Positions 1 through 64,000 of a DNA stretch of 64,000 nucleotides are shown here, piece after piece (within the stretch, counting starts at the first letter, position 1; every line of letters starts with the position of its first letter). The position numbers and the translations under genes are program-made. The stretch spans positions 144,398,001-144,462,000 of the forward strand of contig OX597814.1 of assembly GCA_951406725.2 (NCBI GenBank), in the 5' to 3' direction. This DNA comes from Octopus vulgaris. Lineage: Eukaryota. A model generated the notes under the pieces. The model saw only the letters and a program-made list of their open reading frames with translations. It ran no database searches and was not told the origin of the DNA.

Positions 1-16
1 TATAAAAACAAAACTA

Positions 17-20
<4 letters not shown>

Positions 21-112
<92 letters not shown>

Positions 113-137
113 AAGAAGAAGAAGAAGGAGGAGGAGA
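21..137. repeat. (AAT)n-(AAG)n-(GAG)n compound microsatellite
   Basis: Directly visible. Confidence 0.98.
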
Positions 138-149
138 TTTTTCAAATTC

Positions 150-338
150 TGTCACAAAGCCAGCAATTTTAGGGGTTGGATAAATTGATTACATCGATTC
201 CAGTGCCCAGGTGATACTTTATTAATCGCGTTAAGATCAAACACGAAGTTGATCTCAGGAGAATTCGAACGCACAACGTAAAGAAATGCCGCTAAGCTTC
301 TTGTCCGACGCGCTAATAATTCTCCCAATTCATCGCAT
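150..338 (-). mobile_element. Degenerate tRNA-derived SINE (family B)
   Basis: Similar to reverse complement of the GGCGGCGAGCTGGCAG...GAGTTCAAATTCCGCCGAGGTCGAC...AAGTACCAG family seen at 50321, 51042, 62600. Confidence 0.75.
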
Positions 339-429
339 AAATAACAACAACAACAAAAATGACGATAATAATGTTTTTTATTAGCTACAAGTGCTGGAAT
401 AGATACAGAGAAAAAGAGAAGAGAATAAA

Positions 430-1490
430 GAAATTTACAAATGTGCGTACAAAAAAATTTACGCTGAGACGAAGGAAAAGTCATATAAATTTATGCCTGC
501 AGGGCGTTAATTTCTCGATTTCTTTTTTACTTAAAAGTTATGTTTTAGTCAATAGGATACCTGTTGCTTCCTCAGTACATAAATCATATTGTGTTCTTTG
601 GTGTTCTTGTGAGGTGTAGCCTTGGTTAATATTTTTATTGGGAACTAGATTCCAAATTGGGTTCCTTCAAATACCAAAGATAGCTTGATAGCACTGCTGG
701 ATTCCTTATTGATGACTTTCTAAATGAACAAAGATTAGAACAATACATGTCTCATTTGAAGAGCTAGTGATAACATTGTACTACTATACTACATTTTCCC
801 TTGTAGTTTGAGCTGATGGGACAAAAACTGAGGTTTCTGAAATTGCAATTGTTTCCATATATGCTATTAATATTATCGCTAGGTGTATTGTTAGTGTACT
901 TATGTTCCCATAACTTAGCGGTTAGGTAAAAGTGAGCGATAGAATTAGTACCAGGCTTCTAAACCCAATAAGTACTGAGAGCTAGTCATTCAACTAAAAA
1001 TTCTTCAAGACAGTACCCCTTAATTAGAAGAAACGATATCCTGCGCTAACTTTGGAGCTCGAAAGTAAGACTATTTCGCAGTGCTTGGCTTAATAATTTT
1101 ATAGAATTTGTGTTCACCGAGAGAATGTTTATTGAGTAAGAAGGAAAATATTTTAGCGATTACCGTGATGAAGTCAGGGTTGTATGGCGGATTAAACCAG
1201 GTTATGTTCGTATGTGTTCATATATTCCAATTACAAAGTCTAATTCTATCCGTCCTGATATATGAGATTTTTTCAGTTTCTTATGGCATGATAGTGATGT
1301 GGATTGCTACCTTTAAAAATTTCTTCATTAGCTGAGATTCCAGACGCCTGATTTAAATAGATCTCTTTAAATTATAGACTTAGCGTAGTTTGAGAATTTG
1401 TAAATGTAGCGTAGTAACGCGTAATGAAACACTATATCTGTATCACGTATTGAGAAACAATTTTCAGATTCAACCTAGTTTGAACCCTAT
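430..1490 (-). mobile_element. Penelope-like element remnant, Naiad-type: RT thumb, linker and GIY-YIG C-terminus (frameshifted)
   Basis: Manual minus-strand translation: ISANEEIF; NITWFNPPYN..IAKIFSFLLNKH...HKFYKI...K*SY; CNFRN..FCP; SFRK...RN.AVLSSYLWYLKE; DLCTEE..IL....LLSKK.IEKLTPCRHK. These match Naiad motifs (IWFNPP, CNCR..CP, LSxYxWxLK, CxLCxxE, CRH). Interrupted by a SINE at about 885-1020. Confidence 0.8.
885..1020 (+). mobile_element. SINE family A 3' fragment nested in the PLE
   Basis: taacttagcggtt...gatagaattagtaccaggctt matches the 3' half of copies at 18758 and 27547. Confidence 0.7.
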
Positions 1491-1593
1491 CAACATAGTA
1501 ATAAATATATATGTTCATGTGTGCGTGTGTATGTGTATGTGCGTTCGTGTAAATTCATAAGTATACATATATATAATATGCATGTATATATAC

Positions 1594-1657
<64 letters not shown>

Positions 1658-2458
1658 GCTTGTATATATAGACGTGTGTGTGTGTGCGTGTACATACATA
1701 GATATATAGGTAGGTAGATAGTTAGGCAAATTTTACACTTATGCATACGGTATATGTATGTACATACATTAAAACACACGCATATCTGTGCGTGGGTGAG
1801 TGTGTGATAGGAGGGGTCTACTTCTTTTGTAGTACAAGGACATAAAAGTGAACGACGCACATGCGCACATAGAGACGCATATGAGTGTCTGTATTCACAC
1901 ACGCGTGTATATATGGATGCGTGAATGTCTTGATATGTGTGAGTATGTGTGTGAGTGAGTGAGTGAGTGAGTGAGAGAAAGTGTTGACGTAAGCAGGATT
2001 ATATATCCAAACATCCTACTTATCTTGTGTACAATGAACATATATTAGACTCTACACATTTCTGACAGAAGAGTATATTGAGCACTTTAAGGTTTTAGTG
2101 CCAAAAGCAGAAAGACCATATGCGTGTGTACACATGTTTATTTATGTGTTTGTGTGAATGTATGTGTGTATATATATGTATGTATGTGTGTGTGTGAATG
2201 TATGCGTGCGTATATATGTGTGTGTGTGTGTTTGTGTGCATGTGTATATGAACATGAATAATGTATATGTGTATATAGATAGATAGATACTTATATAATA
2301 ACATACATATTGTCTATTATTTGGGGTTAAAACATGATATATGTGTGTATAAATATATGTATGCATGTATATTTGCATATATACAGACAGGTATGCACAT
2401 ACATATACACACATACACCTATTTACACACACACACACACACATATATACACACATCA

Positions 2459-2519
<61 letters not shown>

Positions 2520-3107
2520 GAGTGTACGAGTGTACACAAACACACAAATGCACATATACACATAGTTTGCAGATTTTTCAGACTTATGATTTTTTTTACG
2601 ATTTTTTTTCTTTTATTTTCTAGTTTTGTTTTATTTATGAGTCGCTATTTTCTTTAACTGTTACGTCGTATATTCCACTCTTCTTTTATCTGAACTGTTT
2701 TGGCCGCTGGCATACCATTACACACAGTTCCATCTCTGCTTGAAGCAGGCCTCTGTGAAAGAGATGTAAAGCAATTAGCAGTAAATTAACTCAAAATGAA
2801 GACACTTTCAATAGCCGGCGCGGAACCTCGTACTTTCACGTCCTGGCTCGATATTTAGGCTGCGTTGTACTTAACGTGGTCCACTTGTCACATATATTAC
2901 TCCAATTTAGAGTTCTTCTTTCTTCTGTTTTCTTCTTGAAAGAAGGGGCAAGGGAATGGAGAAGTGCAACGTGTTATATGTCTGTCTGTAAGTGTGTAAA
3001 TGTGTGCGTATATGTGTGTGTGGGGGGGGACCTGAATTCCGTTTGTATTATGTGTGTATGGATATAGATATACAAATACATAAATACAATGCAATACATA
3101 TACACAT

Positions 3108-3138
<31 letters not shown>

Positions 3139-3389
3139 GATGTATATATATATACACATATATATATATATATATATATATGTCTGTGTTGTATATATGT
3201 ATTTGTATATCTATATCCATATATACATATATAATATATATACATACATACGCGCACACATATACACACATGTATTTATGTAGTAATGTGAACATATATT
3301 TAACATATATGTGTGTGCGTATACATGTGTGTATTATACATGTTTGTATATAATTATATATAATATATATATATACATGCATATATAAG

Positions 3390-3421
<32 letters not shown>

Positions 3422-4130
3422 TATAATTATTTGTAAAATTATATATATATATAAAATATTTGTAAAATTATATGCTTGCATATAATGTTTGATTCCATTT
3501 TTTGAGGGCAGTGAAAATATAGGTTATTATCTATTTATATATTCACTTATGTGTTCTTGCATTCGTCCATTTCGTTGTTCATGCATTTATTTCAACTTTA
3601 AGCCGCACAAAATATTCGGATTCCTCTCAACTTCTCTCTACCAAGATACATCGCTACATTGCTCGTTAGAAACCATGATACTTGTTCAAAACAACGAGCG
3701 AAGCCTTTACTTAAATTCAATGGTTGTAATCGTTTGTCTTGTATGTGTCTAAGGGAGACAAAGAAGAACTCTGACCATGACCTTATTGCAAAGGGCTCCT
3801 ATATTATGTGTGTGAGTGGAGAGAAAAGAGGAGAAACTGCTACTCATAAAGTATAGTCAATTTAAAGGACATCCGCGCAGTTGCTGAATACCTAATTTCA
3901 TTCACATAGTTTTGGACGACCCAGATTTATGGCGGAAGGCACTTGTGAACGAAGAGTACCTCTCTGTGGGTGAACCCAGAGCCGCGTAATTGGGAAACGA
4001 GCTTCTTATTCACACCTCCTATCGAAGAAAAATTGAGTAACACATATTCTAAAAATAAGTATTGTATACACACACACACACATACACACATACAGACACA
4101 CACACACACACACACACACACTTACACACA

Positions 4131-4198
<68 letters not shown>

Positions 4199-4416
4199 TG
4201 TATATGTGTGAATGTGAGTGTACGAACGTACGTATGTATGTATGTATGTCATTATTTAGTTTTATTTCAAGATTTCAAGCCAATAGAGAAAGAGCCGGTT
4301 TCTAACCGAGATCCCAGGTTCCTTCTATGTATCTATGTGTTTGTTCATATGTACACACATACATACGCATGTGCATACATATATACATACATACATACAT
4401 ACATGCATACATAAAA

Positions 4417-4600
4417 AGGCGTGAAGCCTAGTGTCAGAGAGTTACACTCACGATTGCAAGACGAGGTTTCGATTATTGGATTAGACGGTGCATTGTGTTC
4501 TTGAGCAAAACACTTCATTTCAAACTCTTAAAATCCACTCATATAAAATGTGTGACCGTGCAATGGACCGACGGCCCGTTCAAGGGAAAATGTTGTAACG
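4417..4600 (+). mobile_element. Degenerate tRNA-derived SINE (family C-like)
   Basis: tRNA-like head followed by ttgtgttcttgagcaaaacacttcattt, shared with 15527 and 22560. Confidence 0.55.
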
Positions 4601-5119
4601 TTCGATAACCTGCCTTATGTGTTCAATATATAATATACATTACAGTACTGAAGTTGATGTACTCGACTAATCCCCTCCCTCAAAAGTACCTGACATTATA
4701 TAAAATTCAGATACAATTATGATAACTATTACATTTAATATTTCGTTTTTGGATTTGGTTTGCAAGATTCTTTATATGAGTTCGTGTGTTGAAGCATATT
4801 CTGTTGAGTCTGGGGAGAGTCATTTTCTTTTTGTGCCTTATAATGTAATACACTCACCGGTAAAATTTCCACTTATTTCTTATTTATATTTTCCTAAAAT
4901 TTTCGTTGCGTCTTGCAACCTTTTCAGTAGACAAACGCATAGATCTTTCAGCACATTGTACAATGTTGTCAAGCTAAACTACACAGAAATTCATTAATTG
5001 AACAATAAAACTGCTGCTTAGGTAATATGATTTATACTACACACATAGTTATTTTCTATCTGGCAGACAGCATCATCAAAAGCTTTGTGTCTTGGGTGTG
5101 ATAAAATTGCAACGATGGT

Positions 5120-5870
5120 CAACAGTCACCCATTGACTACAAGAGCGCCACTCTTTCAACATATACAATTTTTTCATTTCTTTTTCAGCAGCAAGAATAA
5201 TTGTTAATGCAAGCAACCCTTCCTTCAACATTTAAGAAACAGCTGTTACTCTATCAACATGGACTGCAGTTGTCACTTTGTCAATAACACGAGTAAGTCT
5301 CTCTGTCCACAAGGATAGTAGATATCTCCTATCACCATGGAGATTAGTTGTCTCTCTATGAACATCGACAGTAACTGTCATCTAGCAATTTGACAGTAGT
5401 TGTCACTTGATCAAACTCGAAGGTAGTTGTTACTTTCTGTCAACATGAACGTTAGCTGCCTCTTTCTCATTCATCATGGACAATAGCTATCACTCTGTCA
5501 ATATGGATAATATCTTACACTCTATGTACATGAAAATGGCTGTCATTCTATCACCATCAAACTGTCATTCTACCAACATAGACAATAGCTTGCACTCTGC
5601 CAACATCGGCAGTAAGTGTCTCTTTTTTCACTAAGAATAGTAGTTGTTTCTCTATCAACACCATAGAGCATCTCCCTAACATAAACACCCATCTGTCGCT
5701 CCATCGTCAATGACGGTAGCTTTTACTCTATCAACAGGAGCAGTAGCTTATTTCGACAGACATGTCGAATAGCTGTCCCAACGTCAACGTGGTCAGTGCA
5801 GTGGATGTTATAAAAAAATACAGACAGCTTCATTGAAATCTATCGACACTAGCAACACTATTCTTGTTAA
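5120..5870. repeat. Old degenerate ~26-27 bp minisatellite
   Basis: Recurring unit approx GACAGTAGYTGTCACTCTATCAACATG, roughly 20-25 diverged copies. Confidence 0.8.
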
Positions 5871-5879
5871 AGAATTATA

Positions 5880-5945
<66 letters not shown>

Positions 5946-5948
<3 letters not shown>

Positions 5949-7177
5949 GGGTTGGACAAAATAATGGAAACACCTTAGAATTTTAAACAAATTTATTTTA
6001 AGATGGGGCAGGACCGCCTTTGGTTGTAATTACAGCTTGAATTCTACGAGGTATGGACTCGTACAAAGTTTGAATTGTTTCCAAAGGAATTTTTGTCCAT
6101 TCGTCAACTAAAACAGTTCTTGTAGTGATGATGGTGGAGGATATCGACACCTTACTTGTTTTTCTAAAATGCACCATGAATGTTCAATAATATTGAGATC
6201 TGGGGACTGTGCTGGCCAGATAAGATCTTCAACTTCACTAGAATGTCCCTCGTGCCATTCAGTAACAACTTTAGCTGTGTGAATTGGTATATTATCATTC
6301 TGAAAGATTGCGTTTCCCTCCGGAAACAGTTCCGCAACCATAGGATGAATTTGATCAGATAAAATGCTTAAATAGTCTTGACTATTAATTCTGCCATGAG
6401 AGGAAACCATTAGGCCGACGAATTTCCAAGATATAACCACCCCCCAGATCATCACAGATCCTCCTCCATGTTTAACAGTTGGAAGAAGGCTGTCTGGGTC
6501 AAATGCTTCTTTTGGCTATCTCCAAACGTATACTCGGCCAGTGGTCGGAAATAAAGTAAAGGATGACTCGTCAGAGAAAATAAAATTTTCCCACTGCTCT
6601 AAGAACCAATTCTGTAGGTTTTTACTCCATTCTAAACGCTTTTCAACGTTTGTTTTTGAAAGTAGTGTTTTTCTGATTGCAGCTTTCTCGTGAAATCCGG
6701 TTTTGTGTAGCTCTCGGCGAACAATTTTTGTTGAAAATGGGTTCTGTACTTTTGTGATCTTTTCTAACAATTCACGAAAGAATCTGACGGTCCCTATCTG
6801 AAAGTTTTGGTTTTCTTCTGAAATTTTGTTTCAACGTGGTGGTTTTTTCCCTCTTTCTCAAAGACTGTCATCCCTTTCGAGGCAGTACTTTTTGATACAC
6901 TAAACATTTCGGCTGTTTTCGTTACGCTAGCGCCTGCCATACGAGCGCCAACAATTTGACCTCTTTGAAAGTTCGATCAATCTGTCGTTTTAATGAATTT
7001 TAATTACCTTCTTCTAATGATATCTGAAAAGAAACAGCAATTTTAGCAAAATATATTAAGGATCACTAATAATAAATCAAAAAACATAAAAATAAACAAG
7101 CTTTTGACGGTTTCATAGACATTTCAAAACTATGATGCTATGATGCTAGGTGTTTCCCTTATTTTGTCCAACCCCTA
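5946..7177 (-). mobile_element. Tc1-family DNA transposon, near full length
   Basis: TIRs CAGGGGTTGGACAAAATAATGGAAACACCT / AGGTGTTTCCCTTATTTTGTCCAACCCCT; inserted in (TA)n; internal transposase. Confidence 0.95.
5998..6988 (-). pseudogene. Tc1 DD34E transposase, disrupted
   Basis: FSDESSF, FQNDNIPIH, WPAQSPDLNIIEHSW in ORFs 6516-6770 and 6108-6455; frameshifts; probable start ATG>ACG. Confidence 0.92.
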
Positions 7178-7185
7178 TATATATA

Positions 7186-7237
<52 letters not shown>

Positions 7238-7424
7238 GAGTAAATGTGTAAAGATAATCAAGTTAGGGAAGCCTAACTTTCTTACCCTTATATTTATTCG
7301 TCTACCTGTTCAAGTTCAAATCTCGAGCACTACGAAGTGTATTCTAAACAGAGAATATCTGTCTCTAATCTATCTCTCTATATGTGTGTGTGTGCGTGTG
7401 TGTGCGCATGTCTGTATATGTGTG

Positions 7425-7472
<48 letters not shown>

Positions 7473-7518
7473 CGTGTGTGTGTGTGTGAGTGTGTACATA
7501 TATATATGTGTATACACA

Positions 7519-7569
<51 letters not shown>

Positions 7570-7798
7570 TTCTTTACTGCCCAGAAGGGGCTAAACATAG
7601 AGGGGACAAGCAAGGACAGACGAATGGATTGAGTCGATTATATCGCCCCCAGTGCGAAACTGGTACTTTATTTATCGACCCCGAAAGGATGAAAGGCAAA
7701 GTTGACCTCGGCGGAATTTGAACTCAGAACGTAACGACTGACGAAATACCGCTAAGCATTTCGCCCGGCGCGCTAACGTGTCTGCCAGCTCGCCGCCT
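7570..7798 (-). mobile_element. tRNA-derived SINE (family B)
   Basis: Head GGCGGCGAGCTGGCAGA, B-box GAGTTCAAATTCC, core GCCTTTCATCCTTTCGGGGTCGATAAA..AGTACCAG. Confidence 0.9.
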
Positions 7799-7810
7799 TA
7801 TATATATATA

Positions 7811-8315
7811 ATCGAATAATAGCATACGATGGATAATTGTCAGTTCATTAAAACTGTTACGTGACTTTTTAATAGAAGCATGAGAACCTTACATCATTAT
7901 AACAGACCGTAATCATCAGATGAGAAGTAATTTTACAAAACAATAGAACTTTAATAATGATGTAATGCTCTCATTCTTCTACTAAACAGTTACATAAGAA
8001 ACAGCTTTAATGAGCAGACAATTATCCATCGTATGTCATTATTCATTTGATTACAATACACCAAGGGAATCTACGATTTGACGGACACCCTAGAGTATAC
8101 CAATAACGTACTATTCAAAGTAATGCATGGTTTGGACAAGCCCCTTAGGCGCTAAATACTCATAGGGTTGGGTTTTTTTCTGTGTACACAACCGAAATAT
8201 CCTATCTGATATTTCGACTCTTACCAACCACAGACCGGAACCACAGACATTTCTCGACCCTACCTGGTGCATACCTTTTCAAATACCTGATTCTATCTGA
8301 ATCTTGATCTTACTT
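7811..8315 (+). mobile_element. Fold-back PLE-end insertion in (TA)n with split hammerhead
   Basis: 7812-7900 is an imperfect inverted copy of 7953-8045; about 265 bp tail. Hammerhead 5' half at 7913-7924 (-), 3' half at 7998-8014 (+). Confidence 0.7.
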
Positions 8316-8325
8316 TATATATATA

Positions 8326-8624
8326 CTAGCAGTATCGCCCGGCGTTGCTCGGGTTTGTAAGGGAAATAGCTATATAAGCATTTTTAGAGAGTTACTTCCC
8401 TTATATAGTAGCAAAAAAATTCATTAAAAATGGGAAAAAATGATGGTAATTTTTTTTTTAAATCGTAGACTCATTGTAGACGCGCGCTAATACCCAGAAG
8501 GGCTCGATATGAATCCCGACTATAAGATACCCGCTTTTGGTTAAACTGCACCGCAAAATGTGGGAGTAGTTAGGAATCTAAATCGTAGGAGACAGACACA
8601 CAACTTCACTTTTATATATAAAGA
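8326..8624 (-). mobile_element. Non-autonomous Helitron (~300 bp)
   Basis: Minus strand starts TCTTTATATATAAAAG, ends with hairpin CCCGAGCAACGCCGGG then CTAG; inserted between A and T. Confidence 0.88.
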
Positions 8625-8687
8625 TATATATATATATATATATATATACATACATACATACATACATACATACATACATACATACAT

Positions 8688-8784
<97 letters not shown>

Positions 8785-9798
8785 ACTATATATTATTTAA
8801 ACTGACACTCCGAAATCTTTATATCGAGGACTAAGTCCGTGCGTTAAAGAATAGGAGGGGGTCTATAAAAGGAATCTGGCTGAGCAGATATGGAGATAAT
8901 GACGTAAATAAATAGATAAAACCGCTTAGGATAGGCATATAATACATACATGTACACATGTAAATAGAGAGAAACAAAGACTGGAAATATTCATACGACG
9001 AACATTCATATATAAATATACAGAACAGATTTACACAGAGAAAAAAGACACAAAAACTGAGTAGAGATATATGGATTAGATACAAATCTCTTCACCCTTA
9101 AGATGGAGGCTGGATTTCCCGTGATGTTTAGATGCATCCACAACCGGCAGCATATTCTTCACTTTTTGTGATCTACATCTGCCAACACAATAATCATTAT
9201 CAGAAACTCCAGGAATGCACTGAAATATACTACTTAGTAACACTATGACCTATACTTGTAAATGTTACATTAAATATCTATTATATATACTCCAAACGTT
9301 ATGGTTAATATTTGACATGCTTAGCACGATCTTCGCTTGAGAAAGGAGTTCGTTTCATTGGTTTACAAAAAGGCAATACGTCGTTTCGTCGCGTATTACG
9401 AAAACCATAAAGTTCATAAAAGATAACGAAAAGAGCCACATACACTTTTACTTTTTTATTTTCTCTCTCCTTTATTTACAGTATTGTTTTCTTTACAATA
9501 TTGTCTCCAAACAGGTGGCCGGTCGAAATAAACTCCATTCCATTGTCTTGCTTTATCCTTTTGGTTCTGTTACGTTATTTGCTGTTGTCTTTTTTCCCTC
9601 GCTTTTCATTTATCACTTTGTTCAAAGCTTAAGTAGCCGTTCTCAACTTATTGTTGACCTTCAGTATAAAACTCTTCTATAAATAAATATTCTTCCGCTC
9701 TCTCCCTCCCATCTCTCTATTTACCTACCTACCTATCTATCTGTCTATCTACCTATCTACCTATCTATCTGTCAATTTATCTATCTATATGTGTATGC

Positions 9799-9884
<86 letters not shown>

Positions 9885-10030
9885 AATGTTTTTATCTTCA
9901 TTTCACTTAATTTATCAAGCTTCTGTGTTCCTAGCACATATTTCGCCTTAATGTACTGATATATGGAAAATATATGGCTTGTGTTAGTAATACCAGCGAT
10001 TATAATTATTTTTATTTTATCGCAATTTGA

Positions 10031-10099
<69 letters not shown>

Positions 10100-10146
10100 A
10101 CAAACAAACATATATATGTATACACATTCAAACATATATATATATA

Positions 10147-12740
10147 TCTATATATATAAAGCAGAGTGTGCGTGAGTGTGTGTGTGTGTGCGTGTGCGTG
10201 TGGTGCGTATATTTCTAATGGGTTCGAAAACTGAGTTGCCGATTTTGATGTATGAGGTATCAAAAGTATGGTTTTTGCACAGCAATTCGTTTTATTCTAA
10301 AAATAACCTCGAAAACGAGTTCGGGTCGCTCAATTTTGATGTCATTTTCTGGCAATATTTGAATTTGCTTCTAATCTACGTTGCCAATTGTAATGTTTTT
10401 GATGTCAAAGAATGCAGCAATGTACAAGGAGCGTTATGAGTGCATTTGTGATGCAGAAAATCCTATTTGTCAACTGAAAGTAACAAAAAAACATGCTTTT
10501 TTGGCACATTTTCCGTACCACCAACTTCCGCTTTTTTTTCCAAAATTTCTTCGGATTCTGGTGTTTTCTACATAGGAGAATAGAATCCCCCCCCAAAAAA
10601 AAAATTTTAATTTCCCCTTCTCCACCCCAATTTCCTAATTTTTAACTTTCGAATTTTTTTTAAATCCATGTAGAAAAATACAGAGATTACAAATTTGGGA
10701 AATTTTTTGTCTTTTAAATTTTGATTTTTCTTAAAGGAATACTCAATGCCCTTTCCCCCCCTCGCCCTCCCATCACCCTTCCTCCCCCCGCTTTCGAAAA
10801 GTCAAAATCTCCGAATGTTTCACTTTCGTCTGATGTTTCACGCATGCGTAAAATTCTACTAAAAGAACATATATAAAAAATATCAGATCACCACCACAAA
10901 ACCTGACATGCTAGAAACAACAGCTAAACAACATTATTTCTGGAAAAACTTCCCTGCTTTCAAAGATGCTAAACGTGAAACAAAAGCTTTTTGAATTTGG
11001 GGATGTGATGGGTGGAGGTGGGGGAATGAATTTGAGTGTTTCTTTTAAAAAAATTCTTAAAGGTCCGTAATCTCTGAATTTTTCTACGTGGTTTAAAGAA
11101 AAAGAAAAATTTCGAAAAAAGTTAGAAATTTTAAAAATTAGGATAAGGAGGGGAGAATTAAAACTTTGAAAACGTGTTTTTTGAGCAAAACCCTAATCTC
11201 CTATATCGAAAACATAAGAACCCGAAGAAATTTTGGGAAAAAAAAAGTGGTGTGCAAATGTCACCTCTGACATGCTACAAACAACAGCTAAACGACAAGG
11301 TTTCTGAAAAGACTTCCTTTTAAGTTTATATCGAAGATCAGGTTTTTAAATACGCTCATCACAGACATGAATTGCAAAATAGAAAAGATCGGCGGAGTTC
11401 TGATCGAAGCACGTACTAAAACCCCTCATAACTTTTTTATTTGTAAGAATTTTCACAAAAGTTTTTGATTTTGTCTTCTGCATAATAGAATTAATACGAT
11501 TATCCAATAACAAATTTGTTTTCAAATATCCCCCCCCCCCCCATCTATGATAATTCCAAAACTTTCCGCTGTTTTTCGATTTTTTTATTTATTTTTAAAA
11601 TACGGTTTTAAAATATGGACAGTCCGACTCTGCCATTCGTTTCCCTTTATAATTTCCAAATAATTTTTAAATACTTCGAAATCAAAATTGTAGGTGTTTG
11701 TGTCAGAGAAAATCATTTACTAACAGGAAATTATGTTATTAAAATAAATTATCTCTAAGGGATAATTTATATTGTTGCAAGAAAAACATTTACTAACAGA
11801 GAATTATGTTATGAAAATAAATTATCTGTAACATACCTTTAAATTATTGCGGATAAAGTATTAAAACTCGAGAACTTTCCCACGAAGTGTATAATCAAAT
11901 TTCAATTTGGAGGTGATCTTCTCGCTAGGGGTCACTTTTATTTTCCAAAAAAAAAAAAAACAGGATTCTGTTTTGTTAGAAATAAAGAGAGAGTGCGTAT
12001 TGTGTCATTCTTCCAATTTTCCCGGCGAATGAAATCCTGCATACTTGGAATATATGACAACAAGGCAAAGAAGGGTCTCATCGAAAACGAGAAAGAAGGG
12101 TTACCTGCAACTTGTTTCTCATCGAAAACCAGAAAAACTGGAAGCGGTAATAATTTAAAGGTATTTTAGAATTTATTTTCCGTTAGTAAATGTTTTTTCT
12201 CTTACACAAACACATAAGACTCGATAGTAGAAACCATAATACTTTTGAACATGGCCTTTTCATTCGGGAAGCTAATGTATATGTGTGTTCCTCATAGTTA
12301 TCAACAAATATCATGAGGCGGGTAAGAACTATTTCAGCTTCTATATTACCCAATTTGTAGCCATGACACTTAGTTGCCAATATTGCTGTGTGAGATATCA
12401 AAAGATTGGGCAATCTTTCGGCTGCTATCGTAGAGTAATTTTTTGGCACAGCAACATTATTTTACTACAAAATTTAACACCAAAATGAGGTTGGGTTGCA
12501 CAATTTTGAGGTCATTTTGGGGACAATGTTAGAATTTCCTTCTAATCTAAGCTGCCATTGTACATGTGTTAGTGTCAAAAATGTCAGTATCGTTCATCAG
12601 AAAGTGACCAAAATACGTTTATAAAGAAGAGTTGTTTGCTTCATACTCCTCATGTGCCGATTCAGCCCATAAGAAAGGAGCAAATAATACAATGTGGCTG
12701 TAGGTCGCAACACCCGGGCAAAACCAGGGTGCATGACTAG
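10147..12740 (+). mobile_element. Non-autonomous Helitron (~2.6 kb)
   Basis: 5' TCTATATATATAAAGC + (GT)n, 3' hairpin CACCCGGGCAAAACCAGGGTG then CTAG|T; no RepHel ORF; internal direct and inverted repeats. Confidence 0.8.
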
Positions 12741-12959
12741 TATGTATGTATATGTATACATATACATACATTCATACATACATATATGTATATATATGAA
12801 ATAACAATCCGCTAATTTCATTATTTCTATATTTGTCGATGTACGTGCGCGTATACGTGTTTCGCGTGTCTGTAAGGATTTGTGCGTGGTTATCTCCCTG
12901 TATGATACTTCTCAGATTTTTTTCTTTTTTTTTTGACCATTGAGAGAAAACAAGCTTGC

Positions 12960-14720
<1,761 letters not shown>

Positions 14721-15173
14721 AAAAAACCTTGAGATATATAAAAAAGTAATAATCCAGATACACTTTTCAGCGTGAACTTGTTATTCAATGTGATCAATGT
14801 TGACAAGAATACTTAGAGTGACACCATCAAGCGTATATCTTTTGAATATATAATAATTTACTTTTCTACTGATGCCAGGTAGATTTTATAGACATAAAAG
14901 TCATGTTATTGTGAAACCACAGCCAACAAAATATTGATGAACACGTTCGTGCAAACATACCTTGTTTCAATTTTGGATTGCAAAGACTCCTTTCTCGCTG
15001 TCAACATCAGTAATTGACCACCTGAAAATTTATAGATTACGATACAACTTTTTTATATAATGCAGAATATGAATTTCAGACAAATGATATAAGTGCTAAA
15101 AATATCTTATATATCCTCAGACAAGGCCGCGGCTATCACAGGAAGATCTACGGAATCAGCAATCAGTCTCCGT

Positions 15174-15425
15174 ATGAGGGTGGGCTGGAAAGTTCATAGC
15201 CTGATTATGAAGGAATGATGCTACAGCTGTGAAATCTCGCATGCATTAATTTCAAAACTTTTTATTAATAACTGCATTGTTTCTTTCCAGGTAAAATGAC
15301 AGCTAACTGTTCAGAGAAGACTTCAGTAGTAGCTAGCAGAGACTTCTCTTGAAAATGGGCAAAATATGGTATCATGGTGTTATGAAGTACGTGCACGGAA
15401 AAGGTTTAGTCCCCATGGACACATT
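15174..15425 (+). mobile_element. mariner 5' fragment (left TIR + transposase N-terminus)
   Basis: TIR-like GAGGGTGGGCTGGAAAGTTCATAG; MGKIWYHGVMKYVHGKGLVPMDT resembles a mariner HTH start. Confidence 0.6.
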
Positions 15426-15526
15426 CCAAGAGAGTATCTCGGTCATTCTATGAACTTTACAGCCGATCCTCGTAGTAATCAATTACAATCTAGTGTAATG
15501 TAATAAATTGTATCCGAATGGTGAAG

Positions 15527-15815
15527 CCACGGGTTTTAGTGGTTAAGTTTTTTGGTTCGCGATCGTAAGCTCATGAGTTCAATCTCGGCAGAGCGTTGTA
15601 TCCTTGAGCAAGACTTTATTCCACTCAGCTGGCAAAAATGAGTAGTACCTGTATTTCGAAGGGCCAGTCTTGTCACATTCTGTGTCACGCTGAATCTCCC
15701 TGACAACTACGTTAAGGGTATGCGTGTCTGTTGAGTGCTTAACCACTTGCGCGTTAACCTCACGAGCAAGCAGTTCTGTTGGTTGGATCGACTTGTCATC
15801 GTCAGATACAGCGTA
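15527..15815 (+). mobile_element. tRNA-derived SINE (family C)
   Basis: A/B-box head (tagtggttaag; gagttcaatctc); body shared with 22560-22845 and 32315-32530. Confidence 0.8.
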
Positions 15816-16096
15816 CCAGTGTTTGTGTCCATCAAAAAGAAAATCCAGAAAATCTCATTGAGGAATATATATAAATTCAGGAGATATGAGAGGCGAAGAC
15901 AGATTTGTTTATTATGCAAGAAATTATACATACATGTTCGCATCAATATATATATATATACGTACTTAGCATTATACAATATAACTCAGGCTACTGAAAT
16001 CATAAACTTTTATGTATTAAAGAATAATCTGCACACTTATGTATTGAGTTTTTTAATTTATCCCTTCTCGGTGAATCAACAAAGAATCACATACAT

Positions 16097-16158
<62 letters not shown>

Positions 16159-16211
16159 ACACAGAAACGCACATATATGTAAATATATATATATGTATAC
16201 ACATACATACA

Positions 16212-16245
<34 letters not shown>

Positions 16246-16310
16246 CATACATACATACATACATACATACATACATACATACATACATACATACGTACAT
16301 ATATATATAT

Positions 16311-17075
16311 AATTTTGAAAACGATCATTGGAACCTACTACGCAATATTAAGTTTAAGAAAAATATTCCAAGGAACAATCACCTACGATTTTTTAAGAAC
16401 AAGGTCAACCAGTTTAGACTAGCACATGGTATTATTGTCCAATCAGAATAAACAGGAAATCTTTATAATGTTAATATTGATTTATACAATAAACTTCTAC
16501 ATAAAGACATAACTAGCAAGTATAAAGTCGTTAACGAATATGCCCTTAAAATCAGCAACTTAATAGCTAAGAAGATAATGAGTGATTATAAAATTGATGA
16601 CGTCACTGAAATATACCAACCTTCTAGACTCAGGATTACCCTGAAGGACCATAAATAAAATTTTCATTCAGATCCGAAAGTGCGGCTTATTTATCCTTGT
16701 ATGTCAGACACTGGTAAACTTAGTAAACTTATTCTGGATAAATAACTTAATGTCCTTAAATCTAAAATTAAATTTCACCTGTGGTCAAACACACTGGAAA
16801 CTATTAAATGGTTTCAATGCTTAAGCGACAAGAAGAAATCAAAATTCATCCAATTTGACACTGAGAGTTATTATCAATCGATTAGTTCTATTCTACTTAA
16901 TAGGGCTTATTTACGCAAAGAAAAAAAGGATACATACATCCACACCTACATATACTTATCAATGAAGGAAATAAAAGTTATACTTGAGGCGAGGAAGACA
17001 ATAATTCATCACCAAGGAAGATTTTGGACTAGAAAGGATGCACCAGATTGCTTTGATATACCAATCGGCGCGCAA
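16311..17075 (+). pseudogene. Penelope-like reverse transcriptase, Naiad-type, with stops
   Basis: FENDHWNLLRNIKF..QSE*TGNLY..ITLKDHK*NF..DPKVRLIYP..SDTGKLSKLILD..WSNT...IKWF..FIQFDTESYYQSIS..ARKTII...W..K....FDIPIG. Matches Naiad RT motifs (DKT, LKDHK, RLINP, FIQFDI..FYPSI, FDVTMG). Confidence 0.88.
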
Positions 17076-17710
17076 AATTTTGATGCAACATCTTTTTCTC
17101 CTTTATTTTTCTATAATTGTTTGCAGTATATTTATACCTATAGCGATATTTTTCAACTACTATTTTCATATTCTTATTACTTGCTCTGGCTGTTTTGTTT
17201 TTATGAATATGATGAATCTTTATTAGAAATCATTCTTTCTCTCTTTTTGGACCTCGCAAAAGGCTTTGATCTAACCCCAAACCTAAGCATTTTTACACTT
17301 GTTCTTTTTTAATTAATTCATTAATTAATTACAGGAGAATAGGAATTGTGTAATAAGCTTCGTTAATTTACTGCTGTTTCTGCTATAAGAAATAGTGCAC
17401 TAAGAGCTGGATGTTTATACAGCATCATGTAACTTCATCGGAGCCATTATATATATTTTTATGAAACCATCTGATAAGGTACTTTAGGATTCATTCTCGT
17501 GTTAGTTATCGATATATAAGGGTCGTCAGATTCGCAATTTTATGAAGTTCATAATATTAACCATATAAAATGAAACAACGCAAAATGTTTAGAGATTAAC
17601 AGGTTAGGCAAGAATATAAAATACAAAACATCAGTGCGAAATAAAAACCTCATTAGGAAGAGATGAACCTATCTAAATGCTCAAAGCTAATGTTCCTACG
17701 CATGTGCATA

Positions 17711-18140
<430 letters not shown>

Positions 18141-18154
18141 ACACACATATACGA

Positions 18155-18440
18155 TACATGTCATTAAGTCCCTACTTAAAAGGGCATATTTAATTATCTT
18201 CTAACGCAGCACTTTACCAAAAACAAGCAACATGTATTGAACAAAATCTAATCAACAATAGACGCACCAATAAACCTGCAGACGAAACCATATATGATTT
18301 CATGCAGAACATAAATGCTAGCACAGTAAAGAACAACAAATAAGGTAGACAAGGAGCAGAATTATAGCTTGCAACAATAAGACAGCATAAAACTGATGAA
18401 AGAATTTTAGAAAATAATATAACGATTAAATGCAACGTAA
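18155..18440 (+). mobile_element. PLE RT thumb fragment (Penelope/Poseidon-like)
   Basis: [33 protein letters not shown] resembles the PLE thumb motif (L..RA..ISS....E...I.Q.L.NN). Confidence 0.55.
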
Positions 18441-18757
18441 ATTATACCAAACGTAATTTCTAAGTACCAAGGACGCCACTCGATCTCACTAGAAATGTCT
18501 TCTTGGTCATTCGACCAGTTAGAAATAGAAGCAAACTCCGCATTAATTCACACTCTAGCGTCTTTAAGAGAGACTGGTCGCGGTTTGGTCTCACAGGTTT
18601 TCCTTAGTCGGTCAGATCCTGGAGCTGAAAAATAATGACGACGATGATGCTAACCGCAGTCACAACAACGGGACACGAACTCTTGGCTGTCCGCTGGCAA
18701 CTTTTTCCATCTTATAAGGGTAAAATATCCAATCTTTTCATTGCTTTCATGGATATA

Positions 18758-19150
18758 GGCGCAGGAGTGGCTGTGTGGTATGTAGCTTGCTTACCAACCA
18801 CATGGTTCCGGGTTCAGTCCCACCTTGGGCAAGTGTCTTCTACTATAGCCAAAGCCTTGTGAGTGGATTTGGTAGAGGGAAACTAGAAGAAGCCCGTTTT
18901 AGATGGATATGTATATATGTGTATGTGTGTGTGTGTGCGTGTGTGTGTGTTTGTGCGTCTGTGTTTGTCCCACCAACATCGCTTGACAACCGATGCTGGT
19001 GTGTTTACGTCTCTGTAACTTAGCGGTTCGGCAAAAGAGTCCTATAAAAATAAGTACTAGGCTTACAAAGAATAAGTCCTAAAGGTGGTGCTCCAGCATG
19101 GCGGCAGTCAAATGTCTGAAACAAGTAAAAGAGTAAAAGAGTAAAGAGTA
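18758..19150 (+). mobile_element. tRNA-derived SINE (family A, CORE-like)
   Basis: GGCGCAGGAGTGGCTGTGTGGT A-box, GGTTCAGTCCC B-box, CCTTGGGCAAGTGTCTT, internal (TG)n, tail (AGTAAAAG)n. Confidence 0.9.
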
Positions 19151-20007
19151 TACTGCGTTCGAAATATTACTTTCTTCTCTGTAAAATACGAAGCACATCG
19201 ATACTTCCAAAAGTTTGTTTATAAAATGTTGTTACATAAAGTATATTTAGTGAAGCCAAAGAAGACACTCTGTATGTGGTATCTCGACTAGCTAGAAGTA
19301 GCAGTCAAATCTTCCTTAATTAACATTCTATTGTTGTCTACATGAAAATGAACGCTGAACACTATAGTTCAGATATACAAAAAAGTTGGGATAGGATACG
19401 ATAATCACAACCGAAACGACTTTGAATATTAGTGCTTCTCGGTCAGAGCTGAACTGGAATTTGTCAAGTATAGCCGCAACAACTCTAATTATAGATCATA
19501 CAAACACATGCAATATGGAAGCAACGTGGGAGAATTGAAAAGGGGAGGGGAAATTGCCATGCATAATACAACTAAGTGACTTTCAACTTGTTAAGCTTAT
19601 CAAATAATCTCGGAAAAGATGGAAAAATTATATAAAAGCAAATTTGTTTTGTGTATCTCGGGAGGATCGTTATTACATGAGCCAATGAAGGAATTTCTAT
19701 GTGGCTGTGTAGCTTGCTAGGATTATAAACCAAGAGTATAAACACATGCACTCGTTCTATATCAGATCTGAAGTTGAGAGGGTATGTCATTGATGAGGTA
19801 GTAAACCGCGACCGAAGAACTTTCACAAACAGTTAAATGATTGATTGACTAGCGTTTAATCAAAGCATCAATTTGTTAACTGGTTAAATGGCTGACAAAT
19901 TGAGTGATAATTATAAAAGAAGTGAATAGAATCAATGCATGCGCTTATTATTAACATAATGACTCACAACAAAATCTGTTTCAACACACGAGTTCATATT
20001 AAGACAA

Positions 20008-20247
20008 TAGTAATCCCTCGACTATCGCGTATGTTACGTTCCAAAACGATAGATGAAAATCCGCTAAGTAGAAACAGTACTGTACTGTATATATTTTTTA
20101 TTTTTATAATCTGTATATATTTACTTTATCATAAATGCAAAACAACACCGCGTAGGAATCGACGTAAGCTTGACTAATAAACCACGATAGGTGAACCGCG
20201 ATAGGTTAACCGTGATAGGTGAACCGCGATATGGTGAGGGATTACTC
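20008..20247. mobile_element. pogo/Tigger-type MITE
   Basis: TIRs AGTAATCCCTCG / GAGGGATTACT; repeated subterminal ACCGCGATAGGTGA motifs. Confidence 0.7.
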
Positions 20248-21294
20248 TATTGCAAATCAAATATAAAAACGAAAAATTATATTTGGTTTTCTTATTAATA
20301 AAGAGAGAATCGGGACAAAAAAATTTTCATAGAAAAAATTTTTAGGAATGCCTGGCGTTTGTCAGTTCAAGAATCACCTGACTATTGCTCCCTATTCTTT
20401 TTCATAAATTACTGAAGAAAACGTGGACTTATATAATCAGATGTTTTCTGCTCACTAACAACGCAAGGACATATTCATGTTATTATCCCGACAAATGCAT
20501 TTTTTTAGAAAATGTATTTACAATGTAAATATTGCATCTTGCTTAAACGTTCCATTTCTAAGAAAAATCACGGCACCTCTCAATACCTACAATGCTTTAT
20601 TATGAAATACAACGCTCTAAAAGAGGTGCTCTTACCCATTTTAAAATCCACTGAGCTACAGAAATCTATATTTTTGTTGTTCTTGTAATTATTGTTAAGA
20701 TTCGGGTCAAGCCTCATGAAGTACACCTATTGTGAAGGATGTCCTAGTAAGTTCTAGGGCTACATTATACAATAGTCTATCCTTTATAGTAATTTTAAGG
20801 ACGATACAGTGGGTAATTAGGACATTGTTCAGCATGTTCTTACAATTTTAAGATGGCAGGGATGTGATATGAAGGAGATTTGGTTTATAATTCTAGCAAG
20901 CTACACAGCCTCATAGAAATTCCTTCATTGGCTCATGTAATATGAAGTTTCACAGGAATAATATGGTAACTCCCAGTTTTCCACAGCCTATCTATGCCTC
21001 TATTTAGCAAATCTTCAAGCCACTTTCTATGTTCAAGAGCCATACTAACTCAAACTTCGGGTTATGGGAGGAAATTTAGCCAAAATACCTCTGTCTCCAA
21101 ATATAAATTTTTCTATTGGTGATTGGAACCACGTCTGTGCAAAGTCGTCGGACATGATGTTTATAGCCAATCATAACAGCCTCAGCAGTCACCATTATAA
21201 AATATGAATAGAAATTATAAGATATGCGTACGTGTGTATAAATGTATTTATATATACATACATCTACGCACATACATATACATACATATATATA

Positions 21295-21527
21295 ATCCTT
21301 TCTACTAAAGGCACAAGGTCTGAAATTTTGGTGGGGCGGGGACTAATTGATTATATCGACCCTCGTCTTCAACTGGTACTTATTTTATCGACCCCGAAAG
21401 AATGAAAGGCAAAATCGACCTCAGAGGAATTTGAACTCAGAACATAGCGACGGGCAAAATACCGCTAAGCATTTCGTCCAGCGTGCTACAGATTCTACCA
21501 GCTCGCCGTCTTACACACGTATATATG

Positions 21528-21559
<32 letters not shown>

Positions 21560-21990
21560 TTCAAACTTTTGCCATAAGGACAGCTCGTGGGAAGGGATTA
21601 AGTTGATTACATCGACTCCAGTGCGTAACTCGTACTTACTTAATCGACCCTGAAAGGATGAAAGGCAAAGTCGACCACGGCGGAATTTGGACTCAGAACA
21701 TAGCAGCAGACGAAATACCTATTTCTTTACTACCCACAAGGAGCTACACACAGAGAGGACAAACAAGGACAGACAAACGGATTAAGTCGATTATATCGAC
21801 CCCAGTGCGTCACTGGTACTTATTTAATCGACCCCGAAAGGATGAAAGGCAAAGTCGACCTCGGCGGAATTCGAACTCAGAACGTAACTGCAGACGAAAT
21901 ACCGCTAAGCATTTCGCCCGGTATTCTAGTAATTCTGCCAGATCGCTAACGATTCTGCCAGCGCGCTAGCGATTTCCGCTAGCGCACCGC
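21295..21990 (-). mobile_element. Cluster of family B SINEs (monomer + dimer)
   Basis: Three copies of ATCGACCCYGAAAGRATGAAAGGCAAA.TCGACC..AATT.GRACTCAGAAC. Confidence 0.9.
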
Positions 21991-22559
21991 CATATGCATT
22001 TATATAATAATATTTTGTATAAAAGATGGTGTGTTAGGCCAAAACAAAGCGAATGAAATGCAAGGTAAATCACACGAAAACAAATATGTGAATTAATATA
22101 GACTTACCTTGTAGACAATATTTCGGGGTTATGAAAAGCACAGAGAGAACCCTAATTCAAACACCTTGGTGTCTTTAACTAAGATCACTCTAATCAAGTC
22201 TCCAACCTAAGGATGATTTGATTTTTAAGCAGATGATCTGAGATTTATATCCCTGTTTCTCTTCTACCCATCAGTTTTGAAAACCTGTAAAGGTATTGGA
22301 CTCTACTTTTCTTCCTATGGCAACGCAATCACATTTATTTTTAAAATAAATATTCATATATTTATTTATATAGGTATTTTACTTCGAAAAACAACAACGC
22401 CAATATGCTGTCATATGTGTTTGTGTGTATGCTTGTGTTTTTACCTGCATATATATATATATGAATGTAGAATGTTCCCTGTAGTAGGCCACAAGATTGC
22501 ACTAAAGTAAAACTTTTCAGAGACTTTTCCATGTACGTTTATTAAAAACGAACAAGTCC

Positions 22560-23275
22560 AAGTATTTCTGAAAGCGCTAGGTTTCTGGCGGCGCGCTGTG
22601 TCCTTCAGCAACACACTTTATTTCGTGTTCTCCGGGTCACTCAGCTAGTAAAAGTGAATTGTACCTGTACTTTAAAGGGCCAGTCATGTCAAATTCTGTG
22701 TCACACTGAATCTCACTGAGAACAACATAAAGGGTACGCGTATCTGTGGAGTGCTCAGCCACTTGCACGTTAATTTCAAGAGAAGGCCATTCTGTTAATC
22801 GGATCAACTGGAACCCTCGTCGTCGTAACCGACGGAGTACAGTTGTAGTTTATATACATAAGGTACAGGCGTGACTGGGTGTTATAAAACTTCCTTCCTA
22901 ACCACATAGTTCCGAGTTCAGTCCCACTGTGTGGCACCTTAGGCAAGTGTCTTGTAATAGAGCCTCGGGCGGACCAAAGCCCTATGAGTGGGTTTGGTGC
23001 ATGGAAACTAAGAGAAGCCCATTGTATGTATGTGTATATATATATATAATACGTATGTATATATATCTATGTGTATATGTCTGTGCTTGACAGCCGGTGT
23101 TGGTGTGTTTACCTCCTCATAACTTAGCGGTTCGGCTTAAGACACAGATATAATAAGTACTAGGCTTACAAAGAATAAGTCGATGTCTTCGGCTAATAAA
23201 CCCTTTGAGGTGGGGGGGGCATGACCGCAGTGAAATGATTTAAACAAGTAAAAAACTAAAGAAAGGAATAAAAGA
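22560..23275 (+). mobile_element. Adjacent family C and family A SINEs
   Basis: 22560-22845 matches 15527 copy; 22867-23275 matches 18758 copy. Confidence 0.85.
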
Positions 23276-23308
23276 ATATATATATATGCATATATATGTA
23301 TATGCATG

Positions 23309-23358
<50 letters not shown>

Positions 23359-23387
23359 AATATATATATATATGTGTGAGTATATAG

Positions 23388-23419
<32 letters not shown>

Positions 23420-23498
23420 TATATATATGCATGTATATAAATATATCTATGTATATATTTGTATGTATATATATGTATGTATATATATATATATATGA

Positions 23499-23540
<42 letters not shown>

Positions 23541-23542
<2 letters not shown>

Positions 23543-23863
23543 TACAAAATTAGAGAATGGAGAAAGATACTTAAATCAATAAAACATCATATCTATGTGC
23601 TAGTTGTTGCTTGTGATTATGTATGCGTATAAGTGTATGTATATACATATAACTATGTGTGTATGTGCGATTGATCTGTAGATGCGTGTGTGAATATTGG
23701 CGTTCCTTGACTAACCAACCGTATAATTTTCTTTTGTGATTTAAATTTCAAACCAATAGCCAATCGAATTAATCTAAATTTTCTTTACCTAGTGGTCAGC
23801 ATTTCTAAACTCATAGTTATTTCGTTCTTGAAAGGATGGACTTTGTGCAAACTTAACTGTATC

Positions 23864-23912
<49 letters not shown>

Positions 23913-24735
23913 ATTAATAGTAATTTTTATTAACTTTTATAGCTTTAGAATTTTATGAACTGAACCATGGTTTTAATTATTATTTTTCATCTCCCTGTGT
24001 TAGGTTTTTTTTAAAAAAAATATTAGCCAAATATGTATAATATCGGTACTTATTAATATTAATATATACACTGATATATATTTTGTTTTATTTTGTTCTG
24101 TTTACCTTCCTTTATTGTACCAATGTGTATTATATTATATAAGTGTAGCATTATGATGTATAAGTTTTTATATTTTACATTTTTATATTTTTATATTTAT
24201 ATGTATATGATTATATAATATTTTTCACAATTATAACAAATTTAATTTAATTCTCTGAAGAGGCCGTGGGGCATCCTTGTTAATGCCTCATTTATACCTG
24301 CCTTTATGGCTTATAGGTTAAATGAGGTATGACTGCCCTCACTGCCGAAACAGCTGTCAGTTTTGATTAATTGCATATTATATTTAAAATTTTTTACTTA
24401 TATCTCTTTATCTTTTTACTATTAATGTATATCTCTTTTTGTATAATGCCTCTACTCATATGTAATGGTGTATTAAAGTATTGATTGGGTATCATCGGAT
24501 AGTTGATGTTTTATTGATTTAAGTATGTTTCTCCATTCTCTAATTTTGTAGTATTAATTTACGGTAATATTATTACCTTTACCCATATAATACATTAGAT
24601 GAACTGATTGTTTGACAATTTTTAACATCTATGTATTAATCTTGTTGGGTACCTATCTGGCAGTATATTGGATATATATTATCCCATGGTGGGTTGAATT
24701 TTCAACCCCTATCTCATTTTATAACATAATATTAT
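23541..24735 (+). mobile_element. Fold-back PLE-end insertion in (TA)n
   Basis: 23541-23589 is an inverted copy of about 24505-24553; AT-rich 3'UTR-like body; hammerhead at 24251-24360; about 180 bp tail. Confidence 0.8.
24251..24360 (+). ncRNA. Type I hammerhead ribozyme motif with long stem II
   Basis: CTGAAGA 24255-61; stem II GGC.GTGGGGCA/TGCCCTCAC.GCC plus ATGCCTCATTTATACCT/AGGTTAAATGAGGTAT; GAAA 24347-50; palindrome CAGCTG; GTC triplet. Stem I is weak. Confidence 0.8.
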
Positions 24736-24750
24736 ATATATATATATATT

Positions 24751-25183
24751 ATGTGAAATAGAAAGATGAATAATCTTGTAGTAGATTAATCAAAAGTTTA
24801 ACCGATACCTTAGTAGCAAAAATCACAGCAGTAAAACAGCACGGTTGGAGGTACAACCATATGGTGTTGCAACCGTGCGTTGGTGCGGATAATTGAAATT
24901 AGAACATTATTGGTGAATTGAAGAAATGGAGCTGAACGCAGATTGAACAGAAATCGTTTTATTTCATTCTACACGTGTTTCGAAAGGCACAAATTACCAA
25001 AATCCGATGGAATAATGGGACCATATTGTGTCTTTCTCTTCAGGAAGAAAATAGGAAATCCGTTGGAAAAACAAAAACAGAACAGAGGCGGAGCAAAAAC
25101 AAATCGAACTATGCTCCTAAGAGCCCATGGCGAAACTCTGTTCAATCTGCGTTCAGCTCCATTTCTTCAATTCACCAATAATG

Positions 25184-25187
<4 letters not shown>
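24751..25187 (-). mobile_element. Fold-back PLE-end insertion in (TA)n
   Basis: Perfect 51-bp inverted repeat 24901-24951 / 25137-25187; hammerhead between the arms; about 150 bp tail. Confidence 0.88.
24962..25050 (-). ncRNA. Type I hammerhead ribozyme, intact core
   Basis: Minus: TTC-CTGAAGA-GAAAGACACAA...TTGTGCCTTTC-GAAA-CACGTG-TA-GAA. Stems I and II pair, palindromic stem III, GUA triplet. Confidence 0.9.
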
Positions 25188-25222
<35 letters not shown>

Positions 25223-26120
25223 TGTATATATATATATTCATATATATATACATATATATATATTCATATATATATACATATATATATATGAATATATATA
25301 TACACATACATAAATATATATATATATATATATTACATATACATATGTGTGTCTGTGTGTGTGTGTATGTATGAATTGATAGATAAATGAAAATATGAAT
25401 GTGTATGTATAAACGAGTGTGTGTGCGCACGCGTGTATTATTCTATACATACGCACACACACAATGAGAAATAAATAAACAGTGATAGACACAAACATAC
25501 AGGTTACCGAGGGAACTTCGTCCATTACTAATAGAAGCTAACAGTGTGTATAATTTTTCTATCTCATATTTTTATTCACTAATAAACGAATATTCTACAG
25601 AAAATAATAAGGAATTTGAATTACTTTTTTTCTCATCAATCAGATGAAGCTGCGTGTTCTACAGGCGTGTATCACTGACGTAATTCTCGAGAATAATAAA
25701 CATGACAGAGAGTGATGAGGATGGATATTTGATAACTAGGTTCAATCCACACGAGGAGTTTCCAAGTATTCCAACTACTCAGTTTTATACAAACGACTCT
25801 GACAAAACGCGTCTGACAAAGATACCACTTAATGGGACCGAACCTGGATCTTCGTAACTAAGAAGTGAAATTTTATATGTAAATATGTAAATATATAATG
25901 TACGCGTGTATATACACACAGACACATATACATATCGTTTCTATGGTATACATGTAGGTGTTTACGTGTGTATACACACACATGCGCACATATCTTGTAC
26001 ATGAAGCTGACGAGGGATTTCATCCGGAGGAAACTATGGAGAAATAATGAACTTCATGCAAGAAAAAACAATATATGATGTGTATATACGTGTGTGTGTT
26101 TCATTGTGTTGTGTGTGTGA

Positions 26121-26167
<47 letters not shown>

Positions 26168-26351
26168 CATGCATGCATACATACATACATACATATATAT
26201 AGTTAGTTAAAGTTAATCCAAACATGAAAACACAAAGAGAAAATAGTATTATTGGACGCTCATATATACATATATATGCACATATACGTATATATATAGA
26301 CCATCATGAGACAAATTAGCCTTATATATACAAAATATTTATATATACATG

Positions 26352-26393
<42 letters not shown>

Positions 26394-26711
26394 TATGTAT
26401 GTGTGTGTGTGTGTGTATGTATACACACACAATATTTATAAACAAACCAGAAGGGTTTGTAAGTTACGGAGAATATATATTATTATAGCTATTATTGCGT
26501 GTCTGTATATATATATATATATATATATATTGGCTAATGTTATCTAAAAGTTTCCAACCCGAAGACATGACTACATACGCAGTGTATTGGATTTGTGTGT
26601 GTGTGAAATATGTCTGTGTACGTCTGTATGTATGTGTATGTATATCTCTATATATAATAAATATATATATGTATATGCATATAAAACAAATATGTGTAAT
26701 ACATATTGCAC

Positions 26712-26764
<53 letters not shown>

Positions 26765-26768
<4 letters not shown>

Positions 26769-27108
26769 TAAAAACGGTAAGATAACAAAAGAAAGAAAGA
26801 GACCTCAATATTATGTAAATAGAGGAAATTTATCTATAAAATAATATGTTACATTTACTCAATAGTCAAGATAGAACTCTGAGTTTCAGATGCCGAAGTG
26901 GAAATCCACAACACCATCTCTTCGGTTATCTGGCCATCTGAAAAACGCTATGAAAAAAAATAAATAAATAAAATAAAAAATCAATTTTTTTTTCATAGCG
27001 TTTTTCAGATGGCCAGATAACCGAAGAGATGGGCGTTGTGGATTTCCACTTCGGCATCTGAAACTCAGAGTTTTATCTTGACTATTGAGTAAACGTAACA
27101 TATCATTT

Positions 27109-27112
<4 letters not shown>
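26765..27112 (-). mobile_element. Fold-back insertion in (TA)n with hammerhead-like motif in both arms
   Basis: ~126-bp inverted repeat 26835-26960 / 26985-27112; 70 bp tail; AGATAA-CCGAAGA-GATG..CATC-T-GAAA-CTCAGAG-TT-TTATCT at 27015-27078. Confidence 0.85.
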
Positions 27113-27177
<65 letters not shown>

Positions 27178-27502
27178 TCAAAAACAATATATCTCTGGTG
27201 TACAGTTCTCTATGAGGTTTATATAATTCTATATCAGTCCTGATACATATGATGAAAAGCGTTCCAGCCATGACCAACACATTTTCTTGTGCATCAAATG
27301 TGCCGCATTTGTTCCTTCATTAATGAGATAACGGGTGATTTTGAAAAGATTTAGCTGATATTTCCTGGAGGATGAGTGGCGGCATAACTATTCCCCACAT
27401 CAGTTCATTAACGGAAGGGAAAATTTATTCTTGTATAACTTTTATGCTTAACATAACAGCTTCGATAATAGTAGGAAATAAAAATCATGTTATACAATAT
27501 TG

Positions 27503-27542
<40 letters not shown>

Positions 27543-27546
27543 TATA

Positions 27547-27761
27547 GGCGTAGGAGTGGCTGTGTGTTAAGTAGCTTGCTTACCAACCACATGGTCCGGG
27601 TTCAGTCCTATTGCATGAGACCTAGGGCAAGTGTCTTCTACTATTGCCTCGGGCCGGCCAAAGCCTTGTGGGTGGGTTTGGTAGATGGAAACTGAAAGAA
27701 GCCCGTCGTATATATGTATATATGAGTGTGTGTGTGTGTGTGTGAGTGAATGTTTGTGTGT

Positions 27762-27804
<43 letters not shown>

Positions 27805-28010
27805 CGTTTGTGTGTCTGTGTTTGTCCTTCCAACATTGCTTGACAACCGATGCTGGTGTGTTATGTCCCCGTAACTTACCGGTTCGGCAAAAGAGACCGA
27901 TAGAATAAGTACTAGGCTTACAAAGAATAAGTCCTGGGGTCGATTTGCTCAACTAAAAGTCGTTGCTCCAGCATGGCCACAGTTAAATGACTGAAACAAG
28001 TAAAATAGTA
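27547..28010 (+). mobile_element. SINE family A
   Basis: Full-length match to 18758 copy. Confidence 0.92.
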
Positions 28011-28013
28011 GAC

Positions 28014-28068
<55 letters not shown>

Positions 28069-28408
28069 TCAGATAAGTTGAATCGTTAATAAATGCCTTA
28101 CAATGTTTCTTCTGATTCTACTTTTCTAAGTTCAAATGCCGCTGTGGTCAAATTTGTTTTTTCACCCTTACCGCATCTCTAAGTCTCTCTCCCTTTTTTG
28201 AACACACACAAGCACTGACGCACGCACGCACACACACACACACACACACACATACACACACACACAGAATCAGCTGCACAAGAAATATTTGGAACCACTC
28301 AGCACCCTTTTTCTGAAAGACATTCAGTTCCACTTTTTCTCAGTAGCAGAAAGTGGTTGCTGCGTTCTGACATATATAAGTGCGTATGTATGTTTGTTTG
28401 TATGTATG

Positions 28409-28471
<63 letters not shown>

Positions 28472-28531
28472 TATAGATATATATATATGTACACCACCTG
28501 TCTTCGTCTTTTGTTTTTTTTCGTAAGCTCT

Positions 28532-28609
<78 letters not shown>

Positions 28610-28616
28610 GTAAAAA

Positions 28617-28864
28617 ATATATATAAAAATACAAAATGGGACAAGAACGCAAAACACTCAAATAGACGACACAAAAAACGGACGGGTCATTCGAAGCCTC
28701 TAATCTTCAGTCAAGAACCGGATCATCCTCGCAATTTCGAGGCTTCGAATGACCCGTCCGTTTTTTTGTCGTCTATTTGAGTGTTTTGCGTTCTTGTCCC
28801 ATTTTGTATTTTTATATATATCTTTTATACATATATTATTGCGGCGTAACGTACACCTTGTTCT

Positions 28865-28867
<3 letters not shown>
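28617..28867 (+). mobile_element. Fold-back insertion in microsatellite
   Basis: Near-perfect ~83-bp inverted repeat 28617-28700 / 28739-28821, 38-nt spacer, ~46 bp tail then (TA)n. Confidence 0.85.
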
Positions 28868-29428
<561 letters not shown>

Positions 29429-29861
29429 CTGAGTAAATAGTTCAACAGAAAATATTTGCGAAGACACCATCAGCTGCAGACTGAGATATGGGGGAGGGGG
29501 ATCCCAGACAGGCAAACATAATTCTGCTTTTATTATCATAGTTAAACGTTTTTTAACTATAATAATAAAAGCTTTTTTTACATTAATATGCGCTGCTGAA
29601 ATTAGATTGCATTAAAATGCTCTCGAGTATTTTCTGCCATCAAATACGCGATATAGATTCGAACAAACACTGCACAGCATTCTGACGGAAGTTCTAACAA
29701 TTCCACCAGATCATAATCAGTATGAAACCACTGGTATTACATTAATGCCAATCTTTCTATTAAAATAAACTATTCATCAACCTATGCGGTGTTGATTATT
29801 CATTTTCGTTTTAATTATATGTGTGTAGAAAGATAGACAGACAGACACACACACAGACATA

Positions 29862-30455
29862 CATCATCATCATTGCTCGACCGTGATCGAGACAATGGAA
29901 TTTACCATGCTACGCCAGACTTCACGGTCCGTCATAGCATTACGGAGGTCCTGTTGCTGGATACCTGTATCCGTGGAGATTACATCAGGGTAGGAGAGTG
30001 TGCGCCCTCTGGTATCGCGAGTAGATGGCTTCCAGAGAAGAGTAGAAATTGCCTCGTTTTCAGCTCTACAACAATGTCCAGCAAACTGGACTCTCCTACC
30101 TTTCACAAGAGATGACACAGGTGGTAGTTTCCCATATATTTGCATTTTGGTTGGATGACGCTTCCACGAGAGATTTTGAGCTCTCATAAGGAGGCGAGTG
30201 TAGGTTCCATCCAACCACCTCTCAAGCTTCTTTGATAACGTCCAGGTTTCTGAGCCATATAGTAGAATTGGTTCGACTGTGGATTTGAAGATTTTAAGTT
30301 TGAAGTCTCTACTTAGATTTGATGACCAGATCTTATGCATATCGTTACAGACTGACCAGGCCATACCCTTTCTAGTTAGAAAATCTTTTCCAGATGATGA
30401 TATGTATGACCCAAGATATTTGTAATCAGAAACCATATTTAAGGGCGTATTGTTG
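29862..30455 (-). mobile_element. 5'-truncated RTE-group LINE (RT C-terminus + TGA-repeat tail)
   Basis: ORF 29870-30478: DYKYLGS, KLKIFKSTVEPILLYGSETWTL, RRVQFAGHC.R; ends TGATGATGATG. Confidence 0.9.
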
Positions 30456-30518
30456 AGAGTATGGATACACAGACACACAGACAGACAGAGATACAGACAG
30501 ACAGACAGACAGACAGAC

Positions 30519-30577
<59 letters not shown>

Positions 30578-30578
30578 C

Positions 30579-30701
<123 letters not shown>

Positions 30702-31058
30702 CAGCTATCAAGTTGAAATTGTGTATTCTCCCTTTAGATTTTTGTACTATCTATACTCCCTGTAAAAGTAAATTTATTTGTCAATATATATAAATATTTA
30801 GGCTGCAAGCTGGTAGAATTCTTAGCTCGTCGGGCGACATTTCATCCAACTTTGCGTTCTGTGTTCAAATGCTTCCTTCATCCTTTCGGAGTCGAAAAAA
30901 TAAGTACTAGTTGATCACTGGGGACGATATAATCGACTTACTCCTTCCCCTAAATTGCTAGCCTCGTGCTAAAAATTGAAGCTAATATATATAAATATGT
31001 ATTTATTTTCTGCATATATATATATATATACATATACACACGCACACACACACACACA

Positions 31059-31106
<48 letters not shown>

Positions 31107-31120
31107 TATATATATATATA

Positions 31121-31313
31121 ATGATAAATCTCAGAGCGAGTTATAAACAGTAGCAGCAACACATCGTGACGTATATTTGCCATTTGAATATGGCTAACCC
31201 CTAAGGATGGATGCTACTGTAGTTTGTAGCCCCAGGTGTCCTCCTGGGGCTACAAACTACAGTAGCATCCACCTTTAGGGGTTAGCCATATTCAAATGCC
31301 AAATATACGTCAC
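31121..31313 (-). mobile_element. Fold-back insertion in (TA)n
   Basis: 71-bp inverted repeat 31166-31236 / 31243-31313 (few mismatches), 6-nt loop, 45 bp tail. Confidence 0.88.
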
Positions 31314-31769
31314 TATATATATATATATACATATATATGTACATATGCACACACGTATATATGTATACATGTATATGAGTGTATGTATGTATGTATAGTG
31401 TTACGAATGCCGACTGAGAACTGATGAAAACTATGATATGTGCTCATCCGTCTGTGCCGATCTAGCATTTTTCCAGTCAATCTCCGTTTGTAAAATTTTT
31501 TGCATAATTACTTTTAACGCTATTATCTTTACCAATGTTATGGTTCTCAGCTTTATAAATGTATGTTTGTGTGTGTGTGTGCGTGTGTATGTGTGTGTGT
31601 GTATGTGCGTGTGTGTATGTGCGTGTGTGTTTTTACATATGTAGACATATACACATATTTTATATATATTTGCACATACGTCTATGTATACGTGTATGTA
31701 TGTATACGTAGGCGGATGGGTGGAGTGAAATACAGATATAATATATATATATTATATATATAAATACAC

Positions 31770-31840
<71 letters not shown>

Positions 31841-31912
31841 GTGTGTGTGTGTATGTATGCATGTATGTATATATATCAATACGTATTATACATTTATATT
31901 ACTTGAACATAT

Positions 31913-31956
<44 letters not shown>

Positions 31957-32314
31957 ATAGAGTGAGAAAGAGAACGAAAGAGCGAGAGAGTGGGAGGAGA
32001 TAGAGAAAAGGACTGTGTGAGTATATATTTGTATAGAGGGTCACCTTGAATATATATGGATAATTACCGAATATTTATGAACAACCAGGGAAGTAAGAAT
32101 CGAGCGGAGCTATTCAACTTAAGATAAAATTTAACGCACTATGATATCAATTTCTGCTTAACTGTAAACCAACGTTTTTCAATATGAATAGGAGAGGCTC
32201 TTAGATGACTTTAAGCTAACGACCAATTTGCAAATGTGAAGAGGGAAACGGGAGGCACTGGATATTCAGAGTGAGGTTATAATTGTCTTCTGAAATGAAC
32301 CATTTAACTCAGGT

Positions 32315-32530
32315 ACAATAACTGGCAGTCCGTCGGTTGCGACGACGAGGGTTCCAGTTGATCTAAGCAACGGAACAGCTTGTTCGTAAAATTAACGTGT
32401 AAATGGCTGAACACTCCACAGACACACGTACCTCTCACGCAATTCACAAGGAGAGTCAGAATGACATAGAATATGATAAGGGTGGCCCTTTGTATTACAG
32501 ACACAACTCATTTTCGTCAGTTGAGTAGAA
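32315..32530 (-). mobile_element. SINE family C body
   Basis: Reverse complement of 22650-22845. Confidence 0.8.
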
Positions 32531-32575
32531 AAGTACAATAATTAACTCAAAAACCCATTTTCAAAAAAAAAATAC

Positions 32576-33845
32576 CTTTGGCGGGATTTGAATATGAGAA
32601 GAACATTTTGTTATCAATTAGCAGAAACATTATTGATAATACGCCAAGATCCAATGTTCACAATTTGTTTCTTTTATTTCTTAATTAGTAATTAAAATAT
32701 TTTAAACATTATTATTGTCTAAAGTTAAAGCAAAATTTATGGTTTTACCGCGGTTTTTGGCATAGTCTACTTCTTTACCTATTCTCAATGTCGTGTTCAG
32801 TATATGATTTAAACTAAACGCTCTGAGTTTCCAGATATTTTACTACTCTCTTCGTTGGGTTTACATATGTACATCCAATAAATTAATATTGTAGAAATGA
32901 TTCAGAGCATAGGGATCACTGCATATAATGATTCTTCTTCGGTTGACATTAGTGGTTAAGGCTTATGAACTGGCGAGGAAGATGAAAGAGATGAGAAATT
33001 ACCAGACTGAGAAAAACAACTGGTCAAAACTAATATTGAAATAGCTGTCTCGAAATTGAATAAGTTCGCCTTTAAATAGATATCGAACCCGAAGGTTTTA
33101 GAATCCGTTTAGATTCATATTTTATTTTCGATTCTTTTATAAATATAATTTCTTATGTTCTATAACCTTTTTATATAGGGCGATAGATTGGTAGAATATT
33201 TAGAGCGTCAGACAGTATGTCTCAAAATATTATTTGTTCCGACTTATGTTCTGATTTAATATTCCGCCGAAGTCAGCTTAGCCTCTCATCCTTTCGGAGT
33301 CGATAAAACAAAGTTTCAGTCAAGTACTTGGGTTGGTAGCATCGACTGACCCTCTCCCGCCGAAAATGCTGTCTTTGTGCTATAATGAGAAACAGTTATT
33401 AATAAAATGTCAATTTTCTGTAATAAAATAGAGGATAGATCACTTTGGTTTTAAACCCATAAGGAAGAAAATGCCCGTAATATACAATCATTTAAAATAT
33501 GGTGGTATTGCATGCACACTGTTAACCAACATTCAGCAAAGTATCTAATTTGTGTAAAAGAAAAACCTCAACAAATGAAGAAATGGAAGTTTTTTTTCAA
33601 TAAAAGAACTTTATCGGGATTTGATTATGAGAAGAGCATTTTGTTATCAATTAGCAGAAACAGTATTGATAATGCGCCAAGATCCCATGTTCACAATTTG
33701 TTTCTTTTATATCTTAATCAGTAATTAAGGTATTTTGAATGTTATCATTGTTTGAAGTTAAAGCAAAAATTATGGTTTTAGCGCGGTGGCCTTATCTACT
33801 TCTTTACCTGTTTTCAATGTCAGGTACAGTGTGTGATTTAAAACA
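32576..33845. repeat. Dispersed ~240-bp direct repeat (32576-32815 and 33609-33845)
   Basis: GGGATTTGA.TATGAGAAGA.CATTTTGTTATCAATTAGCAGAAACA... present twice with scattered substitutions. Confidence 0.9.
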
Positions 33846-33969
33846 AATGAAACCAAAACATTAGGATAAGGTCAAAAAGGATTTTTCTATTCATAATTTA
33901 GACATTAATTTGAACATAATTCTACAATTATGAAGAATAAAAGGGGAGAAAACGAAACTATAATTCATA

Positions 33970-34560
33970 AAGGTTTTGTTGCATCTTATATAATTTCAAA
34001 ATAAATTGCTAAATATGAGAAGCTCCGTAGAATTGGAAAATTTCTTATTTCACCTATGAACGAAATTTTCAATACTTTGTTGTTAATGTAACTGTTGTAA
34101 TTTCTGTAATTTCTGTCCATAATAACGCAATTTCAACTAGCATATAACATTGAAAGCAAGCTTGGTGATAGCTTTAAAAAATCAGAATTTTTCTTGACTT
34201 GATGAAACAACATTGCGTGATAATGAAGCTTTATTACTGGTCTGTGTGTGCTGTATCAACACAGATAAAGAGATTGTTGAAGACTGTCTATTTGATAAAC
34301 AACTGCAACCTGATAGAAAAGATACAAAGATTTACTAAATTGTGAAGGTTCAACTATTTACAAGATTATAGAGGCTTAACGATTTACAATATTGTGGGGA
34401 AAATTTTCAACGATAAATTCCTCTTACATATATTATTGCATGTGTAACAGATGAGACGCCTTCAGTTGTTGGTTGTCATCTTGGATTAATAATTCATTTA
34501 AAAAGGAAAATTCTGAATTTTTTGGCTAACCACTGTGTTATCTCTGGCAGCATTTAGCAA
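33970..34560 (+). pseudogene. hAT (Buster/Charlie, SCAND3/ZBED8-like) transposase remnant
   Basis: ASYIISK*IAK..K...IG..LI.P; LDETTLRDNEALLL; IIACVTDETPSVVG; NHCVI (cf. LDEST..NEALLL, TDGAP.M.G, IHCVIH). Confidence 0.8.
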
Positions 34561-34862
34561 AATATAAATGCACAAATCTAGAGTAGCTAGAAGGAATGCC
34601 ATCATATGCCAATATAAAAGCACTTTTGAAATATAAATTGAAAATTTTTTAGTTAATGATAGAGAATTTTGTTATCGTCATATTTCAGAATTGAAGCATG
34701 AAAACGTGAGCTAGAAATACGCGGCAAAAAGACAAGCATACATAATACATACATACATACATACATACATACATACATACACACATACATACATACATAA
34801 ATAAATACATACATACATACATACATACATACATACATACATACATACATACATACACGCAC

Positions 34863-34924
<62 letters not shown>

Positions 34925-35117
34925 TAGTATAAACAGTTAGGCGCAATATAGTACCATAAAGGAAAAATTTTATTGTCACTAACTGTGACTGAGATTGCCG
35001 AAGCACCTATATTGCGAGAAATAAGAGTTAAAGGTTCTTAATGCAGTTAGAAGAGCGCAACATATATGCACTCATAGGAGAGATAACCACCACATGACCA
35101 TCCCTAGAATCGCTAGA

Positions 35118-35156
35118 CAAGACTAGTTTCGCCTGTTTCGTAAGCATTGTCAGTAG
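35118..35156 (-). ncRNA. Degenerate minimal hammerhead motif
   Basis: Minus: CTA-CTGACAA-TGCTTACGAAACAGGC-GAAA-CTAG-TC-TTG. G8>A, consistent with CpG decay of CTGACGA. Confidence 0.5.
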
Positions 35157-35312
35157 TGACTACTCAAACGGTCGATGGTTTGGTTAAATCCATCGACCAG
35201 TATTTATTCTTTTACTTCTACTTTCTTTACTTGTTTGAGTCATTTGACTGCGGCCATGGCTGATTTAGCGAAATGCTAATGCGTATATTAGTGAAGGTTA
35301 TATCCCCTGTCA

Positions 35313-35380
<68 letters not shown>

Positions 35381-36278
35381 TATTGCCACACTAGCGTGGC
35401 AGTCCAGAGGAAAAGGACGAATGCTGCTGTTGATTAGCTCCGAGAGTCGATCGCCTCTAGCTAGCCATATGACGCACAAATCTGCGTCCATAACACCTTC
35501 GAACAGGAGAGGTCATCAATGTCCCCTTGCTGGCTACAAGAATATTATTGAGGTTGTCAGACTCTGCATGAGGAGTAGACAACCACCATATATATATATA
35601 TATATATATAGCATTATTGACTGTAACTTCGAAGATTCGGCCAGCTAAATCATCGTCGGTAGTGAGAGAATAAGCACGGGTTTTAAAAATGAAATAATGA
35701 GGTTCATTAATTCGGCCCCAGTATGGCTACAGTCTAATGACTGAAACAAGTAAAAGATAAAAGTTAAAAGATAAATATTGAATTTAATTCTCTTCAGTTA
35801 GCAAACTATCAGCCATTTGTTAATTTTCAATTCTTGAATATCTTTTTTCTTTTGGAATATGATCTCTTGAATATGTTAAATCATATTAAATTTACATTCC
35901 TTTGGTTTTATAAAACTTATAGTATTTCATTTAAACTTTAAATTGTAACGTTGTTTTTCGCTTATTAAACCCATTTATTTTTCTTGAGAAATATTATGTT
36001 TTATTTTTTTACTTGTTTCAGTCACTGGGTTGCGGCAATTTAAGGTATCGCTTTGAAGGGTTTAGTCGAACAAATATAACCCAGAACATGCTTTTAAATG
36101 TAGTGCTTACTTTGTAGTTTACGTTTGCGGAACTGGTAGGTTACGGAGACGTAAACAAACCGAGGCCGGTTGTCAAGTGGTGGAAAGTACAAATGCAAGC
36201 ACACACATACACACAGCATATGTATATGTGTGTGTATGTAGATATATATGTAGATACGGTTATACATATATATATATT

Positions 36279-36321
<43 letters not shown>

Positions 36322-36418
36322 CATTTATATATATATTTGTATATATATATATATGTAAATATATATATATATATATATGTATAACTTTATCTACATATAT
36401 ATATATATATATATATGT

Positions 36419-36700
36419 AGACGGTTGAAAAGGAACGCACGAGTTGATATATATTGTAAAAAGTCAAGGTAGAAAATGCTAAAATAATTTTATAAAAAAA
36501 CATTTCAGTACCGGTTTCAGTCATTGAGACTTTTTCAACTGTAATCATAAAAAACAAATTTTGGAAAAATTAAAAGAAAAGTTTTTCAAAGAATATTTGA
36601 ATAGTATTCAAATACAACGGGCATTTTCCTTGTTTCTGCCTTCCCTGTCTCTCTTGTTTACTCTTGTGGGTTCGAGGTCGTTGTGAATTCTTAGCAGGGA
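36419..36700 (-). mobile_element. PLE-end-like element; second copy at 53284-53520 (+)
   Basis: Reverse complement of 53284-53520; abuts (TA)n; carries hammerhead. Confidence 0.85.
36506..36541 (-). ncRNA. 36-nt minimal hammerhead with U3:A8 core
   Basis: Minus: CAG-TTGAAAA-AGTC-TCAAT-GACT-GAAA-CCGG-TA-CTG. Stems I and II pair perfectly; palindromic ACCGGT. Confidence 0.82.
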
Positions 36701-36732
36701 AGAAGAAGAAAGAAAAGAAGAAGGAGGAGGAT

Positions 36733-37205
36733 GCGGGAGTGCCACTACTACCATCCACAAGTCACTTTTGGAAGTTTGCTTCGAAATTTCATGGTCCCTG
36801 GTTCATCCCTACTGCGTGGCATCTTGAGCAAGTATCGTCTAATATAGCCTCGGGCCTACCAAAGCCTTGTAAGTGGATTTGGTAGACGGAAACTGAAAGA
36901 AGCCCTTCGTGTATATATGAATGTATGTGTATGTCATATGTCTAGCTAGACGCGTTCGTGTGTGTGCGCACGTGCAATTGTGTGTGCTCGCGTGTGTGTG
37001 TGTCTTTCAGTCTGCCCCCACCCCTACCGCTTGACAACCGACGCTGGGTGGGTTTACGTCCCGGTAATTTAGCAATAAAAGACCGATAGAATAAGCACCA
37101 GGTTAAAACAATATGAGTAGTGGGGTCGATTCATTCGACAAAAAATCTTTGAAGGTGCCCCAGCTAGGCCGCAGTCTAATAACTGGAACAAGTAAAATAA
37201 AAAGA
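36733..37205 (+). mobile_element. SINE family A (diverged)
   Basis: GCCTCGGGCC.ACCAAAGCCTTG...GTAGACGGAAACTGAAAGAAGCCC and family 3' half. Confidence 0.8.
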
Positions 37206-37289
37206 AAAAGTATATAGATATATATTATATATACACATATATTTTATCTCTCTCGATATATATTTAGATAGACAGACAGACAGACAGAC

Positions 37290-37368
<79 letters not shown>

Positions 37369-37935
37369 CATTCCGTCAACTCAGAAGGCATTAGTCGGCC
37401 GGAGCTATAGTACAAGCGACTTGCCTAAAGTGCCACGCGGTGGGAGTGAACCTGAAACGACGAGGTTGCAAACCAACCTTCTTAACCACACAACCACACT
37501 TGTACCAATATTTCTATCAAAACTTAACAAAAGTGACGCAAGTCTACACAAATATCTAAAAAGAAGCCCCTACTAGTTGAGATAATATAATATGAATAAC
37601 AAATCACCGTTACATTAGCTTCTGCTGCATTAAAATAACTTGGTCTTCCTGTTCATTTTCTTTTCTATGAAAATCATTCAGAGGCGTAACTTGTAAAACG
37701 CCAAACGAAAATGATTTGAGGAACACAGCTTCAAATAGATGTTAATTTCCTGCTACTACCATAGTTGTAATAATTATTAATGAATTCGTAAGTATCCTCA
37801 CGTAATTTGATAACAATTTTCAGTGCATATAATTGAAGCTATACATATTTCACATAACGTTTTAGAATACGAGAACACATTTGTATGTGCGTGTATGTAA
37901 CTATATATATATATATATATATATATTTATTCATT

Positions 37936-38012
<77 letters not shown>

Positions 38013-38016
<4 letters not shown>

Positions 38017-38163
38017 GGGAATATGATTCCAAACTTACAGGGAAAAATTCAATTTACTAATACTAAATCAAATTTCACAATATATAAAATATGTATATAA
38101 ATTAGAGAAGAACTACCATGTAGCAATTCTACATGGTGGTTCTTCTCTAATTTATATACATAT
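38013..38163 (-). mobile_element. Short fold-back insertion between (TTA)n and (TA)n
   Basis: 35-bp arms 38089-38123 / 38129-38163 (1 mismatch), 5-nt loop, ~75 bp tail. Confidence 0.75.
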
Positions 38164-38205
38164 ATATATATATAATATATTGTACGCACACATACGTGTG
38201 CATAT

Positions 38206-38236
<31 letters not shown>

Positions 38237-38298
38237 TATTTCTACATGCATATATACATAGATACATATATAAATATAGGAACAAATCAAATATTAAA

Positions 38299-38347
<49 letters not shown>

Positions 38348-38456
38348 TATTCGTATAACTATATGTATATATACATATATATATATTCGTATAACTATAT
38401 ATATATATATATGTGTGTATATAAATATATTCGTATGAATCGTATATGCATACGTA

Positions 38457-38521
<65 letters not shown>

Positions 38522-38785
38522 TACTGTATGGAATCAGTTAAAGCGTGTCACTCTGCAAGTTAAACTCCAGAGGAACTTTCTACTTGTTGAATGAGGTCTA
38601 CAGTATAACTGGATTTTAAATCGTCAGACTTTACTGATTCAATTTAGCTTTTGCCCAAAGCTTATTTTAGCCATTTCATATATTTATTTTGTGGTATATA
38701 TATATGATGTGTGTGTGTTTGTGTGCCTGTGCGCGTGTGCATGTTTGCGTGTGCACGCGCGTGCATACATGCATATATATATATA

Positions 38786-39668
38786 TTGGGTCATCCCATG
38801 AATAATGCGGTTTTTTTATACTTTTCTTTTTAAAATCAAGATAAACAAAGTTCTTTTTTAATCTAAAATATACTCTCCTTCATTTTCTACAATGCTCTTC
38901 CATCTATCTAGTAAACTTGCAAGTCCCCTCTTCCAAAATCCGTGACAAAAAATACTCCTCCAGTACTGTTTTGACCTCGTCTACAGAAGTCATATTTTTT
39001 CCCTCCAAATGATTTTGAAGACTACAGAATAAATGATAATCAAATGGGGCAATGGCCGGCGAATATGGTGGGTGGTGCATCGTTCCCCATTCAAACTGCT
39101 CCACCCTTTGGTATGTCATCTCCGATGTATGCGACCCAGCATTATCCTGATGGAAGAACACCTTTCGTCTTGAAACAAAAGATGGTCGTTTTTCTTCTAG
39201 CGCTGACTTGAATGATTGGTTGAATGTCCAAATCTAAGCTTCTCTGCTAGTTCCTCAACCGTTACGATGGGATTTTGTTCCACCAGGGTTTGAAAGACGT
39301 CTTCGTCGAGCTCTACTGGTCATCCAGGACGAAGCTCGTTTTCTAGGCTTGGATTTTCTGGAACTACCGTTGACACTGGCTTACGCTTATTGTTTGATCC
39401 CCATATACTGCATTGATATTCCGCGCACCTTCCCTTGCGTTGTTACCTTTATTGAACGCATAAAGCAAAATATGCTAAATATGCTCCTTTGTCACTTCCA
39501 TTATAGCTCTGACTGTTAAAATCGAACTGCACTCTTCAAAACTTGCACTAGTAGAAGATAAAATTACTACCTGTTTTTAAAGCAAGTTGATGCAAGTAGT
39601 TTATCCCGCCCCCTCCGAATTTTAGTTCATGCAATTGAAAAAAATGCATTATTTATGGGATGAACCAA
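38786..39668 (-). mobile_element. mariner (DD34D) element, internally deleted
   Basis: TIRs TTGGGTCATCCCATGAATAATGC / GCATTATTTATGGGATGAACCAA, TA flanks; ATG at 39501 (MEVTKEHI); FHQDNA..H, HPPYSPAIAPFDYHLF. Confidence 0.93.
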
Positions 39669-39681
39669 TATATACAATATA

Positions 39682-40485
39682 CAGGCTACAGTGAATAAAC
39701 TAGCGTCTAAATTACGCAAAAATGAAAATAACACTGGCATCTCATTTTAAGATATATTTATCAAAATTACAAAAACATTTCTTGAAATACTAACTTTGTT
39801 CAATAAAGTCGCCATTGGCTTCACCAGCGGCCGCCAGACGACTTCGAAATTTCCTGCAACTCTTCTGGACGGCCTCATTGTTTAAGTAGGTGAATGTTGC
39901 CATAACCCTTGCATTCAGTTCATCTTTGGTGTTACAAGAAATTTTATTGGTCTTGCGCTCCACACCTAATAATCAAGGGATTTGCAGTCTGGAGAGTTAG
40001 GTGGTCAGAGGTTAGGGGTGATGTTGTCGCAAAAATCGTGACAGCCATGACTAGGTTCTCCTGCTTGTGCGGCATGGTGCAGAGTCCTGTTGTCTTCCAG
40101 CAGCCACCCTCTTGACCCAGGGCAGCACTTTCTCCTCCAGGCACTTGATGTAGGCCTCTGTATCGAATCTGAGGCATAATGTCGCCATCACTAGTGATCA
40201 CTCCAAACACTATGATGTTAACTGGACGTTTGATTTCTATCACTCTCGGTACATATCCTCAAATTGCACTGTCCTCAGATTGACACCCAAACAATCTGAA
40301 ATATTCGCATTGCAGCTTCCGGCGTGAATGCCAAGCCGTACAGCATGTCGTTTCCAAATTGCTAGCAGAGTGAACTGCATCATGGTGCAACTAAACCTAC
40401 TATACTGTGTAGTCGACAAAATCAAAAACAAACAATGCACGAAATTAAAATTATAAAATGGCGACAATTTACCCATCGCACCTTG
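39682..40485 (-). mobile_element. maT/DD37D-type Tc1-mariner element, deleted
   Basis: Diverged TIRs with TA flanks; IVFGVITSDG; QQDSAPC.TSRRT..W....PPNSPDC..LDY.VW. Confidence 0.82.
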
Positions 40486-40528
40486 TATATCATCATCATT
40501 ATTATTTTTATTATCATCATCATCATCA

Positions 40529-40578
<50 letters not shown>

Positions 40579-40993
40579 GTTATTATTATTATTAGGACCA
40601 TCTCGTCAGTGGACGGACTGTTTATAGCTAGAATATATTTGATAACATTTATGTTCCCAGGACTCATTTAATCGTAAACGACATTAAAAACAAACAAGCA
40701 TTCGCATACATATGCATAGTTGCACACCTACTCTCACAAAAATACTATGTGAAGCGGAAACATGACAAGATAATCTGACGAGTCCCCAAAAACAGAAGAA
40801 TGTTATTTCTAGGGAATATTTTGCCACAATTTCTAGCAATTTTAGTGAACAGATAGAAGTTCTAATTTTTTAGGTCGAAGTTAGTATTGTACCTAATCTT
40901 TAAAATATGTGCAATGTTTCATTCGGTGATGCGCAGTTATGTGAAAAAATTTTGTTGAATTTTATATATACAGACACCCAGACACGCGCGCGC

Positions 40994-41029
<36 letters not shown>

Positions 41030-41030
41030 T

Positions 41031-41124
<94 letters not shown>

Positions 41125-42260
41125 TTTTGTTACATGTTATCTGAATACTTTTATTTTAATAAATGTTGCTTACTGCAAGTTATGGATGATTCTTTTATGC
41201 CTTCATTGCTTTCAGGCTTAGCTTAAGGTATTTTCGCGCCCGACATCACAAAATGCGTCTGAATAAACATTGCTGGACAGCAAATAGAGACTCGGACATT
41301 GCTTAGAAAATATTTTTCATTTTTAACAGTATTATTTAACTGTTGAATTATATTAAGTTTGATTGTTAAAACATCAATTTATATATAATTTCTTGATAAT
41401 TATTAGTTACGATATGTATATCTATTTATTTATTTATTAGGTTTATGATTATTATTAATTTTATAATGTGATTTAACGAATTACATATAATTTAATTTGA
41501 AAATTAGTTTTGTAAGACAATAAATTATTTAATAGTTAGGTGATCTATTTATTACATAGTATTAAATTTAAGTAAATCAGTTTAATATTAATTGATATTT
41601 TGGTCAACTATATAATTGAGTAAAATATTAAATCTATATATACTACATATATATTAATATTAATAATATAGTTAGTTAATCTAATAGGTGTATGTATATT
41701 TAGACCATTTCCTCTTATTAATTTTAATATTTATATCTTGTACAAGCATTATGTATATTACTTAACATTAAGGTTTTTAATATATAGCATAATATTTTAT
41801 TTAGATGTTTATTAAATAAATAAGTTAATAATTTAATGTATATAGATTAAATTATAGTATTTAGTTTTCACCTAATGTATATTTTGTATTTTATTTATAT
41901 ATATATATTCATTTTAAATATTTTAATTAATTGTATCTTATTTTTATTCTTTTTTTTTATTTAAACAAGAATATATTTGTTAAGATATTTCGTATTTTAC
42001 AAGATTATTTACGTATATTTATTAATTTATCTAATTAACTATTTATTTGTTTTTATCTTTAACCTGAAGAGTGGCTATATTTATATTGAAGTGATTTCAA
42101 TATTACTATTACTATTATCATTTCTTAAATATAGCCACGTAACACGTGTCGTTATTCTACCAAATATATATGTTTTATTTACTATTTTGCGCATTACGTA
42201 ATCATTGTTATATGTTTTATCTTATATTTAATCTTTCTATAATATGTAATCTTTCTAAAT
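41125..42260 (+). mobile_element. Probable PLE 3' end (very AT-rich UTR + hammerhead)
   Basis: Weak RH..K..L stop-proximal motif near 41230-41305, ~750 bp AT-rich tract, hammerhead at 42060-42154. Confidence 0.55.
42060..42154 (+). ncRNA. Type I hammerhead, GAAA>GTAA
   Basis: TAAC-CTGAAGA-GTGGCTATATTT...AAATATAGCCAC-GTAA-CACGTG-TC-GTTA. 4-bp stem I, 12-bp stem II. Confidence 0.85.
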
Positions 42261-42284
42261 GGTATAATTTAATTTTTCTGATAA

Positions 42285-42412
42285 CAATGTTTGACGAAAA
42301 GGCTTGATGAAAATGTTTGACGAAATTGTTTGATGAAAATGTCTGATGAAAATGTTTAATGAAAATGTTTGATTAAAATGTCTGCTGGAAATATCTGATG
42401 AAAATGATTGAC
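42285..42412. repeat. 13-bp minisatellite (TGATGAAAATGTY) x~9
   Basis: Directly visible. Confidence 0.9.
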
Positions 42413-42427
42413 GTAGACATAAATATG

Positions 42428-42491
<64 letters not shown>

Positions 42492-43310
42492 CTTATATAT
42501 TTATACACACATATATACAAATACACAAATATATATACACATCCACACATGCAAAAAAGACATACATACATACATATACTCCAAAGAAAATACATACATA
42601 AAAACATATAGAAATATACACAGATATATACACTTATATAGATTATACTGTATATAGGTGTGTGCGCATGAATAATGTGTGTATGTGTGTGTGCGTGTGT
42701 GTGTGAATATTTGGATATCTATATGTAGTTATGTGTATACAAACTTTACTTTCACAAATGTAAATATATACATTCGAGTATACAAGCACTGGTACGCACG
42801 CACGTGTGTACGTGTCTGCAAGTGAGCATGTGTCTCTTTGTATGTGTGAGTGTGTTTGCGTGAGTGTGTTTGCGTGTGCATGCGCATGTGTGAGTATGTG
42901 TGATTATTTGCGTGTGTACTCTTTTATAGGTTTTAGCCTTCTGCTTGTGATCTAGCACCGCCACAATTATTTTCTATTTGATCTATGTGTTTTTAAGTGG
43001 TTTTAGATATTAATTGCTAATTATGTACCACTCAGTGTTAATAATTAGTATACCTTTGATTATTGCTTTACTGCGAGAAAACTGCCAAACCCTCTAATTC
43101 TCTAAAATATATACGTAATATATTGCAGTGAGCATAGTGTCAAGGCAAGATGTTACATTTGCACTACTGTATTAGTCTTCTGCTAGTATACTGTCAGCAG
43201 ATCAATTTGTTATAATTCGTATAGCAAAGCCAATACCCAATGATCGATTCCCTATTGTGTATATATATATATAGATATATATATGTGTGTGTGTGTGTGT
43301 GCGTGTGTGC

Positions 43311-43345
<35 letters not shown>

Positions 43346-43428
43346 ACAAAGTGAAGTTGTAAGGTACCGCACGAGTGGAAATATATATGAAAGAAGGTTT
43401 GAAAATGCAATTTTAAAAATGTTTATTC

Positions 43429-43470
43429 ACTTGACCGGTTTCACTTTTTTAGAAAAAGATTGTCAAAAGT
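43429..43470 (-). ncRNA. Minimal hammerhead with U3:A8 core
   Basis: Minus: ACTT-TTGACAA-TCTTTTT-CTA-AAAAAGT-GAAA-CCGG-TC-AAGT; lies in an element of about 43343-43740 abutting (TG)n. Confidence 0.75.
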
Positions 43471-43939
43471 AAAATGTAAAGCTTTGTATAAGCTTTGTTG
43501 TGTTAAGTACTGGTTGTCACAAAAGTATTAAAATACATATATACATTCTTTGATAATAATAAGAAAATGTTGAAAACAGTTTACAAGGAAATATCTGACA
43601 AAATATTAGACAAAAAGTTCAATAAAAATATTAGTTCATTAAAAATCATGTTTGTTTGGATGTAACTATATACATACGCAGAAAAGTATTAGGAGTTCAA
43701 AAAAGTCATATTTGGTAGTATATATATATATACACACAGAAGGAGATATATTTAGGAGTTTACAAAGAATTTGAGATGAACTACTTATCGATCCTAATAG
43801 AATGTAAAGCAGAATGTAGACTTGTGTCTAAATAATGAGGAATATATACCGTTGACGCAGTACCATACAATATGGCTTAATGTTGTTGGTCTCAGAAGAA
43901 TCTGATAGGTAATAAAACTCTGGATTGCAGGTAATTTTT

Positions 43940-44165
43940 ATTTCTTAATTGCCCACAGGGGGCTAAACATAGAGGGGAGAAACAAGGACAGCCAAAGGGA
44001 TTAAGTAGATTACATCAACCCCAGTGTGTAAGTGGTACTTATTTAATCGACCCCGAAAGGATGTAAAGTAAAGTTGACACGGGCGGAATTTGAACTCCGT
44101 AACTGCAGACAAAATACCGCTAGGCCTTTCCCCCCGGCGTGCTAACGATTTTGGCAGCTCGCCAC
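43940..44165 (-). mobile_element. SINE family B
   Basis: Match to 7570-7798. Confidence 0.88.
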
Positions 44166-44645
44166 CCTGGTTTGTAGTTATTGTTCCAGATGAGTTAGGT
44201 ATTTGGTAAGTTACCGAAGCGAATAAATGTTTAAAAGTTTGTAAATTTAAATTGAATTTAAATGAATAATTCAACTTATTGATATTTGTAGCCCTAAATA
44301 TTGCTATGTTTGCGTCCATTATGCTTTTTCTGTTGCTGTTGTTGTCCTTTAATCTTAAGTAATTCATTTTTACTGGTTACAGAGAAATAAAAAGAAACCA
44401 TGTTGTAACTCCATTTATTTTTACTGGTATACTCTACCGTAGATTTAAGATTATCTAAAAATGTACTGTGCATTATTAATTCATCATTTTTAATTCAGCT
44501 AATTTATTAATTCAGCACACGAACTGCAAACTACGTTTTCAGTTCATCTGCTGTTATGCAAGTTAGACCGTCCAGTTTAGGTTTGCTCTAGTCTGTATAC
44601 ACAGTAAATATCTATAAGCCACTTATCTCTCCAGGAGCAACTGAT

Positions 44646-44700
44646 AGTTACTTTTTATCTGATGAAGTTCTAAGAAGACTAGAAACTAGTCAAAGCAACT
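44646..44700 (+). ncRNA. Minimal hammerhead-like motif
   Basis: AGTTACTTT..CTGATGA-AGTTCTAAGAAGACTA-GAAA-CTAG-TC-AAAGCAACT. Palindromic ACTAGT, GUC triplet, imperfect stems. Confidence 0.65.
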
Positions 44701-44975
44701 CCATTTTTTCTACCTTCCGGGAGATATAAATCTATGGTGTGACATCTTTGCTTAACACAGCGTGGTTAATATTACATGTTTGTGCAAAAAAAGGACCGCT
44801 TAAAAATATGTGTATATAAATTTATTGGTTTAGACAAAGAAATCGGTAAAATAGCCTGGTTAATATTCTATTTCAACTACTATAACTTAAAAGCTACATG
44901 AAAAAGAAGCCGGAAGATAATCCCAGAGTGTTAACATGACTGGAGAAGCTGATTAGTTTAGCAGATCAAGTTATA

Positions 44976-45031
<56 letters not shown>

Positions 45032-45091
45032 ATTATCACATCATTAAAATAATGATAATAATGATAACAATAATAATAATAATAATAAATA

Positions 45092-45636
45092 CCCTGATGC
45101 AGTACCAGGCAGTGGCTCTCATGGCCTCTGATCTTAACTGATTATAAGTGTTATCATGTACATTGTTTTGTCTTGGTATAAAAGATGGGCTACAGCAAAT
45201 ATTCTGCTCAATACCACAGATTTGCTTGCCAGTTGTTTGACCTTAACCAGTTGACTATGTCCCTTAGTGGCTGGTATGTGCATCTCTGATCATGAGCAGA
45301 AGTAGTGGGGGAACATCATAGCCATGTGTTGAGAGGGATTCTTTGGGGTTTGAATAATTCACCTCTGGAAACATGGGTGTTTCGTTCACCATCTTTAAAC
45401 AACCCTTATTCAGGGACCTTTTGAGCAGGATGGGTTTCTTGACTAGAAGAAAATTCTAACTGGGCCCCACCTGCTAAGTCATGTGCTGTTTATCTTGATA
45501 TGAGATCACCATGGCGCGCACATTTGGTTGTGATGCATGTGCCTGGTGTACCCTTATCAGATGGGTAGTCATGATGGGTATACTGGGCTTCATATATTTT
45601 ACCCTAGTGTCACTGGCATGCACTGCTCTCTCACTC
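45092..45636. mobile_element. ~550-bp interspersed element in (AAT)n, copy 1
   Basis: Similar but not identical to 46007-46580; flanked by (AAT)n on both sides. Confidence 0.85.
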
Positions 45637-45658
45637 AATAATAATAATAATAATAATG

Positions 45659-45810
<152 letters not shown>

Positions 45811-46006
45811 CATCCATCCATGAATTTATTTATTTATTAATTTTTAAATACACATTTTATCTGTGAATTTGCGCGTGTAATCTGGGAATGCATACAATGC
45901 CCTTCTCTGCCCTAGGTGTATGGAAAACACTCGGCGAGAAACGGAAGAAAATTTGAAGAAAGAAGGAAAAAACATAATAATAATAATGATAATAATAACA
46001 ATAATA

Positions 46007-46580
46007 ATACCAGGTAATAGCCCTGATGCAGTACCAGACAGTGGCTCTCATGGCTTCTGATCTTAACTGATTGGAAGTGTTATCATGTACATTGTTTTGT
46101 CTTGGTATAAAAGATGGGCTACAGCAAATATTCTGCTCAATACCACAGATTTGCTTGTCAGTTGTTTGACCTTAACCAGTTGAGCATGTCCCTTAGTGGC
46201 TGACGATATGTGCATCTCTGATCACGAGCAGAAGTAGTGGGGGAGCATCATAGCCATGTGTTGAGAGGGATTCTTTGGGGTTTGAATAGTTCACCTCTGG
46301 AAACATGGGTGGTTCTTTCAACATCCTTAAACAACCCTTATTCAGGGACCGTTTGAGCGGGATGGGCTACTCAACCTGAAGAAAATTCTAACTGGGCCCC
46401 ACCTGCAAGGTCATGTGCTGTTTATCTTGATATGAGATATGAGATCACCATGTCGCGCACATATGGTTGTGATGCATGTGCCTGGTGTACCTTTATCAGA
46501 CGGGTAGTCATGATGGGTATATTGGGCTTCGTATATTTTACCCCAGTGTCACTTTGATGGCATGAACTGCTCTCTCACTC
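46007..46580. mobile_element. ~570-bp interspersed element in (AAT)n, copy 2
   Basis: As copy 1; flanked by two apparently identical 163-bp segments (45811-45973, 46659-46821). Confidence 0.85.
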
Positions 46581-46658
<78 letters not shown>

Positions 46659-46821
46659 CATCCATCCATGAATTTATTTATTTATTAATTTTTAAATACA
46701 CATTTTATCTGTGAATTTGCGCGTGTAATCTGGGAATGCATACAATGCCCTTCTCTGCCCTAGGTGTATGGAAAACACTCGGCGAGAAACGGAAGAAAAT
46801 TTGAAGAAAGAAGGAAAAAAC

Positions 46822-46884
<63 letters not shown>

Positions 46885-47154
46885 GAAATGGAACAAAACA
46901 GTAAGTACATAAATTGAGTAATTACCTATGCACTCGAATGTCTACACAATCATATATGCGTTTTGATACCCATAGGACTACACATACATCTCAGTGTTTA
47001 CACAACTACGTGAAAATTACAGGACACACATTCACGCATATGAAAGCACGTGTCACAACCTAAGGAAAAACAAAAACAATCTATTTTTTAAAACACCACA
47101 AAAACTATGCTCGGAGATAAACCTATCAACAACAAAAAAATACAGACGAATGCA

Positions 47155-47565
47155 GATCTGTTAGCCTTAAGAAGCTACGTTACGCGCAATGTTTACATGC
47201 AGAGAACTCGGTAACGGTGCTGTCACAAAAAAAATGACCCTAAACAGACAAATCCGTCCCCTGATGTCAGCGTCGAAGCAAGTCATGCCTCAATGATAAC
47301 AAAGCAAATTACGAACCAGTTTGATCGTCGACCGTATCACAAAGGGCCATGTACTCGATATAGATCTGTTAGCCTTAAGAAGCTACGTTACGAGCAATGT
47401 TTACATGCAGAGAACTTGGCGACGGTATTGTCTCAAAAGATTAACCCGAGACAGATAGATCGTCCGCTAATGCCAACGTCATGCTCGTCATGCCTCACTG
47501 ATAACAAAGCAAAATACAAACCGGAATGATCGTCGACCGGATTACAAAGGGCTACGTACTTGAAT
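47155..47565 (+). repeat. Tandem ~207-bp duplication upstream of R4/Dong-like ORF
   Basis: AGATCTGTTAGCCTTAAGAAGCTACGTTACG starts at 47155 and 47362. Confidence 0.92.
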
Positions 47566-47566
47566 A

Positions 47567-48420
47567 ATGAACCGGATTCGATACGAAAAATCAACTACTG
47601 GTTCAAATCTTCCCGAAACACAGGAGCTGAAAGTACCCCACAACCGGTATATTCCAACAGATGGCCATCCATGCTCGTCATCAAATAACCAAAAGAAAAA
47701 AAATGAAAAATGTTCTAGGGAAGATAATAAAGAAGTTCTTACGGCCTTCTACCATACCATATATTTCCCAACAAATAAATCTAATACCGCACAAACCTAC
47801 TTAAACTGGCGACAGAAACATAGACAGTAACAAACTTGCCAATGTCAGAAGAAACATTATGAAAAAGAAATTACTAACTGAAGTAGAGATTGACCAAATT
47901 AAACAACGAGTTAGGGATAAAATGAACGAAACTGCAGCTAAAGAAGATACTACAGAGAAAATAATTATAGACCAGCCCAGGGCTGATGAAAATGCAGCAA
48001 TCATTGAAAGAGTTAATATAACTGATAGGCGAAGTGAAATGCTATCTGAACCAACTATAAACTCTAAGGCAGATGAAAATCAAATAGATGAAGAAAGTCA
48101 CACAGAAATTGACCCAAAAGAACTGCATGATCTAAAAGATCAAATCACGATTGAATGGCTGAAAATTAAAGAAACCAATATGAATGAACGCGATACTCTC
48201 CCAAAAATTTGCAATTCTAACCAAAACCTGAAAATAATTGATAAAATCAGCTTTGCACTTAAGGATATAATTTCAGCTAATGATATTAATATTACAGATC
48301 TCAACAATCTGTACTAAACATCCGCGAAAATCTCAATGATTCTATGTGGTGAAAAGATTAAAAATCTACAACATTCTAACAAAAAACCTTCTTAGCAAAA
48401 GCGTATTCAACACCAAATTA
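47567..48420 (+). pseudogene. R4/Dong-clade non-LTR retrotransposon N-terminal region
   Basis: SREDNKEVLTAFY...YLNWR; KLANVRRNIMKKKLLTEVEIDQIK; ERDTLPKI; LNNLY; P.*QKRI. These resemble the R4-clade N-terminus. Confidence 0.7.
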
Positions 48421-48684
48421 AACTACCCTGGCTCACTGAATATAAAAGCTTAAATCATCTCTAATTCAGTTGAACCTGTATGGAAAGTGTTTCAACTGTG
48501 ACTACCCTATTTTTGTATCCCATCTTTTTTGTAGTGTTTCTACTATTGTATTATCCAATGTATCTTTGCTTTTTCCTAAGATGGACGCAGCGTGTAATTC
48601 AAGTGTGATTCGGCTACTATTTCTAGTAGCCAAATCAAACACGTTGGATCGCGAGTGTAGGAAGTTACAGTTGAACCCAATTCA

Positions 48685-49510
48685 GGGCGACGTGCTGGTA
48701 GAATCGTTACCACATCGGACAGAATGGTTTGCTACATTTCGTTCTGAGTTCAATTCCGACAAGGCCAATTTTGCCTTTTATTCTTTCATGATCGATAAGA
48801 TAAGTACCAGTCAAGCCTTGAGGTCGGTGCCATCATCTTGTCCCTTCCGCTTAAATTTGCTGGCATTGTACCAAGAATTAGAAAGAAATATTAACGTCAA
48901 GTCAGGAGAAATACAAAACCAAGAATTATTTCAACTCTAGTCACAATGCCCAAAATTTTGAGGGAGGGGACCAGTCAATTAGATGGACCCCAAAACGCTA
49001 CTGGTACTTAATCTATCGACCCTGAAAGGGTGAAAGGCAAAGTCGACCTTGACGGAATTTGAACTGAGAACGTTGCGACGCTAAGTATTTCGCCCGGCGT
49101 GCTAACGCCATCTTGGTACAAGACCAAGAATTTCGAAGTGGGTAAGTCGATTACATCGACCTCAGTGTTCAAATGGTACTTATGTTATCGACCCCGAAAA
49201 GACGAAAGGAAAAGTGGAGCTCGGGGGAATTTCGGCTCCACGTAAAGACAGACGAAATACCGTAATGCATTTTTTCCCGCCGTCATTAAAAAAAAATTCT
49301 AAGCATACGGGCTTCAAATTTTGGCACAAGGCCAGCAAGCTCGGGGAAGGGTTAAATTGATTACAGTGACCTCGGTAAATGACTGATACTTATTTTCTCG
49401 ACCCCGAAAAAATTAAAAGCAAAGTCGACCTTAAGAGAATTTGAACTCCGAACGTAAGAAATGCGCTAATATTTCTGGTCGGCGGGCTAACGATTCTACC
49501 AGCTTGCCGC
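48685..49510. mobile_element. Cluster of four diverged family B SINEs (1 plus, 3 minus)
   Basis: Repeated family core in both orientations. Confidence 0.85.
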
Positions 49511-50320
49511 AATTTAAAAAAAAAAAAATCTAAATATATTAGCAAATTACCTCATAGGGATAAAGAAAGACTTAATTACATATTCTGCAATCATTAAAAA
49601 TTAATGTACCTCTCACTGTATATTCATACCTTTAGAGCAGGCTGGTAAATGTTTGTTGATAGACCTACTTTTTCCTTTCGAGGGTCTCCTAACTCTCAGC
49701 CATGGCAAATTCTCCTTTGATGGTGTTTCTTTATTTCTGTCACAGCTTACTTCAAAATTTTACCTCGCCTATTAAAAATTCGGAATCTCACATCTGTTGG
49801 CCATTGATAGTTTAACCTTTAACACAAATCAATCTAAATCGTTGCACCGAAAGCAGTTGGTGTTGATGTGTGGATCAGTTATTAATCTATTGCTTGTTAT
49901 TATTATTTTATTATAGTGACAACAACAATAGATCATAAATAAATAAAAAGTAGATAGTGATAAATAGTCATTTAATAAGCTCCAGAACTTTCGCTAACAT
50001 AAATATGCAAATTTATAGTCAGAAAACAATATATTCTCCTGCTTGCAGAATTATTACAGTTTGACGTAATGGCAAATAGCAAAGAAAAAAAAAGTAATGG
50101 TTTTGGAGTTGCTGTAGTTCTTGTTGTTGTTGAAAATGGTGTATGGTATTGACAGTGGTGAAGATAATGAGAATGCTGATGGTAGTGTTTACGTTGGTGG
50201 TAGCGTTGGTTGGGGGTTGAGTTTTCTTTTTGTTGTTGTAGTTGCTGCTGTTGCTGTTCTTGGTCTTGTTTGGATTTCTGTCTGCACTGGTTGAGGTATG
50301 TAGCCAAAAGCATTTGGTTG

Positions 50321-50550
50321 GCGGCGAGCTGGCAGACACGTTAGCGCGCCAGGCGAAATACTTAGCGGTATTTCGTCTGTCGTTACGTTCTGAGTTCAAA
50401 TTCCGCCGCGGTCGACTTTGCCTTTCATCCTTTCGGGGTCAATAAATTAAGTACCAGTTACGCACTGGGGTCGATGTAATCGAATTAATCCGTTTGTCTA
50501 TCCTTGCTTGTCCCTTCTATGTTTAGCCCCTTGTGGGCAATAAAGAAATA
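50321..50550 (+). mobile_element. SINE family B
   Basis: GGCGGCGAGCTGGCAGA head, B-box, core. Confidence 0.92.
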
Positions 50551-50975
50551 TATAATGACATAGCTGTGTGATTAAGAAACTTGTTTTGCAACCTCATGGT
50601 TTCACCTAAAATCCCACCGTGCTTCACACTGAGCAAGTGTCTTCTATTATCGCCCCGAGGGATGACCAGGTCGAACCCCAGCATGGCCACAGTCTAATGA
50701 CTGAAACAAGAAAAAATAATGTGTGTGTGTGTATGTGTGTGTGTATGCGTGTGTGTGTGTGTGTATGTGCGTGTGTGTGTATGCGCGAGTGTGTGTGTGT
50801 GTGTAGTTTCTAGGTTAGAGAGAGGTGTTCTCTATATAGAATACACTTCAATGTGCTCAAGAGATTTGAACATGAGCCGATAGATGAGTAAATGTAATGA
50901 GAAGCAAGTTAAGCAACTCGGTTTACACCGAATATTAAATTGATTTTATAGAAAAAAATGTACATGTGTAGGGAT

Positions 50976-51025
50976 ATAAAATAGTCCGACTTACAGAATA
51001 TATTCTGTAGGTCGGACTATTTTAT
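50976..51025. repeat. 50-bp palindrome
   Basis: ATAAAATAGTCCGACTTACAGAATA|TATTCTGTAGGTCGGACTATTTTAT, one T:G mismatch. Confidence 0.92.
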
Positions 51026-51041
51026 CATTCTGTGTAAATCA

Positions 51042-51312
51042 AGGCGGCGAGCTGGCAGAAACGTTAGCACGCCAGGCGAAATGCGTAGCCGTATTTCGTC
51101 TGCCACTACGTCCTGAGTTCAAATTCCGCCGAGGTCGACTTTGCTTTTCATCCTTTCGGGGTCAATAAATTAAGTACCAGTTACGCACTGAGGTCGATGT
51201 AATCGTCTTAGTCCGTTTGTCTGTCCTTGTTTGTTCCCTATGTGTTTAGCCCCTTGTGGGCAGTAAAGAAATAGGTAGTTTGTCTGTTTTTACGTTCTGA
51301 GTTCAAATTCTC
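51042..51312 (+). mobile_element. SINE family B with start of a second unit
   Basis: Match to 50321 copy. Confidence 0.92.
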
Positions 51313-51397
51313 GTCAGCTATTAATGGCAATGTATATATCCTTCCCGAGAGTCAAATTGATACACCTGCTTGTTGTTTCCTCACCTGTCTTCGTCTT

Positions 51398-51479
<82 letters not shown>

Positions 51480-51975
51480 ACAAACTGCTGATAGCATTTT
51501 TCGATCACAACTCCAAGAGGCGCCGAGATAACATTTGAACTGAAAACGTATGAAGCCTGAACAGCTACCGCTTAAACAATTCTGCCAGTCTTTCACTTTG
51601 GTTTGGTACACTTTCTCGATCCCTAAAATAATGAAAAGCAAAGTTGAATCCTGCGAGATTGAAACCCGGAACGCAGAACCGGAACAAAAGCTGTGAAGCG
51701 TCTTATCAAGTACTTTAATGATTTTGATCGTTCGCCTACACACACGCTCACACATATTCTAATTGCGTTCCATATTCGAAATAAATATTGATCAATCATA
51801 AACCGCAAACGAATAAAAGAGAGAAATATTGATAGTGACTTCGAAGTTATTATCAACGTTAACCACTTAAAAATTAAATATGTACTGTATATTGAGCAGT
51901 CTTTCATTTTGATGTTAAATTCTTTTTATGTATAACCTGTATGTATGTATGTATGTATATATATATGTATGTATA

Positions 51976-52135
51976 GCAGAGTAAGCACATAAATACGAAA
52001 CAAGGTCGAAAAAATAGTACTTGAATACCAGAGGTAGAGTAATATGCTTTATTAAAAAGCATTTCCGATAAAGGGGAAAGTGAAACTCTGAGTAACAGTT
52101 TTTGTGATATTTTTGCTGCTTTTTAATAAACTATA
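51976..52135. mobile_element. Short fold-back insertion with hammerhead 3' half
   Basis: TTTATTAAAAAGCA (~52048-61) / TGCTTTTTAATAAA (~52117-30); GAAA-CTCTGAG-TA at 52082-94; microsatellite flanks. Confidence 0.55.
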
Positions 52136-52249
52136 TATGTGTGTGTGTGTATTCTATATTCTTTTATTCTTTTATATGCTTTAATTCTAAGACTGTGGCC
52201 ATGCTGGAACATCGCCAGTGTAATCACCTTTCCAATGGTCAAATCTTAT

Positions 52250-52520
52250 GTGATTGGCTGTTAGCGAAGGAGGTAGTTGCACACTGCTGCCCTCTTTTGG
52301 GTTTCCTGCCTTGCTATCGGTTTATCTGGCCCCTTAGATAGCAGGAGGTCAAGTTGTTTCTTGAAAACATCTACTTCCAAACTATTGCAGTACATGGTCC
52401 TCACTCTAGACGGGGTTTGTATAGCTCTTGATGCCAAAGTTTGGTGCCAGCCACTCCAGGAACTTCTCTACGTATACCACTGCATACCTCTTACGTCTTC
52501 GCTCCGAGGATTCGAGTCAT
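52250..52520 (-). mobile_element. CR1-group LINE 3' fragment
   Basis: RRKRYAVVYVEKFLEWLAPNFGI; VDVFKKQLDLLLSKGPDKP...RAA..N.L. Confidence 0.7.
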
Positions 52521-52872
52521 AGCTTTTTTAGAGTTATATTATTTAGCTTTTATTTCTAGCAATTGTAAGTGCTATTTTGTACCCTTATTTACGTATTCTA
52601 CCTTTTTGGTTTTTAATTGCTTTATCCACCCATATTATAACGTATTAAATTTATCATAATATTAATCTGTTGGTATAATATCTTATTGTATGTGTATGTA
52701 TGTATGTATGTATATACATATTTATAAAAATATAAATATATATATAAATATAAATATATATATATAAATATGTATAAATATAAATATATATATATATATA
52801 CATAAATATCTAAATATATATATACATTTATAAATGTATATGTATAAATATAAATATATTTATATATATATA

Positions 52873-52959
<87 letters not shown>

Positions 52960-53035
52960 ATATATATATTTATGTATATGTATATATATATATATGCATA
53001 TATATATATATATATATATAAATATATATATATTT

Positions 53036-53077
<42 letters not shown>

Positions 53078-53184
53078 AATATATTCAATAGAGAGATTCA
53101 ATTAGCAATCCAATAATTTATTTATATTATAACATAATATACTATGAATATGAGATAAGAAAAAGAATCATTAAAAAACAAAAT

Positions 53185-53265
53185 AGCCAACAATTTGTTT
53201 CGACTTTTATACAATATTTGATTCATAAACAATACATATCCACTTATATAAGTCTCTTCAGAGCT
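53185..53265 (-). ncRNA. Type I hammerhead, intact core
   Basis: Minus: AGCT-CTGAAGA-GACTTATATA...TATAAAAGTC-GAAA-CAAATTG-TT-GGCT. Confidence 0.8.
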
Positions 53266-53283
53266 TTGGTTTATAGACAGACG

Positions 53284-53520
53284 AAATTCTCTGCCAAGAA
53301 TTCACAACGACCTCGAACCCACAAGAGTAAACAAGAGAGACAGAGACAGGCAGAAACGAGGAACATGCCCCTTGTATTTGAATACTATGCAAATATTTAG
53401 TTTTTCCAAAATTTAATTGTTTGCCATTGTTACAGTTGAAGATGTCTCAATGACTGAAACCGGTGCTGAAATGTTTTTTATAAAATTTTTAAGCATTTTC
53501 TACCTTGACATTTTTCTATA
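53284..53520 (+). mobile_element. Second copy of the 36419-36700 element with decayed hammerhead (53433-53468)
   Basis: CAG-TTGAAGA-TGTC-TCAAT-GACT-GAAA-CCGG-TG-CTG; the GUG triplet is not cleavable. Confidence 0.85.
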
Positions 53521-53529
53521 TATATATAT

Positions 53530-54185
53530 GTGGAGTTAAACGCAGGTGTTATTTAAATTCTTTTACTTCCGACACATGTTTCGAAGATACCACTGTAATC
53601 TTCTCTTCAGCTGAAGTGAAGAAATGAAATTCGTCACTAAGACATTTTAACAGAAAATGATGGATATGTATAGTGATTAACTGAACGCTATTAGTATCGT
53701 TTCAAAAAAACGTTATAGGATATAACGTCGGAGGAAGCCTATAGAAAGAGGAGGGATAAAGTAAAGAAAAACTAAATAAATGAGAAGTACATGACTATAT
53801 GTGCATTAAATAAAATCATATAGAACAGGAAAAATATATATCTAGTGAATGTGAAATGTAAGAAAATTAATGTTTAAATTATATATAATGATAGAAATCA
53901 CCTATATGAACTAAAGGTGTGTTTCTGCCAATGTTTACATCGGTATGCACGCTCTATAACCGTGTTTACAAGGGTATTTTTAGAAAAAAGAATAGAAAAT
54001 AGTTCAGAATTACAGAGAAGACAGAATTCCTTGCCTTTGTCATAAGATATCGAGATTGAGAGAATCAACCTATCTAAATAAAAATGTTCATCCGCAGAAT
54101 GTGTTCCGGGATTCTCAGAACTTTCCAGTCGAGAGATATCCACACCATTAATCGATCAATGAAAACATTACATCAATTTGAAATG
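53530..54185 (-). mobile_element. Naiad-type PLE 3' end (GIY-YIG C-terminus + 3'UTR + hammerhead) in (TA)n
   Basis: ORF 53898-54143 ends YDKGKEFCLLCNSELFSIL..LVN...E.AYRCKH..K (CxLCxxE..N...E...CRH); hammerhead about 280 bp downstream. Confidence 0.8.
53565..53617 (-). ncRNA. Type I hammerhead in Naiad 3'UTR
   Basis: Minus: ACTTC(AG)-CTGAAGA-GAAGAT..ATCTTC-GAAA-CATGTG-TC-GGAAGT. Confidence 0.82.
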
Positions 54186-54204
54186 TATATATATATATAT
54201 ATAT

Positions 54205-54971
54205 CAGTGGCGACTCCGGCACTCGGGCTTCTCGTGCTTAGCTCGAGTATAAATTTAGTAAAGTGAACGTATATTTGCAAGCTGATTTAATTTCTGCCAA
54301 CACTGACATCAAATACGTAATTGCAACCAATAACTCAGCCTCCTTTTATAGAGCCTAGTCGCAGGTCATTTACTTTCGTTCAGCGTCTAGCGGTCGTCTT
54401 AGAGGTGCCTTATGTCAAAAAATATCATTCGTAGCGGATGTTCTCTCGACATTAGTTCACACGCGCCTGACTCGGGCTCATAAGTTACAGCCCGAGTTGT
54501 TATCTATAATCGTAAAAATTAAAAGTAATTCAAATTCAATGTTTTCTCGAAACAATAAATTTCTATAGTGATTAAGATTTAAATTCCAATCTATGAAAAG
54601 TTTCCGTTCTATAATATACTCAAAGGATTATCCAGTAACTCGGGCTAAAACGAACGAGCCTGGCGGGCGTAAAAGACATCTCTTGTCAAGAGTACAGGCG
54701 ACAGTCAGATCGCCGATGTTTGTTGTGAAATCCGCTGTCGTTATTTGATTGCTGTTATTCTATGAGTCTGTGTGTAAAGATCAGTTGTGTTTTGCAGGGT
54801 TGCTTTATTTTTACTCTTAACTTAGAAATGGAGAAAGACATGGTGCTAAATATAAAATATAAGCCATTTAGGGCTAGAAATATTGCGGAAAAACGTGAAA
54901 TTCTTCGAGCAGGCAGTTATGCAAAATCTGTGATGAGCCCGAGTGACGCTTATGACCTGCAGACATTTATG
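54205..54971 (+). mobile_element. Probable non-autonomous hAT (Tip100/ZMYM1-like)
   Basis: Left end CAGTGGCGAC; five ACTCGGGCT/AGCCCGAGT motifs; [29 protein letters not shown] resembles a transposase N-terminus; right TIR is decayed. Confidence 0.55.
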
Positions 54972-54977
54972 TACGTG

Positions 54978-54979
<2 letters not shown>

Positions 54980-55058
<79 letters not shown>

Positions 55059-55064
55059 TGTGTG

Positions 55065-55142
<78 letters not shown>

Positions 55143-55149
55143 TTGTGTG

Positions 55150-55182
<33 letters not shown>

Positions 55183-55255
55183 TTGTGTGTATATATATAT
55201 ATATGTGTGTGTGTGTGTTTGTGTGTATATATATATATATATATATGTGTGTGTT

Positions 55256-55314
<59 letters not shown>

Positions 55315-55331
55315 TTGTGTGTATATATATG

Positions 55332-55372
<41 letters not shown>

Positions 55373-55380
55373 TTGTGTGT

Positions 55381-55438
<58 letters not shown>

Positions 55439-55710
55439 ACTACAAATATACTCATACACATATGTATATGAGTTTTTATGCATGCATGAATGTGTTGTGC
55501 ATATATATGTCTGTCTGGGTGTGTGTATATGTACATTTATGTACGTATGTGTATATATGTGTGTGTGTGTGTGTGTGTACTGTGTATGTAGATTGGTAGG
55601 CAGGTAAGTAAGTCGGTAGGTAGGTAAGTAGGTAGGTAGGCAGGTAGGTAAGTAGGTAGGTAGGTAGGTAGGTAGGTAGGTAGGTAGGTAGGTAGGTAGG
55701 TAGGTAGGTA
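54980..55710. repeat. Compound (TA)n(TG)n higher-order repeat and (GGTA)n
   Basis: Alternating TA/TG blocks; source of the spurious long ORFs here. Confidence 0.95.
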
Positions 55711-56518
55711 GACAAAAACATATGTGCGTACGCCTGTGTGCGCGCGCGTGTAAATGCACATGTGCTTGTGTCTGTAATAATATTCTAAGTGGGAATATCG
55801 AACCCCAACATGGGATCAAATGTTGATAAAAGCTCGGAGTTAGAATTTCTCTGGCTGCTTTTGATTCAATGTAAATGATTGGGATCAGACATACTAAATA
55901 AATCTCGAGATGTAAATAAGATGTAAATTAGTCTAAATCGTACTTATTTTTTCCTGACAGTGCTGTAGCGAAGACACTTTCCAGAAATTCCAACCCCTTT
56001 CTTTTCGTCCCAAAGTAAAGTCCACTATGATTAAATTTCAGCTCAAAGATTCGTAAACCAAATTTGCCAGACATTGTTCGGGTTATTTGTGTGACGATGG
56101 GCGTGTTGTGCACACGTTCGATGAATGTGGCTTGATCGAAATCTTTTCACTCTTAACGCCATTAGGGATTTATTACGAATTTAAATCTACATTTCAGAGT
56201 TTTCTCTTTCATGAAACCTAACGTACAAATGATTTATATAACGTGTTTTCTTTCTTCTATCTGCTGCTTACCATCTGATGTCATTAGTTAGTAGTCTCCA
56301 AAGAAAAATGAAATACAAACAGTATTTTTTTTAGTTGCTTGTATATATATTTTTCTTTGTTCGTTTGTTTGCTGTGAGTTGGATACAGCTCATATCACCT
56401 GTCTGTTTTATTCATGGGTGGTTTATTTGATTCCGTACGTCGGCTGCTTGCTGTCAAGGCCCATAAACCTTCCTGCAAATACCAGCCATCAGTTTGGGTA
56501 GGAAAAAAACAACAGCGC

Positions 56519-56526
56519 CATAAATA
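56519..56526 (+). promoter_or_regulatory. Possible TATA-like box
   Basis: CATAAATA about 60 bp upstream of the candidate ATG; weak evidence in AT-rich DNA. Confidence 0.2.
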
Positions 56527-56584
56527 TACAATTGCACACAAAATTTAGCTTTGTCTGGTTTACCACAAAGTGAATATAGTGGTC

Positions 56585-56682
56585 ATGACTACTCCATCTT
56601 ATTCAACCATGCGGTTGTTGCTGTTATTGCTGTCGCTGAGTGTGACTGGTGTTGGTATCGCTACAGCTGTATTTCAGTTGAC
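56585..56682 (+). CDS. Candidate first coding exon encoding a signal peptide
   Basis: MTTPSYSTMRLLLLLLSLSVTGVGIATAVFQL, followed by donor AC|GTAAGA (phase 2); ACCATG context at 56609; repeat-poor surroundings. Confidence 0.42.
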
Positions 56683-58679
56683 GTAAGAACATACATACTT
56701 GATGACAGAATTTGAATAAAATTTCGATCAATATCTTACAGCATTTACACCCGGAGTGTTAAAGCTTGAAAATAAAAGCCAAGGATCTGCAGTTGACATC
56801 AACAATATAAATCAAATTTAAGGAACACTTGTCAAATTTCGTTTTATTTTTCTCCCTTATATAAATATTTGCTGACATTCAAAGGAACATATTGAACCAA
56901 AGGACTTATCGTAATTTTCTTACCGTTGCCTAATTTGAATTTAATGATTGTAATGTAAATAGTTAGAAAACAATTTTCGAATTACAAATAGAAAGATTAC
57001 GATTTTTAATAATTTATTTAACAGGGTCCAAAAACTGCTAGACAGTGAAAATTCTAAACTATGAGTTCAATTTAATGTTTGGTCATAATAAAGATTTAAT
57101 TCAATATCATTTACCCTTAATATGTGAGCTTGTCACGCTTACACATAAAAATTATGGAAATAAACATGCTTTAAAATTGAATTTTTATACATATTTTCTT
57201 TAAATAGTATGACATCAGGATATCTTTTTAAGGACTTCTGTCTCGCAGCGTACTTTAACAAATAAACATATATATAAATAAATATATATATATATAATAA
57301 ATCATTCTCCATCAATTGATTTAATTTCGATTGTTATAAAAATATGCTTGCTTCTAACTTTGCAAAATGAAAACGGATTGTGTGATAATACATGCAATGT
57401 ATGTATCCAATTCTTTCTTGGGTATCGTTATCTCAGTTCCTTAATTGTGCACTGGCCGCCCAATAGCTTGTATCCGATCAAAAGCGTTTCTGTATTGCAT
57501 CTATAATTAAGACAATTGATTCTCAACAGTTAAGTCCAATAGATTTCAGTGAGTACCGTATGTGGTATGATTCACCTCTATAAGCAGCAGCACGAGGTGA
57601 TTTTCTAACTGTGTTGATCACCACATTGCTAAATTCGCTTCCGCAGATGGATAAAACTACTTACAATAGAATCAGAATTCTACTGAGATGGAAAATTGTC
57701 TTGCAACTTATCCACAAATCACTGGAAATGAATCAAGCAAAGTGATCTATTGGTTCGGTCACAACGGGTCAGACACTTGTTTGAATGATTTTAGACATAG
57801 TATTTGTACAAAATTGCTTTTCAAAATAAACTAGAAATTATAGTCAGGAAGTAACATTAATAATTCTAACAAAGGTACGAATTCAGAGGGAAGATGTTAT
57901 TCGACTGTATTGAACTCAAAGAACCTTTATCAAATGCTTCTAAACTACCTACAAAGCCTGAAATTTGTAGAAAAGGTTAGTCGATCACGTCAACACTAAT
58001 TCTTGTCTGTTTCTTCATTTTATCGATCTCGGAAGGATAAAATGTAAATCTGAAAAAAAAGCAACATTCGAACTGAAAGTGTGAAGAAGTATAATAAATA
58101 CAACAGACGTTGTTAGTAGCTCTAAAGATTCGGCCAATCCACTACATTACTACTAATTATCCATTTAATAATATAGCTTCAAACTTTGGCATAAGGCCAG
58201 CAATTGGTGTTGGGTGGGAAAGTCGATTAAATCGACTCCAGTGCTCAGCTGGTATTTATTTTATCGACCTCGAGATGATAAAACACAAATTTAACAGCAG
58301 CGGACGATATGCCGCTAAGCATTTTGTTCGGCGTACTGACGATTCTGCCAGCTCGCTGCCATCATTCATTTAATAATATAGAAAATAAAGATAATCCAGC
58401 AGCGCTACTGATCCTTATGAGCCAGAAAGGATTAGTTTGGAGTTTTTAATATATATGCTTAGTGAAATACATATTTAAAAGAACTTGCTTTCTATATTCG
58501 AGTAAAATCCTTAACTGAAATTTTACAATTTATTTATTTAGTGCTGCACATTAGGAATTAGCTCTTCAGTTTTTCAATGTCAAATTGTTTAATACTTATA
58601 TATTTTGAAGTATCATATCAGCTTCTAAATAAATACTGACACAATATATGCTTGTTTGTTTTTGTTGGGTTTTTTTTTG

Positions 58680-58860
58680 CCTATATTACACGGACTAAAG
58701 CTTTAGATTTATGTTTGCAATTATTGAGGAACTTGGATATGTAACCAACAGCCTCAGAACCAAACTTGAAAAGCGGAGCTTTACAGAACCAGAACGGACA
58801 GCGCTGATTAGAAAATTTCAGCTACAAGCTTTTAATAAAAATATGTAAAGCATTCCAGAT
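58680..58860 (+). mobile_element. R4/Dong endonuclease C-terminal fragment
   Basis: FMFAIIEELGYVTNSLRTKLEKRSFTEPERTALIRKFQ aligns to the end of the ORF at 61370-61537. Confidence 0.65.
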
Positions 58861-59476
58861 GTTTGCCTTATATATGTGAATATACACATGTATTAATATG
58901 CAGACATATGTATATATTTATATACATAAGCCAGAAAAAGGCAGATCCACACCTGCAATGTCATTCATGCAAGTCTTCTTGTTACCTTCGACGGTTGCTG
59001 TAGACTAAACTGTAAGCTCACAGCGAAACCTTTATTCTACGTTCAATTCTTGGTCGAAATAATATTTCTTTTTTCTCATAATGCAATTAGTAAAAGACAT
59101 GAACGTTACACGTTTCAAGTCTTCTGAAGTAACTATTGCTGTTCACTCGATATTTCAAAATACGAAATAGGATAAACTATACAGCGTATAATAGCTAATT
59201 AATTGATTAATTAATTAATTAACTAATTAATTAATTGTGCTTTCGTGGCTTACTCTAAGTAGGCATCAGGAATAGACATTTTAAAAGTATGCTTTTATAA
59301 CAATGTTTTTACCAAAAGTGTCAGCGTTGTACTTTAGACATCAGAAGCGGATATCCAAATCGGGTTTTGGATTCATATGCCGTAAACTCTACAGCTGTAC
59401 GCATATATGCGTGTGTGAGCGTGTATTATGTGTATGAATGTATGTATGTATGTATGTATGTATGTATGTATGTATG

Positions 59477-59509
<33 letters not shown>

Positions 59510-59524
59510 GTATGTATGTATGTA

Positions 59525-59628
<104 letters not shown>

Positions 59629-60212
59629 TATATAATTATACATATATATGCATATATACATATATATAAATATAATTATATATATATATGAATGTATGTA
59701 TGTATGCATGTATGTCCCAAATGTATACCAAAATAATACAAATACATATATGCATGAATATACAAACATACAAATACTTACGTCCATACATATACATACA
59801 AATCAGATAGACAGACATGTTCACATTCATACGTATCTCTGCGCGTGTGTATGTGTGTGTGTATATTTCCTGATCTTATGATGCCTGTATCCATGTATGC
59901 ACGTTTGTAAGCACGTATATATATACATTAATACATGCATAATTGTTTCAAATTTTGATATACGGCCAGTAATTTTAGGGTAAGTAGGTAAGTCGGTTAA
60001 ATTGACCCAACAACTTGACTGGTATTTTATTTTATCGACCTCGAAAAGCTGAAATGCAAAGTTGACTTCTACGAGATTTGAACTCAGAACCTAAAGAGCC
60101 GAAGTAAATGACACTCTGCATCTTGTCTGCCGCGTGAATGATTCCGCCAGTTCACCGCCTTTCATACATACATACATGCATACATACATACATACATACA
60201 TACATACATACA

Positions 60213-60245
<33 letters not shown>

Positions 60246-60331
60246 GCATACATACATACATACATACATACATACATTCGTACATACATACATTCGTACG
60301 TACATACATATATACATACATATATACATAC

Positions 60332-61648
60332 AAAATATGGCAGGCGGAACTCTCCTCTTACAACGAAACAATATCCCACAATGCATTTGCAGTACCAGTG
60401 CTGATCCCAATATTTGGGATAATTGCTTGGTCTGTAGAGGAAATCAACTCCATAGATATCAAAATCCGCAAAATCCTGACAACAACTGGGAACTTCCACA
60501 GAAACAGTGATGTTGACAGGCTCCGCCTAAGAAGAAATGAAGATGGTAGAGGCCTGAGATCAGTGCAGACGGTTTCGAATGCCGTATTGTATGACAGCAG
60601 CAAAAATAAATATATTAATGCAGTCCTGAAAAGTGAAGTAAGCAACATTGTACGAGTTGGCAGTGAACTCCTCAAGAAACATTCTCTTCCTGATAATCTC
60701 CTATGCAGCTCCAAAACAGCTGGGCTCTCTTACCTCAGAGAAGACCTGGGTGGAAAGCACATGCATAGATATGTTGCCCGGATGCTTGAAGAAGACAGTA
60801 GAATTGACACGAAGCGCAGCCTCCCTTGGACACAAGACCACTACATCACATCACACTTTGAGGGCTATGCGTTTGCAATCCAGGAACAGAAGATTCCCTC
60901 AAAGTACCTGGTGAACAAGAGAGATAGTGGCGCTCTTGTAATCCCAAGGTGCAACCGCATGTGTAGGCTATGTCATGTTTCTGTGGAAGACATCACACGT
61001 GTGATTAACTGCTGTCCTAAAATGTCGTCACGGTACTACCTCCCTATGCAGCACGATGTCGTTGCTAAAACAATTTACAATGCCATCCTCAAAAAAGAAC
61101 GTCCTGAAATAAACTTAGAAAATCCCTCTATTATGGAACACATTCATAAACAACTCAAGGAATACTGGTGGAATATTCCCATCAAAACTTCTGTTAAATG
61201 TAAACATAACAGGCGGAATATTGTTGTTTGGGACAGAGGGGCAAAGGTATGTACCATCATAGAGATTAGCTGCTCTACAGATATAAATATTTCTCTGAAA
61301 ATCAAAGAAAAAGAGGATATATATGGACAATTGCTTCGAATTCTCCAGCTTCTATATCCAGACTATGAATTCATATTCATGCCAATAATAATTGGAGCAC
61401 TAGGTTTTGTTAGTAAATGCTTAAAGGAGAATCTGGATAAACTAGGACTTTCAGAAAGAGAAATTGACCGGCTGTTCGTACAAGTCCAATCTGTGATTGG
61501 AACAGTAAAAATATCCAAGAGTTTTCTCAAGTTCTAAATGTGAATTTGTCAGTGTTAACTACATCCCAAAGATGGAGCCTTGTATCTTTGTTGAAAACCG
61601 GCTCCCTCCTCAGTGGAAGATTTATAATAATAAAAAAAATAGAAGAGA
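60332..61648 (+). mobile_element. 5'-truncated R4/Dong-clade non-LTR retrotransposon in (CATA)n
   Basis: About 400 open codons to 61537: NAFAVPVL, GRGL, AIQEQ.I, CRLC..E..R...CC, HD.VA, HNRRNIVVWD (PD mutated), EISC, KE..Y, PIIIGALG; (CATA)n on both sides. Confidence 0.92.
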
Positions 61649-61699
61649 CATACGTACATACATACATACATACATACATACATAGCAGGAACGGGAAAT

Positions 61700-62130
61700 A
61701 TCAGTGAGATACTGGGCTGTGTAACAACATATCTTCAGAAAAACTTAGAAATAAAAATGAACATATTGAGATTGATGGATTAAAAGAATATTGGGGAAAT
61801 CTAATAATAAAAATTAAAAGAAAATAAATACGATATTGCTGTTTGTGATCACAAAATTTAACCATGCACTGTTTTGAATGTTAGCTGTCCACTTGACCTC
61901 AGTGCAGCAAGAAAATATATAGAAGAAAAAAATATGGATTCTAGAGGAAAAACTTACTAATCCAGTTTCAAAATATACTTTCGGCTTTTATAGCCGTTAT
62001 ATCCCCAGTATATGCACCAAATCGCCCAAGGAATATATATGGTTGAACTTGGAGTCTCGAAGAACGTTGCCCTATAATTTAAGTGATTACGAAATCTATA
62101 ACAAGAAATAAATGCAAGACCTTAAAATGT
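61700..62130 (+). mobile_element. Older degenerate R4/Dong endonuclease fragment
   Basis: KEYWGNL; DIAVCDHK..CTVLNVSCPLD parallel motifs of the upstream element. Confidence 0.6.
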
Positions 62131-62599
62131 CGACGTTGAATATTTGCACAAAGGATGGCGGAGAGAAGAGTGCTTCCTTTTAAGAAGAAAATCAATTCTT
62201 TACAGCCTCGTCATAGTGCAGATGACAAGTCAGAATATACTTTAACGTTTTGATCAAGAAGAGAAAGCATATATGTGTGGATGCATACAAACGAGACACA
62301 AATGCATACACACGTGCGTGCATACATAGGTACATAAATGCATACATACATCGATGCACACAGTGGACAACTTGATGTTCAGACATATGTTTTTGAAAGT
62401 TGGAAGGTTGAGCTAGAGATGCAGGTAAGAGTGCATACGACTATTTCTATGCAAATTATCTAAACACTGCATACACTGAAGTATTCGTATTTAAACAAAT
62501 CAAACTTTTCAAACCATTGCCACATGTTGCACAGTAACTTAGTATGTTCAAATACAATTGTAAAATTAAAGAGTTTTTTTTTTAAGAAATGTCAAGCTG

Positions 62600-63177
62600 A
62601 AGAGGGTGAGCTTGCAGAAACGTTAGCACGCTGGGCCAAATGCTCAGCGATATTTCGTCTGCCGTTACGTTCTGAGTTCAAATTCCGCCGAGGTCGACTT
62701 TGCCTTTCATCCGTTCGGGGTCGATTAAATGAGTACCAGTTACGCACTGGGGTCGATATAATCGACTTAATCCGTTTGTCTTTCCGTGTTTGTCCTCTCT
62801 GTGTTTAGCTCCTTGTGGGTAGTAAACAAATAGGTATTTCGTCTGCCACTACGTTCTGAGTTCAAATTCCGCCGAGGTCGACTTTGCCTTTCATCCTTTC
62901 GGGGTCGATTAGATAAGTACCAGTTACGCACTGGGATCGATATGATCGACTTAATCCTTTTGTGTGTCCTTGTTTGTCCACTCTATGTTTAACCTCTTGT
63001 GGGTAGTAAAGAATAGGTAATTGGTCTGTCTTTACGTTCTGAGTTCAAATTTCGCCGAGGTCGACTTTGTCCTCCATCCTTCCGGAGTCGCTAAATTAAG
63101 TACCAGTTGCATACCAGGGTTGATCTAATCGACTAGCCCCCTCCCTCAAAAATTCGAGTCTTGTGCCTAGAGTAGAA
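62600..63177 (+). mobile_element. Trimeric family B SINE with 16-bp TSD
   Basis: Three ~175-bp B-box/core units; AAGAAATGTCAAGCTG at 62584-99 and 63178-93. Confidence 0.92.
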
Positions 63178-63397
63178 AAGAAATGTCAAGCTGTAGAATC
63201 TATGAATTTGATCGTAACTAAAAGTTGTCGAAATTTTCAAAGAATATTGCCATCTTTTTTAAGCTAAATCATGAATTCACTGTAAAGAGACAAAATTAAC
63301 GACGTTGAAAACGTGTCTTTTCGAACTAATTGTGATTATAATCTAGCATAAAGTGGAATTACCACTTTAATGGAGATTTTGTATGAGGCATATATAT

Positions 63398-63430
<33 letters not shown>

Positions 63431-63447
63431 AATATATATATAAATAA

Positions 63448-63527
<80 letters not shown>

Positions 63528-63824
63528 TTATTTATAATGTGAATCGAAAACATTTTGATTTTATGTTCCCAAATAAAATATATTCCCAAACACATTTATG
63601 GTCAGGTTAAACGTATTATTAAATGAAAACTTATTCATGTAGTTGAATCACATTAATAAATATGGGTTAGTAAGTTTGCCTTAAACAAAACTCCAAATAA
63701 CATGCTGCAGGAACGTACAAATTCAGTGCCAACCGTCCGTATACCTTCAATGTGAACACCAAATTTGAAAACAATTGAGACAAAATTTTAAAAAATTTAA
63801 AACTGTGATAGCAATAGAAAAGAT

Positions 63825-63955
63825 CCCCGAGCGCAGCTCTGAGTACTTTTGGTATGTGCTGTGGTTTGTTTGGTGTTGTTATTTTTACAGTATTAAAGGT
63901 GTTCTAAGTGGGATATGTGCGGTACCTAGCAGTGCTACTTATGCTGTTGTATTTT
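63825..63955 (-). mobile_element. R4/Dong-like 3' end fragment
   Basis: VALLGTAHI..RT..I.* (cf. IQK.ALLGTAHILRK). Confidence 0.6.
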
Positions 63956-64000
63956 CGTTTAGTGAATAAAGTAGAATAAGCGTGTAGGATAGAAAAATAT

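What the first reader, a model, noticed from the sequence alone, without database searches (positions are those of the whole stretch)
36506..43470. Two related element families with U3:A8 covariant minimal hammerheads
Seen: 36506-36541(-) reads CAG-UUGAAAA-AGUC/GACU-GAAA-CCGG-UA-CUG. 43429-43470(-) reads ACUU-UUGACAA-stem-GAAA-CCGG-UC-AAGU. Stems I and II differ completely yet pair in each, both keep ACCGGU, and both elements share a similar tail (AAGG.AC.GCACGAGT.GA.ATATA...GAAAATGC). Known: the core C3-G8 is a tertiary Watson-Crick pair and U3-A8 is a rarer compensatory variant that CUGANGA searches miss. Inference: a PLE lineage with a selected non-canonical ribozyme core.
Basis: partly seen in the sequence, partly recalled or inferred. 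Interest (0 to 1): 0.8.

Follow-up and report, generated by a model that had tools for sequence, protein, structure and literature searches.

The report
Retroelement hammerheads swapping a core pair
Both motifs are real copies of the small hammerhead RNA fold carried by Penelope-like jumping genes; their U-A core pair is already published, but sister families in the same genome carry A-U and G-C at that pair, which likely means the element keeps this fold under selection, although cutting is untested.

Summary
Observation confirmed. Both motifs are type I minimal hammerheads with a U3-A8 core and a palindromic ACCGGU stem III. They lie in the 3' ends of 5'-truncated Penelope-like elements (RT plus C-terminal GIY-YIG, Neptune-type linker). 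U3-A8 is the family state: 104 of 112 copies read, none C3-G8. That variant is in print (Perreault 2011; Cervera and de la Pena 2014), and this scan found it before in other genomes. The new part lies outside the given coordinates. The same RT clade holds families with A3-U8 and G3-C8. Genome-wide pattern hits: U-A 11,580, A-U 1,810, C-G 372, G-C 178. Within one family group, 94 of the first 100 of 269 copies are A-U or G-C and 6 are mismatched. Trees put U-A at the base and imply at least three compensated double switches. I found neither pair described as natural in the papers I could search; the key paper (Lunse 2017) was not available, and scan notes report both in phages. Likely mechanism: slow, dimer-dependent, probably protein-assisted self-cleavage. 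No cleavage evidence was obtained.

The parts
36419..36745 (-). 5'-truncated 3' end of a family A Penelope-like element (3' UTR / pseudo-LTR and tail), ending in a (TA)n tract
   Evidence: 86-88% identity to the 3' ends of RT-bearing copies L086 and L083 up to 36731; ends read from the sequence; TA array 36261-36416
36746..36771 (+). short piece of family A 3' UTR in inverted orientation at the 5' junction
   Evidence: read by eye against longer copies printed; not tested by a separate call
36506..36541 (-). minimal type I hammerhead of family A: U3 36538, A8 36533, A10.1-U11.1, ACCGGU 36515-36510, predicted cut after A17 at 36509
36419..36505 (-). tail 3' of hammerhead A, homologous to the tail of B
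   Evidence: score 74, 0 of 1000 shuffles
43344..43781 (-). 5'-truncated 3' end of a family B Penelope-like element, ending in a (TA)/(CA) tract
   Evidence: 84-87% identity to L044 and to RT/EN-bearing L201; TG array 43284-43342
43426..43473 (-). minimal type I hammerhead of family B: U3 43466, A8 43461, U10.1.U11.1 mismatch plus 6-bp stem II, ACCGGU, predicted cut after C17 at 43433
43344..43425 (-). tail 3' of hammerhead B
53287..53529 (+). third, decayed family A copy in the window; its hammerhead (53433-53468) has U3, G8 and G17

Best explanation
The two motifs are minimal type I hammerheads in the 3' repeats of truncated Penelope-like retroelements whose clade carries U-A, A-U or G-C at core pair 3:8, and they likely self-cleave slowly as dimers in the parent element's RNA. 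Shown: the sequence anatomy, the family-level core states, the link to RT and GIY-YIG genes, and the clade. Inferred: one copy cannot close stem III, so two copies would pair through the self-complementary ACCGGU to give a 6-bp stem III and a double hammerhead. The 3:8 pair would only position the 2'-OH of residue 8, so any Watson-Crick pair would do while mismatches are purged at the level of active families. Cleavage would fall after H17 and would likely need the element's own protein as a chaperone. Genomic copies keep the tail beyond H17, so the RNA that was copied was likely uncut (or religated) at this site. The two window copies are likely inert fragments.
For: Family state: U3-A8 in 12 of 13 RT-anchored A copies, 25 of 28 upstream-anchored B copies, and 32 of 35 and 35 of 36 copies found with queries that included the ribozyme; none C3-G8. 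PLE link: family A tail lies downstream of RT on the same strand in 9 of 20 RT loci; Pfam RVT_1 and GIY-YIG matches, just under the curated cut-offs for the fragments and above it for RVT_1 in L216; B linked to RT and EN in L201, B2 in L216. Covariation: Watson-Crick 3:8 in 13,940 of 16,452 genome-wide pattern hits (85%) against 551 of 1,997 control hits (28%). Family group E with positions 3 and 8 left free: 56 A-U, 38 G-C, 6 mismatched among the first 100 of 269, counted by hand. With both positions masked, A-U copies still group together. Stems I and II change sequence and length between families and keep pairing. Cofolding of two copies gives the intermolecular ACCGGU helix as minimum-energy state in 6 of 8 examples and an exact double-hammerhead layout for the A3-U8 copy L277; monomer hammerhead folds are +1.4 to +3.5 kcal/mol in the 7 clade examples. 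Literature: dimer-only, low activity of PLE minimal hammerheads (PMC4209133); C3G/G8C rescue and protein-assisted cleavage in a PLE hammerhead (PMC11167929).
Against: No cleavage was shown. Copies within a family are not independent, so the large counts reflect few events (at least three). Stem II is weak in several families (2 bp in C and D, 1 bp in E2; U.U at 10.1:11.1 in B). In family A, A17 can pair with U3 and the predicted folds do so, like the inhibitory C3-G17 trap (PMC3884650); 55 of 105 U3-A8 motifs in my loci have A17. I found no direct-repeat (pLTR-ORF-pLTR) copy that would place two hammerheads on one transcript; the paired copies I saw are inverted, and one candidate direct pair had no ORF between. 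Family B's link to RT rests on one copy (L201) plus the related B2 copy (L216). The order of clades C, D and E is unresolved (bootstrap 55; FastTree joins D with E/F at 0.80). Genome-wide counts include overlapping false starts and a non-hammerhead repeat.
Confidence: 0.75

Rival explanations
1. The fold is kept, but as a non-cleaving structure that the element's RT/EN protein binds for packaging, dimerisation or template choice. The 3:8 pair is selected for shape, not catalysis.
For: In a Poseidon PLE, ribozyme-dead mutants transpose normally in vitro and no RNA-seq reads end at the cut site (PMC11167929). Copies keep the tail past H17. Weak stem II and U3-A17 pairing.
Against: G5, A6, A9, G12, A13, A14, A15.1-U16.1 and H17 are kept across families whose proteins are only about 45-60% identical; the 3:8 pair is a feature of the active core (PMC3884650).
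Confidence: 0.18
2. The core is decaying under relaxed selection and the apparent pairing of 3 and 8 is a few chance double changes amplified by copy number.
For: Only about three independent switches are needed; the genome is AT-rich, which favours C to U and G to A; single-copy mismatches exist (8 of 112 in A and B).
Against: Every high-copy clade family examined has a Watson-Crick pair; U-A to A-U or G-C needs changes at both positions, and G3-C8 runs against AT pressure; 6 of 100 mismatches in group E, scattered over four types; both positions change at similar shares in four other organisms' assemblies.
Confidence: 0.06
3. The motifs belong to non-autonomous tandem retrozymes rather than to protein-coding PLEs.
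For: Most copies are short and carry no ORF; tandem 359-bp arrays with a canonical C3-G8, ACCGGU hammerhead exist in this genome.
Against: A and B copies are dispersed, 5'-truncated, often 5'-inverted, and continuous with RT/EN in long copies; no tandem array of A or B was seen.
Confidence: 0.01

Closest known systems
Minimal hammerheads of metazoan Penelope-like elements, U3-A8 variant of Schistosoma mansoni Cercyon elements (Cervera and de la Pena 2014, PMC4209133; main text parts 1-2 and supplement parts 1-2 read)
   Same: Type I topology, position in the pseudo-LTR, palindromic stem III, dispersed truncated copies, inverted pairs, U3-A8 core (their family Sm4 has the same UUGAAAA box; about 1,300 hits).
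   Different: Here there is no bulged base before stem II and stem II is short (1-6 bp); the palindrome is 6 nt; A and B lack G10.1-C11.1; U3-A8 is the main state (11,580 hits); sister families carry A3-U8 and G3-C8, which are absent from the 56 examples of their Fig. S3; no cephalopod is in that figure.
Natural U3-A8 hammerheads (Perreault et al. 2011, PMC3088659; passages and part 3 of 8 read)
   Same: C3-G8 to U3-A8 covariation in nature; tolerated U10.1-U11.1 mismatch; stems II of one or two pairs.
   Different: In the passages read only U3-A8 is named as natural covariation at this pair; no phylogenetic series of switches.
Poseidon PLE hammerhead of Anolis (Frangieh et al. 2024, PMC11167929; passages read)
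   Same: PLE hammerhead; G3-C8 double mutant partly active; uncut RNA used for insertion.
   Different: There G3-C8 is an engineered rescue and the core is C3-G8; here G3-C8 is a natural family state; different PLE clade.
Neptune/Nematis clades of EN+ PLEs (Craig et al. 2021, PMC8557442; passages read)
   Same: RT followed by a CX2-5CXXC linker and C-terminal GIY-YIG; insertion into microsatellites; 5' inversions; tail.
   Different: No named reference elements were in my tree, so Neptune versus Nematis is not settled.

Membership tests
Type I minimal hammerhead of PLEs | Core boxes N3-U4-G5-A6-N7-N8-A9 and G12-A13-A14-A15.1 with U16.1-H17 | tested here: met
Type I minimal hammerhead of PLEs | Watson-Crick pair between 3 and 8 (canonical C3-G8; U3-A8 accepted variant) | tested here: met
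   U3-A8 in 104 of 112 A and B copies; canonical C3-G8 itself not met
Type I minimal hammerhead of PLEs | Stem I closing both ends and stem II, with compensatory changes between families | tested here: met
   stem I 3-7 bp, stem II 1-6 bp across examples; different pairing sequences
Type I minimal hammerhead of PLEs | G10.1-C11.1 pair and a bulged base after A9 (consensus of PMC4209133) | tested here: not met
   A has A-U, B has U.U; sister families A2, C, D, E have G-C; no bulge. A common but not invariant feature: Perreault 2011 reports an U.U example
Type I minimal hammerhead of PLEs | Short palindromic stem III allowing a dimer | tested here: met
   ACCGGU homoduplex -8.3 kcal/mol; cofold structures
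Type I minimal hammerhead of PLEs | Location in the flanking repeat of a PLE | tested here: met
   3' of RT/EN; a 5' direct copy was not found
Type I minimal hammerhead of PLEs | Self-cleavage at H17 | not testable with these tools
   RNA reads were uninformative
EN+ Penelope-like element, Neptune/Nematis type | Single ORF with RT and C-terminal GIY-YIG | tested here: met
   684 open codons in L216; GIY-YIG scores 20-22 bits, just under the Pfam cut-off of 22.6
EN+ Penelope-like element, Neptune/Nematis type | CX2-5CXXC linker before the endonuclease and cysteines of the CCHH motif | tested here: met
   CX4CXXC and the FTC...C..C block in most family representatives, decayed in some copies
EN+ Penelope-like element, Neptune/Nematis type | Placement among named Neptune or Nematis references in an RT tree | not tested
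   outgroups were unnamed proteins
EN+ Penelope-like element, Neptune/Nematis type | 5' truncation, inverted 5' copies, tail, microsatellite targets | tested here: met
Non-LTR retrozyme | Head-to-tail tandem units, each with a type I hammerhead, no protein | tested here: not met
   A and B are dispersed and RT-linked

The most novel reading that the evidence does not exclude
One clade of Penelope-like elements has walked the hammerhead's 3:8 core pair through U-A, A-U and G-C by at least three compensated double changes, so all four Watson-Crick pairs occur as repeat families in one animal genome. A3-U8 and G3-C8 would be the first high-copy eukaryotic examples, and the series would be direct evolutionary evidence that PLE hammerheads are selected for catalytic geometry, with over ten thousand motifs per genome invisible to CUGANGA and Rfam searches.
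Probability: 0.45. Interest if true: 0.65.

Novelty: new variant of a known kind. Interest (0 to 1): 0.48.

Why it matters
Whether PLE hammerheads do anything for the element is open: Craig 2021 says their function is unclear and that they may parasitise PLEs, and Frangieh 2024 found cleavage dispensable for insertion in vitro. Repeated compensated switches at a tertiary core pair are hard to explain without selection on the folded core. Near-identical sibling subfamilies that differ only at 3 and 8 (G-C versus A-U) give a ready natural test set. It also means ribozyme censuses that demand CUGANGA or use Rfam miss most of this class in such genomes. The U3-A8 pair in the window, taken alone, is an ordinary new member.

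Tried and rejected
Rfam: no hammerhead among the 150 best of 429 window matches, which are microsatellite artefacts, nor in targeted scans. Expression: no RNA holder listed. Raw reads of three RNA runs of a coded organism (about 6% of each run read) gave 120, 91 and 47 reads at 85% likeness on copy A, in both mate directions, with no pile-up of starts or ends; fragmented, apparently unstranded libraries cannot show cleavage, so this is no evidence either way. C3-G8 outgroup: 20 long and 46 short loci around canonical-core motifs gave no close RT relative; one locus (L347) held a distant PLE ORF at about 30-35% identity, so no C3-G8 family could be placed in the clade and the entry from C-G is inferred only. 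Direct tandem: the pair at G000:C1:1803268 and 1806412 has no ORF between. L164/L211 was first read as an A3-U8 element; its RT belongs to a decayed U3-A8 motif nearer the ORF, and it was relabelled. The CTGATTA repeat among pattern hits (8 of the first 100) has no stem I and was rejected as a hammerhead. The pattern fixed position 8 by my slip; it shows only U3 in 99 of the first 100 of 966 family A copies given A8. A 39-row IQ-TREE run timed out; the FastTree used 30 of those rows plus 12 outgroups (9 short or redundant rows dropped) and the IQ-TREE 12 rows plus 4 outgroups. In the group E tree 12 of 80 copies were dropped as too short. Papers not held: Lunse 2017 and Przybilski and Hammann 2007; one search fetched an unrelated paper. 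Supplement file 1 of PMC4209133 was not searchable and part 3 of file 2 was not read.
Full report
Setting. The window is G000:C1:144398001-144462000 of a 2.8-Gb, 227-contig assembly, about 33% GC and rich in microsatellites. Its repeats look like those of an octopus; that is recalled, not tested.

Observation. Copy A has stem I of 3 pairs, U3 and A8, a 4-pair stem II opening with A-U, GAAA, ACCGGU and A17. Copy B has stem I of up to 7 pairs, U3 and A8, a U.U mismatch then 6 pairs in stem II, and C17. The tails align better than all 1000 shuffles, the upstream parts do not. The motif pattern hits 2 times in the window and never in 100 shuffles. Rfam does not report these motifs.

Family state. 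Each copy belongs to a large dispersed family (1,442 and 2,727 first-look candidates, 40 scored each). Copies end 3' in (TA)n or (CA)n, are truncated at variable 5' points and often carry an inverted 5' piece. To avoid query bias I also read the core in copies found through the RT (family A) or an upstream segment (family B). U3-A8 was present in 12 of 13 and 25 of 28 of these, and in 32 of 35 and 35 of 36 copies from ribozyme-containing queries. The 8 exceptions are single mismatches or one misaligned truncated piece; none is C3-G8. So U3-A8 is inherited, not local decay.

Parent elements. An RT fragment next to one A copy led to 20 RT loci; in 9 the A tail lies about 1.4-1.9 kb downstream on the same strand, and 4 have an inverted copy. 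The ORFs match RVT_1 and GIY-YIG and have a CX4CXXC linker, the mark of Neptune and Nematis PLEs in PMC8557442 (passages). Family B is continuous with RT and EN in L201, and the related B2 has 684 open codons in L216. A and B proteins are about 48-57% identical.

Beyond the finding. A genome-wide pattern with positions 3 and 8 free and ACCGGU fixed gives 16,452 hits against 1,997 for the reversed control. By pair: U-A 11,580 (control 95), A-U 1,810 (344), C-G 372 (43), G-C 178 (69). That is 85% Watson-Crick against 28% in controls. These counts hold only for this stem III and gap range, and include overlapping false starts (the window's copy A appears once in the A-U list that way). The A-U and G-C hits are mostly families with their own paired stems I, and they lie 380-540 bases 3' of RT/EN on the same strand. 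In family group E, a pattern free at 3 and 8 found 269 copies (control 1); of the first 100 listed, 56 are A-U (one from family D), 38 G-C and 6 mismatched (2 A.C, 2 G.G, 1 C.C, 1 U.C), counted by hand. Some A-U and G-C copies are identical across the ribozyme except at these two bases. In a DNA tree of 68 of 80 group E copies with both positions masked, all but one of the A-U copies fall in one group (support 0.9) that also holds one G-C, one C.C and one A.C copy, and the deeper branches are G-C. Contigs from four runs labelled as four other organisms show the same two changes at 77-89% (position 8) and 87-96% (position 3) of depth, unphased.

Tree. The families form one clade against unnamed relatives (FastTree 1.0; bootstrap 93). 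B/B2 and then A (all U-A) branch first (100, 98); C (U-A), D (A-U) and E/F (G-C, with A-U nested) follow in unresolved order. U-A is therefore the likely ancestral state of the clade, and at least three compensated double changes are needed. The earlier step from C-G is inferred from other PLEs; canonical-core motifs in this genome showed no close RT. Copy counts are not independent events.

Mechanism. A monomer can close only one pair over a 4-base loop in stem III, and its hammerhead fold is unfavourable (+1.4 to +3.5 kcal/mol in 7 clade examples). Two copies gain the 6-pair ACCGGU helix, and the cofold of the A3-U8 copy L277 is an exact double hammerhead. This matches the dimer model and low in vitro activity in PMC4209133. 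Residue 8 acts through its 2'-OH and C3G partly rescues G8C (PMC8495972); the same rescue and a need for the element's protein were shown for a PLE hammerhead (PMC11167929). I infer slow, dimer- and protein-dependent cleavage of element transcripts. Because copies keep 85 or more bases past H17, the copied RNA was likely uncut there. Against activity: weak stems II, possible U3-A17 pairing in family A, no direct tandem found, and no cleavage data.

Prior knowledge. U3-A8 is in print for natural hammerheads (PMC3088659) and for PLE minimal hammerheads (PMC4209133; Fig. S3 lists U3-A8 in two Schistosoma families and no A3-U8 or G3-C8 among 56). Searches for the other pairs: 'A3-U8' and 'A3 U8' had 0 occurrences in the 25 listed of 67 papers; 'G3-C8' occurred once among 30 listed of 39, as an engineered variant; the motif spellings gave 0 papers; one search returned only Perreault; octopus with Penelope and hammerhead gave no description of these families. 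The library lacks most subscription papers, and Lunse 2017, the largest survey of this class, was not held, so absence from print is not established. Unchecked scan notes report U3-A8 in several PLEs, G3-C8 in phages and protist PLEs, and A3-U8 in one phage; none from this genome.

Verdict. The finding as written is real and is a new member of a known kind. The wider series of core-pair switches in the same clade is a new variant of a known kind and carries the interest. Interest 0.48.

Noticed in passing
window 42061-42153 (+): Canonical C3-G8 hammerhead with a very long stem II and an ACACGUGU palindrome; GAAA has decayed to GUAA. Related intact motifs occur elsewhere.
   Followed up: partly
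window 24967-25046 (-): Second canonical C3-G8 hammerhead with long stem II and ACACGUGU palindrome, intact core.
   Followed up: partly
window 53287-53529 (+): Third family A copy with decayed core (U3, G8, G17).
   Followed up: yes
window 10047-10117 and 23438-23515 (+): Short fragments of the family B 3' UTR without the ribozyme.
   Followed up: no
L189-L195 (G000:C1:20002278-20004542): Tandem arrays of about 359-bp units, each with a canonical C3-G8, ACCGGU hammerhead; retrozyme-like and nearly identical, so probably young.
   Followed up: partly
L307-L326: A C3-G8 family with an extra A before GAAA and a longer stem II; no RT found within 4.5 kb upstream in 20 loci.
   Followed up: partly
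one search list, e.g. L328-L331, L350-L355: Many C3-G8 motifs with ACACGUGU have a fixed 33-base length but very different, poorly pairing stem II sequences; unexplained.
   Followed up: no
tails of families A-E: Most families keep a GCATTTTC-like box and a CACGTG/CTCGTG-like box near the 3' end, candidates for the protein-binding or RT-start signal.
   Followed up: no
L216:3830-5840: Family B2 copy with a 2-kb 3' UTR whose simple-repeat part appears internally inverted, and a 790-bp inverted 5' copy 98.6% identical to the 3' end.
   Followed up: no
window 62651-63108: 2.5 tandem copies of a 184-bp repeat unit, a common dispersed repeat in this window.
   Followed up: no
window 42286-42411: 13-bp minisatellite, 9.7 copies.
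   Followed up: no
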